Source: Bacillota bacterium (lineage in GTDB: Bacteria; Bacillota; Sulfobacillia; Sulfobacillales; Sulfobacillaceae). From it: a stretch of DNA of 64,000 bases. The position numbers and the translations under genes were made by a program. How positions within the stretch are numbered: position 1 is the first letter of the stretch; every line of letters begins with the position of its first letter. The DNA is taken from the NCBI GenBank assembly GCA_021799435.1, contig JAJZAN010000003.1:15253-79252 (forward strand), given 5' to 3'. Positions 1 to 64,000 of the stretch are shown here, piece by piece. The notes below the pieces were generated by a model, which saw nothing but the letters and a program-made list of their open reading frames with translations, was not told where the DNA came from and ran no database searches.

Positions 1-955
1 CCGGGACACCCAGCGATGCGAGCATCTCGAGTGCCCGTGCCTCGTGGTCCGGCGCTACGACGACCGTAAAGCCGATGCCGCAATTGAAGGTGCGCAGCAT
101 CTCCGCCTGGTCAACCGCTCCCCACTCTTGAATGAGCCGGATTTCCTCCGGCCAAGTCCATGCAGCGGCGTTAAGGCGCGCTCCGAGACCGCCTAAGGTG
201 CGGGGAAGGTTTTCCAGGATGCCGCCACCCGTAATGTGGGCCATGGCGCGCACCTCCACCGTATCCCAGAGCCGCATCACGGGGTTCACATAGATGCGGG
301 TCGGCCGCAACAGGACCGCTCCCAGGGTTTCCCCCTCGAGTTGCGGCGGCGTTGCGGTCCATGATTCGCCGCGTGCCTTGACAATGGTGCGAATCAGTTG
401 ATAGCCATTGGCATGAAAACCCGCGCTGGCCAGGCCCAGCACGACGTCCCCAGACTGGGGTGCGCTGGCACGGTGTCGACGACGTCCCACCGCAAACCCG
501 GATAGATCGAATTCATCAGATCCATACAGATCCGGCATCTCCGACGTTTCGCCCCCTAACAGCGCACATCCGGCTTCCCGGCAGCCGGCCGCCACGCCTC
601 CCACCAGACGCCGGACCCGTTCGGGATCCAAGTATCCCATCGCGATGTAATCGAGGAAAAACAGCGGTTCGCCTCCCGAGGCCAGAATATCGTTGACGTT
701 CATAGCCACCAAGTCGACGCCAATGGTGTCCAACTGGTCAAGTTCCTTGGCCAGCAAAAGTTTGGACCCCACCCCGTCAGCGCCGGCCAACAATTCGGCG
801 TCGTCCACGCGAAATCCGCCGGCAAACCCGCCAATGTCGGCCACCACTTCGGGACGCCGAGTGCTCAGAGCCAGCGGCTTAATCCATTCCACCGCTTGAT
901 TGCCGCGGTCGACACTAACCCCGGCCGCTTCGTAGGTGTGCTTCTTCTCAGACAT
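1..955 (-). CDS. purM: phosphoribosylformylglycinamidine cyclo-ligase (AIR synthetase); C-terminal end cut by window edge
   Basis: Not in the ORF track because it runs off the window. My translation from ATG at 955 (minus strand) reads MSEKKHTYEAAGVSVDRGNQAVEWIK...GADGVGSKLLLAKEL...GGETSEMPDLY...HITGGGILENLPR. It overlaps the purF stop by 8 nt and follows purF as in Bacillus pur operons. Confidence 0.9.
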   Translation of the reverse strand, partial: MSEKKHTYEAAGVSVDRGNQAVEWIKPLALSTRRPEVVADIGGFAGGFRVDDAELLAGADGVGSKLLLAKELDQLDTIGVDLVAMNVNDILASGGEPLFFLDYIAMGYLDPERVRRLVGGVAAGCREAGCALLGGETSEMPDLYGSDEFDLSGFAVGRRRHRASAPQSGDVVLGLASAGFHANGYQLIRTIVKARGESWTATPPQLEGETLGAVLLRPTRIYVNPVMRLWDTVEVRAMAHITGGGILENLPRTLGGLGARLNAAAWTWPEEIRLIQEWGAVDQAEMLRTFNCGIGFTVVVAPDHEARALEMLASLGVP

Positions 956-2321
956 GAGCCTCCTCCTCGATCGGAACAGGGTATCCCTTGCCGAAACAGG
1001 CCATGCACAACTGATTGTTACCCATGGCCTGCACCAAGCCTTCTGGCGACAGAAATTCCAGCGAGTCCGCTCCCACCATGTCGGCCAGTTCCTTGACGGT
1101 GAGATTGCGGGCAGCTAGTTCACCTGCACGCGAGGTGTCGATACCATAGTGGCATGGCTCGAGATACGGCGGCGAGGCGATCCGCATGTGCACTTCCTTG
1201 GCTCCTGCTCGTCGAAGAAGGCGAATGATATGGCGGGAGGTGGTTCCCCGCACCAAACTGTCGTCAATTAGCACCACCCGTCGCCCCTCTACCACTTCCC
1301 GAACCGCCGACAGTTTCAATTGCACGCCCTGCGCGCGCATTTCCGCTTTAGGGGCGATAAAGGTCCGGGCGATGTAACGGTTCTTGACCAGACCAAAGTC
1401 GAAGGGGATGCCCGAAGCCTCAGCATAACCCATCGCCGCCGGCAGGCTGGAGTCGGGCACCCCCACAACCACGTCGGCTGGGGCCGGAGCCTCTTCAGCC
1501 AGTCGCTTCCCCAACAAACGCCGCTTTAAATGCATGCTTTGACCCTCGATCTGGGAATCCGGACGCGAAAAGTAAATCACCTCGAACGCGCAGGCTTGGG
1601 TCCCCGCCGATTCGGAAAATGTATGGCTCTCCATGCCTCGGTCCGTAATACGGACCAGTTCGCCGGGGCGCACATCGCGAAGCCAGACCGCTTCCACCAT
1701 ATCCAAGGCACACGTCTCGGACGCCAGAACCCAAGCTCCCTCAGGGGTGAGGCCCATTACCATGGGACGAATGCCATGGGGATCGCGCAGGCCGTACAAT
1801 CCATCGGGGGTCAATAAGACAAAGGCAAAACCGCCCTTTAATTGCCTTCCCGCGTCTATGAGAGCGTCCAAAAAGGATGACTGGCTGCTGCGGGCCAACA
1901 AATGGGCCAGCACCTCGCTGTCGCTAGTCCCTTGAAAAATGGCGCCCTCTGTCTCCAATTCACGGCGGAGCCGATCATGATTGACTAAGTTGCCGTTATG
2001 CGCGAGAGCCAAGGGGCCAAAACGGGTGTGCATCAAGAGGGGCTGAGCATTGACTTCTGCCGATTCCCCCGTGGTGGAATATCGGACGTGGCCAATGGCG
2101 GCGGCGCCCGCTTGGTCTGCCAGACGGCTTAACTGGACTGCATCTTGCAGAAGACCCATTCCCTTTTCGACCGTCAATCGGCCATTGGACATCACGGCGA
2201 TACCACCGCTCTCCTGGCCGCGATGCTGCAGGCTGAACGTGCCCCAATACGCTTTTCTAGCGGCAGCACTGTCTCCCCAAATCCCGAACACACCGCACTC
2301 TTCGTGCAGTTCTCCCATCAT
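948..2321 (-). CDS. purF: amidophosphoribosyltransferase
   Basis: N-terminal ECGVFGIWG (Ntn cysteine) and PRPP-binding VVLIDDSLVRGTTS. Located between purL and purM. Confidence 0.95.
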   Translation of the reverse strand: MMGELHEECGVFGIWGDSAAARKAYWGTFSLQHRGQESGGIAVMSNGRLTVEKGMGLLQDAVQLSRLADQAGAAAIGHVRYSTTGESAEVNAQPLLMHTRFGPLALAHNGNLVNHDRLRRELETEGAIFQGTSDSEVLAHLLARSSQSSFLDALIDAGRQLKGGFAFVLLTPDGLYGLRDPHGIRPMVMGLTPEGAWVLASETCALDMVEAVWLRDVRPGELVRITDRGMESHTFSESAGTQACAFEVIYFSRPDSQIEGQSMHLKRRLLGKRLAEEAPAPADVVVGVPDSSLPAAMGYAEASGIPFDFGLVKNRYIARTFIAPKAEMRAQGVQLKLSAVREVVEGRRVVLIDDSLVRGTTSRHIIRLLRRAGAKEVHMRIASPPYLEPCHYGIDTSRAGELAARNLTVKELADMVGADSLEFLSPEGLVQAMGNNQLCMACFGKGYPVPIEEEAHV

Positions 2322-4504
2322 GACGGTTCCTCCTCATACGGATGCCGCCAAGCCTGAAGCAAATCAATCCTTGCCCAGCGGTACCGTTCGTCAATCTGCA
2401 ATAGGGCCTCGTCGGTTACTGTGCCCAGGGGCAGCACGGGGACACCGCGTTCGCCGAAGTGCGACTCCAGGGCTTCGCGATGATGTGGCTCAACGACAGC
2501 CACCCACTGAACAGGAGATTCGTTAAACAGCCTCAACGTCTTTTCCTCGGGCCGGGTTTCGCCAAGACGGATGTCTGCCCCCACGGCGGGGTTGCCCGAC
2601 GCCATCATCCGGACCAAGGTCGCACCCAACCCACCGGCAGCCACTGCGCGAAGAGCCATCGCCTGATCCTGCCGTGCCCAATGGGCCACTGCTGTCATAG
2701 CACGTACAGCGCCAGCTAAATCGGGCCGCAGCATCGCTCCCGGCTCCCCATCCTGCATGATTTGAGCCGCTGATCCGCCCCAATCCAAAGGACTGGGATT
2801 GATGAGATAGAGATGCTGTCCAGACTGCGTCCATGTCTCGGCCAGGGGATGCTCCGGATTGACGAGACGCCCCACCGCTCCAATCATGACCGTGGGCCAA
2901 ATCGCCCGCCCATCGGTCTCATTGTGCAGGGAGACGTTTCCGCCTGTCACCGGAACTTGGGCAGCTTCGGCAGCATCGGCGATCCCCCGGATTAAAGCAG
3001 CCATAGCCCCATAGCTGTCAGCCTTATCCGGATTCCCCGCATTGATTCCGTCTGTCATGCCCAGAGGCTCGGCGCCCACGGCGGCCAGGCGGGTCAGTGC
3101 AGCCAGTACCGCCCCCTGGCCGCCGGCATATGCATCGACGGCAGCCCAACGGGCTGGACCAGATACGGCCAAAGCAATTCCGGCGCGACTGCCTCGAACA
3201 CGCAATACCGCCGTCTCGCCCTCGGGTCCACGGACCGTATTCGTCTGAATCATCGAGTCATACTGGCGGTAGATCGGTTTCCTATCCCTCACATCCGAAT
3301 TGCCCAGCACCTTTAATAAGAGCGCCACACTTAGCTTAGGAGCGGCTGCCGGCACTTCGGGTTCCTGCACAGGCGCGCCGAAGCTCATCCACAATGCGTC
3401 GTCCACGGGACGCTGCGGCGCCTCACCCACCAGCCATTGAGCATCGAGGTGAGCGACCACCTCCGCATGATGACGGATGGTCAATTCGGATCCCGGCACC
3501 ACCCGGCCGATAACAGAGCACAGCAGCTCATGCTGATCGGCCAGCTGGGTCAAATCGGAAAGCCGGCTCTCTTCCACCGCCAGCAGCATGCGTTCCTGCG
3601 TCTCGGACAGCATGATGTCATAGGAACTCAAACCCGGTTCTCGGAGCGGAACGCGATCTAGTTCCAGCTCGGCTCCCACCTCCGAACTGTAGCAAAGCTC
3701 TGCCACAGCCGAGGTGAGACCCGCTGCCCCCAAATCTTGCAAGGCTCCCAGTAGTCCCCCGTGAACCGCAGCCAGGGTGACTTCCATGAGCAACTTGCCC
3801 AGAAACGGATCGCCTACTTGAACCGTGGGCCGCAGATCCTCGGATCCGGCCTCAAAATCCCGGGAGGCGAGAAGGCTGGCCCCATGAATACCGTCACGCC
3901 CTGTGCGCTGGCCCAAGAGGACCAGCAACTGTCCAGGCCGGGCTGAGGCCGCGCCGATGGCGTGCTCTCGGCGGCGAATGCCAAGGGCCAGCACGTTGAC
4001 CAACGGATTTTTCGCGTAACCGTCGGCAAATGCCACATCTCCAGTGACCGTGGGAATACCGATGGCATTGCCATACTGCCCAACCCCGCTCACGACTCCT
4101 TCGAGCAGTTTGACACTGTGTCCATCCCGGCCAAACCGCAACATATCGGCGACCGCCATGGGCCGTGCCCCCATGGCAATGATGTCGCGCAAAATGCCCC
4201 CAACTCCGGTCGCTGCTCCTTGTACGGGCTCCACATAGGAGGGGTGGTTGTGACTCTCCACCTTAAAAGCCAACTCATACTGGTCGTCCAGGGCCACGAC
4301 ACCGGCATTGGCTCCCGGCCCTTGAACCACGTGAGGTCCTCGGTTTGGGAGACGCTTCAGCAAGCCTTTCGAGTTCTTATAGCTGCAGTGTTCCGACCAT
4401 AACGCTCCAAAGAGACCCAGTTCGACGTCGTTGGGCTCCCGTCCCATAAGCTTTACAATCCGGTCATACTCGGCCGTGGTCAGTCCGACATCTTCAGCGT
4501 GCAT
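2318..4504 (-). CDS. purL: phosphoribosylformylglycinamidine synthase subunit PurL (FGAM synthase II)
   Basis: Motifs LFGALWSEHCSYKNSK and VESHNHPSYVEP. I prefer the internal ATG at 4504 (MHAEDVGLTTAEY), which overlaps the purQ stop by 11 nt. The ORF-track start at 4561 would run 68 nt into purQ. Confidence 0.93.
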   Translation of the reverse strand: MHAEDVGLTTAEYDRIVKLMGREPNDVELGLFGALWSEHCSYKNSKGLLKRLPNRGPHVVQGPGANAGVVALDDQYELAFKVESHNHPSYVEPVQGAATGVGGILRDIIAMGARPMAVADMLRFGRDGHSVKLLEGVVSGVGQYGNAIGIPTVTGDVAFADGYAKNPLVNVLALGIRRREHAIGAASARPGQLLVLLGQRTGRDGIHGASLLASRDFEAGSEDLRPTVQVGDPFLGKLLMEVTLAAVHGGLLGALQDLGAAGLTSAVAELCYSSEVGAELELDRVPLREPGLSSYDIMLSETQERMLLAVEESRLSDLTQLADQHELLCSVIGRVVPGSELTIRHHAEVVAHLDAQWLVGEAPQRPVDDALWMSFGAPVQEPEVPAAAPKLSVALLLKVLGNSDVRDRKPIYRQYDSMIQTNTVRGPEGETAVLRVRGSRAGIALAVSGPARWAAVDAYAGGQGAVLAALTRLAAVGAEPLGMTDGINAGNPDKADSYGAMAALIRGIADAAEAAQVPVTGGNVSLHNETDGRAIWPTVMIGAVGRLVNPEHPLAETWTQSGQHLYLINPSPLDWGGSAAQIMQDGEPGAMLRPDLAGAVRAMTAVAHWARQDQAMALRAVAAGGLGATLVRMMASGNPAVGADIRLGETRPEEKTLRLFNESPVQWVAVVEPHHREALESHFGERGVPVLPLGTVTDEALLQIDERYRWARIDLLQAWRHPYEEEPS

Positions 4505-5201
4505 GAATCGCCTCCTGACTGACGCCCTTAACCCAGGCGCCGAGCAGCCGCCGTCCATCATCCGATCCCAAATATGACGCCATAGCCCGCTCTGGATGGG
4601 GCATCAATGCGGCTACCGAACCGCGCTGCACGCCGGCCAGATTGGCGATGGAACCATTGGGGTTAATCGAGGGGGACAGTCGTCCGGCATCATCCACATA
4701 CTGCAACCAGGCCTCACCGCTCTGAAACAATGCTCCCAACTGGCCCGAGGGCACATAATAGGACCCCTCGGCGTGCGCGATAGGGAGCCGCAACCGCATG
4801 CCCACCGTCAATCCCGGAAACCAAGGAGATTGCTCGACCACCCGCACCGTGTCCCATTCACATCGGAACTGTCCATGCCGATTGGGCCGCAGGGCCCCGG
4901 GCAGTAAGCCCGCTTCCGTTAAAATTTGAAATCCGTTGCAGATGCCCAAAACCGGCAGGCTTCGCGTCTGCACGGCCGCCCGGAGAGCCCCTAGAACAGG
5001 GGCTTTGGCCGCCAATGCACCGCTGCGAAGATAGTCGCCATAGGAAAATCCCCCCGGCAGGACAACGCCATCCCAATGATCCAAATCCTCCGTGCGATAC
5101 CAGATCGGCGCCGTCTCGGCACCCAGCTCGTCCAGGGCCCAAAGTGTATCGTGATCGCAGTTCGATCCCGGGAAGGTTACGACCCCAATGCGTACGCTCA
5201 T
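4494..5201 (-). CDS. purQ: phosphoribosylformylglycinamidine synthase subunit PurQ (glutaminase)
   Basis: Class-I amidotransferase: GICNGFQIL nucleophile elbow and C-terminal MPHPER. 4-nt overlap with purS. Confidence 0.93.
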   Translation of the reverse strand: MSVRIGVVTFPGSNCDHDTLWALDELGAETAPIWYRTEDLDHWDGVVLPGGFSYGDYLRSGALAAKAPVLGALRAAVQTRSLPVLGICNGFQILTEAGLLPGALRPNRHGQFRCEWDTVRVVEQSPWFPGLTVGMRLRLPIAHAEGSYYVPSGQLGALFQSGEAWLQYVDDAGRLSPSINPNGSIANLAGVQRGSVAALMPHPERAMASYLGSDDGRRLLGAWVKGVSQEAIHAR

Positions 5202-5452
5202 TGCTCGACCCGCACCCGCACCCGCGCCAGTTCCATGACCGGATTGGCCAATACCTCATCGGCCATCCGCTGAACCAAGCGAGCCGCCTCTCCCGCGTCG
5301 GGCGCATCCACTGTCAGCTGGATATGCCGGCCGATGCGAATGTCACCGATAGGAAACTCCATGTGTTGCAGCACGCCCTTGACGGCCTCACCGGCCGGAT
5401 CCAAAATCTCCGGCTTCAGGATTACCGTGACTACCGCGTGGAACTCAGGCAT
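5198..5452 (-). CDS. purS: phosphoribosylformylglycinamidine synthase subunit PurS
   Basis: 84-aa protein sitting between purC and purQ and overlapping both, which is the typical PurS position and size. Confidence 0.85.
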   Translation of the reverse strand: MPEFHAVVTVILKPEILDPAGEAVKGVLQHMEFPIGDIRIGRHIQLTVDAPDAGEAARLVQRMADEVLANPVMELARVRVRVEQ

Positions 5453-6149
5453 TCTCCATCACCCTCCTGAGGATTTCCTGATAGGCATCCTCCACGCGCC
5501 CTAAGTCACGGCGAAACCGATCCTTGTCCAACCGCTCGCCGCTGGTTTGATCCCAAATGCGGCAGGTGTCCGGGGAAATCTCGTCCCCCAGCTTCAAGAG
5601 TCCAGCATCGTTCCAGCCAAATTCCAGCTTGAAATCCACCAGCACCAAGTCGCGTTGCAAGAAAAACGGCTTCAGAACCTGATTCACGCGCAGCGCTTCC
5701 TGCCGAAGACGGGCGACCAAGTCCGAACTGGCCAGGCCCAAGAGGCGGATATGGTCCTCGTTCAGCAAAGGATCCCCGAGCGCGTCATTCTTGTAATAGA
5801 GCTCAAGTACCGGATCGTCCATAGGGGTGCCTTCAGGAATTCCTGTGCGCTGGTTGAGCGAGCCAGCCACCCAGTTGCGCACCACTACTTCCAGGGCAAT
5901 CATGTTGAGGCGTTCCACCAAAAGGTTCCGATCATCCAATTGCTCCACAAAGTGGGTTTCCACGCCGTGGTCTTTGAGCCACTGGAACAAGCGAGCCGAT
6001 ACGGCGGCATTCACCACGCCCTTATTCTGAATCTGGGCCCTCTTTTGACCGTTAAACGCGGTGGCCGCATCCGTGAACTCGACGCGCACCTCCTCTTGGC
6101 GGTCGGTGCTGTAAACCCGCTTAGCCTTGCCTTCATACAGTAACGGCAT
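5445..6149 (-). CDS. purC: phosphoribosylaminoimidazole-succinocarboxamide (SAICAR) synthase
   Basis: N-terminal LLYEGKAKRVY and LIALEVVVRN-type core. Operon context. Confidence 0.93.
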   Translation of the reverse strand: MPLLYEGKAKRVYSTDRQEEVRVEFTDAATAFNGQKRAQIQNKGVVNAAVSARLFQWLKDHGVETHFVEQLDDRNLLVERLNMIALEVVVRNWVAGSLNQRTGIPEGTPMDDPVLELYYKNDALGDPLLNEDHIRLLGLASSDLVARLRQEALRVNQVLKPFFLQRDLVLVDFKLEFGWNDAGLLKLGDEISPDTCRIWDQTSGERLDKDRFRRDLGRVEDAYQEILRRVMENA

Positions 6150-6151
6150 GC

Positions 6152-7465
6152 CTACACCCCTTCTTCGAGAAGTCCGATGCGTCGATACAGGTCATCAACC
6201 TCGGCTAGGTACGGACGATAATCAAACAGCGTGTCAAAAACGTCAGACGGAATGGCGGCTTTGACCTCGGGATCAGACTGGAGACGCTCCCGAAAGCTCA
6301 GAGACCGGTCTTTGGTGGCGGCCAGCGCGTGCTTTTGCACCACGTCATAGGCGTGGTCGCGGCTGAGCCCCCCATCCACCAACGCCAACAGCACCTTGCC
6401 GGAATATACCAGCCCCCCGCTCAAATTGAGGTTGTCCAACATGCGATCGGCGCGAACCGTAATCCCTTCCACAATCCGGGTCATCTGAGTGAGGAGGTAG
6501 TCCGCCAAGATGGTCACATCCGGCAGCATGACGCGCTCTACGCTGGAATGGGAAATGTCTCGTTCATACCAGAGAGGGATATCCTCCAAGGCGGGCACAA
6601 CATAGCCTCTGAGAATCCGAGCCAGGCCGGAGACTTGCTCGCACTTGATGGGATTCTTCTTGTGCGGCATGGCTGAAGAACCGCGCTGGCCCTGAGCAAA
6701 CGGCTCCTCCAGCTCACCAATCTCGGTTCTCTGGGAATGCCGAATCTCCGTGGCCATCTTGTCTAGGGTGCTGCCCAAGATGGCTAGACTGCAGATCACC
6801 TCCGCGTGCCGGTCCCGCTGCAAGACTTGGGTGGAGAGCAGGGCAGGCTTGAGACCGAGGCGGTCCCCCACGTATGCCTCAATGGCGGGCGGCAGATTCG
6901 CATAGTTGCCAACCGCGCCCGAAAGCTTCATGACCGCCATGTTTTCGCGGGCACGCCGTACCCGCTCCTCATCGCGGCCCAATTCCAACCACCACAGCGC
7001 CCACTTGAGTCCGTGGCTCGTGGGCTCGGCATGCATGCCATGGGTCCGGCCGATGACCGGGACTCGACGATTTTCGAGCGCCCGATCCTTGACCGCTCGC
7101 CGAAGCGCGGTCAGATCATCCAAGATGGTGTCCAATGCCTCTGTTAACAACGACGCCAAGGCCGTGTCAACGACGTCGGTGGACGTCAGCCCAAAGTGGA
7201 TATACTTGGCATCGTCGGCATCTACCGTCTCGCTGCAAGCACTAATGAATGCCAACATGTCGTGATGATAGCGAGCTTCGTATTCGTCCACCCGAGCGGC
7301 TTTAACCTGCGCTTGGCGACGGATCCTCTCGCTCACGCCCTCTGGAATATGCCCGAGCTTCTCCCACGCTTCGGCCGCATAAATTTCGACATCGAGCCAT
7401 CGTTCATAGCGGGTTTGATCGGACCAAAGCTGCTGCATTACTGTGCGCGAATACCGCTCAATCAT
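6152..7465 (-). CDS. purB: adenylosuccinate lyase
   Basis: Fumarate-lyase signature GSSAMPHKKNP. First gene of the pur block, with a GGAGGA RBS upstream of ATG 7465. Confidence 0.95.
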   Translation of the reverse strand: MIERYSRTVMQQLWSDQTRYERWLDVEIYAAEAWEKLGHIPEGVSERIRRQAQVKAARVDEYEARYHHDMLAFISACSETVDADDAKYIHFGLTSTDVVDTALASLLTEALDTILDDLTALRRAVKDRALENRRVPVIGRTHGMHAEPTSHGLKWALWWLELGRDEERVRRARENMAVMKLSGAVGNYANLPPAIEAYVGDRLGLKPALLSTQVLQRDRHAEVICSLAILGSTLDKMATEIRHSQRTEIGELEEPFAQGQRGSSAMPHKKNPIKCEQVSGLARILRGYVVPALEDIPLWYERDISHSSVERVMLPDVTILADYLLTQMTRIVEGITVRADRMLDNLNLSGGLVYSGKVLLALVDGGLSRDHAYDVVQKHALAATKDRSLSFRERLQSDPEVKAAIPSDVFDTLFDYRPYLAEVDDLYRRIGLLEEGV

Positions 7466-7480
7466 GGCGTTCCTCCCGAC

Positions 7481-7524
7481 TTATCCGAACATTACACTTG
7501 AATTTTAACGCAATTGTTCGTTCG
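7481..7524 (-). promoter_or_regulatory. inverted CGAAC / GTTCG pair resembling Bacillus PurR PurBoxes
   Basis: Minus strand reads gcgaaCGAACaatt-N-aatGTTCGgataa. The proximal half (plus strand TTATCCGAACATT, 7481-7493) matches the B. subtilis PurBox consensus AWWWCCGAACWWT (from memory) at 12 of 13 positions. The distal half (7512-7524) is weaker. The pair straddles the putative promoter and transcription start. Confidence 0.3.
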
Positions 7525-7531
7525 CGGCCAA
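7502..7531 (-). promoter_or_regulatory. candidate sigmaA-type promoter of the purB operon
   Basis: Minus strand TTGGCC-N18-TAAAAT, about 37 nt upstream of the purB ATG. Confidence 0.35.
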
Positions 7532-7613
7532 CCCGTACCTGAAATAAATTATCGCCGCAATAGGCGAGCCTCATGCCCCACCCACGAGATTCATTCCCTT
7601 AGGCTGGGAACGG

Positions 7614-7641
7614 ACAAAAAAAGACGGCGCCCCAGGCGCCG
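7614..7641 (-). terminator. rho-independent terminator after guaA
   Basis: Minus strand has a 7-bp GC stem (cGGCGCC tgg GGCGCCg) followed by TCTTTTTTTG, 20 nt after the guaA stop. Confidence 0.85.
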
Positions 7642-7662
7642 CCTGCCACATCCGACCGTTCG

Positions 7663-9183
7663 TTATTCCCACTCAATGGTGCCGGGAGGTTTGGAGGTGA
7701 TATCGTACACCACCCGATTCACATCCTGCACTTCGCTCACAATACGGCCCGCCATTCGATCCAGGAGCTCATAGGGAAGGCGGACCCAGTCGGCCGTCAT
7801 TCCGTCCATGCTCTCCACCGCGCGAATGACAATAGGATACCCGTAGGTGCGGGCGTCTCCCATGACCCCCACTGAACGAATGTCCAACAGGACCGCAAAA
7901 GCCTGCCAGATTGAACGTTCCAGCCCCGCACGCTGAATTTCCTGCCGAACCACCAAATCCGCCTGGCGCAAAGTCTCCACCTTCTGCGGAGTGACCTCAC
8001 CGATAATCCGCACGGCCAGTCCCGGTCCCGGAAAGGGCTGGCGCCACACCAACTCGCCCGGCAGTCCCAAGGCTTCACCCACTCGGCGCACTTCATCCTT
8101 GAACAGCCACCGCAGGGGCTCAACAACCCGAAAGGCGATATCCTCCGGCAATCCTCCCACGTTGTGGTGGGACTTAATGGTCTGGGCCCCCTTGCCGCCC
8201 GATTCAATCACATCCGGATACACCGTGCCCTGAATCAAGACTTCCCGCGGCCCAATCTCATCCTGCATGCGCTCAAAGGCCCGAATGAACTCACGGCCAA
8301 TAATCTTGCGCTTCCGTTCCGGATCGGTCACACCGTGCAGCGCTTGGAAAAACGTCTCTCGGGCATTCATGACCCGAAAGTCGATGTCGGGAAACGCCGC
8401 ACGTACTTCCTCCACTTCCCCCGCCCTTAGCAAGCCGTGGTCAATCAGCACGGCCGTCAGCCGATCGCCAATGGCTTCCCGGGCGATGGCGGCCGCCACC
8501 GCCGAGTCCACGCCGCCGGACAAGGCGACCAACGCGCGGCCGTCCCCGACTTCTCTCCGGACTTGCTCGACAGCACTGACACGAAAGTTGTCCGGCTTCC
8601 AATCCGGCGCCAATCCGGCAATCCGGTACAGGAAGTTCCGGAAAATCTCCATACCCTCCGGCGTATGGTGCACTTCGGGATGATACTGAACGGCCCAGAG
8701 GTTTTTCTCAGGGTTTCCCATGGCCGCAATGGGAGTGTTGGAAGTCTCCGCCAAGACGTGAAATCCGGGCGGCGGTGCAGTCACGTGATCGCCGTGGCTC
8801 ATCCACACGGTCGACCGCTCGCTAATCCCCTCTAGAAGAGGCGACTCTTCCTTGCGCACCATTTCGGTTCGCCCATATTCCCGGCCTCGAGCCGGTTCCA
8901 CGCGCCCATCCAGCAACTTGGCCATCAACTGCATCCCGTAGCAAATTCCCAGCACCGGAACGTCCAATTTGAAAATATCTGGATCCATCGTGGGGGCCCC
9001 TGGCTCGAAGACGCTGGATGGTCCGCCCGACAGCACCACAGCCTTGGGGGCTCGTTCGCGAATGCGGATGGCCGGCGTATCTCCGGGCAGGACCTCGCAG
9101 AACACCTCGGCCTCTCGGATGCGGCGGGCAATCAACTGATTATACTGAGCCCCAAAGTCCAGGACAATCACCAGGTTTGCCAT
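7663..9183 (-). CDS. guaA: glutamine-hydrolysing GMP synthase
   Basis: GATase [12 protein letters not shown]-pyrophosphatase SGGVDS, C-terminal KPPGTIEWE. Start set at ATG 9183 ([14 protein letters not shown]), giving a TGATG overlap with the hpt stop. Confidence 0.95.
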
Positions 9184-9719
9184 CAGCTTTTCATCACCCG
9201 GCACACATCGGGAAGGTTGCGGTACCGCTCTTCCACATCCAGCCCGTACCCCACCACAAACTCATCGGGGATGTCAAATCCTTTGTAATGCACCGGAACC
9301 GCCACCTGACGCCGCGAAACCTTGTCCAACAATGCGCAAATCTTGACCGACATGGCGCCCCGGGATTTGAGATGTCCATATATATAGTTGAGGGTCAGTC
9401 CCGTGTCGACAATATCCTCAACGACCAGCACATGCTTGCCATCTAGACTGTTGTCCAAGTCTTTGACTATTCTCACCACACCCGACGACTTGGTAGACAT
9501 GCCATATGAAGAGACTGCCATAAAGTCCACCGCCAAGGGCAAATCAATAGCCCGAGCCAAATCGGCAATAAAAACAAAGGACCCTTTCAAGATCCCGATG
9601 AGAACCAAATCTTTGCCGTCATAATCGGCGCTAATCCGCTTGCCGAGCTGTTCCACGCGCGTCTTGATGTCCTGGCTGGAAACGAGAACCTCCAACCGTT
9701 CACCTGCTGCCGTCCGCAC
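9183..9719 (-). CDS. hpt: hypoxanthine phosphoribosyltransferase
   Basis: PRPP motif [14 protein letters not shown]. The GTG start directly abuts the stop of the upstream MerR gene, with a GGGAGGAG RBS 9 nt upstream. Confidence 0.9.
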
Positions 9720-10106
9720 CTACTCGTTCTCCTCCCTCTCATGGTCACGCACCAACCGCCGAATAATAGAAGCCCGATCCTTTAAAGGATACAGGGAGGC
9801 TTGACGAGGCCTCTCCCCGTGCGCAATCCGTTTGCCTTCGAAATAACTCTCGGCGTCGCGCTCGACCTCATCGTCCGTTTGGTACAGGCGCGCCCGAACT
9901 GCCTTTAAGGACAGGCCGGAATCCAATAGTTTTTTAATTTCCTGCAGGGTCTCGACATCCCGCTGAGAATACAACCGCTGATTTCCCTCACTTCGCCGGG
10001 GAGCCAGCAGCTCCAAGCTCTCATAATAGCGAATGCGCCGTTCTGTCAGACCCGTACGCGCTTTCACCTCACCAATCGGGAATAACAAGGGCTCATTGTC
10101 CCGCAT
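9720..10106 (-). CDS. MerR-family transcriptional regulator, GlnR/TnrA-like N-terminal domain
   Basis: LFPIGEVKARTGLTERRIRYYESLELLAPRRSEGNQRLYS resembles B. subtilis GlnR (FPIGIV...RQIRYYE...RSEGNRRLFS, from memory). I prefer ATG 10106 because it has an AGAGGAG RBS 7 nt upstream. The ORF-track start is 10139. Confidence 0.75.
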   Translation of the reverse strand: MRDNEPLLFPIGEVKARTGLTERRIRYYESLELLAPRRSEGNQRLYSQRDVETLQEIKKLLDSGLSLKAVRARLYQTDDEVERDAESYFEGKRIAHGERPRQASLYPLKDRASIIRRLVRDHEREENE

Positions 10107-10181
10107 CCTCGAACTCCTCTGCACGTAGGTTTCTCCCATCTTACCGGATTTACCAATCGCACAACAAGGTCTCCATATGCG

Positions 10182-10208
10182 AGAAGCGGCCCGCAGGGGG
10201 CCGCTTCT
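10182..10208 (-). terminator. stable 10-bp hairpin without a U-tract between the 163-aa gene and the MerR gene
   Basis: AGAAGCGGCC-N7-GGCCGCTTCT. No T-run on either strand, so it may be an I-shaped terminator or a processing site. Confidence 0.35.
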
Positions 10209-10219
10209 GTGTTCGACGG

Positions 10220-10711
10220 TTATTTCGCCTCGTCCATGCGTCCGTAGCTGCGCTCCGCCAACATGCGTTCGAGTCGTGCAATTTCTTGATGCGCCTGACC
10301 CAGCTTATAGGACAGTTCCTGCATTTGCATTTGCTGTCGGTCGAGCCGGTCGTAACGGGCCCGCATCTCCTGAGTCATGACCTGCACCAAATCCTTCAGC
10401 ATCATATGCTGAGACTCCATGATGTCAAACAGCTCTGTGCTTTCGTGCCGGCTTGGACCCATCAAGGACTGTCCGGCCACGGTACGGCGGGACCGAGCCG
10501 GGGCCATCATAGGTGTGCGCCCAGCCATCTCCGCCAACTCTCGGTACTCAGGACGCCCGGAGGCCTCCAAATCTTCAGTTTTGACCACGTAGGGGCGTCC
10601 CGCCACGCCGCGCTTGCGTGAGGCTGCCAGGCGTCCCGACCGCACATCGTCGCGAAGTGTGGCCCCCATCTCAGGGGCCATCTGAATTAGCTGCGTCAAC
10701 ATGACTTCCAT
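10220..10711 (-). CDS. hypothetical protein: N-terminal excisionase/MerR-like HTH plus Met/Gln-rich C-terminal coiled coil
   Basis: N-terminus LTQLIQMAPEMGATLRDDVRSGRLAASRKRG..GRPYVVKTEDLEA fits the HTH_17 pattern (helix, sGxLpa.k.G.r..i...dl). C-terminus RYDRLDRQQMQMQELSYKLGQAHQEIARLERML is heptad-like. Confidence 0.6.
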   Translation of the reverse strand: MEVMLTQLIQMAPEMGATLRDDVRSGRLAASRKRGVAGRPYVVKTEDLEASGRPEYRELAEMAGRTPMMAPARSRRTVAGQSLMGPSRHESTELFDIMESQHMMLKDLVQVMTQEMRARYDRLDRQQMQMQELSYKLGQAHQEIARLERMLAERSYGRMDEAK

Positions 10712-10795
10712 CGGTCATTCTCCTCCTCCATGAACTCAATTCCTATCATCCCCATCATTTGGCAATTCCATTCCATTTCTTGGCCATTGTTGAAC

Positions 10796-10823
10796 AAAAA
10801 AGAGAGAGCCCGAAGGCTCTCTC
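10796..10823 (-). terminator. rho-independent terminator after groEL
   Basis: Minus strand GAGAGAGCC-ttcg-GGCTCTCTC followed by TTTTTTG. Confidence 0.85.
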
Positions 10824-10837
10824 AAGGGGGGCTGGGA

Positions 10838-12472
<1,635 letters not shown>

Positions 12473-12503
12473 CTAACGTATCCTCCTTTTCGACTAACGG
12501 GTT

Positions 12504-12806
12504 TTACGCTACCACACTGGCCGACGCCAATACGGCCACGATGTCGGTCTCCCGCAAAAGCAGGTAATCCGCATCATCAATTCGCACTTTCTGGCCCATG
12601 CCGTTGTGGAACAAGACCAAGTCGCCGACCTTAACTTCCAAGGCTGCGCGAGCGCCGTTCTCCAAGAGACGGCCGCTGCCGACCGCCGCCACCTCGGCGC
12701 GCTGCAGTTGATCCTTGGCGGTGTCAGGCAAAACGATTCCCGCCACAGTCTTCTCTTCGGCAATCGGTTTGACGACCACGTGGTCGCTCAACGGACGAAT
12801 TTCCAC
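12504..12806 (-). CDS. groS: co-chaperonin GroES
   Basis: 100 aa, IRPLSDHVVVKP...AGIVLPDTAK..., immediately upstream of groEL. GTG start. Confidence 0.95.
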   Translation of the reverse strand: MEIRPLSDHVVVKPIAEEKTVAGIVLPDTAKDQLQRAEVAAVGSGRLLENGARAALEVKVGDLVLFHNGMGQKVRIDDADYLLLRETDIVAVLASASVVA

Positions 12807-12851
12807 GGTTTTCCCTCCTCGACAGGCTGGGGAAGCACTCCCCCTATGTTG

Positions 12852-12878
12852 TTAGCACTCTCGGCTTGTGAGTGCCAA
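12852..12878 (-). promoter_or_regulatory. CIRCE operator (HrcA binding site)
   Basis: TTAGCACTC-tcggcttgt-GAGTGCCAA, one mismatch from the consensus TTAGCACTC-N9-GAGTGCTAA. Lies between the putative -10 and groES. Confidence 0.9.
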
Positions 12879-12893
12879 ATGTCCTTCGGTGCT

Positions 12894-12922
12894 ATGGTAT
12901 CCGAACTCGACGAACGCGTCAA
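12894..12922 (-). promoter_or_regulatory. sigmaA-type promoter of groES-groEL
   Basis: Minus strand TTGACG-N17-TACCAT, directly upstream of CIRCE. Confidence 0.6.
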
Positions 12923-13003
12923 ACTATCTTGAATCACCGATTTACGGTCATTTTGGGCCGAATTCGCCCAGAGCGGGGCATTATGTCACCACTACGGGGT
13001 TTT

Positions 13004-13492
13004 TTACGATTTTTCGTGCCTGGTCTTTCCGTGCAGAAGATCCACGAGATGAACCAGGACGGGATGGACCACGGGCCACAGCTCGTCGATGGCCTTTGGG
13101 GACCCGGGAAAGTTGATAATCAATGTGTGGTCGACGGTTCCCACCACTTGGCGGGAAATCATTCCAAACGGGGTGTGTTTGGCGGACTCGACCCGCATGG
13201 CTTCGGCCATGCCAGGAATCTCTCGGGTGATCAGACGCCGAGTCACTTCCGGCATCACATCCCTTGGCCCCAACCCGGTTCCGCCGGTGGTGACAATAAG
13301 GTCAATGCCGTCCGTGATCCATTGCCGCATTAGAGCTTCCAACTGCTCTTCTTCGTCCGGCAGGACCCGGTAGTCGGCCAGCTCCCCCAACTCCTTTACG
13401 AGCGCACACAAACGCTCTCCGGAGGTGTCCTCCCTCTCGCCGCGGGCTCCGGCATCACTACTGGTCAACACCGCTGCTCGCATCATAGACAC
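13004..13492 (-). CDS. mog: MogA/MoaB-family molybdenum cofactor biosynthesis protein
   Basis: LIVTTGGTGLGPRDVMPEVT and INFPGSPKA motifs. Start overlaps the moaC stop by 1 nt. Confidence 0.85.
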   Translation of the reverse strand: MSMMRAAVLTSSDAGARGEREDTSGERLCALVKELGELADYRVLPDEEEQLEALMRQWITDGIDLIVTTGGTGLGPRDVMPEVTRRLITREIPGMAEAMRVESAKHTPFGMISRQVVGTVDHTLIINFPGSPKAIDELWPVVHPVLVHLVDLLHGKTRHEKS

Positions 13493-13983
13493 TACGCCTC
13501 CTCCCGCCGATAGTCGCCCGAACGGCCCCCGCTCTTAGACACCAAGCGAATCTGGCCCATGGTCATACTGCGGTCGCGGGCCTTCAGCATGTCATAGAGT
13601 GTCAGCAAGGCGGCGCTCACACCCGTCAGGGCTTCCATCTCGACGCCCGTCTTGCCCACCGTTTCGACACTGACCGTGACGTGAAATCCCTCATCCTCCA
13701 CCTCGACATCGCAGGACACCCCGCTGATGGCGATAGGATGGGCCAAGGGGATCCATTCCCAGGTTCGCTTCACCGCCATGATGGCCGCGATCCGGGCGCT
13801 GGCCAGCGCGTCCCCCTTGGGGGCCGCCTGCTCACGCACCAGATCCACAACCTCAGCGCGGGCCTGAAGACGGCCCTCGGCAACAGCCCGCCGCACCGTG
13901 TCGGCCTTCTCCGATACCCGCACCATGTGAACTTCGCCCGTCGGGGTCAAATGAGGCAAGTCCTGTCCCCTCTCCTGCGTCAC
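13492..13983 (-). CDS. moaC: cyclic pyranopterin monophosphate synthase
   Basis: HMVRVSEK...KGD.LA.ARIAAIMAVKRT...IPLAHP...TGVEMEALT, typical of MoaC. Confidence 0.9.
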   Translation of the reverse strand: MTQERGQDLPHLTPTGEVHMVRVSEKADTVRRAVAEGRLQARAEVVDLVREQAAPKGDALASARIAAIMAVKRTWEWIPLAHPIAISGVSCDVEVEDEGFHVTVSVETVGKTGVEMEALTGVSAALLTLYDMLKARDRSMTMGQIRLVSKSGGRSGDYRREEA

Positions 13984-14366
13984 CGTCCCACCTCTCTTTC
14001 TCTGGCCACCGAATCCTCATCGGGTCGTGATTGATGACGGTACAGCCGCCAACTGTGCGGCAAGATCGCCAGCAGAGCCCCGGCGTAGCCCACCTGCAGT
14101 CCCGTGAACAATCCGCGTCCGTCGCTCGGGACACTAAGCAACGCCAACCCCACAGCCGCCGCAATGAGCCCCGCCACGAAACGTCCCGATCCTTGCCGAC
14201 GCCGCCGGCCCGCCAATAATCCCACGCCGAGGATGCCAAACAGCCACCCAATCCACGCTAACCACGCGGCGCTTCGAAAAAGCGGCCATAAATGAAGCCA
14301 TCCTGCCACGGCGAGGACAATTCCTGCCAGAGCCAGAATGACTATGCCCAAATTCCGCATGCCCAC
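13980..14366 (-). CDS. small integral membrane protein (about 4 TM), unknown function
   Basis: Hydrophobic segments IVILALAGIVLAVAGWL, AAWLAWIGWLFGILGVGLL, FVAGLIAAAVGLALL and YAGALLAIL. 4-nt overlap with the moaC start. Confidence 0.55.
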   Translation of the reverse strand: MGMRNLGIVILALAGIVLAVAGWLHLWPLFRSAAWLAWIGWLFGILGVGLLAGRRRRQGSGRFVAGLIAAAVGLALLSVPSDGRGLFTGLQVGYAGALLAILPHSWRLYRHQSRPDEDSVAREREVGR

Positions 14367-14476
14367 ACCTCACATTTCTTGTTCGCGTCGGCATGCAAAA
14401 ATCCTGCCCACTTCATATTCCCCGCATATCAAACATAGCTATATCACAACTTCTTGTCCAAAAAGGCGGGATCCGA

Positions 14477-15241
14477 TTGAAAATTCCCAAGTGGTGGGAG
14501 GTCGTAGTGACGGCCATGATGGTAGGCGCCGTGGCATTCGGCAGCAATACCGGGGCCAAGCGACTCCATACCGCAACACGACCGATTCCCCGCATCATTG
14601 CGCTGACCTTTGACGACGGCCCCTCCCCAACCTACACTCCCCAAGTGCTGGCACTGCTGGCACGCTATCATGCCCACGCTACATTTTTCCTACTGGGCAG
14701 TGAGGTGGCGGCGTTCCCCAAGATCGCCCGTGATATTGTGAACCAGGGATCGGTCGTTGCCAATCACGGGTATCTGCACGTCAACTATTTCCGCGTTGGG
14801 GTGGGCGGCGTCACGAAAGACGCCGAACGCACAGAGGCCCTCTTGAAAAAGGACCACATTCCCATGGCGCCCTTCTATCGCCCGCCATTCGGCAACTCCA
14901 ACAAGGCCCTCGTCAAGGGCATGTCCAAACGGGGCTATACCCTGACGTTGTGGTCTATCGATACCCGCGATTGGACCTCCCCCGGAACCTCCTACATCAC
15001 GCGCAAAGTCCTCAAAGACGCCGAACCCGGCGCCATCGTCCTCATGCATGACAGCGGCGGCAACCGAACACAGACGATTCAGGCCTTGGCGGCCATCTTA
15101 CCAACGTTGGAGGCCGAGGGATATCGGTTTGTCACGCTGCCGCAATATGTGAAAGACCTGAATCTCAAAGCGCCACCCAAGCTCCCGCTTCCGCCGCCTC
15201 CAGCGCCTGCTCCAGCACCGGTGAAACCGGGCACGGCTTAA
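14477..15241 (+). CDS. polysaccharide deacetylase (NodB homology domain), membrane-anchored, Pro-rich C-terminal tail
   Basis: IIALTFDDGPSPTYTP..., HGYLHV and LMHD motifs. I prefer TTG 14477, which has an AAAGGCGGG RBS 6 nt upstream. The ORF-track start is 14393. Confidence 0.8.
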   Translation: MKIPKWWEVVVTAMMVGAVAFGSNTGAKRLHTATRPIPRIIALTFDDGPSPTYTPQVLALLARYHAHATFFLLGSEVAAFPKIARDIVNQGSVVANHGYLHVNYFRVGVGGVTKDAERTEALLKKDHIPMAPFYRPPFGNSNKALVKGMSKRGYTLTLWSIDTRDWTSPGTSYITRKVLKDAEPGAIVLMHDSGGNRTQTIQALAAILPTLEAEGYRFVTLPQYVKDLNLKAPPKLPLPPPPAPAPAPVKPGTA

Positions 15242-15257
15242 GCGACGCGCGAGAGTC

Positions 15258-15287
15258 AAAAAGCTGCCCGGTTAGGGCAGCTTTTTT
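15258..15287. terminator. bidirectional rho-independent terminator
   Basis: AAAAAGCTGCCC-ggtta-GGGCAGCTTTTTT between the convergent deacetylase and hbd genes. Confidence 0.85.
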
Positions 15288-15291
15288 CATT

Positions 15292-16137
15292 CTAGTATTG
15301 GTAAAACCCTCGCCCCGTTTTCCGCCCATAGAGCCCAGCGTCCACCATCTTCTTCAACAAGGGGGCCGGCCGGTATTTGGGATCGCCAAAGCCCTCATAG
15401 AGCACTTCCAAAATGGCCAGACACGTGTCGAGCCCAATAAAGTCGGCCAGCGTTAACGGTCCCATAGGATGGTTCATGCCCAGCTTCATCACGGTGTCAA
15501 TGGCGTCACGGTCCGCTACGCCCTCACCCAGCGCAAACACCGCCTCGTTAATCATCGGCATGAGAATGCGGTTGGCGACAAATCCGGGATAGTCGTGTGC
15601 CTCAACTGGCGTCTTCCCCATCTCGCGCGCCATGTCCAGAACCCGGCGCACCGTCTGGTCGTCGGTAAGCTCCCCGCGAATAACCTCCACCAGCACCATT
15701 ACCGGCACCGGATTCATGAAGTGCATGCCAATCACCTTGTCCGGACGCGTCGTCACCCGCGCCAACCGGGTTATGCTTATCGACGACGTGTTGCTGGCCA
15801 GTATGGTGTGGGGCGGGAAATGCTGGTCAAGTTCCCTGAATAGTTGGCGCTTGACCTCTTCGTTTTCGACCACCGCTTCGACGACAATGTCGGCCTCCGG
15901 CACGTCATTGATGCTTGCCACCGGGTGCAGTCGCGCCAAGGCGGCGCGTGCGTCCTCCGGGCTCATGCGGCCCTTCTCCACGTTCCGCTCCAGCCGCGCC
16001 TCGATGCCTTTAACACCGCGGCTCAACCCCTCCGCCACCGCATCCGTCAAATAGACGACAAACCCATGAGTCGCTGCCGTCTCTGCAATACCGGCGCCCA
16101 TTTGCCCAGCGCCGATGACGAAAAATGTCCCTGCCAT
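15292..16137 (-). CDS. hbd: 3-hydroxybutyryl-CoA dehydrogenase
   Basis: Rossmann [12 protein letters not shown] and HFMNPVPVM. Start set at ATG 16137 ([11 protein letters not shown]), 11 nt after the thiolase stop. Confidence 0.9.
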
Positions 16138-16148
16138 GTCGGACCTCC

Positions 16149-17330
16149 TCAGCCCACTTTGACGATGGTCGCCTCGCCCTGTCCGCCCCCGCTGCAAATC
16201 GCGGCCAGTCCATACCCACCGCCGCGATGCGCCAGCTCCAAAATGAGCGTGAGCAGAATGCGCGCCCCAGAAGCGCCAATCGGGTGGCCCAAGGCGACCG
16301 CGCCGCCGTTGACGTTAACCTTGTCTTCCGATAGACCCAAAAGCTTGATGCTGGTCAGCGTGACTGCTGCAAACGCCTCGTTAATTTCTGCCAGCGCCAA
16401 GTCCTCGGCTTTCAGGCCCGCGCGGCTGAGAGCCGCCTCCGCAGCGTAGGCCGGCACCGTATGCAGGTACTTGGGGGCCCTGGAAGCGGTTCCGGAACTG
16501 ATGATGGTAGCCAATGGCTTCAGGCCCCGCCGTTCAGCTTCCTCCCGGGACATGAGAACCAAGGCAGCCGCCCCGTCCGTGAGTCCCGGCGCGTTGCCGG
16601 CGGTAACGGTGCCATCTGCCTGAAAGGCCGGGCGCAGAGCCGCCATCTTTTCCAACGACGTGTCCCGCCGGGGTCCGACGTCTTCAGCCACCTGGGTCAC
16701 GGCGCCTTTCTTGCCGGGCACGTCAACCGGCACAATCTCCTCGGCCATCCGCCCGCTGTCGATGGCAGCCAGAGCCCGCTCGTGACTCCGATAAGCCCAG
16801 CGGTCCTGCTCCTCTCGGGATATGTGATACTCCGCTGCCACCTCGCTGCCGTACACGCCCATATGACAGTTGCCAAAACTGCACCAGAGCCCGTCATGCA
16901 CCACCGCATCGATGAACGGCACGTCGCCCATGCGAAGTCCATAGCGGGCCCCTTTGACCAAGTAGGGCGCCTGGCTCATGGATTCCATTCCACCAGCGAT
17001 GGCGGTGCGAATGTCTCCCAAACGAATAGCCATGTCGGCCAAATTCACCGCCCGAAGGCTGGAAGCGCAGACTTTGTTAATGGTGTCAGAGGCGACCGTC
17101 TCGGGCAGCCCCGCCTTCATCGTGGCCTGCCGAGAGGGAATTTGCCCGGCTCCCGCCTGCACCACCTGACCCATCCACGCGTAATCGATTTCGTCTCCTG
17201 CAACTCCGCTCTTGTCGATTGCCGCCCGGATCGCCGCGGCTCCTAAGTCCACGGCAGAAACGTCCTTCAGCGCCCCCCCAAAGGTCACAAAGGGCGTGCG
17301 TGCGACAGCGACCACAACCGTTTCCGGCAT
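16149..17330 (-). CDS. acetyl-CoA C-acetyltransferase (thiolase II)
   Basis: [11 protein letters not shown] (active-site Cys), [21 protein letters not shown] and CSGGGQGEA. Confidence 0.93.
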
Positions 17331-17358
17331 GTTGACGCCTCCCCAAAATTGAAAGGTA

Positions 17359-18618
17359 TTAATCCTTGCGCTCGATGACCGCGCCCAATGAAGCCAGTTT
17401 CACTTCCATCCCGTGATACCCGCGGTCGATGTATTCAACCCCGTCGACCTGTGTCGCCCCTTCGGCACGCAGCGCCGCGAGCACCAACGCAGCTCCGCCA
17501 CGAATATCCTGCGCCTCTACAGGCGCTCCCGTCAACCGATCCGCTCCGCGAATAATGGCGGTTTCACGATCCGCTTTAATGTCTGCCCCCAACCGCACCA
17601 ATTCGTGCGTGTAGCCGAATCGGTTTTCGAACACCGTTTCCTGAACCACTGCCACCCCGTCCGCCACCGCCAGCATGGATACCATCTGGGGATGCAAGTC
17701 CGTAGGAAAACCCGGGTGGGGCAAGGTTTCAATGTCCACCGCCTTGAGTCTCGGCGGGCTGATGATGCGAATCCAATCCATATCCTCTTCAATTTGCGCC
17801 CCGGCCTGACTCAGCTTCAACAACACAGTCCGCAAATGCTCCGGAATCACGTTGCCGACTGTCACGACCCCGCCGGTTATAGCCCCCGCCAGCAGATAGG
17901 TCCCGGCCTCCAGGCGGTCGGGAATAATCTCGTGGCGCGTGCCCTTCAGGCGGCTCACCCCTTCCACGCGCACCAGATTGGTACCCGCTCCCCGCACTCG
18001 CCCGCCCATGGCGTTGAGAAAATTGGCCACGTCAACAATTTCGGGCTCCATGGCGGCATTCTCCAGAATCGTAGTGCCTTCCGCCAAACTCCCGGCAATC
18101 ATCAGATTCAATGTCGTCCCAAAGGAGGCCCTTTCGATGTAGATGCGGGTACCTGTAAGCCGCCCCTCAACTGTGCCTTGGATGGACCCGTGCTCGAGCC
18201 GCATGTCTGCGCCGAGCGCCTGAAATCCTTGAATGTGGAAATTGACCGGCCGGGATCCGATTTGGCATCCCCCCGGAAACGCCACATCGGCTTGTCCCAA
18301 ACGAGCCAACAAAAGACCCACCAGATAGGTGGAACCCCGCAGCTTCTTTGCTAAATCATAACGAGCCTGATATCCATTGAGCTCCCGAGCGTCGATGGCC
18401 AGACGGTTGGAAGCCTGCCACTCCACGCCAACACCCAAATCCCGCAGAATCTCGCATAAATCCAAAATATCCGTGTATCGGGGCACATTTTCCAACACGG
18501 TCGTACCATCGGCTGCCAACGCAGCCGCCACGATAATCGGCAGCGCGCTGTTTTTGGATCCTTCCACGGCGACGTCGCCAGCCAAGGCCCGGCCGCCTTC
18601 AATGACAAACTGCGCCAC
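17359..18618 (-). CDS. murA: UDP-N-acetylglucosamine 1-carboxyvinyltransferase
   Basis: FVIEGGRALAGDVAVEGSKNSALPI, with GGCQIGSRPVNFH containing the catalytic Cys. Confidence 0.95.
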   Translation of the reverse strand: MAQFVIEGGRALAGDVAVEGSKNSALPIIVAAALAADGTTVLENVPRYTDILDLCEILRDLGVGVEWQASNRLAIDARELNGYQARYDLAKKLRGSTYLVGLLLARLGQADVAFPGGCQIGSRPVNFHIQGFQALGADMRLEHGSIQGTVEGRLTGTRIYIERASFGTTLNLMIAGSLAEGTTILENAAMEPEIVDVANFLNAMGGRVRGAGTNLVRVEGVSRLKGTRHEIIPDRLEAGTYLLAGAITGGVVTVGNVIPEHLRTVLLKLSQAGAQIEEDMDWIRIISPPRLKAVDIETLPHPGFPTDLHPQMVSMLAVADGVAVVQETVFENRFGYTHELVRLGADIKADRETAIIRGADRLTGAPVEAQDIRGGAALVLAALRAEGATQVDGVEYIDRGYHGMEVKLASLGAVIERKD

Positions 18619-18638
18619 GCGCGCTCTTCCTTTCGTTA

Positions 18639-21564
<2,926 letters not shown>

Positions 21565-21630
21565 CCGTCGACCGCCCTTTATGTACCAGGTTTGTATTAG
21601 ATTACGCCGCTGCCAACGGTTTCATCCGAA

Positions 21631-22143
21631 CTATTGAAAGTGCCAGCCCTGGCGCACCCACAATTCCACGTAATGCTGGGACGCCAAGCGAATGCGCTCT
21701 ATTTCAGCTGCAGCCAAACGGCGCACCACGCGACCAGGCCTGCCCAGCACCAATGAACCGCTGGGCACCTCCATGCCCTCCGTAATGAGGGTTCCGGCCC
21801 CCACAATCACGTCGGAATGAATCAAAGCACCATTCATAATCAGCGATCCCATGCCCACCAGCACCCGATCCTCGATACGAGCCCCGTGGACGATGGTGTT
21901 GTGGCCAATGGTCACATCGTCCCCGATAAGGCAGGGCTGGCCCAAATCCGCGTGGAGGGTGCTGTTGTCCTGCAAGTTGCTGCGCTGACCGAGCTGAATC
22001 CGGTCAGCGTCTGCTCGGATAACGGCGTTGAACCATACCGACGATTCCCGTCCGAGCGCGGCTTGGCCAATGACATAGCTGCCTGGGGCCAAAAACACTG
22101 GGCTTTCCACCGTCGGTGACCAGTCACCGAAGTCCATCAACAT
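21631..22143 (-). CDS. gamma-carbonic-anhydrase-family / hexapeptide-repeat protein
   Basis: SSVWFNAVIRADADRIQLGQRSNLQDNSTLHAD plus left-handed beta-helix repeats. The start overlaps the tsaD 3' end. Confidence 0.85.
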   Translation of the reverse strand: MLMDFGDWSPTVESPVFLAPGSYVIGQAALGRESSVWFNAVIRADADRIQLGQRSNLQDNSTLHADLGQPCLIGDDVTIGHNTIVHGARIEDRVLVGMGSLIMNGALIHSDVIVGAGTLITEGMEVPSGSLVLGRPGRVVRRLAAAEIERIRLASQHYVELWVRQGWHFQ

Positions 22144-23155
22144 GCAACCTTACCTCCTGTCCAACCTCGTTCAGCGACCATGGGGTTTTGGGCCCGTCAT
22201 CTTGACCCATGGTCCACCCGCGCTGATAGCGGTAAAACCCGGCTGCCGCGACCATCGCGGCGTTGTCGGTGCAGAGTGACGCGGGAGGGTGATGGACGGC
22301 GACGCCGGCGCCCTCCCCCCAGGACACCACCGCCTGTTGGAGCCGTTGGTTGGCGGTCACGCCGCCAGCTAAATACACGTGTCCAACGGGAAAACGCGTG
22401 TGGGCACGGGCCAAATTTTTCACCAGCGCCTCCACCACAGCCTCTTCCAATGCGCGGGCGATGCTCGCCTGCATCTCGGGCGCTCGGCGGGTCAACTCTT
22501 CCGTAGCCGTTTTGAGTCCACTAAAACTAAAGTCCAACGTATCGGGCCCTAACCAGGCTACCGGGAGTCTTAAGCGAGGTTCGTTGGGGGCGCTCCGAGC
22601 CAGCGTTTCAATTTCAGGTCCGCCGGGATAGGGCAGTCCTAAGAGGCGTGCCCCCTTGTCGAGGGCTTCGCCGGCCGCGTCATCCCGCGTCGCTCCCAAG
22701 ATCCGCAGCTGTCCATGGCCCTCCCATAAAATGAGGCTCGTGTGTCCGCCCGAGACAATCAAGCCCAACGCCGGAAACTGGATGGGCTCTGTGAGCGCGT
22801 TGGCGTAAAGATGCGCTTCCAAGTGATGCACCCCCACGACCGGGACCTTCCAGGCCTGGGCAATCGCCTTGGCAAACGTCACACCAATGAGCAGCGCTCC
22901 CAAGAGTCCCGGTCCCTGCGTGACCGCAACCACATCCACTTGGGCGGGAACGGTCTCGGCCGAGACCAGAGCTTGTTCAACGACCGGCAAAATGGACATC
23001 GTGTGCTCGCGAGCTGCCACTTCCGGCACCACGCCTCCAAACCGCCGCTGAACCATAGCCGAGGACAACCGCTCGGATGCAAGAAGAACCCGGCCGTCGT
23101 CCACGACGGCGGCTGCCGTGTCGTCACAGGAGGATTCGATCCCCAAAATACGCAT
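22124..23155 (-). CDS. tsaD: tRNA N6-adenosine threonylcarbamoyltransferase
   Basis: MRILGIESSCDDTAAAVV...VPEVAAREH...GVHHLEAHL. Confidence 0.95.
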   Translation of the reverse strand: MRILGIESSCDDTAAAVVDDGRVLLASERLSSAMVQRRFGGVVPEVAAREHTMSILPVVEQALVSAETVPAQVDVVAVTQGPGLLGALLIGVTFAKAIAQAWKVPVVGVHHLEAHLYANALTEPIQFPALGLIVSGGHTSLILWEGHGQLRILGATRDDAAGEALDKGARLLGLPYPGGPEIETLARSAPNEPRLRLPVAWLGPDTLDFSFSGLKTATEELTRRAPEMQASIARALEEAVVEALVKNLARAHTRFPVGHVYLAGGVTANQRLQQAVVSWGEGAGVAVHHPPASLCTDNAAMVAAAGFYRYQRGWTMGQDDGPKTPWSLNEVGQEVRLHVDGLR

Positions 23156-23202
23156 AACTCACCTCCACGTGGCCCACAGTATTCGACAAAGGAGGGCGAA
23201 AC

Positions 23203-23676
23203 ATGGCCATCGTATGGCTTTATGGTGCACTGTTGTTCGCGGCCTACTCCGGGCCCACACTGCTGACCCTTTCCAGCTACACCTACGGTATCATGACTTT
23301 GGCTCGCTTTGTGAGTTTTTTGGTAAGCGTCACGTTATTTGTGATGTTGGGCAAAAGCCTCAAGAAGCGCCAACGACGGCGGTTTTCCACAGGGCTCGTG
23401 GTGGGGGCCGCGGTAGCGATCATGGGCACTGGCGCCAGTCAGGCCATCCGGCATCTGCCCCAGGCGGAAAACGCCTTTGCGGCGCAAATGCCGGGCGTGC
23501 CGCACGCAGCCGCCATGACGATGCTCCACCTGCATATGGTGGCCAGCGTCGTCCTCTCCGCGATCATGTACGGGGTGTTGTTCGGCCTGTTGGGGGCGGT
23601 GGCGGTATGGTGGGGCGGTCGCACGCCGCGGACTCGTCCCCCAGAGCATCCCACTCCGGAACACGAGATGGGCTAA
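23203..23676 (+). CDS. hypothetical 4-TM membrane protein
   Basis: Strong AAAGGAGGG RBS 6 nt before the ATG. Four hydrophobic helices with a KKRQRRR loop. Lies on the opposite strand inside the tsa cluster. Confidence 0.6.
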   Translation: MAIVWLYGALLFAAYSGPTLLTLSSYTYGIMTLARFVSFLVSVTLFVMLGKSLKKRQRRRFSTGLVVGAAVAIMGTGASQAIRHLPQAENAFAAQMPGVPHAAAMTMLHLHMVASVVLSAIMYGVLFGLLGAVAVWWGGRTPRTRPPEHPTPEHEMG

Positions 23677-24143
23677 AGCGGATCCTTCCACATAATAAAC
23701 GCATCCTCGCGCGGATCGCTGTAGTAGCCGCGGCGTACGCCCAGTTGAATGAAGCCCAGTTTCTGATACAGGTTCTGGGCGACAGTATTGGAGCGACGCA
23801 CTTCCAGGGTCATGCGCAGCGCCCCGGCGCTCTTAGCCCGATCCATGAGCCCCCGCATCATTCGTTCACCTAGGTGTGAGCCGCGAAAATCCGGATGCAC
23901 CGCTACGTTGGTGACATGAGCCTCGTCAAGAATGAGCCACATTCCTCCGTAGGCGGCAACCCGGCCATGAAAGTCCAGAACCAAGTATTGAGCGAAATTG
24001 TTTTCCATCAATTCGCTTTGGAATGCGGCACGAGACCAAGGGGTCGGAAACGACGCTGCTTCGATTCCCATCACCGCATCCAAGTCCGAGAGATACATAT
24101 CTCGCACCAGGACTTCTTCATCCGGTTGATTCGGAAGTGCCAT
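23673..24143 (-). CDS. rimI: ribosomal-protein-alanine N-acetyltransferase
   Basis: GNAT fold (VTNVAVHPDFRGSHLGERMM) in the conserved position after tsaB. Confidence 0.85.
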   Translation of the reverse strand: MALPNQPDEEVLVRDMYLSDLDAVMGIEAASFPTPWSRAAFQSELMENNFAQYLVLDFHGRVAAYGGMWLILDEAHVTNVAVHPDFRGSHLGERMMRGLMDRAKSAGALRMTLEVRRSNTVAQNLYQKLGFIQLGVRRGYYSDPREDAFIMWKDPL

Positions 24144-24151
24144 GCGTCACC

Positions 24152-24796
24152 TCATTTGGCGGCCGTAATCGCAGGCGGCCGCAGGTAGGCGGGTGCCAGC
24201 AACAGCGGGTCATCGGCCTGCCCCCATTGTAACCCGCGCCACCCTTGTATTGCTACATCTATGCCCGAGAGGCCGTCTAGTGCGGGACGAAGACGGGCTC
24301 CCAGAGCCGCCATGAGCGCGGCATCGTCGACTGCCGGCCCCAGAACCCAGGCCTCCTCTGCTATGGGAAATCTGCCGGGGAGCACCCCCGACACCGCCGT
24401 ATCCGGCATCAAAGGTTCCGGACCAGACGCTCCGATCCAGTAATAGCCCAGGTAAAAGGCCGGCCCGCGCCGTTCACTGGTAACCAAGACGCGCTGCCCC
24501 GGCTCTCTGCAGCGAGCCCATGCGGCCAAGGATGAGACGCCCTTGACCGGCACTTGCCAGGCCCAAGCGAGTGCTTTGGCTGCCGTTACCGCCACGCGCA
24601 CACCGGTAAAAGACCCCGGTCCAATGCCCACGGCAATGGCATCGGGTCGACCAAACTCTCCTACCTGCTCGTCTATCCATGCCGTGAGCTGAGATCCCGC
24701 CACCCGCGGCAAGCGGGCAGAACGCTCGGCCAGCATGCGGCCATCCTCGATATACCCTACCGTCAGCACAGGACTTGAGGCGTCCCAGCCGATCAC
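24152..24796 (-). CDS. tsaB: tRNA threonylcarbamoyladenosine biosynthesis protein TsaB
   Basis: I prefer GTG 24796, which forms a GTGA overlap with the tsaE stop and gives MIGWDASSPVLTV (compare canonical M.ILAIDTS). GIGPGSFTGVRV motif. The ORF-track start is 24895. Confidence 0.85.
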   Translation of the reverse strand: MIGWDASSPVLTVGYIEDGRMLAERSARLPRVAGSQLTAWIDEQVGEFGRPDAIAVGIGPGSFTGVRVAVTAAKALAWAWQVPVKGVSSLAAWARCREPGQRVLVTSERRGPAFYLGYYWIGASGPEPLMPDTAVSGVLPGRFPIAEEAWVLGPAVDDAALMAALGARLRPALDGLSGIDVAIQGWRGLQWGQADDPLLLAPAYLRPPAITAAK

Positions 24797-25296
24797 TTTA
24801 AAGCCCACCCCATTCGCTCCCATTCCTCGTGAATTCGGCGGGAGAGCCGCTCCCCCGCCGCTGTAACGTCGACCAGACGCTCCCCGCTCGGGCAAAATGC
24901 CATCTGCACGTCAATCCGTTCGGGATAGAGCGGCTGCAGGGCACGACTCCACTCCCCTATCAGGACAACGCCGGTCTGTTCCGGAGCTGGCAGGTCCAGA
25001 ATCTCCCACTCATGGGGATCCTCAATGCGATATCCGTCCACATGATAGACCGTAACGTGCGGTGCATCGTACAGGTGCAGCAAGTCGAAGGTCGGCGAAG
25101 TGACCTCGTCGGTCACGCCCAAATCGGCACAAATCGCTTTTGTGAGACTGGTCTTCCCAATCCCCAGGGGTCCCTCCAACAACAGCACGCCACCCCGGCC
25201 CAACACTTGTGCCAGCAAGGAACCCAGCGCCATCGTGTCCGCCCGCCTGGACAATTGTCTTTCAGCGCGAAAAGTGGTCAAAGGCCCTATCTCCAT
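24793..25296 (-). CDS. tsaE: tRNA threonylcarbamoyladenosine biosynthesis ATPase TsaE
   Basis: P-loop LLLEGPLGIGKTSLTK and HVDGYRI. The start is ambiguous (ATGs at 25296, 25314, 25320 and 25344). All candidates overlap the thiL 3' end. Confidence 0.85.
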   Translation of the reverse strand: MEIGPLTTFRAERQLSRRADTMALGSLLAQVLGRGGVLLLEGPLGIGKTSLTKAICADLGVTDEVTSPTFDLLHLYDAPHVTVYHVDGYRIEDPHEWEILDLPAPEQTGVVLIGEWSRALQPLYPERIDVQMAFCPSGERLVDVTAAGERLSRRIHEEWERMGWALK

Positions 25297-26287
25297 CCAC
25301 CACCCGTTCTTCATCGCCATCCAGCCAGCGCGTTCTCCCCGCATCCGTGAATATCCCGATATCGGTGATGGCGATGCCCATGACGCGCCCGACGTTTAGC
25401 ACCTGGTCGACGTGAGACGGCGGAACCGCCATCAAAAGTTCATAGTCCTCGCCACCGAACAGGGCCCACTCCCACGGGTCGGTGCCGTATCTCGCCGCAA
25501 TGGCTTGGGTAGCCCGACACACCGGCAGACGATCTAATCGCACGTCCGCACCTACTGCCCCAAACTGGGTTAACTCGCTCACCTCAGACGCCAGGCCGTC
25601 GCTCACGTCGGTCATCGCATGCACCCAGGGGCCGACTGCCTGACCCAACCTGGTTCTGGCTTCCGGATCTAAATGGGCTGTCAGCACACTGCGGTCATCC
25701 ACACTATTCCCAGGCCACGATGTTCCGTGGCTCAAGAGCATATAGCCGGCATAACTGGCCCCAAGCCTGCCCGACACCAGCAGGCGATCGCCGGGCCGGG
25801 CGCCGCGGCGGAGCGCCGGTCCATGGTCGCCCGGCACGCCCAGAATGGCGACGTCCAGGACCAAGCGATCGACCGACCCCACCGTGTCGCCTCCAAGAAT
25901 GACCACCCCAAGCGGATCAAAGGCCCGCGTCATCCCGCGATAGAGAGATTCCAGCACTTCGGACGAAGTGCGTGCCGGTACCGCCACGCTGGTCAAGGCA
26001 GCCACGGGCCGCCCCCCCATGGCTGCAATATCGCTCAAGTTGACTTGAGCCGCCTTTCCGCCCACTTGTTCCGGTGTGGCCCAATCCCAGCGGAAGTGGA
26101 TGTCTTCTACAAGCATGTCCTGGCTAATCAACCATCCCGCCGTGTTGCCCGGCAGCACCGCCGCGTCGTCTCCAATCCCCACGAATCCCGGAGGCGGGCT
26201 GGACTGCATCCGGTGGATCATGGAGATTATCCCTCGCTCGCCGAGCTTCTTCACTTGCACCGACGTCCCTCCTGCCTGTTTAGCCAC
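25262..26287 (-). CDS. thiL: thiamine-monophosphate kinase
   Basis: LGERGIISMI...GIGDDAAVL...DMLVEDIHF, AIR-synthase-like fold. Upstream of tsaE as in Bacillus. Confidence 0.9.
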   Translation of the reverse strand: MAKQAGGTSVQVKKLGERGIISMIHRMQSSPPPGFVGIGDDAAVLPGNTAGWLISQDMLVEDIHFRWDWATPEQVGGKAAQVNLSDIAAMGGRPVAALTSVAVPARTSSEVLESLYRGMTRAFDPLGVVILGGDTVGSVDRLVLDVAILGVPGDHGPALRRGARPGDRLLVSGRLGASYAGYMLLSHGTSWPGNSVDDRSVLTAHLDPEARTRLGQAVGPWVHAMTDVSDGLASEVSELTQFGAVGADVRLDRLPVCRATQAIAARYGTDPWEWALFGGEDYELLMAVPPSHVDQVLNVGRVMGIAITDIGIFTDAGRTRWLDGDEERVVDGDRAFDHFSR

Positions 26288-26336
26288 GTGAAGAAATTGG
26301 CATACTTGAGTAAACGATGGAACAGCGAGGTGCTAC

Positions 26337-26531
26337 ATGTCAAGCCGCACACCGTTCACCGACAAGGACGCCGATCTCAACCATACCCTGTATCGCTACG
26401 GCCTGTCCCTGGCCGTCATTTTTGATCTGCTGGTCGAAAAGGGACTGTTCACGCGAGAAGAAATTCAGGCCAAGTCCCGTACCCTTAACCAACACCTTCT
26501 AGCCGACGAACCCTGGCCTCCCTCCCGCTGA
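26337..26531 (+). CDS. hypothetical 64-aa protein
   Basis: ATG preceded by GAGGTG, and the codon usage looks coding. I recognise no family. Confidence 0.35.
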   Translation: MSSRTPFTDKDADLNHTLYRYGLSLAVIFDLLVEKGLFTREEIQAKSRTLNQHLLADEPWPPSR

Positions 26532-26567
26532 ACTCTGCTACAATGGTCCCCGGAAGGGGACGACAGA

Positions 26568-27353
26568 ATGCAAGTGATTGACGACAGCGTAAGTCTCGAC
26601 GGTCAAACCCTGCACTGGTACGAGGCCGGTGAGGGGCGTCCGCTGGTCCTGTTGCATGGCGGCGGCGGCACCGGTCGTGCTTTCTTGGCCCAGCTTACCC
26701 ATCTCAGCGACCGCGGCTACCGGGTGTTGGCACCAGACATGCCCGGGTTCGGGCGCTCCGACTGGTTTCCATCGGTATCCCGGATGCCGGACATCGGCCC
26801 TGTACTGTTCCAGTGGCTGGATGCCTTGCGCCTTCCGACGATCGTTCTGGGCGGAAACTCCATGGGCGGCCGCGTGTCCCTGTCGATGGCCTCACTGCAC
26901 CCCGAACGCGTGGAAGCGCTCATTATCCTGGATTCCGTGGGCCTCCATCTCCCCGATGTGCCCGTCATTAACCCTCTCACTCTGCCCCAATCGGGGTACA
27001 CCGCTGGGCTGGTCTACGATCCAGCCCGCTACAAGGCGCGGACGCCCTACCGGACATTGGACGACGCCCGGGATCTCAATCGTGGTCGAACGTCCTTCGC
27101 CCGCTACTTAGACGATGGCCAAATTGGTCCTGATCCCAATCTGGATCTGGGCCGTCTCACCATGCCGACACTCCTAATCTGGGGGCGTGAAGATCAGATC
27201 GTCCCTGCTGCCTATGGCCGCGCCTTAGATCAAGCCTTGCCGGACAGCGAACTGCTCATTATCGAACATTGCGGCCACCTGCCCCACATCGAGGAGTCCG
27301 AGATTACCAATCAGGCGATCCTCGACTTTCTGGATCGCCATCCCCGTCGCTGA
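26568..27353 (+). CDS. alpha/beta-fold hydrolase
   Basis: LVLLHGGGG, nucleophile elbow GNSMGG and C-terminal CGHLPHIE. GGAAGGGGA RBS. Confidence 0.85.
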   Translation: MQVIDDSVSLDGQTLHWYEAGEGRPLVLLHGGGGTGRAFLAQLTHLSDRGYRVLAPDMPGFGRSDWFPSVSRMPDIGPVLFQWLDALRLPTIVLGGNSMGGRVSLSMASLHPERVEALIILDSVGLHLPDVPVINPLTLPQSGYTAGLVYDPARYKARTPYRTLDDARDLNRGRTSFARYLDDGQIGPDPNLDLGRLTMPTLLIWGREDQIVPAAYGRALDQALPDSELLIIEHCGHLPHIEESEITNQAILDFLDRHPRR

Positions 27354-28239
27354 CCGGAGAAAATCCCGTGGGACTGAGGCGCCGTCGAATGGCGCGCAAC
27401 ACACTTTGCGTCCATGCCGGTGGCGGTGACTGGGACACCAAAGCGCTGAGACGCGGAGGCCAGATAACCCCATCCAGCGCCACCTCAACCAGTTGGCCGG
27501 CCGATATCGCGGTCTGGACCAAAGACCACGGCAAGACCGAGACGTGCCCTTGGATAACCAGCGCCTCAGCAACCGGCAGGGCATCAACCACCACGCGGGG
27601 CTCGATTTGAATCCCTGCCTCCTTGAGAGCCCGGCTCACCGATAGACCGTGGCCCATGCGGTGGGAAAACAGCACCCAAGGCCACGACGTTGGCTCACCA
27701 GCGAGTCTCAGGCCCGTTGGAGCAACGGCCACCAACTTGTCTTGATCCACCATCTGATAGGCCAGATGGGGTTGCCGCCGCTCGAGCCGCACCAAGCCGA
27801 TATCCACCTGCCCTCGTGCAACCCACCCCTCTACCTCGTGCGAATGTCCGGACTGGAATTCCCAAAGCGGCCCCCCGATGGCTTGCAGGTCGCCCAAGGC
27901 ATCCAGATAGGGGCCATCCAAAAACAGTCGCGACAGTCCCACCCGGCGCGGCTCAGGCGCCGGCAGCCATTCGCGTTCGACCAACCGCAGTTCCGCAAAA
28001 ATCGCTTCGATGTGGGGAACCAGGGCCCGAGCTTCCGGCGCCAGCACCAGTCGCCCCTGGCGAACCGCAAGCCGGCGGTTGAGACGGCTTTCCAAGTCCC
28101 GCAGGCGGTGCGACAAAGCGGACGGAGTGCAGCCCAAGCGGTCGGAGGCCGCCCGCAGAGACCCCTCTTGGTGGAGCGCCAATAATAATTCGAAATCCCG
28201 CATGGTCCATGAGTGTTCCATAACATGAGGTTTCTTCAC
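27304..28239 (-). CDS. LysR-family transcriptional regulator
   Basis: MRDFELLLALHQEGSLRAASDRLGCTPSALSHRLRDLE (HTH) plus a LysR substrate domain. The start is uncertain (28203, 28221 or 28239). The 3' end overlaps the convergent hydrolase gene by 50 nt. Confidence 0.85.
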   Translation of the reverse strand: MKKPHVMEHSWTMRDFELLLALHQEGSLRAASDRLGCTPSALSHRLRDLESRLNRRLAVRQGRLVLAPEARALVPHIEAIFAELRLVEREWLPAPEPRRVGLSRLFLDGPYLDALGDLQAIGGPLWEFQSGHSHEVEGWVARGQVDIGLVRLERRQPHLAYQMVDQDKLVAVAPTGLRLAGEPTSWPWVLFSHRMGHGLSVSRALKEAGIQIEPRVVVDALPVAEALVIQGHVSVLPWSLVQTAISAGQLVEVALDGVIWPPRLSALVSQSPPPAWTQSVLRAIRRRLSPTGFSPVSDGDGDPESRGSPDW

Positions 28240-28318
28240 TTTAAACCTGAAATCCTTCTCATGTTGATGGGCCAGAATATCTCGTAAGGTGGAAGCGAAC
28301 TTACGAGGAGGTATTGCT

Positions 28319-29053
28319 ATGTCTCATCCAGAAGATCCGCGCACATTCTTTGGCCGGCATCATCAGGACTACGTCACGAGCCATCGTCATGCCAAGGGAG
28401 AGGACTTGACTTGGCTTATCGAGGGTCTCCATCCCGAAGCAGGTCAACATGCCATCGACATCGCCACCGGAGGCGGACACACGGCGCTTCGCTTAGCCGA
28501 ACAGGGCGTGCTCGTCACGGCCCTGGACATTACCCCGGAGATGCTGAGGGAGGTAGAAAAAGCGGCCGCTGCCCGCCATCTCGTCATTAAAACCGCCTTA
28601 GCCGACGCAGAACAGCTCCCTTTTGCCGACAACAGCCTGGACCTGGCCGCCTGTCGCCGGGCCGCCCATCACTTCCGACGCATCCCCGTCTTTCTCGAAG
28701 AAGTGCAGCGGGTGTTGAAGCCGGGCGGACGGCTGGGGATTTCTGATATGACGGCGAGCCAGGCCGGTAAACCATGGCTAAACCATCTGGAACAGCTCCG
28801 GGACCCCTCCCACCATGAGGCATGGAGTCCCGATGAGTGGTACCAGGGGTTGGTGGAAGCCGGGTTTCACGACATCGTCATCCAATTGACGGAAGAACCC
28901 CTGGCGTATACCGACTGGCTCGCTCCGGTGTCTCCGCAAACTCCGGAGGGGCGTGCCTCCCTGGACTTCATGGCTCAGGAGGACGCCCCTCAGGAATTGG
29001 TTCGCGGCCCGCTCTTCATCAAGCGCCGCATCCTCATCTGGGCTCAAGCTTAG
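28319..29053 (+). CDS. class I SAM-dependent methyltransferase
   Basis: Motif I IDIATGGGHTA and LKPGGRLGISD. ATG 28319 has a GAGGAGG RBS 7 nt upstream. The ORF-track start is 28289. Confidence 0.85.
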   Translation: MSHPEDPRTFFGRHHQDYVTSHRHAKGEDLTWLIEGLHPEAGQHAIDIATGGGHTALRLAEQGVLVTALDITPEMLREVEKAAAARHLVIKTALADAEQLPFADNSLDLAACRRAAHHFRRIPVFLEEVQRVLKPGGRLGISDMTASQAGKPWLNHLEQLRDPSHHEAWSPDEWYQGLVEAGFHDIVIQLTEEPLAYTDWLAPVSPQTPEGRASLDFMAQEDAPQELVRGPLFIKRRILIWAQA

Positions 29054-30006
29054 CGCTCCAACAACTCCTGGAGCCGCTTGGTATCGAGGTTGCCGCCGGT
29101 CAGCACCACACCGACTCGCTGGCCGGCCCACTCCTCTCGACCGTGCTTCAAGGCATAAGCTAGGGCGACCGCTCCGGATCCTTCCAAGATCCAGTGGTGC
29201 ACATCCAGGGCCCATCGCATGGCCTCCTTGATGTCATTCTCGGAGACCAGGGCAAAGCGATCCACGACCCGCTGAGCCAGCACGAAGTTGGAAGAGCCTA
29301 TCGCACCCAGGAGCCCTTCGGCCCAGGTATCCTGATATTCCACATCGACTACCCGGCCGGCCTGCCAAGCGCTGTACCAGGCGGGCGATGCCTCGCTTTG
29401 CAATCCCAGAACCTGCGCGCCGGGTGACACCGCCCGAGCGGCCACCCCGATGCCAGTAATGAGGCCGCCGCCCCCCGCCGGAACCGCCACCACATCCAAC
29501 CCTGGCTGGTCCTGGAACATCTCCAAGCCCACCGTGCCTTGGCCTGCCACGATGGCTGGATCTTCGAAAGCATGGACAAAGATGCGCCCACTGGTCTCGG
29601 CCAACCGATACGCTTCCGCTTCGGCCTCATCGTAGTTGGCTCCAAATTGCAGCACCTCCGCTCCATACTGGCGAATGCCGGCCAGCTTGGTTTCCGGGGT
29701 ATTGAGAGGCGTGACCAAAAGAGCCGACAATCCCAAGAAATGTGCTGCCAGGGCGACCCCTTGGGCATGATTCCCGGCTGAGGCGGAGATGACGCCACGG
29801 CTGCGTGCAGATTCCCCCAACTGAGCCATCTTGTTGTACGCACCACGCACTTTAAACGAGCCTGTCAACTGAAACTGCTCTGGCTTGAGCCATATCTCTG
29901 TTCCCGTGTGTTCGCTCAAACGAGGCGAAAAAATAAGCGGAGTCCGAACCACCCGCCCGACAATCCTGCTTTGCGCGTCCAGAATGTCTCTCAGTTGGAC
30001 CTCCAT
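29050..30006 (-). CDS. threonine ammonia-lyase (short form, no ACT domain)
   Basis: PLP-lysine motif TGSFKVRGAYN and SAGNHAQGVA. ATG 30006 gives a TGATG overlap with the udg stop, with a GGGAGGAGG RBS. Confidence 0.85.
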   Translation of the reverse strand: MEVQLRDILDAQSRIVGRVVRTPLIFSPRLSEHTGTEIWLKPEQFQLTGSFKVRGAYNKMAQLGESARSRGVISASAGNHAQGVALAAHFLGLSALLVTPLNTPETKLAGIRQYGAEVLQFGANYDEAEAEAYRLAETSGRIFVHAFEDPAIVAGQGTVGLEMFQDQPGLDVVAVPAGGGGLITGIGVAARAVSPGAQVLGLQSEASPAWYSAWQAGRVVDVEYQDTWAEGLLGAIGSSNFVLAQRVVDRFALVSENDIKEAMRWALDVHHWILEGSGAVALAYALKHGREEWAGQRVGVVLTGGNLDTKRLQELLER

Positions 30007-30608
30007 CAATGGCCTCCTCCCTGGTCATCCCCGCTTGTCCAGGGACCGCGAGGTGGTGCGAGACGTATATTGAGTGCATCAAGACGCTCCCTAAGCCGCA
30101 TCAGGTCCTCTCGATAGGCGCTCTTTAAATTGCGGCGATAGATGAGATAGGCGGGATGATACAGGCCTAGGACTTCGGTCGTCTCGGAAATGCGCACCGG
30201 CTCGACACGTCGATTGGCGTCCCATGTTTGGCCGGTGGCCGATTCGAAGGCCACCCGCCCCAGTGTCACGATGGCCTTGGGCGCAACCTCCGCCACATCC
30301 CGCAAAAACCACGGCCTGCAGGCGGCAATCTCGTCGGGGCGCGGCGCCCGGTTGCGCTTGCCATCGATACTGGGACGGCATCGCACGGCGTTAGCCAGCC
30401 AAATTTCCTCTCGTCGCAGTCCCAGAAACGCCAAGATATCCTCGAACACCCGGCCGGCTGCACCTTGAAATCCGAGTCCGGTGCGATCCTCCTCCCGTCC
30501 CGGGGCCTCTCCCAGTATCATAACGGGCGAAGGGCGCGGTCCACGCCCCACTACCACTTGCGTACGGCTGGCCTCGAGGCGGCAGGCACGGCACTGTGCT
30601 TCATCCAT
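30006..30608 (-). CDS. udg: uracil-DNA glycosylase, family 4
   Basis: C..C near the N-terminus, GEAPGREEDRTGLGFQGAAG and GLYHPAYL. The start overlaps the Fur-family gene stop by 8 nt. Confidence 0.85.
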   Translation of the reverse strand: MDEAQCRACRLEASRTQVVVGRGPRPSPVMILGEAPGREEDRTGLGFQGAAGRVFEDILAFLGLRREEIWLANAVRCRPSIDGKRNRAPRPDEIAACRPWFLRDVAEVAPKAIVTLGRVAFESATGQTWDANRRVEPVRISETTEVLGLYHPAYLIYRRNLKSAYREDLMRLRERLDALNIRLAPPRGPWTSGDDQGGGH

Positions 30609-31020
30609 GCTGAGCCTCCCCTTGGCAGGCCGGGCACAGTCCCTCCCAAATCAGCGACTGATCATCAATGACCCAGGGGGACTGGTCGGGCGCTATCAAC
30701 CGCGTGCCGGGATGGCGAACCATGTCATCGACCCGTCCGCAATGACGGCAGCGAACGTGATCGTGGGAGTCCGTCCGGATGTCAAAGCAACGGCGGCCTC
30801 TCACATCCATCGCGATCACCAGGCCGGCTGCCCTTAATTTCTCCAATACGTTATAGACGGTGGCCACGCTCATCGCCGCCTGACGGTTCTGAGCGTAAGC
30901 CAACACCGCCTCCGCGTCGGGGTGCGACAGCGCGCGAAGCGCTTCCAACACAACCACACGCTGCGGCGTAATACGCAGCCCGTGAGCGTGCAATGCGTCC
31001 TCCATGTGCCGCACCGCCAT
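30601..31020 (-). CDS. Fur-family metalloregulator (PerR-like by context)
   Basis: LRITPQRVVVLEAL..., SVATVYNVLEKL and two CxxC pairs (CRHC, CPAC). TAATG overlap with the DUF3501 stop. Confidence 0.85.
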   Translation of the reverse strand: MAVRHMEDALHAHGLRITPQRVVVLEALRALSHPDAEAVLAYAQNRQAAMSVATVYNVLEKLRAAGLVIAMDVRGRRCFDIRTDSHDHVRCRHCGRVDDMVRHPGTRLIAPDQSPWVIDDQSLIWEGLCPACQGEAQHG

Positions 31021-31598
31021 TATTGGGTCAAGAGATCCTGGACCAGCCCCGCCACCGTCTCTTTGGCCAACACAGCGTGATGGCGATAGTTGGGATGCTC
31101 CAACGCCAAAACAACCTCAGCGGCCTGGGCGAGCTCTCGCGGATCCTCCGGCGTGAAACGGAAGGTCAGATAGTGTACCGTGCTGGTCTTCTCTTCAGTG
31201 GATCGACCCAGCTCTGCCTCGGCATGAATTTCCTGCGATCCAAAGCGCAGGTAGACCGTTTCCTCGAGACCGCTCAGATCCCGCAAAATGGCCGGCATGT
31301 CATCGGTCTGCACCAACTCAATCAAGAGCGTGGCCCCCACCGCCCGGCCCTCGGGCAAAAGATCGTTGTAGACGTCAATCTCCTGCTGGACGAGACGGGG
31401 ATCGGCGATGTGTTCAATCCGACACATTTCCTGCACCTGAAACTTCATGGTGTCCCAGTTTTCGAACACCAGCGAAACCCGGGGGCCCAGTGTTACGCGC
31501 CTTTGCTTTTTGAGCGCAATGATGCGCCGGCGCGTGATGTCTCGCCGAGCCTCATATTCCGAAATACTTTCAATATCAGCCAACGACAACGGCTTCAT
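31020..31598 (-). CDS. DUF3501-family protein
   Basis: MKPLSLADIESISEYEARRDITRRRIIALKKQRRVTLGPRVSLVFEN matches my memory of DUF3501. The start at ATG 31598 forms a TAATG overlap with the upstream Fe-S gene stop. Confidence 0.7.
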   Translation of the reverse strand: MKPLSLADIESISEYEARRDITRRRIIALKKQRRVTLGPRVSLVFENWDTMKFQVQEMCRIEHIADPRLVQQEIDVYNDLLPEGRAVGATLLIELVQTDDMPAILRDLSGLEETVYLRFGSQEIHAEAELGRSTEEKTSTVHYLTFRFTPEDPRELAQAAEVVLALEHPNYRHHAVLAKETVAGLVQDLLTQ

Positions 31599-32869
31599 TA
31601 CGACCCTCCTATCAGCCCATAGGAACGGGCTAAAATCTCCACGGGATGTACGGGCTCCCGATCCGTTACCGTCTCTATCTGCAAGCCCGCCAGCGCACAA
31701 TCAGAGCAGGCGTGGGTGTCATGGCGAGCCTGAAACCGCTCGGTGAGTTTCTGCGACACTTGCAGCGACTCCTCATAGTACTCCGCCTTCAAACCCCAAG
31801 TGCCATCGATTCCCGCACAACGGTCAACCATTTCCACCTCGCACCCGTCAATGCTCTCCAGCAATTCCTTGGCCGCTCGCTTCAACCCTTGAGCCTTGGT
31901 GTGGCAGGAGAGATGATAGGTCACGGAACCCGGGCTGGACTCGAACTCCTTCTTCAGGGTGCCCTTCTTCATGGCCGAAGCCAAGTACTCAGTAATATCC
32001 CGGGTGTGCTGCGCCACCAGCTTCGCTTCTTCTGATTCCACCAAAGTTGGGTAGTCCTGTTTCAGCAACAAGGCACACGTGGGTTGGAGGGCTAAGATCG
32101 GCTTGCCCGCCCTGACATACGGGGCCAACAGGTCCACATTAGCCCGTGCACGGCGCAGTGCACCGTCTATGTCTCCCCCGTCCAGGGCTGGCATACCGCA
32201 ACACACCTGGCCTTTTGGAACCACCGCACGGATGTTGTTGTGCTTAAGTACCTGCATAGCCGCTTGGCCAATGCCTGGTTCGTGGTACTCCACCGTGCAG
32301 GTGGAAAACAGCACCACATCCACTTCGTCCAAATTGGGCACCGATTGGGGCTGGTGCTTGGCGGCCCAGTCCGAAAACCGCGTGGGAGCGAAACGCGGCA
32401 AGTGACGCCGGTGGTCAATTCCGTAAATGCGCTCCATTAACCGTCGCAATCCGGTATTCTTGACCGACCAGTTGGCCAGCCCAGGAGCGATTTGACCCAT
32501 CCGCCCCACCTGCTCGGGATTCCCCAGAAAGCGGTCGGTGCGGCTAATACCCTTCTTTTTGGCGCGAATGGCCTTAGACCGAAGCATCAGGCGGGGAAAA
32601 TCTAAATCAAAGCGATGCGGCGGAATATAGGGGCACTTCATGTAGCACAGTTTGCACTGAAAGCAGAGGTCTGCCACATGATCGGCCTCTTCGGTCGTGA
32701 CCTTCGATGCATCATCGTCATAACTCTCAACGATTTGAAACAACGCCGGAAAAGAGGGACAGAGATTGTAACACAGCCGACACCCATTGCAGATGTCGAA
32801 GGCCTGCTGCATGTCCTGATGCAGAGCCTCTTGGTTCCAATATTCGTCACGATGCGGGTTGTACTCCAA
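31598..32869 (-). CDS. (Fe-S)-binding oxidoreductase with 2x[4Fe-4S] ferredoxin motifs and CCG domains (HdrD/GlpC/GlcF-like)
   Basis: CNGCRLCYNLCP and CFQCKLCYMKCP, plus two CCG-type motifs (VCCGMP; DRCAGIDG). Confidence 0.85.
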   Translation of the reverse strand: MEYNPHRDEYWNQEALHQDMQQAFDICNGCRLCYNLCPSFPALFQIVESYDDDASKVTTEEADHVADLCFQCKLCYMKCPYIPPHRFDLDFPRLMLRSKAIRAKKKGISRTDRFLGNPEQVGRMGQIAPGLANWSVKNTGLRRLMERIYGIDHRRHLPRFAPTRFSDWAAKHQPQSVPNLDEVDVVLFSTCTVEYHEPGIGQAAMQVLKHNNIRAVVPKGQVCCGMPALDGGDIDGALRRARANVDLLAPYVRAGKPILALQPTCALLLKQDYPTLVESEEAKLVAQHTRDITEYLASAMKKGTLKKEFESSPGSVTYHLSCHTKAQGLKRAAKELLESIDGCEVEMVDRCAGIDGTWGLKAEYYEESLQVSQKLTERFQARHDTHACSDCALAGLQIETVTDREPVHPVEILARSYGLIGGS

Positions 32870-32922
32870 ACCGTTCCCCCCTCTTCACACGAAAGGGGGC
32901 TTGCGCCCCCTCCGTCCGACCG

Positions 32923-33345
32923 TTAGTCTTCGAGATTTTCGAGGCCCTTGGTGAAGCGGCCGGCGTGGCTCTTCTCAGCCCGAGCCAAGGTTTCGAACCA
33001 CTCCGCAATTTCGTCGAATCCTTCGTCGCGAGCGGTCTTGGCAAACCCGGGATACATCTGCGTGTACTCGTATGTTTCGCCTTCGATGGCGCTCTTCAAA
33101 TTCTCCTCGGTCGTTCCCACCGGAACCCCCGTCACCGGGTCTCCCACTTCTTCCAAGAACTCAAAGTGTCCGAATGCGTGTCCGGTCTCCCCTTCCGCTA
33201 CGTCGCGGAATAATCCGGCCACCTCCGGACGGCCTTCCACGTCCGCCTTTTGAGCGAAGTACAGGTAGCGCCGGTTCGCCTGGGATTCCCCAGCGAACGC
33301 CTCTTTGAGGTTTTCGTGCGTCTTCGAGTTAAGCAGTTTAGCCAT
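32923..33345 (-). CDS. rbr: rubrerythrin-family di-iron protein (no rubredoxin domain)
   Basis: [20 protein letters not shown]...[10 protein letters not shown]...[10 protein letters not shown]..., typical ExxH four-helix-bundle ligands. Confidence 0.9.
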
Positions 33346-33379
33346 GGCGATTGCCTCCCAATTAAAGGTGGTTTCTAGC

Positions 33380-33394
33380 TAAGAATGATTCTAA
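33380..33394 (-). promoter_or_regulatory. Fur/PerR-box-like 7-1-7 inverted repeat
   Basis: Minus strand TTAGAATcATTCTTA versus the B. subtilis PerR box TTATAATnATTATAA (from memory). The inner AGAAT-c-ATTCT is a perfect palindrome. It overlaps the putative -10 of rbr. Confidence 0.5.
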
Positions 33395-33416
33395 TGTAAT
33401 GCCCTATAGAAGACAA
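33388..33416 (-). promoter_or_regulatory. candidate sigmaA promoter of the rbr operon
   Basis: Minus strand TTGTCT-N17-TAGAAT, about 43 nt upstream of the rbr ATG. Confidence 0.45.
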
Positions 33417-33423
33417 TGTTTGC

Positions 33424-33455
33424 AAAAGAAAGACGTCCCAATTCCGGGGACGTCT
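33424..33455 (-). terminator. rho-independent terminator after the glycosyltransferase gene
   Basis: Minus strand AGACGTCCCC-ggaatt-GGGACGTCT followed by TTCTTTTG. Confidence 0.75.
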
Positions 33456-33468
33456 CAAGAGGTTATGG

Positions 33469-34152
33469 CTAGCGAGAGCGTTTGCGCGCGGTGCGGCGCG
33501 CTTGGCGGTTCGGCGGCGTCGCAGGAGTCATTGCCTTCTCCTCCGGCTCCACCGCGAGACCGTTCGATTCCGGCATCAGCAGGACAGACTTCTTGTGCCC
33601 GAGACGGACTTGCTTAGCCCAATAAATGCGAATGTCCGGAAAATCCCACCAAAAGTGCACATCCTCTCCCACCCGATCTGCGTGAAACAGGTAGTCCAAG
33701 GGTTGCCGCAAATAGACAAACCCGAAACCAGCCATCCCCACTTCTGAATATGGGGCCATCTCCTCCAGTTCCGCTGGCGTGTAGTGATACGCCTTATCCG
33801 GTTCGCGGGACCGCATCAGGACCGGGACACCATTGCCCATCATGTAATTGGCGGCAATGCACCGTTCGTGAGTTTCTGCCCAAGTCAGCGCCTCCACAAT
33901 GGTGCGGTAACTGTCGGGCGGAATCAAAATGTCGGAATCCACCCACAGGACCCAGGGCCTCTCCGGAGGCGCGACATACTTGCGGATGCGCTCGACAACC
34001 ATATTTCGACATCGGGGGATATTCGACGCTTCTGTGGTCACCACCATGACCGATCGCCCCATTTCCCGACCGACCTGCATGAGCTCCAATAGAGTTTGCA
34101 CCACGGCACGCGAATCGTGTGTGGGTATGGCAATAATCAATGTCTCTGACAT
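33469..34152 (-). CDS. small GT-A-like glycosyltransferase with basic C-terminal tail
   Basis: N-terminal beta-alpha start LIIAIPTHDS, DxD-like LWVDSDILIP, no signal peptide or TM, C-terminal PPNRQARRTARKRSR. AAGGGCGG RBS. Confidence 0.6.
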   Translation of the reverse strand: MSETLIIAIPTHDSRAVVQTLLELMQVGREMGRSVMVVTTEASNIPRCRNMVVERIRKYVAPPERPWVLWVDSDILIPPDSYRTIVEALTWAETHERCIAANYMMGNGVPVLMRSREPDKAYHYTPAELEEMAPYSEVGMAGFGFVYLRQPLDYLFHADRVGEDVHFWWDFPDIRIYWAKQVRLGHKKSVLLMPESNGLAVEPEEKAMTPATPPNRQARRTARKRSR

Positions 34153-34224
34153 GGCAGCCGCCCTTTATACGTTGAATTGCAACCGCAGCCCGCTTGAGTC
34201 CGCGGGACCGGCGGCGCGATGCCA

Positions 34225-34233
34225 TATGGTATG
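34225..34233 (-). promoter_or_regulatory. sigmaE/sigmaK-like -10 element upstream of the glycosyltransferase gene
   Basis: Minus strand CATACCATA (CATAnnnTA), 73 nt upstream of the ATG and downstream of the copy A terminator. The upstream AC is at a non-ideal N18 spacing. Confidence 0.25.
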
Positions 34234-34273
34234 TGATCCACCCCCAACGGGGTACAGGAACCCGTCCAGGCGC

Positions 34274-34309
34274 AAAAAAATCCTCCCGTGTAGAACAGGC
34301 GGGAGGATT
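34274..34309 (-). terminator. rho-independent terminator after Cys/Thr-rich paralog A
   Basis: Minus strand ATCCTCCCG-N11-CGGGAGGAT followed by TTTTTTTG. Confidence 0.85.
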
Positions 34310-34315
34310 TGGGTG

Positions 34316-34879
34316 TTAGAGGGGCGTGGTGCCACTCTGTGGCGGAAACAGCGCACTGGGCGGACACGGCAGAACCGGTCCCACTTGACCGCAGGCCGGG
34401 GGCGTGCAGAACCCGTACGTTGGCACCAAAATCTGAACAGTGGCCGTGGTCTGGAACAAAACACACAACGTAATGGTACAGCTGATGGTGTCGTTGGGCA
34501 GGTTTACGCACGTGCAGGTCCCCGACACAATGGTGCAGGACGGCGTTGTCCCCATAGGATTGTAGAGCGTCACGGTTGCGGTGGTGTAAGCCGTCGACGT
34601 CATGCTCTTGCCATCCGCGCAGGTCACCGTGTATTGGGCGCCAATGACGAACGTGATGTTGCTGTAGTCAGTCGTTGTCGCGGCGGTAATGGACCCGACC
34701 GTGCAATCCGTAGACGAGGAGGTAAGATCAACGGCGCAGCTGGTCACCGCGCACTCTTTACACCAAACGTCATCGGTCAACGACTGCGTCATTGTGACGG
34801 TCTGAATGCAGGAGTCATACACCTTGTCGACGGTAATACAGTCAATTCCCGTGGGCTTTGGGCAAATGCTTTCGTCCAA
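34316..34879 (-). CDS. Cys/Thr-rich protein, paralog A (187 aa; 16 Cys, 38 Thr), no signal peptide; family unknown
   Basis: Aligns end to end with the 36634-37194 product. I prefer TTG 34879, which has a GAAAGGAAG RBS about 10 nt upstream. The same GAAAGGA-N9-TTG arrangement occurs in paralog B. The ORF-track GTG 34888 sits only 1 nt after the RBS. Confidence 0.8.
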   Translation of the reverse strand: MDESICPKPTGIDCITVDKVYDSCIQTVTMTQSLTDDVWCKECAVTSCAVDLTSSSTDCTVGSITAATTTDYSNITFVIGAQYTVTCADGKSMTSTAYTTATVTLYNPMGTTPSCTIVSGTCTCVNLPNDTISCTITLCVLFQTTATVQILVPTYGFCTPPACGQVGPVLPCPPSALFPPQSGTTPL

Positions 34880-34925
34880 CGCGTTCACTTCCTTTCTAGG
34901 AAAGCCTCATAGCGGCCTCTCACGG

Positions 34926-34955
34926 TATAATATGGAGCCTGATCCAAAAGGTTCC
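34926..34955 (-). promoter_or_regulatory. sigmaK-like (mother-cell) promoter motif of paralog A
   Basis: Minus strand GGAACCTTTTGG-atcaggctc-CATATTATA, which equals AC-N16-CATAnnnTA. The 12-mer and the -10 are shared with paralog B. Confidence 0.5.
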
Positions 34956-34983
34956 ATGGCGATTCCGTTGTCCCGCCACAAAC

Positions 34984-35006
34984 AAAGCCGCCCCAAGGGC
35001 GGCTTT
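34984..35006 (-). terminator. hairpin terminator after the 35041-35619 ORF
   Basis: AAAGCCGCCC-caa-GGGCGGCTTT. On the minus strand it is followed by GTTTGTGG, and on the plus strand by TGAG. Confidence 0.6.
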
Positions 35007-35040
35007 TGAGATATCCGTGCACCACGGATTAGCGCTGGTG

Positions 35041-35619
35041 TCAGCCTCGCCGTGGTGCGGACTGCGGAGGACGGATCCGCGAAATGGCTCCCCCAGAGGT
35101 GGAGCCACGCACCATGCTCTGCGATTGATGCACCACAACCACCCCTTTGGCGGCTGCCGCCGGCCGCGGCTGCACGCGGGCGGGCTTGGCTTTCGCAACC
35201 GGGGTGCTCGGTTTGTTCCGCACAATTTCCACCCCCTCCCATCGCTCCCGTTCAGGGTGTCGCGTGGCAGCCCACAAAAAAAGCCCCCAGGCCCATCCCG
35301 CCAGAAGCCGATTGACCTCCTCTTCATCGCCCACAGGCACGGTCGCCTCTACCACATCCCGATCCCAGCTGACCGGGGCGCGCACCAAGGTCACGCCTGC
35401 GGCTTGGGCCATGAGCTGTCCTGCCCGCCGTGCCGGCCAGCGGCTCGTCGACGCAATGGTAATCCGGCTCCCTTCCCCTTGAACGACTCGGACCGCCAAT
35501 TCTGCCATATCGCGAGGACGGGCAAGATCCCAAGGAGCCAACGCCCGCAGGAATCGCTCCCGCAGCGTTGGCTCCAAGTCGGTTATGACATAGATCCCAA
35601 AAAGTTCCACGGCTATCAC
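35041..35619 (-). CDS. hypothetical protein (orphan; start uncertain)
   Basis: Codon usage looks coding but there is no RBS before GTG 35619. The segment RITIASTSRWPARRAGQLMAQAAGVTLV weakly recalls the C-terminal half of DUF218/YdcF. The C-terminal tail is low-complexity and basic. Confidence 0.35.
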   Translation of the reverse strand: MIAVELFGIYVITDLEPTLRERFLRALAPWDLARPRDMAELAVRVVQGEGSRITIASTSRWPARRAGQLMAQAAGVTLVRAPVSWDRDVVEATVPVGDEEEVNRLLAGWAWGLFLWAATRHPERERWEGVEIVRNKPSTPVAKAKPARVQPRPAAAAKGVVVVHQSQSMVRGSTSGGAISRIRPPQSAPRRG

Positions 35620-35652
35620 CCGGGATACTTTATGTGGAAATACTGGAAAAGG

Positions 35653-36420
35653 TTACGAATTCGGCCCGATAAAGAGTTCCGAAATCGCCACGCCTGATCC
35701 CCACGGTGCCACTCCGACACCAATTTGCGTCTCATAGGGGTTCAAGATGTTGGACCGGTGCGGCGGCGAGGCCATCAGCATCGCAAACGCTTGGCTCACG
35801 GACCCTGCCTCGGCGATGTTCTCGGCACCCATGCCTTGGGCTTGAATCCCAGCCGCCTGTTCCATCTGGACCGGCCAACCATACCCGGCCATGTCGCTGG
35901 TGAAGGGTCCGTTCGCCAAGGTCACAGCGCGCTCCTGAGCAAGCTGCATCAGGGTGGGGTTAATGGTGTAGGGCTTGAGACCGGCCTGTTGCCGGGCTTG
36001 ATTGATGAGGTTAATCATTTGCATGGCGCTGTTGCTGGCAGTTGTCGTGGAGCCGGACGTTGCCGCGCTCCCCGATCCAGAACCGGTGCTGCCAGTAGAT
36101 GGTGCAGAGCTGCTGGAGCTCGACGACCCTGAAGGCGCACTGGGCGTCACCGTAGGCGGTGCAGACGGCGGCGGCGGTTGTGGTGTCGGCTGCGGCGCCG
36201 GTTGAGGTGCCGGCTGGGATACCGTCACCGTACCACTGGAAGCACCCTGATTGACCAAGGCGATGGTCTGGTAAACCTGATTTACCGTGGCAACGGGCAA
36301 ACGTGCTGCGGTTTGAATAGACGGGGCTGACGGGACGGGGGTGATGGCAGCGGGGGCCGCTCCCATCGTCACCGGCAGGCCAGCGGCGACGAGCAGGGCT
36401 GTGAAATAATTCATGCGCAT
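35653..36420 (-). CDS. secreted CAP/SCP (YkwD-like) domain protein with Pro/Ser-rich linker
   Basis: Signal peptide MRMNYFTALLVAAGLPVTMGAAPA, linker PAPQPAPQPTPQPPPPSAPP...SSSSSSS, and CAP core MINLINQARQQAGL...MLMASPPHRSNILNP. GGAGGA RBS. Confidence 0.8.
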   Translation of the reverse strand: MRMNYFTALLVAAGLPVTMGAAPAAITPVPSAPSIQTAARLPVATVNQVYQTIALVNQGASSGTVTVSQPAPQPAPQPTPQPPPPSAPPTVTPSAPSGSSSSSSSAPSTGSTGSGSGSAATSGSTTTASNSAMQMINLINQARQQAGLKPYTINPTLMQLAQERAVTLANGPFTSDMAGYGWPVQMEQAAGIQAQGMGAENIAEAGSVSQAFAMLMASPPHRSNILNPYETQIGVGVAPWGSGVAISELFIGPNS

Positions 36421-36588
36421 ATCCTCCGTTCGAACTCAATTTTAGGTAATTCTCAACCTAGCCTACCGGAGCCCATACCCCGCGGCAATCAAAGGAAACC
36501 CTCGTCTCACCGCTTGAGACCGGGTTACCCGTGCCACCCGGCAAAATACGGCGTCTAAAGGACTATTTGGATTGAATACCACAAGTTG

Positions 36589-36618
36589 GAAAGCCCTCCC
36601 ATGGCTGGGAGGGCTTTC
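36589..36618 (-). terminator. 12-bp hairpin after Cys/Thr-rich paralog B (weak U-tract)
   Basis: Minus strand GAAAGCCCTCCC-agccat-GGGAGGGCTTTC, then CAACTTGTGG. Confidence 0.55.
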
Positions 36619-36633
36619 TCGGACCAGACCCGA

Positions 36634-37194
36634 TCAGCTTCCGGCTTGCGGCGGGAACAGCGAGCTGGGTGGGCACGGCAACACGGGACCGACTTGCCCG
36701 CAGGCAGGCGGGACACAGAACCCGTAGGTGGGAATCAGCAGCTGCACGGTCGCCGTGGTTTGGAACAACACACACAAAGTCAACGTGCAGGTAATGTCGC
36801 CGTTGGGCAGATTCACGCACATACAGGTACCTGAGACAATGGTGCAAGACGGCGTGGTTCCTGCGGGATTGTACAGCGTGACGGTCGCAGTCGTGTAAGC
36901 CGTAGAAGTAATCATCGCGCCGGACGAGCACGCCAGCGTGTATTCCGCACCAATGATAAACGTGATATCGCTGTAATCAGTGGTGGTAGAGGGTACAATG
37001 GGCCCCGGAGTGCACGTCGACGCAGTCAGATCAAACGTGCAGCTGGTGACGGTGCAGTCATCCGCGGGAGTCGTCTTGGTCGTGGTGATAGTCTGGATAC
37101 AGGAGTCATACACCTTGTCGACCACGATGCAATCGATTTCAGTAGGAGTCGGCAGAGCAGCGTCTGGGTAGGAGCCGGGAGTCACAGTTGCCAA
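36634..37194 (-). CDS. Cys/Thr-rich protein, paralog B (186 aa; 14 Cys), no signal peptide; family unknown
   Basis: I prefer TTG 37194, with GAAAGGA 9 nt upstream. The ORF-track start 37326 would run through the promoter motif into the upstream gene. The C-terminal ~90 aa are nearly identical to paralog A. Confidence 0.8.
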   Translation of the reverse strand: MATVTPGSYPDAALPTPTEIDCIVVDKVYDSCIQTITTTKTTPADDCTVTSCTFDLTASTCTPGPIVPSTTTDYSDITFIIGAEYTLACSSGAMITSTAYTTATVTLYNPAGTTPSCTIVSGTCMCVNLPNGDITCTLTLCVLFQTTATVQLLIPTYGFCVPPACGQVGPVLPCPPSSLFPPQAGS

Positions 37195-37247
37195 GGTTGC
37201 ACATCCTTTCAGCAGAGATCCGTGATGAATAAGGCGCTCATCATTAG

Positions 37248-37277
37248 TACGATATGGATCGCATGCCAAAAGGTTCC
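37248..37277 (-). promoter_or_regulatory. sigmaK-like (mother-cell) promoter motif of paralog B
   Basis: Minus strand GGAACCTTTTGG-catgcgatc-CATATCGTA (AC-N16-CATAnnnTA), in the 100-nt gap after the amidohydrolase stop. Confidence 0.5.
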
Positions 37278-37294
37278 CGCGTTGGAAATTCCCG

Positions 37295-38443
37295 CTATCC
37301 GGCGTCGTGCACCAAACGCCCCCCAATCCAGATTTTCTCTGCGCGGGCTTGCAGAGCGGTCAGAGGGTTGTCGGACCACAACACGATATCCGCTTCCCTC
37401 CCTACCGTGAGTGCACCAACGCGGTCTTGAATGCCCACAATCTGAGCGGGGTAAATGGTGACCGCCTTCAAGGCATCGTCGAGGCTCATACCGTGCCGCG
37501 TGGCGACCCCCGCGTAGACGCTGAGATATTCGGATGGCACCACCGGGTGGTCGGAAGCGATCGCCACCACCACGCCGGCCTCAGCCAATCGCGCCGGCGT
37601 CCAGAACCCCTTATGCCGCAATTCGGCCTTAGTGCGGGCGGAGAAGGATGGCCCGGTCACTACGGGTACCCCGTAGCGCAAGATTTCGTCAATGACGAGA
37701 TCCGCTTCCGTTCCATGGTCAATGACAGCCCGCACCTTGAAAGGCGCAATGGTCCGCAGAGCTGTCAGGATATCATCGGCCCGGTGGGAATGAATGCGCA
37801 GCGGGATGTCTCCCCGTATCACCATGCCCAAAGCTTCCAAGCGGGGGTTGTAGTCCGACAGCTTGGTCGACTGCTCGAGCTGGTACCGGCGCGCTCGCTC
37901 CAACCATTCGCGCAATACGGCGGCCACTGCCGGACGCGATCCAGGGCGCCGTTTTTGCCCGCCGTGGACCCGGATGGGGTTCTCCCCCATGGCGACCTTC
38001 ATGCCCGCCGCGGCCACCATCACCATCTCTTCCACGGTGCGTCCCGCCATATGCACCACACTTCCGATCCCGCTGATGACGTTGGCGGAGCCCATGGTGA
38101 TAAAAGCCGTGGTCACCCCGCCCCGCAGAGCCTCGTAAATAGCCGGATCGGCCGGATTAATCCCGTCCAGGGCGCGGACGTCGGCGGTCACGGGGTCAGA
38201 CGTTTCATTCACATCTTGGCTGGCCAGGGTCTCACCGCTGGTGGAAAGGCCTACATGACTGTGGGCGTCGATAAATCCCGGCAACACCCATCCGCCGTGG
38301 GCGTCAACCACGGGCACCCCGGTTGGCGGTTGATAGTTTTCCTCCACCGCCTGGAGAAGTCCCGCCTCGTCCACCAAGAGCCCACCGCGTTCCATCTTCA
38401 CCGATTGGCCGTCCCAAAGACGCGCGTTCACTAACGCCCACAT
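37295..38443 (-). CDS. amidohydrolase-family metal-dependent hydrolase
   Basis: LPGFIDAHSHVGL (HxH), ...HSHRADD... and ASDHPV. COG1228-like. Confidence 0.8.
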   Translation of the reverse strand: MWALVNARLWDGQSVKMERGGLLVDEAGLLQAVEENYQPPTGVPVVDAHGGWVLPGFIDAHSHVGLSTSGETLASQDVNETSDPVTADVRALDGINPADPAIYEALRGGVTTAFITMGSANVISGIGSVVHMAGRTVEEMVMVAAAGMKVAMGENPIRVHGGQKRRPGSRPAVAAVLREWLERARRYQLEQSTKLSDYNPRLEALGMVIRGDIPLRIHSHRADDILTALRTIAPFKVRAVIDHGTEADLVIDEILRYGVPVVTGPSFSARTKAELRHKGFWTPARLAEAGVVVAIASDHPVVPSEYLSVYAGVATRHGMSLDDALKAVTIYPAQIVGIQDRVGALTVGREADIVLWSDNPLTALQARAEKIWIGGRLVHDAG

Positions 38444-38444
38444 A

Positions 38445-39458
38445 TCAAAGCCTCCCAGATACCACTTGCATGGTCACGCGAATGTCTCCCACCAGGCGGC
38501 CCGCATGGTTGCGAATCTCGGGATGAATCAGCGATTGGAGATTCATCCGCTCCTCCGTGCTCAGCACACCTATCTGCTCAAGAGTCGCCGTCACCAGGGT
38601 GGGGATAACCCGGCTGTTGCCGTCGTCCACCTTCACAGCTAGTCCCAGTCCCTTGTCCGGGATTCCTAGGCAAAAGACAGCTTCTGCACCGCCCTTGGAG
38701 ACAAAGCGGTGGTTGCTGGCCTCCGCCAATGTCACCTCCAAGCGTCCCGTTCCCGATACCAATTCCGGATGCAGCCGCATGGCCTCGGAAATAATCATGG
38801 CAGCGCCTGCCTTGCTAGTGTCCAATCCGCGCGGATCCACCAGCCGTGCATAGCTGTAGGCCATGCGAGTCAAAGGCATGTAAAAGCACGGCACCCCGCA
38901 GCCATCCACCCCGGTATACAAGCTTTCGGACTCCATTCCGCTCATATACGCAACATTGGCGCGAATAGCTTGCTGAACCGGATGTTCAGGCTTTTCGTAT
39001 CCGGCCAGAGGGGCATTTAAAGCCCGCGCCAAGGTCAGCATGCCCGTGTGCTTGCCGCTGCAGTTGTTATGCAGGACAAATGGATCCTGCCCCTTGGCTA
39101 CCAAAGCTAGCGCGGACTCCCGGTGACTGGGCGGATGTACGCCGCATATGAGATCTTGGGGTTCCGCATGAATGCGATTCAATAAATCCTGCACCAGTTC
39201 CACATGGAAGGGCTCACCGCCGTGAGACGCGCAGGTGATGGCCACCTCTCGAGATCCGAAACCAAACTGCTCGGCGGCTCCGGATTCGATAATCGGCATC
39301 GCCTGAAACGGCTTGGCGCTTGAGCGCCAAAAGGTCGCCCGATTGGGGTTCCCAAACCAAAAGCGCACCTGCCCTACGCTGTCGACCACGGCAACATCGG
39401 CGTGCACCCGGCTCTCCATCCGGTCTCCACGCCATAACTCAACGGCTACGTCCGACAT
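38445..39458 (-). CDS. asparaginase (PF06089-type, Rhizobium etli AnsA-like)
   Basis: WRSSAKPFQAMP...CASHGGEPFHV...NNCSGKHTGML, as I recall for this family. Confidence 0.7.
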   Translation of the reverse strand: MSDVAVELWRGDRMESRVHADVAVVDSVGQVRFWFGNPNRATFWRSSAKPFQAMPIIESGAAEQFGFGSREVAITCASHGGEPFHVELVQDLLNRIHAEPQDLICGVHPPSHRESALALVAKGQDPFVLHNNCSGKHTGMLTLARALNAPLAGYEKPEHPVQQAIRANVAYMSGMESESLYTGVDGCGVPCFYMPLTRMAYSYARLVDPRGLDTSKAGAAMIISEAMRLHPELVSGTGRLEVTLAEASNHRFVSKGGAEAVFCLGIPDKGLGLAVKVDDGNSRVIPTLVTATLEQIGVLSTEERMNLQSLIHPEIRNHAGRLVGDIRVTMQVVSGRL

Positions 39459-40185
39459 GCTGCTCCCTTCCGGCCTGATACGCCAGGCAGGCCTCTACAA
39501 ACTTTTCGAATAGCTGCTGCGCAGGTTGGTGGGCTGTGGCCAAGTCTTCCGGGTGCCACTGTACGCCCAGCAAGTACCGCTCCCCCGGCCGCTCTATCGC
39601 CTCAACCATCTGGTCCGATGCTCTCCCGACCACGCGCCACCCATCCGGCATCCGGTCGACGGCTTGGTGATGAAAGGAATTGACCTCAAAGTGCGTATTG
39701 CCCGCAACTTCCGCCGCTCGACTGTCGGGTTCGAGGTCTACCGAATGGGTGACCCGCTCCCGGGATTCCTTCTGACTGTGATGCAGGGCGCTGTCCGGCC
39801 GGCGGCGGGGGATATCCTGGATGAGCGTGCCCCCGTAGGCCACCGCCATGACCTGCATGCCCCGGCAAATGCCAAAGACAGGGAGGTTGAGGTGGTCCGC
39901 CGCTGCAATGAGAGCCAGTTCGGTGCGGTCCCGGTCTGGGGACACCCCGGACCACTCGGTTCCGTCATCGGCAGCACCGAACGTCGTCGGATCGACGTCG
40001 CCCCCGCCGGTCAGCAACAGGCCATCGCACAGTTCCAGCAGCGACACGCTCTCGTCGCAGTTCGCCAACAACAGCGGCACAGCGCCCGCCCTGCGTACCG
40101 CCTCAATGTAAGTTGCGCGCAAAAAATCACGCGGATAGCCTTCAGCGGCCTCCCGCGACATCGATATCCCCACGATTGGCTTCAT
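39439..40185 (-). CDS. gamma-glutamyl-GABA hydrolase-like class-I glutamine amidotransferase (peptidase C26)
   Basis: GICRGMQVM, NSFHHQAV and GVQWHPE. Confidence 0.85.
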   Translation of the reverse strand: MKPIVGISMSREAAEGYPRDFLRATYIEAVRRAGAVPLLLANCDESVSLLELCDGLLLTGGGDVDPTTFGAADDGTEWSGVSPDRDRTELALIAAADHLNLPVFGICRGMQVMAVAYGGTLIQDIPRRRPDSALHHSQKESRERVTHSVDLEPDSRAAEVAGNTHFEVNSFHHQAVDRMPDGWRVVGRASDQMVEAIERPGERYLLGVQWHPEDLATAHQPAQQLFEKFVEACLAYQAGREQHVGRSR

Positions 40186-40216
40186 CCCGTCACAATCCTC
40201 TCCCTGAGCGATCCCA

Positions 40217-40582
40217 CTACAATTCTGTTAACCCAAAGCTAATGACGATGGCTTGATTGACGCGCGCCATGGTTTCGCTCTTGAGATGCGCGATACGTTC
40301 CCTCAGACGTCGTTTGTCAATGGTGCGGATTTGCTCCAACAAGATGACCGAATCCCGATCAAGTCCGGATTCGGCCGCTCTGACTTCCACGTGAATGGGC
40401 AAACGCGCTTTCAAAACCTGAGAAGTCACGGCGCACACAATGGTTGTAGGGCTGTAGCGATTGCCGATGTCGTTCTGCAATATCAGCACCGGCCGCACCC
40501 CGCCCTGCTCGGACCCCACCACCGGGGACAGATCCGCAAAAAAAATGTCGCCCCGGCGTACTGTCACGTCTGACCCGGCCAC
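40217..40582 (-). CDS. mazF: mRNA interferase MazF/EndoA (PemK family toxin)
   Basis: RGDIFFADLSPVVGSEQGGVRPVLILQNDIGNRYSPTTIV is near-identical to the B. subtilis EndoA core. Confidence 0.93.
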   Translation of the reverse strand: MAGSDVTVRRGDIFFADLSPVVGSEQGGVRPVLILQNDIGNRYSPTTIVCAVTSQVLKARLPIHVEVRAAESGLDRDSVILLEQIRTIDKRRLRERIAHLKSETMARVNQAIVISFGLTEL

Positions 40583-40584
40583 GA

Positions 40585-40839
40585 CTACTCCTTGGGTAAC
40601 CCTACGAGATCCCAGCGTTCTTCCGCCAAGGCGGAATTTAGAAAGCCCATTTCCTGGTATCCCTGAATCAATGCTTGGCGAATTTCTTGCCGACGCTGCT
40701 CCGCGAGATAATACTCCACACTCTCGCGTATCAGTTCACTACGATGTCGTCCTTCTCCCGACGCCACCTGATCCAAAGCATCTACGAGATGATGCGGTAA
40801 CCTGACCACCACGCGGCGGTTGTCCGTCAAAAGGCCCAC
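40585..40839 (-). CDS. mazE: ribbon-helix-helix antitoxin MazE/EndoAI
   Basis: VVVRLPHHLVDALDQVA...RSELIRESVEYYL...QGYQEMGFLNS parallels B. subtilis EndoAI. Confidence 0.85.
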   Translation of the reverse strand: MGLLTDNRRVVVRLPHHLVDALDQVASGEGRHRSELIRESVEYYLAEQRRQEIRQALIQGYQEMGFLNSALAEERWDLVGLPKE

Positions 40840-40942
40840 CTCTTTTTTCCCGTATCTGGCTCATATTATAACTTTCGGCGAAATCCGGGTCAATTGGCTG
40901 TATTGCCCGGTAGAACGGCCCTGCACGCCCGCTGGCGCCGTC

Positions 40943-42097
40943 TCACGATTGGAAGCGGTCCCAATGCCGGGGAACCCGAGCACTGATGCTGGTCAACATC
41001 TCATAGCTGATGGTGTCTGCCCAGTCCGCCAGTTCTTCCATAGTAACTTCCGCCGCCCCGTCCCGGCCCGCCAGCACCACCACATCGCCTGGCTGGACGG
41101 CGAGGCCCTCCGGAACCCGCACGGTCAGCTGGTCCATGGAGATTCGACCGACTACCGGGCAGCGGCGTCCATGAATGAGAACTTCGGCCCGATTGGACAA
41201 CGCCCGTCGGTAACCGTCCGCATATCCGACCGCGACCGTAGCAATCGTCTCGTCCGCTCCAGCCCGGTAGGTATGGTGATACCCAATCGCAAACCCATGT
41301 GTCACCCGCTTTACTTGCGTCACGCGACTAACCCATGTCAGCGCAGGCGTCAAAGCTGGCGCGCCTGCATAAGGAACGGCTCCGTACAGCCCTAGGCCCA
41401 CGCGCACCATCGTGAAGTGAGTCCCCGGAAAGCGCAGGGTGGCAGCGGTATTGGCCAAGTGGATGTCGGGAGGCAATGCCGTCTGGGAAGCGCGGATGGC
41501 TTCAATCACCTCCAGAAACTGACTGAGCTGCTGACGCGTGGGCAGCGTGTCAGGTACGTCGCTGCATGCGAGATGCGACATGAGTCCCTGCCATTTCACC
41601 AGGGGGTGGTTGACGATCCGAGGGACCCAAATCTGCAATGCCTCCGCGGGTGTCACTCCTAGTCGCCCCATGCCGGTATCCACTTTCAGGTGAACCCGCA
41701 CCCGCCGGCCCAGCCGCTCGGCCGCACGCACCAGTGCTTCCCACCATGCGTCGTGGAACACCGTCACATCGAGATTCATTTCGAGGGCTGCTTCCGCTTC
41801 GCCGGCATTGACCGCTCCCAGCACAAGAATGGGGGCATCGATGCCGCCGTCGCGGAGCGCCCGGCCCTCCAGCACGGTCGCCACGCCTAAAGCGCCCGCG
41901 CCTGCCTCCAGCGCTGCCCGGGCCACCCGAAGCGCGCCGTGTCCGTATCCGTCAGCCTTCACCACCGCCATCACCTTGACCTGTGATCCCACCACGTCGC
42001 GAAAGAGACGGGTATTTGCGCGGACAGCTTCCGGATCGATCCACACCTCGGTGCCACGCTTGTCCTCCATCATGATGTCAGCCCTCTCTCTTGCCAT
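40943..42097 (-). CDS. alr: alanine racemase
   Basis: MAVVKADGYGHG (PLP lysine), ...VGYADGY... and ISMDQLTV. The start may instead be the ATG pair at 42073/42070. Confidence 0.93.
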   Translation of the reverse strand: MARERADIMMEDKRGTEVWIDPEAVRANTRLFRDVVGSQVKVMAVVKADGYGHGALRVARAALEAGAGALGVATVLEGRALRDGGIDAPILVLGAVNAGEAEAALEMNLDVTVFHDAWWEALVRAAERLGRRVRVHLKVDTGMGRLGVTPAEALQIWVPRIVNHPLVKWQGLMSHLACSDVPDTLPTRQQLSQFLEVIEAIRASQTALPPDIHLANTAATLRFPGTHFTMVRVGLGLYGAVPYAGAPALTPALTWVSRVTQVKRVTHGFAIGYHHTYRAGADETIATVAVGYADGYRRALSNRAEVLIHGRRCPVVGRISMDQLTVRVPEGLAVQPGDVVVLAGRDGAAEVTMEELADWADTISYEMLTSISARVPRHWDRFQS

Positions 42098-42100
42098 CCC

Positions 42101-43621
42101 CTAGCTCCACCAACGCACCGAATGGGGCGGACGCGCGTCCCTCACCGCTTGAGCGGCCGGGCCGATCCAATCCACCAAATCGGCGGCCGTAATCAATCCC
42201 TCTGCAGCGCCGCCCAGTTCTCCCGCCCAACCATGCCAATAGGCGGCCAGAGCTAAGGCTTTCCCCGTATCCAAACCGGCCGCGAGGAGCCTCCCCGCGA
42301 TACCTGCCAGTACGTCTCCGCTTCCTGCCGTAGCTAAGGAGGCGTCTCCGGTTGGATTGGCCCACATCAAATCGCGCGCTGCCACCAGGGTGAACCGCCC
42401 CTTGAGGAGAATCGTTCCCCCTACTTGTTGGGCAGCTTGCGTGAGAGCCTGCCGTCTATCCGCGTTGACCGCCGACGCCGGCTGGCCGAGCAGCGCCCCC
42501 AACTCGGCCGCATGCGGTGTTAAGCCCCAGTGGTCCGGCACTCGCCGGCCCAGGCGAGCCAAGAGTCGAATGCCATCCGCATCCAGCACCACAGGCTTTC
42601 CGGATGCAATCAGTCCGTCAAGCAGGTGCGCGTCCCCCTCTGGTCCCAATCCCGGCCCAAACACGATGGCGTCTGCGGCCGCCACCCGTTGTTGCAGCAC
42701 CGGGCTCCAACGCAAAGAGCCCGATGCACTCTCTTCCCCATCATGCACAATCAACGTCGGGGCTAGTGCGACCCTGCCGCGCGCACTGCCTGGCAGCACC
42801 AGTTCAACCAGCCCCGCCCCTGCCTTCAAAGCAGCCAACGCGGCCATGACGGGAGCGCCGGGCATGGACCGACAGCCGCCCACGACCAGAACCCGCCCAC
42901 GACGATACTTGTGATCGAGGCGTCCCGACTCCGGAAACCAGTTCTGGGCCCTCTCGGGCGTGACCCAGCATCCACTGGAAGCAGATCCCGTCTGCACGGG
43001 CAGACCAATGTCGGCCACGGTCACCTGATCCACCAGGCCGGCCGCAGGGTAGCCTAACAAGCCCCACTTGGCCTGACCCATGGTCAGCACCGCGCTCCAG
43101 GGCACAGGCGGTCCGTCATAGGCCCCGGTATCAGCATTGACACCAGACGGTACATCGACCGCCAAAACCGGGACATGCCGGCGAGCCAACTGGTCCAGCC
43201 ATTCGCCGGACGATCGGTCACTGACTCGGCCGCGAAATCCGGTCCCGAACAGAGCGTCCACCACCACGGCCGCCTGATCCAAAGCGGATTCAGCCTGCTG
43301 TCCGGTGACAACCTCGACCCCGGCAGCCCGCGCGGCCTTCACCCAACCATCCGCACCAGCAAAACGCGGCGCCGCTGCTGGGATCACCGAGACGGGGCGG
43401 TCATGGGCTAAATGCTGGGCAGCCACCCAGCCATCACCGCCGTTGGAGCCGGGTCCCGCCACCACCACGACCGCACCACGCGGCATCTCTGCTCGCACGA
43501 AGCGCGCCACTTGGAATCCCGCCACGCCCAGCAGTGCAGCATCGGATAAGCCGATCTCGACCGCCTGCCTGTCGGCAGCGCGGGCCTCCTCAACTGTCCA
43601 GATCCCACTCCCCGTGCGCAT
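42101..43621 (-). CDS. nnr: bifunctional NAD(P)H-hydrate repair enzyme (epimerase/dehydratase)
   Basis: N-terminal YjeF_N (GPGSNGGDG) and C-terminal carbohydrate kinase (GSGDVLAG). I prefer ATG 43621, which has AGGAG 8 nt upstream. The ORF-track start is 43666. Confidence 0.9.
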   Translation of the reverse strand: MRTGSGIWTVEEARAADRQAVEIGLSDAALLGVAGFQVARFVRAEMPRGAVVVVAGPGSNGGDGWVAAQHLAHDRPVSVIPAAAPRFAGADGWVKAARAAGVEVVTGQQAESALDQAAVVVDALFGTGFRGRVSDRSSGEWLDQLARRHVPVLAVDVPSGVNADTGAYDGPPVPWSAVLTMGQAKWGLLGYPAAGLVDQVTVADIGLPVQTGSASSGCWVTPERAQNWFPESGRLDHKYRRGRVLVVGGCRSMPGAPVMAALAALKAGAGLVELVLPGSARGRVALAPTLIVHDGEESASGSLRWSPVLQQRVAAADAIVFGPGLGPEGDAHLLDGLIASGKPVVLDADGIRLLARLGRRVPDHWGLTPHAAELGALLGQPASAVNADRRQALTQAAQQVGGTILLKGRFTLVAARDLMWANPTGDASLATAGSGDVLAGIAGRLLAAGLDTGKALALAAYWHGWAGELGGAAEGLITAADLVDWIGPAAQAVRDARPPHSVRWWS

Positions 43622-43994
43622 CCGCATCACTCCTGACCAAAAGCACCGTCGCCACCGCATAGGCATCTTCGTGGCTCAGCGATAAATGTACCTGATAATC
43701 ATGCATGGAGAGCCACTCCCCTAGCGGGCCGTGAACCGTGAGGTGCGGAGCCCGACTAGGCCTCCGACGCACTTCAATGTCGCAGTACCTGCTTCCATGA
43801 AGACCCCCGGCCGCCTTGATCAGGGCCTCCTTGGCGGCGAATCGACTCGCTAAACGGGGGCCTCGCTGCCGACCTTGACCGGCATCGGCCACCTCGCCAG
43901 GCGAAAACAGCCGCGACAGCGCGGGCGGGCGCCGATTCAAGAGACGCTCCACGCGCTCGACGGCCGTAATGTCGACCCCCATGCCTCGAATCAT
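43590..43994 (-). CDS. acpS: holo-[acyl-carrier-protein] synthase
   Basis: MIRGMGVDITAVERV...FAAKEALIKA. ATG 43994 forms an ATGA overlap with the upstream methyltransferase stop. Confidence 0.9.
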   Translation of the reverse strand: MIRGMGVDITAVERVERLLNRRPPALSRLFSPGEVADAGQGRQRGPRLASRFAAKEALIKAAGGLHGSRYCDIEVRRRPSRAPHLTVHGPLGEWLSMHDYQVHLSLSHEDAYAVATVLLVRSDADAHGEWDLDS

Positions 43995-44590
43995 CGCTTT
44001 TCCACAGTCAAGCCCCACGTGACAGGTCCGCCGGACCACTCCTCGACAACGTCAAAACCCGCGCCTTCCACCTCTGCCGCGACCTCTTTGGCGCTCATTC
44101 GAACGCTCAGGGGAGGCCCCGATTCCGTCTCCTCCTTGAGCCAATCGACAATCACCCACCGGCCGCCCGGCTTCAAAATTCGATGCATTTCGCGGAGTGC
44201 AAGGGGGCGATCCGACACATCGTGATACATGGTGTGCCATACCACCCGGTCCACCGTGTTGTCCGGAAGGCCGGTGTCTTCCGCCGGGGCCAAGAAAACC
44301 TCAATCTGTCCCAGCCCTTCCCGCGCAGCGCGCTCCCGAATGGCCGACACACCGTCTTCACTGGGGTCGATGGCCAGGACGCGTCCACTGGCACCTACTG
44401 CGACGGCCAACGGAAAAGTCAGCCACCCCAATCCTGCCCCAACATCCGCTACGCGGGTACCCAGCCCCGCATTCAAATGCTCCAGCACCACTTCCGGAGG
44501 CATTATGCGCGCCCGATCGGGGTGCTGCAGCCGCTTCAATTGCTCCATGCCCCACGGTCCATGATGATGATGTCCTGATTGATTTGCCAT
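43991..44590 (-). CDS. class I SAM-dependent methyltransferase
   Basis: Motif I VADVGAGLGWLTFPLA and LKPGGRWVIVDW. Confidence 0.8.
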   Translation of the reverse strand: MANQSGHHHHGPWGMEQLKRLQHPDRARIMPPEVVLEHLNAGLGTRVADVGAGLGWLTFPLAVAVGASGRVLAIDPSEDGVSAIRERAAREGLGQIEVFLAPAEDTGLPDNTVDRVVWHTMYHDVSDRPLALREMHRILKPGGRWVIVDWLKEETESGPPLSVRMSAKEVAAEVEGAGFDVVEEWSGGPVTWGLTVEKR

Positions 44591-44703
44591 TGTGAGTCTC
44601 CTTTCGCGCTCAGGGATACTTTTTCAACATTGGGTCAGCCTATACCTACACGCTCGGAAGGAAGGGATGCCCCATCGGCCACCACCATTCGTTCCTGCCC
44701 CTG

Positions 44704-45042
44704 TTGCTTATCGGCCTGGGGCTCTCAATCAGCGCTTGTGGATCGGGTCCCGCTCAGGCACCCGGTCCCGTCTCCGCCCCGAGCAGCGCCGCCTTATACC
44801 AGCAAACCTGCGCCTATTGCCACGGTTCACAAGGCCAAGGCGACGTGCGCTTGAACGCCCCAAGACTTTGGGGACCCGGCAACCTGGTGCAGCACAGCAC
44901 CTACAGCACCCTAAGTCCGCTAAGCGCCTTCATCCGCCAGTACATGCCGCTTGAGCCCGTCAACGGTGTGAACCCGGGCAGCCTCACCCAAGCACAGGCC
45001 AAGAATTTGGCTCAGTACATCCTGTCCCACAATCACCCCTAG
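44704..45042 (+). CDS. small c-type cytochrome lipoprotein; 5' end probably frameshifted (see findings)
   Basis: Haem site CAYCHG and lipobox LSISAC. There is no RBS before TTG 44704. A strong RBS+ATG at 44656-44669 is one base out of frame. Confidence 0.75.
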   Translation: MLIGLGLSISACGSGPAQAPGPVSAPSSAALYQQTCAYCHGSQGQGDVRLNAPRLWGPGNLVQHSTYSTLSPLSAFIRQYMPLEPVNGVNPGSLTQAQAKNLAQYILSHNHP

Positions 45043-45043
45043 C

Positions 45044-46285
45044 TTACAACACCGAGCTGTGGTTGACAGCCGCCCGCCGGCCATCGACGTAGACCTCGCG
45101 CACCAGGTTGGTGCCGTAATAATAGGTGGGAAAGGCATAATGGTCGCAGTCCCATACGACAAAATCGGCTGGCACCCCCACAGCCAACCGGCCGGATTGG
45201 GGACGTCGCAGAGCTTCGGCGCCAGCTCTGGTCACGCTGGTCCAGACCTCTTCCGGAGTAAAGCGCAGCCATGACGCGGCCCATGGCATGAGGGAGGACA
45301 AGGAATCGGTTGGCGAAGACCCGGGATTGCCATCCGAGCCAACTGCCACCCACCCGCCGGCCGCAAGCATGGCCCGAGCATCGGCCATATGGCCGTGGTT
45401 CAGGTAGCGAGCGGTGCCAGGCAGGATGACCGCCACCGTGCCCGCCTCGGCCATAGCTCCGAAAGACTCAGGGGTCGTAAAGGCACAGTGGTCGGCCGAA
45501 TCCGCGCCGAGGCTCGCCGCCAACGTTCCTCCACCGCCATCAGCCAGCTCATCAATGTGCAACTTGACACGCAGGCCGTGGCGCTTCGCCGCTTGCAGAT
45601 AGGCACGTGAGCTCTCCACGGAAAACACCCCTGGCTCACAGAAAATGTCCACCACCTCAGCCAATCCGGGCAGGTGCGGCAAATATTCAGAGGCCAAGTA
45701 GACCAGAAAGTCGTCGGGTCTCCCCTGAAACTCCGGAGGCACCGCATGAGCCCCCAGGGCGGTGGCAGCCACCCGCCAAGGGCCTTCTTGCGCTAATCGC
45801 GCGATGAGCTTCAAGAGCCGCAACTCGCCCTTGGCCGTGAGGTCGTATCCGCTCTTCACTTCCAAGGTTGTCGTGCCTGCCGAGAAGGCCCGACTCAGAC
45901 GCTTGCGGGTTTCCCAAAGCAATTCATCGTCGCTGGCGTTGCGGGTTTTCTGCACCGTGGACAAGATGCCGCCCCCGGCTTGCAAGATTTCCAGGTAGGT
46001 CCGGCCTTCAGCACGCATCCGCACTTCATAGGACCGATCGCCGGCGTACAGGAGGTGCGTGTGGGCGTCCACCAGCCCCGGCGACACCAGAGCCCCCTCC
46101 ACATCCACTTCCAGCCCGTCATATTCCACCGGCAAGTCCTGGTCCAAGCCCAGCCACCGCACGTGCCCGTCTTCGACCACCATGGCCGCATCCATGAGCG
46201 CCCTGAACGCGTCCCGCGGCCCAACCCCATCCATGGTCAGCAACTCACCCATATGCCGAATGATGACGCGATCCACGCTTTTCAC
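45044..46285 (-). CDS. hutI: imidazolonepropionase
   Basis: GLVDAHTHLLYAGDRSYE...YLEILQAGGGILSTVQKTR. Confidence 0.9.
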   Translation of the reverse strand: MKSVDRVIIRHMGELLTMDGVGPRDAFRALMDAAMVVEDGHVRWLGLDQDLPVEYDGLEVDVEGALVSPGLVDAHTHLLYAGDRSYEVRMRAEGRTYLEILQAGGGILSTVQKTRNASDDELLWETRKRLSRAFSAGTTTLEVKSGYDLTAKGELRLLKLIARLAQEGPWRVAATALGAHAVPPEFQGRPDDFLVYLASEYLPHLPGLAEVVDIFCEPGVFSVESSRAYLQAAKRHGLRVKLHIDELADGGGGTLAASLGADSADHCAFTTPESFGAMAEAGTVAVILPGTARYLNHGHMADARAMLAAGGWVAVGSDGNPGSSPTDSLSSLMPWAASWLRFTPEEVWTSVTRAGAEALRRPQSGRLAVGVPADFVVWDCDHYAFPTYYYGTNLVREVYVDGRRAAVNHSSVL

Positions 46286-47196
46286 CCTCTCTCATCCCAG
46301 TCGCCCTCTCGGAGGGCTGCTTCCAGCACTCGATGCCAACGGAAGTCTTGAAGTGCAATATAGTGCTGCATGACATCCTCGACAGCTTGGGCCGGCATCA
46401 GGCCGACCAACTCCGTCGACGCCACGTCTGTTCCGCGCGCCCGAGACTCCGCCCGCACCCGCTCCAGAACAATCGGCAGCGGGGTCGTGGGATAGTCCAC
46501 TAGATTCATGGACACCTGCACCTGCCCTCGGCTCCGACGGGTATCCATGGCCAAAGCCTTGACACCTGGAAGACCGCCTGACGACGCTCGCACCGCGCGT
46601 GCCACAGCCCGAGCAATGGCCAAGTCGTCCGTCGTTAAGTACACGTTGAAGGCGATCAAAGGACGTCTGGCACCGATCGCCACCGCTCCTGCGAGCGGGT
46701 GCGGGGCAGCCGGCCCGACATCCGGCGGGTGTTTCCCCAGCCGCACCGCCAATCCTTCAAATTGTCCGCGGCGCACATCGGCCAGATTGCGACGATCAGC
46801 ATGCAAGGCCGCCGCCTCATAAAAGAAAACAGGCAATCCCAACTGAGTCCCAGCCCATGCGCCCAGCCGATGCGCCAGCGCGACTGCCTCCTCCATGGGC
46901 GTGTCGTCCAAGGGAACGAACGGCACCACATCGACAGCCCCAATACGCGGATGAGTTCCCTGGTGGCGAGTCAAGTCGATAGTGTCCACTGCGACCGTCA
47001 TGGTCCGTTGAACGGCCGACAAAAGCGGCTCCGCATCGCCCGCCAAGGTCAACACCGACCGGTTGTGATCGGGGTCCGCCTCGAAGTCCAGGATCTGCAC
47101 GCCGGCGGCTTCGGCAGCCCGGCGAATGCGAGCCAGCACCTCGGGACGACGGCCCTCTGAAAAGTTCGGGATGCACTCGAAACGCGGCTTAGACAC
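46282..47196 (-). CDS. ftcD: glutamate formimidoyltransferase
   Basis: FECIPNFSEGRR near the N-terminus. I prefer GTG 47196, which overlaps the upstream stop by 8 nt. The ORF-track start is 47244. 4-nt overlap with the hutI start. Confidence 0.85.
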   Translation of the reverse strand: MSKPRFECIPNFSEGRRPEVLARIRRAAEAAGVQILDFEADPDHNRSVLTLAGDAEPLLSAVQRTMTVAVDTIDLTRHQGTHPRIGAVDVVPFVPLDDTPMEEAVALAHRLGAWAGTQLGLPVFFYEAAALHADRRNLADVRRGQFEGLAVRLGKHPPDVGPAAPHPLAGAVAIGARRPLIAFNVYLTTDDLAIARAVARAVRASSGGLPGVKALAMDTRRSRGQVQVSMNLVDYPTTPLPIVLERVRAESRARGTDVASTELVGLMPAQAVEDVMQHYIALQDFRWHRVLEAALREGDWDERG

Positions 47197-49198
47197 CGGG
47201 GCGCACCCTGGCTCGGGCGCTGTAGAAGGTCGCCCCGCCGCCATAATCCGCCAGCGTGGAGGAGGTCAGTTGATTGACATTGCTGCCGCCCGCCGCTATG
47301 TTCCAACGCACCGCGTAGCTGACCACCGTCCCCGGCTGCGGTACACGGCTGGCCTTTAACTGCATTCGCGTCTCGCCGTAGCGATTGTACACGATAACCC
47401 ACGCCCCAGCTGTCAACGCCAATCTCGCTATGTCATCCGGGTGCATCAAAAGCTCGGGGCGGCCCTCTTTCACCACCGACGCCACGTTCCCGAACGAGGA
47501 CTTGATGGTTTCACGCCGGGATGGAGACAGAAGATGGAACTCATCCGGTTCCAGCGGGGACAAGTCCTTGGGCGCAATGGGCACGGGAAGCGGCGCCATA
47601 TTGAACCGTCCATCCGGTCTGGGGATGCCGGTGTCGATAAAAGGGCGCACGGCGGGATCCAGCCTGACTTTTTGCACGGGTTGCTGCTGAAGGGCATCCC
47701 AGGTAATTCCCTGCATCCATGCCGCGTCGGACTCCAAGGCCGTGCGAATCAGGTCTTCGTCGGATGCGGTGAAGGCAGGGTCGTGCCACCCCATGGCCCC
47801 TGCCAACCGTCGGAAGAATTCGGGATTGGAGACCGAGTGGCCCAACGGTTCCGCAGCCGGCATGCTTAACTGCACATAGCGGTGCCAATAGGATGTATGC
47901 AAATCCAAGGTCTCCAGCGACATAGCCGCGGGAAAGACCCAGTCCGCCCACCGAGCAGTGTCCGTCATCATTTGCTCGTGCACAATGGTCAGGAGGTCTC
48001 TGCGCGCCAAGCCCTTTAGCACAGAATCCTGCTCTGGAGCCGTAGCGGCGGGGTTGCTGTTATAGACAATGAGAGCACGGATGGGCGGGTCATCGAGCGT
48101 CAGGAGCGCCTCGCCCAGCTTTAGCATGTTCACACTGCGCACCGGGCTAGTCCGCAAATCCGGCCGGGTCAATCCGTCCCAATTCAGACCGAACGCATCG
48201 CCATTGCTGGCCAGATGTCCGCCGCCAACGTCCTGCGGCGATCCCACGAGCAGAGACAGACAAGAAATCGCCCACACGGTCTTGGCCGCATCATGCTGCC
48301 GCTGGCTGCCGTACCCCGTTCGGAACAAAATGGGTCTCACGGCGGCCAACTGTTCCACCAACCGATCAAATTCCCCGCCATCCAATCCTGTCGCCGCCAG
48401 CGTCCGCTCTCGCGTCCAGGCCTGGGCCACCTGTTCGAACTCGTCGAATCCTGTGACATACCGCTCGAGGAAATCGGGGCGATGCTGCCCTTGGGCAATG
48501 ATGGCTGCCGCCAGACCTAACGCCAGCGCATAGTCACTGCCCGGCCGCAATGCCAAATGCTGGCCGTATCGCTCGACGGTCGCCGTCCGCAACGGATCAA
48601 TACACCAAATGTCGGCCCCCTGCTCCCGCGCCCGGTCCAGCAGCGGAATCTGGTGCACATTTGTGGCCATGGGGTTTGTACCCCACAGGAGAATCAATCG
48701 GGCCGCTGGAATGGTCTCCGGGTCCGGTCCCAATTGGGACCCATAAACCCAGCGCAATGCAGCGCCCGTGGAAGCCGTGCAGATGGTGCGTTCAAGCTCC
48801 GAAGCGCCGATGGCGTGAAAGAACCGCGCATCCATAGAGGATCCACTCAGAATCCCCATGTTGCCGGCAAAACTGTACGGCAGCACCGCCTGGCCGCCTG
48901 ACTCCGCCACGATGCGGCGCAAAGCCGAGCCCACCTCCTGCAGGGCGTCATTCCAGCTGACTGGTTGAAACTGGCCCGACCCCTTGGGTCCCGACCTCTT
49001 CAAGGGAACCGTGATCCGTTCCGAGTGGTAGAGGCGGTCCAAGTAGCGGTTGACTTTGAAGCACAAAAATCCTCGTGTGATGGGATGGTCGGCATCACCG
49101 TCGACGCGGACTATGCGGCCATTCTCGGCGGTCACCGTCAATCCACAGGTATCATAACAGTCGTGGGGACACGTCCCATGCACAACCCGCCGATCCAC
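47189..49198 (-). CDS. molybdopterin (bis-MGD) oxidoreductase, cytoplasmic
   Basis: N-terminal 4Fe-4S motif CPHDCYDTCGL plus MopB and C-terminal dimethylsulfoxide-reductase-type beta-barrel regions. No Tat signal. Confidence 0.85.
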   Translation of the reverse strand: MDRRVVHGTCPHDCYDTCGLTVTAENGRIVRVDGDADHPITRGFLCFKVNRYLDRLYHSERITVPLKRSGPKGSGQFQPVSWNDALQEVGSALRRIVAESGGQAVLPYSFAGNMGILSGSSMDARFFHAIGASELERTICTASTGAALRWVYGSQLGPDPETIPAARLILLWGTNPMATNVHQIPLLDRAREQGADIWCIDPLRTATVERYGQHLALRPGSDYALALGLAAAIIAQGQHRPDFLERYVTGFDEFEQVAQAWTRERTLAATGLDGGEFDRLVEQLAAVRPILFRTGYGSQRQHDAAKTVWAISCLSLLVGSPQDVGGGHLASNGDAFGLNWDGLTRPDLRTSPVRSVNMLKLGEALLTLDDPPIRALIVYNSNPAATAPEQDSVLKGLARRDLLTIVHEQMMTDTARWADWVFPAAMSLETLDLHTSYWHRYVQLSMPAAEPLGHSVSNPEFFRRLAGAMGWHDPAFTASDEDLIRTALESDAAWMQGITWDALQQQPVQKVRLDPAVRPFIDTGIPRPDGRFNMAPLPVPIAPKDLSPLEPDEFHLLSPSRRETIKSSFGNVASVVKEGRPELLMHPDDIARLALTAGAWVIVYNRYGETRMQLKASRVPQPGTVVSYAVRWNIAAGGSNVNQLTSSTLADYGGGATFYSARARVRPGV

Positions 49199-49246
49199 AG
49201 GCGCCCCCCCTCACATCCCGTCTTCTCTTTATTGTAGCATTGACAA

Positions 49247-49903
49247 TCAGATCGGAGGCGGTGTTCGCGCCAACACCTGGGGACGACGCGGTCCCGACAC
49301 ACCCGGATGCCCGTCGACCCAAAACCGCCATGGCCACTGCTGGGCCTCTTCCGCATAGGCGATGTTAATGCGGGGACCAGACGCAATCGTATAGGTCGGC
49401 CAGGGACGACCGGGATAAGCTAAGTAAAGGGGTGGCTCCCAAAGGGGCTGATCATACGCCCGACGGTCTATTCCCATTGCCCGGCACAGCTTGCCTGGGC
49501 CTGATGCCAATCGGTGAGGATTGGGAGGCCTGGTACCCAGCGGCTGACGCATCAACATGGTGTCGATGCCGTCCAGCGGCTCTAGGGCCCGCACTAGGAT
49601 AGCATGCGGCACACCCTCAGGCGCCGACACCACATTGAAGCACCAATACATTCCGTAAATAAGATAGACGTATGCGTGACCTGCGGGTCCATACATCACT
49701 TGGGTGCGGGCGGTGGGGATTCCGCCATAGCTGTGCGCTCCCTTGTCATGAGGCCCTTGATACATTTCGCATTCCACAATGCGCCCGGCCGTCGTCCCCT
49801 CCGGTGTCTCGTGCACCAGCACCAAACCCAGCAAACGCTTCGCCAACACGTCGGTCGGCTCACGGAACAACTCGCGATCAACAATCTGTGTTCGCCACGT
49901 CAT
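49247..49903 (-). CDS. mpg: DNA-3-methyladenine glycosylase (Mpg/AAG family)
   Basis: LAKRLLGLVLVHE...GRIVECEMYQGPHDKGAHSY...GHAYVYLIYGMYWCFNV. Start set at ATG 49903. The ORF-track start 50176 adds 91 implausible residues. Confidence 0.88.
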   Translation of the reverse strand: MTWRTQIVDRELFREPTDVLAKRLLGLVLVHETPEGTTAGRIVECEMYQGPHDKGAHSYGGIPTARTQVMYGPAGHAYVYLIYGMYWCFNVVSAPEGVPHAILVRALEPLDGIDTMLMRQPLGTRPPNPHRLASGPGKLCRAMGIDRRAYDQPLWEPPLYLAYPGRPWPTYTIASGPRINIAYAEEAQQWPWRFWVDGHPGVSGPRRPQVLARTPPPI

Positions 49904-50072
49904 AGCGTCATGGTAGCAAAGCAGCGCGAAACCGCCAAATCCGGTGAATATGTGTGCCGCAAGCGCCCCCTGTTCCTCCGGGGATGCCCGGACATGCCAC
50001 CCGCATGCCTGTTTGCTAGGATTTTGGTTCACAGGCGAGCACGGTCGTTTATGATGAAGACCGGGTGATGTT

Positions 50073-51176
50073 ATGAAACGAACGGGCACCGCTACCGCTC
50101 CCCTGCACGGGGGCCACTGCCCCCCGTGGCTTTTTGAGCAAATGCAAACGCTCGGGGCCGCCATGGTCGAAGCCATCGTCGTCGAGTATGGAACCGAGGA
50201 AGTCCTTCGGCGCCTCGCAGATCCGGTCTGGTTTCAGGCCTTCGGCTCCGTGCTGGGATTTGACTGGCACTCCTCAGGTTTGACCACCGTGGTATTAGGT
50301 GCGTTGAAAGAATCGTGGGCGGCGCGCGCCGGTGATTATGGCCTCTTTTTCGCGGGCGGCAAGGGCAAAGCCTCCCGCCGTACTCCTGAAGAGATTGACA
50401 ACTGGGGAAGCCAGTGCGGTTTGGCGGTGCCGTCTGAGACCCTTACCGACGCCAGCCGCATGGCGGCGAAGGTGGACAGCGCCTTGGTCCAGGACGGTTA
50501 CCAACTCTATCATCATGTGTTTGTGTTCGATCGCACGGGACAGTGGACGGTTGTTCAGCAGGGCATGAACGAAGGAAACCGACAGGCCCGGCGCTATCAC
50601 TGGCACAGCGCAGAAGTGCACAGCTTCACGTTGGAACCCCACCAAGCCATCATGGGTCGGCCGCAGGCCGAGGTTCTAGATCTGAGTGCGAGTGTGCATC
50701 AACCGGTCCAAGACGCCTCGGTGGAGTCGGCGCGCCACCCGGAAACAGCCTTGACGACCCTGCGGAAACTAACCGAATCTGCCGACGGATCCCGTCATCT
50801 CATCATGCCGCAGCGACATTACGTTCCCAAGCCCGGATACTTCAATAAGATTCTCTTCAAGATTTACGAAGCGGATCCTGCCAATTACGCCGAGCTGGTG
50901 GCACTGCCGGGTGTGGGCGCCAGTACCTTGCGGGCGTTGGCCATGGTGTCAGAAGTGGTCCATGGCACCGCGCTGACCTTTCGAGATCCGGTGCGCTATA
51001 GTTTTGCCCATGGGGGAAAGGACGGTACCCCGTTTCCAGTGCACCGCCCTGATTACCTGGCCACCATCGACTCCTTGGAACGTGCCATCCGCTTCGCAAA
51101 GCTGGGGGACCTGGACAAGATGAAGACCTTCCGCCGCCTGAGCCAAATTGCCGGACCAACGCCTACTTCTGTTTGA
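50073..51176 (+). CDS. DUF763-family protein with C-terminal helix-hairpin-helix motif
   Basis: TATAPLHGGHCPPWLFEQM...DPVWFQAFGSVLGFDWHSSGLTTVVLGALKE matches my memory of DUF763. The HhH-like motif is ELVALPGVGASTLRALA. Confidence 0.7.
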   Translation: MKRTGTATAPLHGGHCPPWLFEQMQTLGAAMVEAIVVEYGTEEVLRRLADPVWFQAFGSVLGFDWHSSGLTTVVLGALKESWAARAGDYGLFFAGGKGKASRRTPEEIDNWGSQCGLAVPSETLTDASRMAAKVDSALVQDGYQLYHHVFVFDRTGQWTVVQQGMNEGNRQARRYHWHSAEVHSFTLEPHQAIMGRPQAEVLDLSASVHQPVQDASVESARHPETALTTLRKLTESADGSRHLIMPQRHYVPKPGYFNKILFKIYEADPANYAELVALPGVGASTLRALAMVSEVVHGTALTFRDPVRYSFAHGGKDGTPFPVHRPDYLATIDSLERAIRFAKLGDLDKMKTFRRLSQIAGPTPTSV

Positions 51177-51384
51177 AGGTTTTACAAGCTGTCTCCATGC
51201 AGGTTTGGGTCGGCGTTTCTCCAATTTCGCTTACAATCATCGATGTTTGGGCAGCGTCCACTGACTCGGGATATTCGCGCGCAGCGCGGTCCGACGTCAC
51301 AAGAATACTGTCGGCCCCGCAATAATTTTCCTGCGCCCAAAAATAGCAGTTGTTCACCGTACAGCGAACTTGAACGTTAGGCAT
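51163..51384 (-). CDS. DUF1540-domain protein
   Basis: VRCTVNNCYFWAQENYCGADSILV plus a second C..C half. GGGAGGGAAC RBS. 14-nt convergent overlap with the DUF763 gene. Confidence 0.75.
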   Translation of the reverse strand: MPNVQVRCTVNNCYFWAQENYCGADSILVTSDRAAREYPESVDAAQTSMIVSEIGETPTQTCMETACKTFKQK

Positions 51385-51593
51385 GAGGTTCCCTCCCTAG
51401 TTATGATGACTCACAGTGCTATCCTCTCCCGTCCCCGTCGAATCATGCGCGTCCGATCGGGGCGGGAAGGTGGAAAGAAGCTTATCCATCAACACACCTG
51501 TGATATGTTTTTAAATCCTGTCCAGCCCGGCGCCTGAACGCGGTATAGCGGCATTCACCGGCCGAGACACTATGGGGCAGGAGGTTTCAAAAA

Positions 51594-52022
51594 ATGCATG
51601 CACTTCATGTGGTCTTGGCGTCGGACGGCTCGGAAGGTGCGCTGAGAGCCGCTGGATGGCTAAAGGCCAACTTCTCGCCGAGCGACGTCCGCGTCACCGT
51701 CGTGACCGTCCATCATGCCCCCATCGATGTCGGCTCGCCCACCTTTGCACCCGAACCAGCCTATGCTGAACAGATGGAAGACGCCGCCATTAACGAAGCG
51801 CGCCGCGCCGTTTCTCGCACCGAAGAAGCATTGGCGGACTTCCGACCCGACTGCCACGTGATCGGCGGCATGCCCATGGCCGAAATCCTTATTCAGTTTG
51901 CGACCGATCATCGCGCCGACGTCATCGTGACCGGCAGACGGGCTCGAGGAGGTCTTGGGCTGGGAAGCATCTCACGCGCCCTGGCCCACAACGCGCCGGT
52001 GCCAATCTGGGTCATTCCGTAG
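51594..52022 (+). CDS. universal stress protein (UspA family)
   Basis: HVVLASDGSE...ADVIVTGRRARGGLGLGSISRALAHNAPVPIWVI. GGAGG RBS. Confidence 0.85.
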   Translation: MHALHVVLASDGSEGALRAAGWLKANFSPSDVRVTVVTVHHAPIDVGSPTFAPEPAYAEQMEDAAINEARRAVSRTEEALADFRPDCHVIGGMPMAEILIQFATDHRADVIVTGRRARGGLGLGSISRALAHNAPVPIWVIP

Positions 52023-52198
52023 CCATTGTGCCTAGGGCTAACCATCGCCACACCCGTCAACACGCATGGCTCGGCCCATCCCAACGGCTGAGCCATAAAC
52101 ATTCATTGCGAGCGGACCACCTGCCAGCGTGGGCAGGATTTTACCGACCGTTTTTCGAAGTACAGTCGTCATACAGGGAAAACGAAAGAAGGAAAACC

Positions 52199-53152
52199 AT
52201 GGCACATGACGACTTGCTGTCCACAGCCCACCAACTGCTGGATGAGATAGACCGCTGGGTGCTCGGAAAGCGACGCCAAGCCACCCTCCTGCTCACGACA
52301 TGGCTGGCAGGGGGACATGTTCTGTTAGATGATGTTCCTGGGGTCGCCAAGACACGGCTGGCTCGCACCGTGGCACGGCTGACGGACCTTAGCTTTGCCC
52401 GTGTGCAAGGCACCCCGGACCTCTTGCCGCAGGACATTACCGGCGGTCCCATATACAACATGAAAACCGGCGAATTGGTCTTCCGTCCCGGTCCCGTGTT
52501 TCACCACATCGTGCTGGTGGATGAGATTAACCGCACTACACCACGGACTCAGGCGGCACTGTTGGAGTGCATGGAGGAGCGGCAGGTCACGGCCGATGGC
52601 ATCACCCATCCTCTGCCGGAGCCCTTCTTGGTCATTGCCACCCAGAATCCCGTAGAAATGGAGGGGACCTTCCCGCTCCCGGAAGCGGAATTGGATCGCT
52701 TCTTAATATCTTTGTCGCTGGGCTATCCAGACCCCGCCGACGAACGACGGCTCGTCGACAATTTTTCGCGCCAGGAAGACTGGAGCCAAGCCACACCTGT
52801 ATTGGACGGCGAAGGCTTAAAGCGTCTCACAGCCGCCGCGCAAGCGGTATCGCTGAACGACGCCGCCTTAGACTACTTGGTAGCCGTGTGCCGGCAAACG
52901 CGTGAACACCCTCTGGTGGCCTTGGGCGCATCACCGCGAACCACTGTGCGGTTCGCCCAAGCCGCGCGAGCCTGGGCATTCCTGGACGGCCGCGCGTTTG
53001 TGACCCCCGACGACATCAAGCTGTTGGCCCCATACGTGCTGGGCCATCGATTGCAGCCTAGCAGCGCAGCCGCCGTGAGTCGCGTCTCGGGCCGGCTGTT
53101 GGTCGAACAGGTACTGGAATCAGTACCGGTTCCCGTGGAACAAACACCGTGA
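52199..53152 (+). CDS. MoxR-family AAA+ ATPase
   Basis: Walker A DDVPGVAKT, Walker B LVDEINR, and ATQNP.EMEGTFPLPEAELDRF. ATG 52199 has an AAGGAAAA RBS. Confidence 0.9.
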   Translation: MAHDDLLSTAHQLLDEIDRWVLGKRRQATLLLTTWLAGGHVLLDDVPGVAKTRLARTVARLTDLSFARVQGTPDLLPQDITGGPIYNMKTGELVFRPGPVFHHIVLVDEINRTTPRTQAALLECMEERQVTADGITHPLPEPFLVIATQNPVEMEGTFPLPEAELDRFLISLSLGYPDPADERRLVDNFSRQEDWSQATPVLDGEGLKRLTAAAQAVSLNDAALDYLVAVCRQTREHPLVALGASPRTTVRFAQAARAWAFLDGRAFVTPDDIKLLAPYVLGHRLQPSSAAAVSRVSGRLLVEQVLESVPVPVEQTP

Positions 53153-54369
53153 TCTGGAAAGCCTGGCGACAGGAGAGCATGCCTCTCTTGGCGTTCTTGG
53201 TGTCTGTGGTAGGGCTCGTCACGGACCACGTGACGGTGCTGTTGGTCGGCCTATTTTTCTTGGGATTGACTATTTTGGCCACCCAGTTGGCCCGACACAC
53301 CTTGCAGAACATGACCGTCACGAGCCATATCGTCCAGTCCTATACCGAATTGGGCCAGCCCGTAAGTGCCGAGATGGTGATTCAAAATCCGCTTCCCTGG
53401 CCTATTCTTGATGTTCAGTGGAAGATTGATCTACCCCAGGCGCTCACCCCACGCGGCGTAGGAACGGCGCTCCTAAAGCCGGGCGGGGCACGGCAAACGT
53501 TGACTGGCACAATCTGGGTCGCTTCCCGACAGCGTGTGCGGATTCAATACCAACTGACCGGCCAATCGCGGGGACGATGGCACATTGGTCCCGGCTCCCT
53601 CGTATTTCGGGATCCGTTGTCTTGGAACGAGCTCGTCCGAGAAGACCCCACCGGCCACGAACTCACTGTGTGGCCGCGGCGCGTGCCGCTCCCCGGCACG
53701 TTCTGGTCCGCGTCCCAGCTTCTAGGTCCCCAGAAGGGGCAGCCTTGGGACAGCCCGGACCCGCTGCGGGTTGTGGGCGTACGTCCTTATCAACCCGGCG
53801 ACTCAGTACGGCACATTGCCCCCTATGCCTCTGCACGCCTGCAGGAACTGATGGTTAAACAACTGGAACCCGTCACGGAGCGCACCGTGGAAATTTTTCT
53901 CCATCCCAAGACCACCGAGGCGCACTGGCATGGCGTTGACGTAGAATTGTTGGAGGACACCATTTCATCCGCTGCCAGCGTGGCCGAAGCAGCGGTGGTC
54001 GAGGACCTTAAGGTTGGACTGTCATCCACTGGGGCGGTGCCAGGCCACATCCGAGGATTCACCCTCGCACCCCGCGATCGCCACGACCCCGGCGATTTGC
54101 TGACCGCCTTGGCATGGCTCCAACCCAGCGGCACCATGGATGACGATTTGGTCCATGTACTGGCCCGCATTGATAAACGTCTCAACCCCGGCACTGTACT
54201 GGTGGTCGTCTCTCCGTATTGGCCCGACCAGTTGACGGAACGGCTGGAGGTCAAGGTGCGGCGGGGACTCCGCGTGTTGTTCCTCACGAGCGGCGACCGC
54301 ATCCGCCGTACGCCGGAATGGATTCGCGAGATCTGGCACTTCGACCAAGGGGGATGGACGCGTGAATAA
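53149..54369 (+). CDS. DUF58-domain protein (vWA-like), two N-terminal TM helices
   Basis: VGVRPYQPGDSVRHIAPYASARLQELMVKQLE is the DUF58 signature. GTGA overlap with moxR. Confidence 0.85.
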   Translation: MIWKAWRQESMPLLAFLVSVVGLVTDHVTVLLVGLFFLGLTILATQLARHTLQNMTVTSHIVQSYTELGQPVSAEMVIQNPLPWPILDVQWKIDLPQALTPRGVGTALLKPGGARQTLTGTIWVASRQRVRIQYQLTGQSRGRWHIGPGSLVFRDPLSWNELVREDPTGHELTVWPRRVPLPGTFWSASQLLGPQKGQPWDSPDPLRVVGVRPYQPGDSVRHIAPYASARLQELMVKQLEPVTERTVEIFLHPKTTEAHWHGVDVELLEDTISSAASVAEAAVVEDLKVGLSSTGAVPGHIRGFTLAPRDRHDPGDLLTALAWLQPSGTMDDDLVHVLARIDKRLNPGTVLVVVSPYWPDQLTERLEVKVRRGLRVLFLTSGDRIRRTPEWIREIWHFDQGGWTRE

Positions 54370-55438
54370 CCAGCGGACTCGGCTTCAAGCTCTTTATCTC
54401 GTCGCTTTCTGGTCTCTGGCCTTGGCCTTAAAACTCCCCTGGCCCATTTGGCTCTCAATCGCCCTGGCCTCGGCTCCTGCCTTGATGCGTGGGCGACGGC
54501 CGTTATGGCGCTTCCTTGTCGCTTTGGCTGCAACCGCGCTCGCTTATGTGACCGTACCCGACCCTTTTGGCGTCGCGCTGACGGCCATCACCGCCTTTTC
54601 AAGTTTGTATCTCACCCGTCACGCCCAACCCTCGGGCGATCGCGCCGCGATGATGACCCTGGCCCTGACCGCAACCGCCGCATTTATCCGCCCCTTGGCC
54701 GCTGTGGGATTCATTCCCCTCACTGGGCTGGCCGTCCTCGCCCTCGTGAAAGGAGGGGAAACCGATCCGGCTACGGAACGGCACCGCACCCGTCTGGCTG
54801 CCTACTTAGCCCTGGCGGCCGCGGCCGGCGCGGTCATTATCGGCTTTCTGGCCAGTCTGTTTCCCTGGCAATTGGCTCTGGCTGGCATCTTCACGGCTCT
54901 CGCTTATCCCTTTGTCAAGCTGCTGAGCCTTTTAGGACCGCTTCACCATCCTTTACGGCACGGTTTCCACCCCCACGTCGCCGTCCCGGCCAACGTTCGC
55001 GGCACCCGGGGATCGGCGCACATTCCTTCCTCATTGCATATCGGGTTGATTGCCGTGGTGGTGCTGGTAATTCTGGTCCTCATCTATTTGGCGTATCGCC
55101 ACTTCAGGAAAGATGACGAGACGGTCTTCGACACCTCCAACGAGGCCGGAATTGTGCGGGAATCGCTCGGAGATGCCGATGTGACCGTGCTGTGGCCGCG
55201 CCGCGGCGGCCGCCTCAGCCCGGTGCGGGGACTGGTACGGATTCGCCTCAGAACCGCTGTCCGGCGTCAGAATGGCAGACACCCTGCGGAAACCCTGCGA
55301 GAGTGGCTGGCGCGGACTCCCTTGCCGCCCGAGAACCAGGCCACCGTGGCCCATACCTATGAGGCTATTCGTTATGGCGACCACGACGACACGCTCGACA
55401 AGCGCCGTCATGTCGAGTCGCATTGGCCCAAGGCATAG
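54362..55438 (+). CDS. polytopic membrane protein with C-terminal DUF4129 domain (no transglutaminase core; no Cys)
   Basis: At least 6 TM segments, then ETLREWLARTPLP...VAHTYEAIRYGDH. 8-nt overlap with the DUF58 gene. Confidence 0.7.
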   Translation: MNNQRTRLQALYLVAFWSLALALKLPWPIWLSIALASAPALMRGRRPLWRFLVALAATALAYVTVPDPFGVALTAITAFSSLYLTRHAQPSGDRAAMMTLALTATAAFIRPLAAVGFIPLTGLAVLALVKGGETDPATERHRTRLAAYLALAAAAGAVIIGFLASLFPWQLALAGIFTALAYPFVKLLSLLGPLHHPLRHGFHPHVAVPANVRGTRGSAHIPSSLHIGLIAVVVLVILVLIYLAYRHFRKDDETVFDTSNEAGIVRESLGDADVTVLWPRRGGRLSPVRGLVRIRLRTAVRRQNGRHPAETLREWLARTPLPPENQATVAHTYEAIRYGDHDDTLDKRRHVESHWPKA

Positions 55439-55479
55439 GCTCTCCCCCGTCCACATAGGACTCAGGGAGAGGTGGCGCC

Positions 55480-56511
55480 ATGATCCCGTGGCTGAATCAT
55501 ATTGTAGTCTATACCCTGGAGAATCGGTCCTTTGACCAACTGCTGGGACAATGTCCTGGTGTAGCCGGATTTGGCCCGGATATCCGTCTTGCCGGGCCGG
55601 ACGGAAATGGGGTCTCTTCGTTTCCCATGTATCGGTACTCCGGATCCCAATGCGCCAATCCCACGCACACCTGGGTGAAAATTCACGAAGCTTGGAACCA
55701 GGGAGGCATGGATGGATTCGTTAAAGCCAACGGTCCCGACGTAATGGGATACTTTCCCATCACCCGCTTTCCCGCCTTTATCAAGGCGGTTCAAGAGGGC
55801 ATCGTACTGGATCAGTACTTCTCTTCTGTGTTGGGCCCCACCATGCCGAATCGTTTATACCAAATTGCCGGCACCAGCCATGGGTTGCGGGATGATCCGC
55901 CCATTTTCGGGTCTGATCAGTTTCACATGCCCACCCTGTTTGATCAGTTGTCCCGCCATCGCGTAGCCTGGACCTACTACATCGGAGACTACGGCTTGGG
56001 ATCGATTGGCCGGACCATCGCAAAACAAGCATTGTTCTGCCCTCTGCTGTGGTTTCCCCGATTCCTCCGACGGCCGCTCAACCGACATTTAATGCCACTC
56101 GGCGGATTCTTCCGCGATGTCCAGACCCGACGTCTACCCGCGGTCTCGTTCCTGGCCCCGCGTTACCTGCGGTCGGCACACCCACCCTTTCCAGTTCAGT
56201 GGGGACTCGCCTCAGCACTACATGTGCTGCGCACCCTCAGATCCTCCCCGCTGTGGAAAAACACCCTATACATTCTGCAGTTCGACGAAGCGGGCGGATT
56301 TTTCGATCCAGTGCCGCCCCCAATCGTGGACAGTTTTGGTCTCGGGATTCGCGTTCCTGCGGTATTGTGGTCGGGTCGCGCTGAACCGGGTGTGTGTCAC
56401 ACCGTCTTTGACCACACCTCGGTTCTGCGATTCATCGAAGAGCAATATGAACTGCCCTTGTTAGGGGAAAGGACCGCGCAGATGGCGTCCTTGGCTTTAG
56501 CCCTGGTTTGA
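55480..56511 (+). CDS. phosphoesterase-family protein (phospholipase C / AcpA acid phosphatase family)
   Basis: NHIVVYTLENRSFDQLLG is the family N-terminal signature. No signal peptide seen. Short for the family at 343 aa. Confidence 0.7.
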   Translation: MIPWLNHIVVYTLENRSFDQLLGQCPGVAGFGPDIRLAGPDGNGVSSFPMYRYSGSQCANPTHTWVKIHEAWNQGGMDGFVKANGPDVMGYFPITRFPAFIKAVQEGIVLDQYFSSVLGPTMPNRLYQIAGTSHGLRDDPPIFGSDQFHMPTLFDQLSRHRVAWTYYIGDYGLGSIGRTIAKQALFCPLLWFPRFLRRPLNRHLMPLGGFFRDVQTRRLPAVSFLAPRYLRSAHPPFPVQWGLASALHVLRTLRSSPLWKNTLYILQFDEAGGFFDPVPPPIVDSFGLGIRVPAVLWSGRAEPGVCHTVFDHTSVLRFIEEQYELPLLGERTAQMASLALALV

Positions 56512-57159
56512 CACCTGCCTAATCGCGCTCTGAGCCCGACTGATGGTCAAGGCGCCCTGAACGCGAGAAGCCAGCTGGCCGCGCCGATTCAAGAGCAAAA
56601 TGGTCGGGAAATTCGATACGCTCCAGTACTTCAGGCCTTGGGGATCGACATAGACATGAACGTTGGAGGCTTGAAGGTGAAACTGTTTGATATAATTCTC
56701 CATCGTGCGGTTCATCCCCGCCGCCCCGACCACAGGTCCAGGATTGTCATGCCCCGTAAAGGCAGGTGCCTTCGGCCCCGGATCCCCGATACCGCTGTAT
56801 GTGGACACATCAATGATGTCCAGAACCAGACCCTTGGTGTGAAGGATCGTGGGCCACACATATTTGTCCTCATACGCGCAATAGAGACACCAACTGGCCA
56901 TGAGCATCACCACCGTGACGCGCGAGCCGCGCGCCAAGTGGGCGGGTTTGAGGCTGCCCAGGTGGTAAGCTTGATATTGCCAGGTGAATCCGCTCGAGGG
57001 CAGGGGCGGTTCGCTAATCTTGGGCACGGAGCCCGACTGCGCCGAGGGCGAACGGGGACTTAACCCCCGGTACCCGAGAAACAAGACTGCGACCGCTGCC
57101 AATGCCACCACCACCCAAATCCAGGGGCTGGGTGCCGTGCGTCCCGATTGTTTCGCCAT
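56497..57159 (-). CDS. membrane-anchored thioredoxin-fold thiol:disulfide oxidoreductase
   Basis: N-terminal TM WIWVVVALAAVAVLFL and WCLYC CxxC motif. Confidence 0.7.
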   Translation of the reverse strand: MAKQSGRTAPSPWIWVVVALAAVAVLFLGYRGLSPRSPSAQSGSVPKISEPPLPSSGFTWQYQAYHLGSLKPAHLARGSRVTVVMLMASWCLYCAYEDKYVWPTILHTKGLVLDIIDVSTYSGIGDPGPKAPAFTGHDNPGPVVGAAGMNRTMENYIKQFHLQASNVHVYVDPQGLKYWSVSNFPTILLLNRRGQLASRVQGALTISRAQSAIRQVSNQG

Positions 57160-57227
57160 TTAGAGCCTCCGTGGAATACGCGTGTTATCTGTGGGTTAGT
57201 GTAGCATAATGCCGAGGAGGTGCGGCC

Positions 57228-58379
57228 ATGCCCAACATCGTCATTGCCGGAGGCGGGATTGCAGGGCTGACGCTTGCTTCAGCCCTGTCGCGAAAAGGCC
57301 GTCCCGTGACCGTGCTCGAGGCTCGCCGAAGAGAAGACACGCGAGGAGGAGCGGCTTTGGCGATGGCGCCCAATGCGGTATGGGTTCTGCGCCGCTTGGG
57401 GCTGGCCGATGCCGTAACCGCTGCGGGAACCCGCATCACCCGCTACGCATTTCGGCGCGAATCCGGAGCAGAACTAAAAACGGTATCCTTCCAGCCCTTG
57501 GAGGCAGTCTGGCACGAATCCGCGTGGTGCGTGCCGCGAGCTCATATTCTCGAGGTCTTGGCGTCAACCCTCCCGCCTGAGGCACTCCGTCTGGAGGCGC
57601 CCCTCGAAACGGTACGTTGGAACGGCCGGGGTTTCGATTTGTCGGGTCCCTTTGGGCGCCTCTCGGCCGATCTGTTAGTCGGGGCCGACGGGGCCCACTC
57701 AATTGTCCGGGAGCAGTTGTGGCCGCCCGCACCGCCCCAATATCAAGGGTTCGTAGCGGTACGCGGGATCCTGGCGCATCGGTTGCTGCCGTCTCAACAA
57801 GACACCGCCGTCCAGACATGGGGTGCCCATGGCGAGTTTGGATATAGTGCGATGGGCCCAGATGCGGTGTACTGGTTTGCCACTTTTCGTTGGGCCGACC
57901 CCGAGAACCTGCCGGATTGGACCGCCGTGCTGACCGAAATGGCGCCGTGGGGCAGCCTAGCGAGTGAGTTCGCCCACCGCACCCCGTCGACAGCCCGCCT
58001 CATACACCCCATTTACGACCGAGTGGTCCCCTTCGCCGATCTTGGCATCCCTTGCACACTCATCGGAGACGCGGCCCACTGGATGACACCCAACACGGGG
58101 CAGGGAGCCTGCCAAGGCATTTTGGATGCGTGGGTCTTGGCAGAACAATTAGTCCAGACCTCGAATGTCCGCACCGCGCTGTCCCGATATCGGGAAATTC
58201 GCCTGAAACGGGCCTTGCGGGTGGCGCGCCTGTCCCACATGCTGGGCCGTATCATCCATGACCCGAGACATTGGCCTCAGAACCTCGTGGCCCGGCTTTT
58301 GCCGTGGACGCCTAGTACAGTGATTCAGCGGGCCATGGCAGAAGCCGTGGGATCCCCGCGGCAGCTGGGGCTGGAATAG
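57228..58379 (+). CDS. FAD-dependent monooxygenase
   Basis: VIAGGGIAGLTLASAL, GADGAHS and GDAAHWMTPNTGQGACQG. Confidence 0.88.
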   Translation: MPNIVIAGGGIAGLTLASALSRKGRPVTVLEARRREDTRGGAALAMAPNAVWVLRRLGLADAVTAAGTRITRYAFRRESGAELKTVSFQPLEAVWHESAWCVPRAHILEVLASTLPPEALRLEAPLETVRWNGRGFDLSGPFGRLSADLLVGADGAHSIVREQLWPPAPPQYQGFVAVRGILAHRLLPSQQDTAVQTWGAHGEFGYSAMGPDAVYWFATFRWADPENLPDWTAVLTEMAPWGSLASEFAHRTPSTARLIHPIYDRVVPFADLGIPCTLIGDAAHWMTPNTGQGACQGILDAWVLAEQLVQTSNVRTALSRYREIRLKRALRVARLSHMLGRIIHDPRHWPQNLVARLLPWTPSTVIQRAMAEAVGSPRQLGLE

Positions 58380-58456
58380 AGCCATGGCACGATAGAAACG
58401 GGCCGAAGAAGCCGCTCCGTCTCTCACGAGCGCGTTCGATGCGGGGGTCCTCGCTT

Positions 58457-58945
58457 TTAGACTTTGTACCGATGCACTAAATCTCCCCCGTGGGCCGCAG
58501 TGAACAGCATCATGACCACGGCGCCCGTGACCAAGAGCCCCGTCCAGAAGGTGAGACGGCCACGGCCGGTCCCAGCCCAAGTCCAAGCATCGTCTATAGC
58601 GGCGCGGCGCGTACTGAACTTAGTGAGGGCCTGCGTAACCCATGCCAGAGCGGTGAGGCCCGTTGTCGCATAGGCATCCAGTTCGTGTCGGCTAATGAGG
58701 GACTTCACGGCGGGCGTTTGAGTTACCAAGGCCGCCGCCACTTTGCCGGTTATCAGGGCTCCGACGAGACTCAAAAGCGCTAAGGTTAGGACCCAAAAGC
58801 CGGCCCGGTCGAAAAACCGATCCGGCCGTGGCCCGAAAAGGATGCCAACGAAGTCGATGAGAAAGGCTAAACTTAAAGAAGCAATGGGAAAGTGGACGAG
58901 CATAGCGTGAATGATGCCAAAGTGAGCGGTGATATGAATCGCCAT
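58457..58945 (-). CDS. DUF2231-domain membrane protein
   Basis: HAMLVHFPIASLSLAFLIDF and C-terminal GGDLVH. ATG 58945 has a GCGGAGGA RBS 7 nt upstream. The ORF-track start is 58999. Confidence 0.75.
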   Translation of the reverse strand: MAIHITAHFGIIHAMLVHFPIASLSLAFLIDFVGILFGPRPDRFFDRAGFWVLTLALLSLVGALITGKVAAALVTQTPAVKSLISRHELDAYATTGLTALAWVTQALTKFSTRRAAIDDAWTWAGTGRGRLTFWTGLLVTGAVVMMLFTAAHGGDLVHRYKV

Positions 58946-59289
58946 CCGAGGGTCCTCCGCGAAAGCCTTACGGAAAGGATGTCCGCTTTTTCTCGCCACT
59001 ATCCCCGATACGGGAATAGGCGGAGTCAGCGATTACCCTCCAGTAGTATCGTATCATCCCGTCAACGGGCACCGCTTGGCATAGCTGGCGGCGCGGGGAA
59101 TGAACCCATCCGAGCATGATGTCTCCCCGGCCGGCAGTGAGAGCGGCAACAGGTCCTTTGGGTCGTGCTCCCGCGTCGTGCGGGTGACTATGGGGGGGTA
59201 GCTCGTACCGGCGGCAACCGGCAACATCTCTTAACCCCCGAGGGAGTGCCACAACGAGGCCATGAGCGGCGTGGGGATGAGGTGCTCTT

Positions 59290-59763
59290 TTATGACAGGG
59301 TAAAAATAAACTCCTCCGAGTCCTCCTGCCGGGCGTTGGCGAATCCGCTTCCCTCGTCCGTGATGACAAACCCACACTTCTCTAATACCCGGCGCGATGC
59401 GATATTGTCCTTTGCCGCGCGGGCGTACAACGGGCGGGTCGCTATGCGGGGCAGAAATTGTAACAGCGCCTCCGTCGCGATGCCTTTGTTCCACTGCGCT
59501 CGGTCGATCCAATAACTGACTTCCCGCTCGCCGAACTGCTCAAAACTCGACACATGCCCCACAACCAGATCGTGGTTGAGCGTGATACACTGCTTCACGA
59601 TCCCGTCGTCGGCAAGAATTCGCGTCCAATGCTGGTGAAACGCCGCCCAGTCGTCAGGATCCTCGGCGGTGAAAGCCGCCATATAGTTTGCGACGGGGTC
59701 CTTCTGGAACTCAAAGAAGGTCGGGAGGTCGCTCTCTTCCACAGGTCTCAATTGGACAACCAC
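59290..59763 (-). CDS. GNAT-family N-acetyltransferase (RimJ/RimL-like)
   Basis: LRPVEESDLPTFFEF...WNKGIATEAL...NIASRRVLEKCGF. Confidence 0.85.
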   Translation of the reverse strand: MVVQLRPVEESDLPTFFEFQKDPVANYMAAFTAEDPDDWAAFHQHWTRILADDGIVKQCITLNHDLVVGHVSSFEQFGEREVSYWIDRAQWNKGIATEALLQFLPRIATRPLYARAAKDNIASRRVLEKCGFVITDEGSGFANARQEDSEEFIFTLS

Positions 59764-59929
59764 GATTTAGCCTCCTTGCGACAATAACTACCGATACCAT
59801 TTCGCGATTTCACACCCGTTTCCTTCTGGGACCCTCATCCCTAAGTCGCATGGTCAGGACGAAACAATTGGGCGGAACATTCTGCTGTGAGGAGATGATT
59901 AGCCCCATACAACAATACGTGTGGGGTGT

Positions 59930-60406
59930 TCAGTCCATGTTTCCCTCGACCCGCCTAGGCTCCTCCCGAGCCCGCCGCAACAAACCCCAAATCAGCCAAA
60001 TGACCCCCACGCGCAGAGACACATCCGCGACGTTAAACACCCCGGGATAGACAGCAACGGTAATGAAATCCGTGACTCGGTGCCAAATCAACCGGCTTAG
60101 CACGTTCCCTAAGGCGCCGCCCGCCATGAGCGCCAGCGGCATGGAGAGTGTGGGGCTCCTCCAGGCCCAAATCGTAAGCCAGCCAACCCCGACCACCCCA
60201 ATGGCGGTGACCAGCCACGGTACCCGAGCGCCCATACCCAGCATAGCCCCCGTGTTGTACAGCAGGTGAAGTCCCACCCAACGCCCTAGCACCGGACTGG
60301 TACGCCCGAGGACCAGGGAATGGCGGGCCCAATAGGCCGTCAGCAGATCTAGGACTGCGACAAATCCAATCCCAAGCATTGTGCGTATGCCATTCTTCGC
60401 CATCAC
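59930..60406 (-). CDS. lspA: lipoprotein signal peptidase II
   Basis: LLYNTGAMLGM (NxGAAFG-like) and FNVADVSLRVGVIWLI (FNxAD). 4-nt overlap with the MFS stop. Confidence 0.88.
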   Translation of the reverse strand: MMAKNGIRTMLGIGFVAVLDLLTAYWARHSLVLGRTSPVLGRWVGLHLLYNTGAMLGMGARVPWLVTAIGVVGVGWLTIWAWRSPTLSMPLALMAGGALGNVLSRLIWHRVTDFITVAVYPGVFNVADVSLRVGVIWLIWGLLRRAREEPRRVEGNMD

Positions 60407-61767
60407 GCTGTCCTCCCTCCAGACACCCTTTGCCGCGTGGGCACACCTATCGCCAGAATCAAGCTCACAAAACTGGCCGCCACCATGCCGCCATAGAGAA
60501 TCGTCAGGTGGCCCGAGCCTCGAAAAGCCCAGGCGATGATCACGGACGAAGCCATCGTTCCCACGTAGCGCATCAAACTGTACAATCCCGAGGCACTGCC
60601 CGACTCCCCCGGCAGGCGCATTTCCAATACCAATTGCTGGAGCACCACGTTGCTAATGGCAAAGCTCAGCCCCATGAGCGCCAGAGCCAGCCCGACCAGC
60701 ACCAGGGAATGCGTGTTGGTCAGCCAGAGGAGCGTTCCCGCCACGACGAGCGCCAATGCCGATCCCGCGTACGGAATTCGGCGCAGCGGACCTCGAGCCA
60801 TCCGCCCGCCTATAGGCGAGGCCAGCGCCAGCATTCCCGCAAAGATCAGCAGCATCAACCCGCTCGCACTGACCGACAGGTGGCGGCGCGTTTCCAGCAG
60901 CACCGGCACGCCATAAAGGGCCAAATACATAACCAGATTGGTGAGAATCGTAATGAGGGCCACGACGGAAAACCGTCCATCGCGAAACCATTCAATCGGA
61001 ATCACTGGTTGTCCTTGCTGCCTCTCCCATACAATGAGTGCTGCGAGCATCGCCAATCCCCCCAAGAGCAGAACCCAGGTTCCGGAACTCGACGTGCTGA
61101 ACAGAAGCAAAAAGACCATGGCCGCGGCAAACAGGAGACTTCCGCCCCAGTCTCCTGTCCCCCGGGAACTGGCCCGACGTCCGACGGCATCGTCTGTCGG
61201 CGCACTCACCAGCATCAAAACACCGGCCGCCAAGGCAATCGGGATGTTCAGCCAAAAAACCGCCTTCCACCCGAACTGGTCGATGAGCAGACCACCCAAG
61301 GCAGGCCCCACGGCTAACGCCATGCCGGCTGCCATTCCAATCCACCCCAGAATAGTGGGCAATTGCTGAGCTCGCCAACGTCGCACCAGGCCAATCGCAT
61401 TGGGATAGACCATCGAGGTGCCCACCGCCTGGACTACCCGCCATCCCACGAACACCCACAAGTCCCGCGACAACGGCGCCAAGAAGGCTGTCAGGAGCAC
61501 TAACATAAACCCCACCAGGACAAAGCGCCGGTATCCCAGTCTGTCCCCCAAGCTTCCCATGATGGGCTGGGCAACAGCACTCCCCAAGTAGTATCCGGAC
61601 ACTATCCAGGTAATCCCGGCTGATGTCGCGTGCAACGCCGCTAACAGCACTGTCAGTCCCACCGAAATGGTGGCAGAATTGAGCGGATTCAAAACCACCG
61701 ACAACAAAACTGCGGGGACAAAGCCCCGCCCGACATCGCGTCCCGTCTCATTTATCGTGGTGCTCAT
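60403..61767 (-). CDS. MFS transporter (drug:H+ antiporter-like, about 14 TM)
   Basis: GSLGDRLGYRR (motif A-like) and many TM helices. Confidence 0.88.
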   Translation of the reverse strand: MSTTINETGRDVGRGFVPAVLLSVVLNPLNSATISVGLTVLLAALHATSAGITWIVSGYYLGSAVAQPIMGSLGDRLGYRRFVLVGFMLVLLTAFLAPLSRDLWVFVGWRVVQAVGTSMVYPNAIGLVRRWRAQQLPTILGWIGMAAGMALAVGPALGGLLIDQFGWKAVFWLNIPIALAAGVLMLVSAPTDDAVGRRASSRGTGDWGGSLLFAAAMVFLLLFSTSSSGTWVLLLGGLAMLAALIVWERQQGQPVIPIEWFRDGRFSVVALITILTNLVMYLALYGVPVLLETRRHLSVSASGLMLLIFAGMLALASPIGGRMARGPLRRIPYAGSALALVVAGTLLWLTNTHSLVLVGLALALMGLSFAISNVVLQQLVLEMRLPGESGSASGLYSLMRYVGTMASSVIIAWAFRGSGHLTILYGGMVAASFVSLILAIGVPTRQRVSGGRTA

Positions 61768-61805
61768 GTCATGTCTCGCATCCCTTGTCCTCGTGATGCC
61801 CTTGA

Positions 61806-62261
61806 CTAACGGCGCAGGGTCGCGACCAACCGTTTGGGATTCAAGAGAAGCGCCAATGCGTCCTCTATCCGCCCCGTCACCACATCCGCCGCACTCATCG
61901 ACTCCCAGGCCGCGCCTTCACCGCCCATGACCGCTATCGCCAGGTCCGCCATTTGGAACATGGGGCGATCGTTGGCTCCATTCCCAATCGCACACACCCC
62001 GGCTCCAAGCGACGCCACCAGCTTTTCCTTGTCTTGTCCATTTTGCACTATCTCACGCCTTACCCCCCACTGCTCCGCATAACGAGAGGCGGTGCCAAAA
62101 GTGTCGGCCGTTGCCACAATGACGTGGTATTGTTGGGAAACCTTGTGGATTAGCTGTTCGGTCGCAGCACTTACCATGCCATCGAGCGCCAACGTTCCAT
62201 TGAAGTCCAACACCACGTGCTCGATGACCAGCCGTCCTCGACCGGGAATCTCCACCTCCAT
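61806..62261 (-). CDS. HAD-superfamily hydrolase (soluble P-type-ATPase-like, COG4087-type)
   Basis: VVLDFNGTLALDG and IGNGANDRPMFQMADLAIAV. Confidence 0.75.
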   Translation of the reverse strand: MEVEIPGRGRLVIEHVVLDFNGTLALDGMVSAATEQLIHKVSQQYHVIVATADTFGTASRYAEQWGVRREIVQNGQDKEKLVASLGAGVCAIGNGANDRPMFQMADLAIAVMGGEGAAWESMSAADVVTGRIEDALALLLNPKRLVATLRR

Positions 62262-62290
62262 GAAGTCTCGCCTCCTTAAGGGATAATCGG

Positions 62291-62737
62291 TTAGGGTTCG
62301 CCATCCTCCAGCACCTTCAAGAGCTGACGAATCTCCCCGGAAATCCTTCGCAGTTCCTCTTTATGCGCCACACTTAACGCTTCCAAGATTGCTTCACCTT
62401 GTGCGGTGAGATAGATCTGCGTCACGCGGTGGTCGTCCGACGAGGGTCGGCGGGACACCAGTCCCAAGGACACGGCCCGGTTGACCAGCCCCACCACGCT
62501 GTGATTCTTTAACTGCAGAAAGTCACTCAATTCACCAATCGTCGCCCACTCGCGATCCGGCATACCGCGAACAGCCAGGAGCAGTTGATGCTGCTGTGGC
62601 GTCAATCCTTGGCGCCTCGCTTGGGCTTCGCTGAAATGCACAAACGCCCGCAGTCGGCGCCGGAATTGGGCCAAGGTCTGATAGTCCCGACTGGTAAGTT
62701 CCCCGCCCGTCCTCCTCCACACAGGGGCCATGACCAT
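62291..62737 (-). CDS. MarR-family transcriptional regulator
   Basis: LTPQQHQLLLAV...IGELSDFLQLKNHSVVGLVNRAVSLGLVSR...D.R...IYLT..G. Confidence 0.88.
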   Translation of the reverse strand: MVMAPVWRRTGGELTSRDYQTLAQFRRRLRAFVHFSEAQARRQGLTPQQHQLLLAVRGMPDREWATIGELSDFLQLKNHSVVGLVNRAVSLGLVSRRPSSDDHRVTQIYLTAQGEAILEALSVAHKEELRRISGEIRQLLKVLEDGEP

Positions 62738-62853
62738 CGATCCTTCCTCATCTCACTTCGTCCATTATACCGCGGGTGTGTTTCGCCTCCAGGACGAGCA
62801 ATGCCACCGCTGTGCGAATCTTATAGCAAACCATGCGAAGGGAGGAACACACG

Positions 62854-63192
62854 ATGCCTGAAACAGTGCAACAATCGGAACCCGAACAGGAGCATAACGT
62901 CCAGGCGGTTCCCACCGGGCCGCCGCGGCGACGCCATCGCCTAGCGCGATGCCTGGGAGCGCTGGTTGGTTTGCTGATCATGCTGATCATCTTGGCCGCG
63001 GTGGGCCTCCCCCAACTAGCGCTTGATAACCAGGCGTTGGGCCATGTGTCGGATCAGATTAATCGGGCCCAACGCCAACAGACCCAAATTCACGCACAGG
63101 TCGCGGCAACCTTGGCCTCCATACAGGGCCTCCTGCACACCATTTCCGCGGAGCTGCAAATACGTATTCAAACCGTGAGCCACGCTGTGTAA
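62854..63192 (+). CDS. hypothetical single-pass membrane protein with coiled-coil ectodomain
   Basis: ATG 62854 has GGGAGGA 7 nt upstream. TM segment LGALVGLLIMLIILAAVGL, then a Gln-rich helix. Confidence 0.5.
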   Translation: MPETVQQSEPEQEHNVQAVPTGPPRRRHRLARCLGALVGLLIMLIILAAVGLPQLALDNQALGHVSDQINRAQRQQTQIHAQVAATLASIQGLLHTISAELQIRIQTVSHAV

Positions 63193-63194
63193 GC

Positions 63195-63220
63195 TTGGGG
63201 CGCCGAGAGCGGCGCCCCAA
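63195..63220. terminator. bidirectional terminator hairpin
   Basis: TTGGGGCGCC-gagagc-GGCGCCCCAA between convergent genes, followed by TGCTGTTT on the plus strand. Confidence 0.7.
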
Positions 63221-63226
63221 TGCTGT

Positions 63227-64000
63227 TTAGTGGCTTGACGTATGGTCATCCACATGCTGAACGTGACGATAGTTGGCCAGAATAAATGCGGCCGACAGCA
63301 GCACGAAACCCGATCCCACAAGAAAAGGAATATGTGGGTTAAACAACGAGGCCAGCTTGCCTGCTGTGTAGGGAGCTACGGCGCCGCCCAAGAAGCGCAG
63401 GAAGCTGTATGCCGCGGATGCCGTGGAGCGCTCCACCGGTGCGGCATTCATCACCGCCGTGGTAATCAGCGTGTTGTTGTTGCCCAGCACCCCGCCCGCG
63501 ACGATGACAGCCCCAATCATGGTCCATTGCACGTGCGTCCATATTCCCATCACCACTAGCAATAGGGCGAACAGCGTCAACATGAGCGCCATGGCCTTAA
63601 TGGTTCCCATAGTCTCATGCAGTCTCGGCGCCATGAAAACCGAGGTAATGGCTAAAAATACCCCCCAGCCCAAAAATACAAAACCCAGTCCGTGCACCTT
63701 CAATCCCAACACAAAGGGGGCATACGCCAACAAGCTGAAGAACCCAAAGTTATACAACGCCGCTGTCACGCCAAAAACCACCAGCGGTCGGTGTTTTAGG
63801 GCACGAAACGGATCGCCGAGGGAGGTCATCTTTTTGGGAGTCCCGCTCGTCAGCTTGGATGCGCTCGGCATAAGCACCATAAGGGCTGTAAAGGCCACCA
63901 CCATCAACGTCGCCACGCCCAAGAATGGGCCCCGCCAGGAAATGCCTCCCAACCAGCCGCCCAGCAGCGGTCCCACCGAAATCCCGAGACCGATGGCAGC
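63227..64000 (-). CDS. MFS transporter, N-terminus beyond window edge
   Basis: The frame stays open to base 64000 (upstream residues AAIGLGISVGPLLGGW). Multiple TM helices. Confidence 0.85.
   Translation of the reverse strand, partial: AAIGLGISVGPLLGGWLGGISWRGPFLGVATLMVVAFTALMVLMPSASKLTSGTPKKMTSLGDPFRALKHRPLVVFGVTAALYNFGFFSLLAYAPFVLGLKVHGLGFVFLGWGVFLAITSVFMAPRLHETMGTIKAMALMLTLFALLLVVMGIWTHVQWTMIGAVIVAGGVLGNNNTLITTAVMNAAPVERSTASAAYSFLRFLGGAVAPYTAGKLASLFNPHIPFLVGSGFVLLSAAFILANYRHVQHVDDHTSSH

Follow-up and report, generated by a model that had tools for sequence, protein, structure and literature searches.

Two neighbouring genes in the window (the whole 64-kb stretch of DNA analysed here) encode, by sequence comparison, paralogous members of the BMQ_0737 spore coat superfamily, and the two proteins are most probably structural units of the spore surface, joined by disulfides, rather than a wholly new kind of protein. 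We put at roughly 0.7 the probability that both, here called copies A and B, are single-domain coat proteins of this superfamily, are transcribed as independent units read by sigma-K, and are assembled at the spore surface. The original prediction had proposed a spore-surface role for the pair. That reading is supported by the homology to BMQ_0737, by sigma-K-type promoters, by linkage to a CAP-domain gene and by the family's distribution among spore-formers, and from these we infer the localisation and structural role of the proteins.

The duplicated genes and their products

Copy A (34316..34879, minus strand) and copy B (36634..37194, minus strand) were identified as open reading frames that begin at TTG and encode 187 and 186 amino acids, respectively, and the same products are called in public assemblies. 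The start codons were read as lying 9 to 10 nt past a GAAAGGA ribosome-binding site, and the sequence agrees: the site is 10 nt upstream of TTG for copy A (34890..34896, minus strand) and 9 nt upstream for copy B (37204..37210, minus strand). The alignment of copy B with its orthologues begins at residue 2. The two proteins align end to end, as had been seen by eye, with 71% identity over 182 residues (BLASTP, E = 8e-86); both carry the N-terminal motif IDCI(T/V)VDKVYDSCIQT, and their C-terminal halves are nearly identical. Our recount gave 16 Cys and 38 Thr for copy A and 14 Cys and 38 Thr for copy B, the same values as had been given for Cys in both copies and Thr in copy A. Simple hydropathy revealed no hydrophobic N-terminal region in either protein, and the sole stretch to exceed the transmembrane threshold forms part of a beta-strand predicted with confidence, in agreement with the earlier statement that both lack a signal peptide and a transmembrane segment.

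The differences between the copies are distributed 38/23/93 over the three codon positions of 178 aligned codons, and the substitution rates (dN = 0.19, dS = 1.41, dN/dS = 0.14) bear out the proposal of an old duplication kept under purifying selection. Constraint is tighter in the C-terminal half (pN 0.09 versus 0.24). A tree identified copy A as the derived duplicate and the faster-evolving paralogue; copy B is the ancestral-type paralogue by both tree and synteny, with the CAP gene following it as in single-copy genomes. The duplication dates to the common ancestor of the present organism and one related MAG.

Homology to the BMQ_0737 family and comparison with other spore-surface proteins

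The original prediction could name no family for these proteins and called them candidates for new ones. A Pfam search with copies A and B indeed yielded nothing, but HHalign and profile searches placed them in a divergent branch of the superfamily defined by NCBIfam NF052457, "BMQ_0737 family morphogenetic spore coat protein," so that "new" was an overstatement. Against NF052457, copies A and B scored 23.5 bits (E = 5.1e-5) and 18.7 bits, respectively. Both values are below the NCBI-curated equivalog cutoff of 71 bits, a whole-protein score, and the two proteins are thus not members at the equivalog level. The model was matched, however, by 31 of 34 close family members (best E = 3.8e-10) and by 65 of 99 members of a wider alignment, A2 (best E = 9.2e-21). 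Ten intermediate relatives scored 33 to 64.5 bits and aligned with positions 1 to 198 of the 199-position model, and bona fide members scored 76 to 149 bits. When a profile of the window family was run against a library of 1.8 billion proteins, it retrieved P0180 (E = 1.9e-8), itself a bona fide member at 113.9 bits. The BMQ_0737 clade contains WP_100330283.1 of Bacillus xiapuensis, a protein to which NCBI gives that name; aligned with this clade by HHalign, the window family reached a probability of 98.7% and an E value of 4.3e-16 over 183 columns at 22% identity. The supported alignment therefore covers the whole NF052457 domain, and CI.V.KVYD.C near the N-terminus and FC.P...CP..FPPQ near the C-terminus are invariant or nearly so in both alignments. 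Taken together, these comparisons place copies A and B, by sequence, in a divergent, unannotated branch of a known spore coat superfamily, through homology that is remote but robust.

The likenesses to the BMQ_0737 family extend to a homologous domain of about 190 aa, to the longer C-terminal pattern (V/K)(Q/L)L.V...FC.P...CP..FPPQ, to the absence of a signal peptide and to confinement to spore-formers. The differences are that the characterised clade belongs to Bacillales, is about 380 aa long and has an additional domain, of about 150 aa, at the C-terminus, whereas the window proteins occur in Sulfobacillia/Clostridia, are single-domain proteins, and have twice the Cys (8.3% versus 4.2%), 17% Thr and almost no Lys or Arg. 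The two-domain architecture is found in the named member and its close Bacillales relatives (P0222, P0212-P0219), and the window proteins end at FPPQ. This architecture is not strictly defining, because the single-domain protein P0209 (209 aa) passes the NF052457 cutoff at 76.2 bits. According to the summary in PMC4656864, citing PMID 24974944, BMQ_0737-GFP is found in the outermost layers of the Bacillus megaterium spore, where it is surface accessible, and BMQ_0737 is a layer component required for outer-layer integrity. Transfer of this function to the window proteins spans a large distance, because their scores are far below the equivalog cutoff.

Other spore-surface families were compared in the same way. 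None of the 99 members of A2, copies A and B among them, matched Ena (DUF3992, PF13157), F-ENA (DUF4183, PF13799) or CotY/CotZ/ExsY (PF10612) in Pfam at E <= 10, and the earlier decision to claim no homology to Ena or CotY/ExsY was thus right. CotY, CotZ and ExsY, which are crust and exosporium basal-layer proteins of Bacillus, are likewise small proteins rich in Cys that the mother cell produces under the control of late sporulation, and paralogue pairs are common among them; they self-assemble into disulfide-stabilised arrays (bioRxiv 10.64898/2026.09.03.749163). With no detectable sequence similarity to the window proteins, the resemblance is functional only. The Cys-rich SPOCS/DUF3794-fold proteins of Clostridia (CsxA, CsxC, CdeC and C. 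sordellii CsA/CsB) are beta-rich lattice proteins of the spore envelope. The window proteins matched neither PF12673 (SPOCS) nor PF10628 (CotE), and among the 99 A2 members one weakly matched Pfam CotE (E = 0.0024) and one SipL/SPOCS (E = 0.048). HHalign against a B. subtilis CotE sequence was negative.

Promoters, gene neighbourhood and distribution

Each copy is preceded by a match to the sigma-K consensus. For copy A this is GGAACCTTTTGG-N8-CCATATTATA (34926..34955, minus strand), with a -35 AC, a 16-nt spacer and a -10 CATATTATA that ends 47 nt before the start codon; for copy B it is GGAACCTTTTGG-N8-CCATATCGTA (37248..37277, minus strand). In both B. subtilis and C. difficile, sigma-K promoters are marked by a -35 AC and a -10 CATA, and the promoters of copies A and B show the full arrangement of -35 AC, 16- to 17-nt spacer and -10 CATA---TA, judged by a consensus from these distant species (PMC3789822; PMC517825). 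The -10 element is common to sigma-E and sigma-K. AC-N16-CATAnnnTA occurs only twice in the 64 kb, once upstream of each copy, compared to 0.24 occurrences expected, and the extended promoter box of copy A is shared with copy B only. The core motif was found at a consistent distance upstream of 28 of 30 close homologues (it was absent at loci L028 and L029) and 29 of 49 distant ones, compared to about 6% of random windows, a 10- to 15-fold enrichment over background. Copy A is followed by an intrinsic terminator (34272..34310, minus strand) consisting of an 11-bp G+C-rich stem and U7, with an RNA folding energy of -17.3 kcal/mol (z = -4.5), and a terminator scan found the same element. Just 3' of the copy B stop codon, RNA folding predicted a 13-bp stem-loop (36589..36618, minus strand; -30.4 kcal/mol, z = -3.5) that has no U-run and is probably a terminator or an attenuator.

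A CAP-domain, YkwD-like gene (35653..36420, minus strand; Pfam CAP, E = 4e-14) is conserved beside the family gene and was present in the flank taken at 45 of 80 homologue loci. Its product, which begins with a signal peptide and has a linker rich in Pro, Ser and Thr, matched TIGR02909 spore_YkwD at E = 2.6e-21, under that model's cutoff. The CAP gene is separated from copy A by a gene for a 189-aa protein (35041..35610, minus strand) with no match in Pfam, NCBIfam or PDB; tblastn synteny showed weak conservation of this protein beside CAP in a few related genomes (loci L001, L012, L014-L016 and L029), and the gene is an uncertain member of the unit. A rubrerythrin gene is also nearby in the window. 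The family gene and the CAP gene are tightly paired in many genomes, which could mean that copies A and B have a sporulation-specific, non-structural task, for example to guide assembly or maturation as morphogenetic adaptors or by partnering the secreted YkwD-like protein, and the SPOCS class does comprise organisers poor in Cys alongside building blocks rich in it. We consider this unlikely. Only the CAP protein has a signal peptide, which would keep it and the window proteins in separate compartments except where they might meet on the surface of the spore. Moreover, a Cys content of 7 to 8% is conserved in single-domain members across the superfamily, and the domain serves as a terminal module on fusions with passenger domains, both of which favour a lattice or anchor component over a transient adaptor.

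The family was found at 292 genomic loci (about 290), almost exclusively in spore-forming Bacillota; the best 80 are from Sulfobacillus, Moorella, Peptococcaceae, Natronincola, Metaclostridioides, Desulfovirgula and other Bacillota. It forms 253 clusters at 50% identity, has no Pfam model and is present as a single copy in most genomes. The Thr-richness named in the original prediction is confined to the Sulfobacillus-type clade (17% Thr and about 1% Lys+Arg) and is not a trait of the family. Multi-domain relatives, which also lack signal peptides, have beta-propellers, DUF11 and Ig-like domains with the family domain on their C-terminal side. The exosporium anchor F-Anchor-3 has the same architecture, and CsxA-like domains, which act as lattice anchors on DUF11-containing fusions, parallel the propeller-DUF11-domain fusions of the window family (PMC12357932).

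Fold, cysteines and the proposed assembly

The beta-rich fold suggested by the original prediction was recovered by AlphaFold2, which gave a confident all-beta core (pLDDT 87) of seven long strands over residues 11 to 154. The Pro/Cys-rich C-terminal tail, PTYGFCxPPxCxxVGPVLPCPPSxLFPPQ, is invariant and was modelled with low confidence, as expected for a segment that is ordered solely within an assembly. Cys columns co-vary as the pairs C14-C158, C139-C172, C59-C115 and C124-C134, a signal that does not separate intra- from intermolecular bonds. Foldseek found no match to the model in the PDB at E <= 0.001, with all TM-scores below 0.2, and no similarity to solved appendage subunits; a comparison with viral folds gave no match either.

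These structural features bear on two other explanations. The proteins could build a spore appendage rather than a sheet-like coat or exosporium layer, as subunits of a pilus-like fibre akin to Ena/F-ENA in which the paralogues co-polymerise and the Cys-rich terminal segments are covalent connectors. Ena and F-ENA are likewise small, beta-sandwich-type spore-surface proteins without signal peptides and with co-assembling paralogous subunits, and the conserved, poorly modelled, Cys-bearing termini around the beta core recall the N-terminal connector of Ena. The presence of a paralogue pair, the late mother-cell type promoters and the wide occurrence of fibre systems on Firmicute spores (PMC12357932) also fit. 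Nevertheless, appendage subunits are improbable given the lack of DUF3992 or DUF4183 similarity among the 99 members, the lack of a match among solved PDB-library structures, the single copy in most genomes and the action of BMQ_0737, the sole characterised relative, as a layer component in the summary cited above. Ena and F-ENA are also shorter, at 96 to 126 aa versus 187 aa for the window proteins. Alternatively, the proteins might have no role in the spore and act as cytoplasmic Cys-rich metal or redox buffers of a metal-exposed acidophile, the promoter motif being coincidental. High Cys without an export signal, a Sulfobacillus-like host of metal-rich acidic habitats and the rubrerythrin gene would suit this role. 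It is very improbable, however, since the family is spread across neutrophilic anaerobic spore-formers, the Cys columns co-vary as defined pairs and not as clusters, the large beta-sheet fold is not metallothionein-like, the homology is to a spore coat family, and the sigma-K motif is enriched upstream of homologues.

We therefore return to the coat-protein reading. Each copy, with a promoter, a ribosome-binding site and a terminator to itself, would form an independent transcription unit that sigma-K reads, and both proteins would be made in the mother-cell cytoplasm, which would account for the lack of a signal peptide. They would then be deposited on the outside of the spore as it develops, in the outer coat, crust or exosporium, where the elongated beta-sheet core may self-assemble and the conserved cysteines of the core and of the Pro/Cys-rich tail may lock the assembly by disulfides. 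In this clade, the high Thr and near absence of Lys and Arg may have adapted an exposed surface to acidic surroundings, and the two copies are possibly co-assembling partners, both kept under purifying selection. We infer that transcription in vivo depends on sigma-K, that the proteins localise to the spore, self-assemble and are cross-linked by disulfides, and that their exposed surface is adapted to acid. More tentatively, the single-domain superfamily might be the missing basal-layer lattice protein of the exosporium or outer coat where CotY/ExsY, CdeC/CdeM and BclA are absent, with Sulfobacillus, Moorella and Peptococcaceae as candidates; its fold might have no solved relative or be a divergent Cys-rich offshoot of SPOCS, and the domain might also be a general anchor that displays beta-propeller and DUF11 passengers on spores. 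Moorella thermoacetica has a large exosporium whose composition is unknown and lacks known exosporium morphogenetic proteins (PMC8745062).

What makes up the spore surface has been worked out in only a few model Bacilli and Clostridia, and because the components diverge rapidly, outer-layer proteins cannot be recognised in most spore-formers. Widespread "hypothetical" Cys-rich proteins are now tied to the BMQ_0737 coat family and have conserved sigma-K-type promoters and a conserved YkwD-like neighbour, and this combination provides a testable candidate for the protein from which the outer layer is built in Sulfobacillia and in many Clostridia. For annotation, the results support a superfamily-level model, at present missing from Pfam, and they suggest that the domain could serve as an anchor for spore-surface display. 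The Sulfobacillus-type clade may illustrate how an exposed lattice adapts to pH 2 and high temperature.

The two genes and the superfamily to which they belong

Copy A (34316-34879, minus strand) and copy B (36634-37194, minus strand), two paralogous Cys/Thr-rich genes originally noticed from the sequence alone, were both confirmed by open reading frame analysis. Each starts at TTG, and they encode proteins of 187 amino acids (16 Cys, 38 Thr, and 4 Lys plus Arg residues) and 186 amino acids (14 Cys, 38 Thr, and 2 Lys plus Arg residues), respectively, with the Cys and Thr tallies of the original prediction proving exact on recount. The proposed TTG starts are supported by GAAAGGA boxes 10 nt (copy A) and 9 nt (copy B) upstream, by identical gene calls of 187 and 186 amino acids in public assemblies, and by the alignment of copy B with its orthologues from residue 2 onward. 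Simple hydropathy analysis found no N-terminal hydrophobic region in either protein, consistent with the expected absence of a signal peptide. Long open reading frames also overlap both genes on the opposite strand, for example one of 327 amino acids at 33929-34912 (plus strand); these had no family support and are the usual by-product of a 60% G+C content.

The two proteins shared 71% identity across 182 residues (E = 8e-86), bearing out the likeness along their length. Within 178 aligned codons there were 154 nucleotide differences, 93 of them at third positions, and the rates obtained (dN = 0.19; dS = 1.41, which is saturated; dN/dS = 0.14) agree with the purifying selection that had been proposed. 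Constraint was stronger in the C-terminal than in the N-terminal half (pN of 0.09 versus 0.24 between the copies). The N-terminus typical of most family members is PGPCPxxGCPPPTE, with two Cys residues; copy B (PGSYPDAALPTPTE) has lost both, and copy A (MDESICPKPTG) is shortened and has kept one. This suggests that, after the duplication, the roles of this Cys pair were relaxed or divided between the copies.

The proteins had been described as belonging to no family, and public sources carry them only as unnamed or "hypothetical protein." Against Pfam at E <= 10, they gave a chance-level match to DUF6923 and nothing else; 99 single-domain relatives matched no Pfam family at E <= 0.001, and PDB sequence searches with a single protein and with the 99-sequence profile returned nothing under an E value of 0.28. 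The lone NCBIfam match was weak but specific: NF052457, the model for the BMQ_0737 family morphogenetic spore coat protein, gave 23.5 bits for copy A and 18.7 bits for copy B, both below its cutoff of 71 bits. In a word-indexed search covering 5.8 billion proteins, only 33 close clusters emerged, all of approximately 186 amino acids, unnamed, and from Sulfobacillus-type MAGs, and 31 of the 34 aligned close sequences individually matched NF052457. When 1.84 billion cluster representatives were searched with a family-profile HMM, 253 clusters were found at E <= 0.001 (126 at E <= 1e-10). NF052457 was matched by 65 of the 99 single-domain relatives, and ten intermediates, the best at 64.5 bits, aligned with positions 1 to 198 of its 199. 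A search seeded with these intermediates reached bona fide NF052457 members, including WP_100330283.1 from Bacillus xiapuensis, annotated by NCBI as "BMQ_0737 family morphogenetic spore coat protein," and several Bacillales proteins of approximately 380 amino acids scoring 100 to 149 bits. The window-family profile also reached a bona fide member, P0180 (113.9 bits on NF052457), without any intermediate step (E = 1.9e-8), and HHalign joined the window family to the BMQ_0737 clade with 98.7% probability (E = 4.3e-16, 183 columns), the entire window protein aligning with the N-terminal ~230 residues of the longer BMQ_0737-clade proteins. Low-GC relatives guessed to belong to that clade (such as P0173, P0153, and P0145) do not match NF052457. 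Taken together, the NF052457 matches, the intermediates, P0180, and the HHalign result indicate that the window proteins are a divergent, unannotated, single-domain branch of the BMQ_0737 spore coat superfamily and not equivalogs of BMQ_0737, which corrects the earlier view that they lack a family. In Bacillus megaterium, BMQ_0737-GFP was positioned outside CotE, with CotX1 and CotX2, by ellipsoid localisation microscopy and was strongly bound by anti-GFP antibody, implying surface exposure (PMC4656864).

Predicted fold, cysteine pairing, and fusion proteins

AlphaFold2, given a 34-sequence alignment, produced a model with a mean pLDDT of 87 and a pTM of 0.72, in which seven long strands, two of them 23 to 24 residues in length, span residues 11 to 154, in line with the beta-rich fold that had been anticipated. 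The Pro/Cys tail at residues 156 to 187 is strictly conserved yet modeled with low confidence; since a conserved segment could not be placed by the monomer model, the tail may become ordered only within an assembly. Foldseek comparison of this model with the PDB and the viral BFVD gave no match at E <= 0.001 and TM-scores of 0.25 or less.

Cysteines at positions 14, 24, 59, 115, 122, 139, 158, 163, and 172 are invariant in the family alignment, as is the C-terminal motif Y-G-F-C-x-P-x-x-C...P...C-P-P...P-x-Q. Across 162 nonredundant family members, Cys columns were gained or lost in pairs: C14-C158 (phi = 0.73), C139-C172 (0.64), C59-C115 (0.59), C124-C134 (0.54), and a further N-terminal pair (0.70). 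On the predicted 112-126/132-154 hairpin, C124 would sit opposite C134. No partner could be identified by covariation for C24, C122, and C163, which are near-invariant in this sample. This pattern fits defined disulfide partners rather than a metal cluster, with intra- and intersubunit bonds being indistinguishable, and the fold, distribution, and Cys pairing led us to reject metallothionein-like and bacteriocin readings. Cys content is 7 to 8% in single-domain members versus 4.2% in the BMQ_0737 clade. Only the Sulfobacillus-type clade combines 17% Thr with approximately 1% Lys plus Arg (Thr elsewhere is 8.8%), a composition that may be an acid adaptation of an exposed surface.

Seven multidomain relatives of 490 to 1,016 amino acids (P0036, P0109, P0131, P0143, P0159, P0160, and P0183) carry the family domain at the C terminus, preceded by Vgb-lyase/NHL/SBBP/YVTN beta-propellers, DUF11 repeats, Ig-like domains, or beta-helices, and none has a signal-peptide-like N terminus. 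F-Anchor-3 of Clostridium aceticum is composed of passenger domains, DUF11 spacers, and a CsxA-like, lattice-protein-like domain, for which insertion into the exosporium lattice of CsxA has been proposed (PMC12357932). The multidomain relatives share this design of passengers, DUF11, and an assembly-type domain and by analogy resemble proteins for display or anchoring at the spore surface, a parallel in favor of the family domain serving a spore layer as a module for assembly or anchoring.

Neither the window proteins nor the 99 relatives matched Ena (DUF3992), F-ENA (DUF4183), or CotY/CotZ/ExsY (PF10612) in Pfam at E <= 10, so the original caution in claiming no homology to Ena or CotY/ExsY was justified, and any likeness to these families is functional only. 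That the window proteins are appendage subunits is a reading we consider unlikely. The only spore-related weak Pfam matches among the 99 relatives were to CotE (PF10628; one relative, E = 0.0024) and SipL/SPOCS (PF12673; one relative, E = 0.048); phmmer and HHalign comparisons with a B. subtilis CotE sequence were negative. In a 2026 preprint, CsxA, CsxC, CdeC, CotE, and SipL are classed together as SPOCS/DUF3794-fold proteins (bioRxiv 10.64898/2026.09.03.749163), and the weak matches hint at a very remote link between the family and the fold class of CsxA, CsxC, and CdeC.

Promoters, gene neighborhood, and distribution

The sigma-K signature in B. subtilis and C. difficile consists of a -35 AC plus a -10 CATA, and sigma-E promoters differ in having ATA at -35 (PMC3789822; PMC517825). 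The DNA upstream of both genes has in common GGAACCTTTTGG-N8-CCATAT..TA. Searching both strands of the window (64 kb) gave exactly two sites with the sigma-K consensus AC-N16-CATAnnnTA, where 0.24 were expected: one at 34926-34952 (minus strand), 47 nt upstream of the copy A start codon, and one at 37248-37274 (minus strand), 54 nt upstream of that of copy B; the longer shared promoter box was confined to these sites. In other genomes, the strict pattern was present at 19 of 79 homologue loci versus 0.012 expected per window, and the core AC-N16/17-CATA lay upstream of 28/30 close and 29/49 distant homologues, with consistent spacing to the start codon, versus approximately 6% of random windows. 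A sigma-70 promoter scan of the region was not above chance. We infer that both genes depend on sigma-K; it is very improbable that their products are Cys-rich cytoplasmic proteins unconnected with the spore. Each gene is followed by a strong stem-loop (z = -4.5 with a U7 tail for copy A; z = -3.5 for copy B) and therefore forms its own transcription unit.

Between the copies lies a gene (35653-36420, minus strand) whose product is a YkwD-like, secreted CAP-domain protein containing a long linker rich in Pro, Ser, and Thr. It matched Pfam CAP at 4e-14 and TIGR02909 at 2.6e-21, the latter under the TIGR02909 cutoff, and by sequence it resembles the YkwD family, which is restricted to endospore-formers. 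A scan of one genome per GTDB species identified 292 family loci, and among the best 80 a CAP gene was present in the fetched flank of 45, from Sulfobacillus to Peptococcaceae, Natronincola, and other Clostridia. The pairing is conserved across distant Bacillota. The window proteins could be nonstructural morphogenetic partners of the YkwD-like protein, a reading to which we give little weight.

The hosts of the best 80 loci were all Bacillota save three MAG contigs with implausible labels, and included Sulfobacillus thermotolerans, S. benefaciens, S. acidophilus, three Moorella/Neomoorella species, Desulfovirgula, Thermanaeromonas, Natronincola, and Metaclostridioides. In S. thermotolerans Kr1 the homologue falls between 1,032,646 and 1,049,161 of CP019454.1. 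Some family members (L028, L037, L050, and P0164) are on MAG contigs labeled Actinomycetes, Chitinophagales, or even "Mycobacterium leprae"; because their sequences and neighbors look Bacillota-like, these records are probably misbinned or mislabeled. In single-copy genomes the family gene is followed by CAP, and its protein is nearer to copy B. The full order (amidohydrolase, copy B, CAP, a 189-amino-acid gene, copy A, a 227-amino-acid gene, and rubrerythrin) was found only in the window organism and MAG HSP2.bin29. According to a neighbor-joining tree, the gene was duplicated in the ancestor shared by these two, which had by then already separated from Sulfobacillus proper; copy A is the faster-evolving lineage. 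Other loci, too, have tandem or multiple paralogues (e.g., L033, L044, L048, and L064).

The 189-amino-acid gene (35041-35610, minus strand) and the 227-amino-acid gene (33469-34152, minus strand), the downstream neighbor, are kept in the closest genomes only, and their products had no relatives in Pfam, NCBIfam, or the PDB. The 227-amino-acid protein has a beta-alpha-beta N terminus and a DSD motif, which raised the idea of a GT-A glycosyltransferase acting on a Thr-rich surface protein; Pfam, NCBIfam, and the PDB gave this no support, a single-sequence AlphaFold2 model (pLDDT of 38) was unusable, and the idea was dropped. Near the cluster are genes for rubrerythrin (32923-33345, minus strand) and alanine racemase (40943-42097, minus strand), both of which have exosporium-associated homologues in C. 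difficile, B. anthracis, and Moorella (PMC8745062); those in the window may be simply housekeeping genes.

A probable structural role at the spore surface

Four independent computational lines of evidence speak for the structural role at the spore surface that was originally proposed. In the most likely mechanism, to which we assign a probability of about 0.7, both proteins would be synthesized in the mother cell under sigma-K, their beta core would self-assemble on the spore surface, and core and tail cysteines would lock the assembly through disulfides. More tentatively, and with the odds against it, the family may be the as yet missing lattice protein of the outer layer in Sulfobacillia, Moorella, and many other Clostridia, with a fold that has no solved relative.

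Follow-up and report, generated by a model that had tools for sequence, protein, structure and literature searches.

Two paralogous genes, copies A and B, lie on the minus strand of the window (the whole 64-kb stretch of DNA that was analyzed), and both are preceded by the same 12-nucleotide block at a fixed distance from a CATAnnnTA element. This arrangement raises the question of which sigma factor reads the two sites, and whether the shared block also serves a second regulator. Our comparisons make it quite probable that the two blocks are sigmaK-type, late mother-cell promoters of duplicated BMQ_0737-like genes in a late-sporulation spore-surface locus. RNA polymerase with sigmaK would read GAACC as the −35 element and, 16 nt from its AC, CATAnnnTA as the −10 element, and the T-rich stretch directly after the −35 element would be part of the promoter anatomy. 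Each promoter would drive one copy of the duplicated gene for a Cys/Thr-rich beta protein, and a third sigmaK-type site would drive the neighboring 189-aa gene. The cluster, to which a CAP protein of YkwD type and a putative glycosyltransferase also belong, would thereby constitute the spore-surface locus of a Sulfobacillus-like acidophile. The reading of the sites by sigmaK, the start sites, and the late timing are all points that we infer from sequence.

SigmaK-type sites in the cluster

Promoter A (34926..34955, minus strand) reads GGAACCTTTTGG-atcaggctc-CATATTATA from 34955 to 34926, and promoter B (37248..37277, minus strand) reads GGAACCTTTTGG-catgcgatc-CATATCGTA from 37277 to 37248, with nine nucleotides between the blocks in each case. 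In promoter A, the −35 pentamer GAACC (34954-34950) lies inside the 12-mer GGAACCTTTTGG, and the −10 element CATATTATA covers 34934-34926; in promoter B, the corresponding elements are GAACC at 37276-37272 and CATATCGTA at 37256-37248. From the end of the −10 element to the start codon there are 46 nt between promoter A and copy A and 53 nt between promoter B and copy B. Transcription from promoter A is predicted to start at about 34921-34917. Promoter B itself starts approximately 18 nt past the stop codon of the upstream amidohydrolase gene, without a terminator in between. Both blocks had been reported at these minus-strand coordinates in an initial, sequence-only reading of this DNA, and they were found there again when the window sequence was re-read; its further claim that both copies give exactly AC-N16-CATAnnnTA was borne out by a pattern scan of the 64-kb window, in which this arrangement occurs at promoters A and B only (0.24 expected from shuffled sequences). 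A sigma-70 promoter scan gave nothing convincing, the weak TTGGCA-18-AATGAT being present at copy B only and not conserved at copy A.

When both spacings (AC-N16/17) were allowed, the window held four strict consensus matches, three of which fall within one 2.4-kb cluster and stand each upstream of a gene on the coding strand. The fourth, at 6115-6142, is antisense inside a purC-like open reading frame (5445-6149). The third clustered site, absent from the sequence-only reading, occupies 35626..35655 on the minus strand and has the form TAACC-N..-CATAAAGTA with AC-N17 spacing; the N17 scan returned it as ACCTTTTCCAGTATTTCCACATAAAGTA at 35653-35626. Its −35 element overlaps the stop codon of the CAP/YkwD-like gene, and its −10 element lies about 15 nt before the GTG start of the 189-aa gene, with a Shine-Dalgarno sequence, GGGTGA, between the two. 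The order of CAP stop codon, sigmaK-type site, and 189-aa gene is conserved in nine loci.

A further CATAnnnTA had been claimed ahead of the adjacent glycosyltransferase-like gene. The element itself, CATACCATA, is indeed present at 34233-34225, but the nearest upstream AC stands at N18 rather than at N16/17 (AC-N18-CATACCATA, 34225..34252, minus strand). Spacing at the orthologous site in L001 is N17, and no comparable site was seen before the glycosyltransferase-like gene in L011. We therefore treat this off-consensus site as a weak candidate. Its spacer can form a hairpin, ACCCCgttGGGGT in the window (34234-34252, minus strand) and CCGCCcggaGGCGG in L001 (6624-6640), the structure being kept while the sequence differs.

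Conservation in relatives and across Bacillota

AC-N16/17-CATAnnnTA was found approximately 45 to 65 nt upstream of the start codon in 13 of 17 related loci of the Sulfobacillus clade. The cultivable Sulfobacillus thermotolerans Kr1 has its orthologous promoter at 5869-5896 of L003. When 15 upstream regions were aligned, the only invariant or near-invariant columns were (A)C of the −35 element, CATA(T)..TA of the −10 element, and GAA(A)GGA.G of the ribosome-binding site. The last of these, invariant in the 15 orthologues, corresponds to the Shine-Dalgarno sequence GAAAGGAAG of copy A (34888..34896, minus strand) and to its equivalent before copy B, GAAAGGATG. A minority of homologues, both in the Sulfobacillus clade and among the distant loci, have no recognizable site.

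Most distant homologues (27 to 36% identity, in genomes of 36 to 77% GC) likewise retain a near-consensus site at a similar distance. The loci surveyed span Desulfotomaculaceae, Pelotomaculum, Thermaerobacter, Moorellales, Syntrophomonadaceae, and Bacilli such as Sutcliffiella and Halalkalibacter. Within 280 nt upstream of the gene, the strict pattern was matched in 28 of 79 further loci and the relaxed pattern in 67, against a background of 0.012 and 0.048, respectively, per 280-nt segment. The motif is thus approximately 18- to 30-fold over background upstream of homologues, a figure to be read with the provisos that the background rate comes mainly from coding flanks, so that chance matches in intergenic DNA may be more frequent than it suggests, and that relatedness among many of the compared loci keeps the counts from being independent events. 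The −35 pentamers across the family include GCACA, TCACC, GAACC, GAACA, and TAACA, which can be written k-m-A-C-m (G/T-A/C-A-C-A/C), and a position matrix built from 81 unique sites reads G-k-m-A-C-m-n-T-T-T ... CATAnnnT(A/G). These 81 promoter sites could serve as a starting set for predicting sigmaK regulons in spore-formers that have received little study.

We also scanned all representative genomes (596 Gb) for GGAACCTTTTGG-N9-CATA, which gave more than 119 matches in unrelated taxa; among the matches listed, two on one contig occurred only in L001. As the number of matches is about that estimated by chance for 16 specified bases, the scan is unusable as a regulon test.

Sigma factor choice and a possible second regulator

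In B. subtilis, sigmaE and sigmaK promoters have their −10 element in common (Eichenberger et al. 2004, PMC517825). The sole difference lies at position 4 of the 5-nt −35 element, which is C for sigmaK and T for sigmaE and is read by Arg in sigmaK and by Gln in sigmaE, both residues being conserved among endospore-formers (PMC517825). The discriminator is C in 15/15 Sulfobacillus-clade sites; C rather than T at this position makes the sites sigmaK-type, not sigmaE-type. Like the sigmaK promoters of B. subtilis, they combine a CATAnnnTA −10 element with a 5-nt −35 element bearing C at position 4 (k-m-A-C-m), a spacing of 16 to 17 nt, and a location before coat-type genes. They differ in that the host is a Sulfobacillus-like organism of ~60% GC, whereas the consensus derives from B. 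subtilis, and in that the window family adds a conserved G before the −35 element and a T-tract after it. The sigK gene is not within the 64-kb window; according to the literature, all spore-formers surveyed have it, Sulfobacillus acidophilus among them.

The transcript data at hand are assembled contigs of flat depth. Among the shallow metatranscriptome contigs that map to the window, one ends at 34933, inside the −10 element of promoter A, and promoter B lies within another. For a relative grown in pure culture, the RNA-seq contigs continue without a break across the promoter region of its locus (L003). Altogether, phylogenetic footprinting, the C discriminator, recurrence, and the coat-like products lend strong sequence-based support to the sigmaK-type promoter signature proposed in the sequence-only reading. 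Promoters A and B represent an already known promoter type, and their regulatory annotation is solid but ordinary.

Three other explanations of the blocks carry little weight. Since the −10 consensus is common to both factors (PMC517825), the sites could be read by sigmaE, or by sigmaE and sigmaK both, but this is very unlikely, because the −35 element of these early mother-cell promoters (k-m-A-T-A) has T where the present sites invariably have C. In the larger set of 105 upstream regions from across spore-forming Bacillota, AC stands at N16/17 before 44 of 48 strict −10 boxes and AT before none (0/48), the corresponding counts for 94 relaxed boxes being 87 and 8. It is less probable still that GGAAC is a −35 element read by an ECF stress sigma factor, or that an unrelated repressor has its operator in the block, with no role in sporulation. 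GGAAC does resemble the −35 element of many ECF promoters. However, neither CGT nor GTT occurs at ECF spacing (15 to 18 nt) in promoter A or B, the remoter orthologues drop GGAAC and retain AC plus CATAnnnTA, and the gene products are homologues of a spore coat protein. Finally, the two genes are paralogous, and the shared block might be a nonfunctional leftover of their duplication; we regard this as effectively refuted. In a pairwise alignment of the regions upstream of copies A and B, the 12-mer, TCCATAT..TAC, and the Shine-Dalgarno block GAAAGGA.GTG are the only conspicuous matches, and the flanks do not align. Four-fold degenerate sites in the two coding sequences are 37% identical (28/75), which amounts to saturation. 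That the 12-mer is identical although synonymous sites are saturated indicates selection on the 12-mer rather than a neutral duplication remnant, and the same elements are conserved in orthologues and distant homologues. The earlier statement that the leaders have diverged around a selectively conserved block therefore holds.

A more substantial variant accepts the sigmaK promoters and adds that GGAACCTTTTGG is also bound by a second regulator, GerE-like or another small DNA-binding protein, that tunes late expression; we consider this improbable, though less so than the three explanations above. In its favor, four promoters from two species (those of both window copies and both L001 copies) have the 12-mer without a single difference despite the saturated synonymous sites, and GGAAC[CA]nTTTG[CG] persists in 11 of 15 Sulfobacillus-clade promoters. 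Against it, the block beyond AC is not invariant, the rest of the 12-mer varying among orthologues (GGAACCTTTTGC, GGAACCAATTGC, GGAACACTTTGC, GGAACATTTTCC, GCACATTATCCC, and TCACACCTC), and family promoters in unrelated lineages commonly have a T-tract 3 to 5 nt after AC, an observation that points to a preference of the polymerase or of DNA shape rather than to a lineage-specific regulator. The GerE box has the consensus RWWTRGGYnnYY. Neither this 12-nt consensus nor its TRGGY core was present on either strand in ~130 nt around promoters A and B and the site of the 189-aa gene, and no SpoIIID-like site was found at the promoters examined. Thus, the late coat-gene context is that of the GerE-modulated sigmaK promoters of B. 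subtilis cot genes, but the GerE box is missing here. In addition, gerE has been described as largely or wholly confined to bacilli (bioRxiv 10.1101/2022.02.25.481979), and Clostridium is reported to lack GerE. The suggestion that the invariant 12-mer may bind a regulator of the GerE type accordingly finds no backing, given the lack of a box, the degeneration of the 12-mer in orthologues, and the family-wide T-tract. The G-GAACC-T-TTT-GG of the window is best explained as one instance of the family preference after the −35 element (n-T-T-T), and the sigmaK promoter reading needs no second regulator.

Within the 64-kb window, the exact 12-mer GGAACCTTTTGG has three copies against 0.00 expected. 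The third (5918-5929, minus strand) lies inside the purC-like coding sequence (at DRNLLVE) and has no CATA at the right distance; we regard it as a coincidence. With one mismatch, the 12-mer also occurs at 35597-35608, where the reading frame of the 189-aa gene begins (M-E-L-F-G-I).

The coat-like family and its gene neighborhood

Copy A (34316..34879, minus strand) encodes a Cys/Thr-rich protein of 187 aa with a TTG start and a predicted all-beta structure, a distant homologue of the BMQ_0737 family. Copy B (36634..37194, minus strand) encodes 186 aa, also from a TTG start, and shares 71% identity with copy A; the gene order (paralogue, CAP gene, 189-aa gene) marks copy B as the ancestral one. 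Neither paralogue has a Pfam match. Homologues at 48 to 81% identity were found only in genomes and metagenomes of Sulfobacillus and related Bacillota, with mine drainage and hot springs as the main sources; a profile search widened the family to Peptococcaceae, Desulfitobacteriia, and Thermoanaerobacterales, and an exhaustive search returned 206 clusters at an E value of 1e-3 or better. Independent duplications of the family have occurred in several lineages, some of them in tandem (L144, 3001-3681/3836-4492; L016, 5109-5588/6001-6468), and the FK3.bin120 genome has four or more dispersed copies (L175, L177, L181, and L184).

Matches to NCBIfam NF052457 (BMQ_0737 family morphogenetic spore coat protein) were obtained for 25 of 27 family members, significant but below the cut-off. 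Copy A itself scores 23.4 bits (E = 5.7e-5, residues 86-185), short of the curated cut-off of 71 bits. Two proteins bridge the gap, both matching at full length on either side and both carrying the same Cys-containing motifs: P0145 (2.4e-21 against the window-family profile and 61 bits against NF052457) and P0213 (1e-10 and 59 bits, respectively). Judged by these profile matches, the relation of copies A and B to BMQ_0737 is one at the superfamily level, established through the bridging proteins. Motifs shared with BMQ_0737 of B. megaterium QM B1551 are CI..KV.D.C, the LC.P.GT..C type, A.V.LLV...G.C.P, and CPP..LFPPQ, and the homologues in Bacilli also bear sigmaK-type sites. BMQ_0737 is a protein of the outermost spore layers of Bacillus megaterium (PMC4656864), and as far as that account goes, an outer-layer location and a need for layer integrity are known only for the B. 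megaterium protein. The two also differ in that the Sulfobacillus subfamily is Thr-rich and is known here from sequence, whereas the B. megaterium protein has been localized. An AlphaFold model of copy A (pLDDT 83.7) has very long beta strands of 15 to 24 residues, and a Foldseek search with this model gave no PDB match at an E value below 1e-3; the predicted structure may represent an undescribed fold.

The genes around the two copies are consistent with a spore-surface role. The CAP-domain protein (35653..36420, minus strand) is YkwD-like, with a TIGR02909 match below the cut-off, and such a gene adjoins the coat-like gene in nearly all Sulfobacillus-clade loci; linkage of the two was seen in L001 to L016, L139, L144, and L145. 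Among the distant loci (L146 to L225), a CAP gene lies within 1.5 kb of the coat-like gene in 35 of 80. This linkage over very distant spore-formers suggests that the CAP protein and the BMQ_0737-like protein form a functional pair. For the 189-aa gene (35041..35610, minus strand), which is preceded by a sigmaK-type site of its own, neither Pfam nor NCBIfam gave a family match. A 227-aa open reading frame (33469..34152, minus strand) shows a faint, subthreshold similarity to glycosyltransferases (GT2, GT21, and Anp1) around a DSD motif. In other lineages, the neighbors include GT2/GT4 glycosyltransferases, NeuB/DegT/epimerase sugar genes, Spore_coat_YutH, and CAP genes.

Only a small number of coat proteins are known to occur in both bacilli and clostridia, and the literature notes a lack of coat-protein data for the remaining classes of Firmicutes. 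A family that has sigmaK-type promoters in many such lineages therefore qualifies well as a candidate conserved component of the spore surface. A bolder proposal, to which we give somewhat less than even weight, is that the BMQ_0737-like protein, often with a YkwD-like CAP protein, forms an ancient sigmaK-controlled spore-surface module of Bacilli, many clostridial lineages, Thermaerobacter, and Sulfobacillia, with promoters that carry the extended −35 element G-k-m-A-C-m-n-TTT, of which the 12-mer of the window would be one instance. If this is true, the BMQ_0737-like protein would be among the few outer-layer coat components conserved between Bacillota classes. For the acidophilic, bioleaching-associated relatives of Sulfobacillus, a lineage-specific pair of "hypothetical proteins" gains a regulatory annotation, together with the prediction that both genes are expressed late in the mother cell and that their products belong to the outer spore layers.

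Copy A is probably a separate transcription unit, since a terminator-like hairpin (GCCGCCCttggGGCGGC, then TTTGTTTG; 34979..35004, minus strand) lies between the 189-aa gene and promoter A, approximately 25 nt upstream of the latter. A second hairpin with a T-run, which resembles an intrinsic terminator, lies downstream of copy A (34274..34305, minus strand). The 213-nt intergenic region before the CAP gene (36421-36633, minus strand) contains no strict sigmaK-type site and no Rfam match, and an Rfam scan of 32000-39000 yielded nothing credible. Read-through from copy B into the CAP gene would meet a terminator-like hairpin at approximately 36616-36588.

Among the leaders (34880-34925 and 37195-37247 on the minus strand of the window, and those of L002 to L013), most have a hairpin that starts 5 to 10 nt past the −10 element. 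The stems differ by lineage, being AUGAUGA...UUCAUCA in copy B, AUGGGA...UCCCAU in L002 to L010, and GGCAG...CUGCC in L011 and L013; in copy A and its L001 counterpart, the hairpin involves the Shine-Dalgarno region instead. The hairpin may act as a 5′ mRNA-stabilizing stem, but its energy z-scores are modest (−2.3 to +0.8). Elsewhere in the window, genes for a MazF-like toxin, a CopG-like antitoxin, and alanine racemase are adjacent (40217-42097, minus strand), in what we take to be the alr-ndoAI-ndoA order of Bacillus subtilis.
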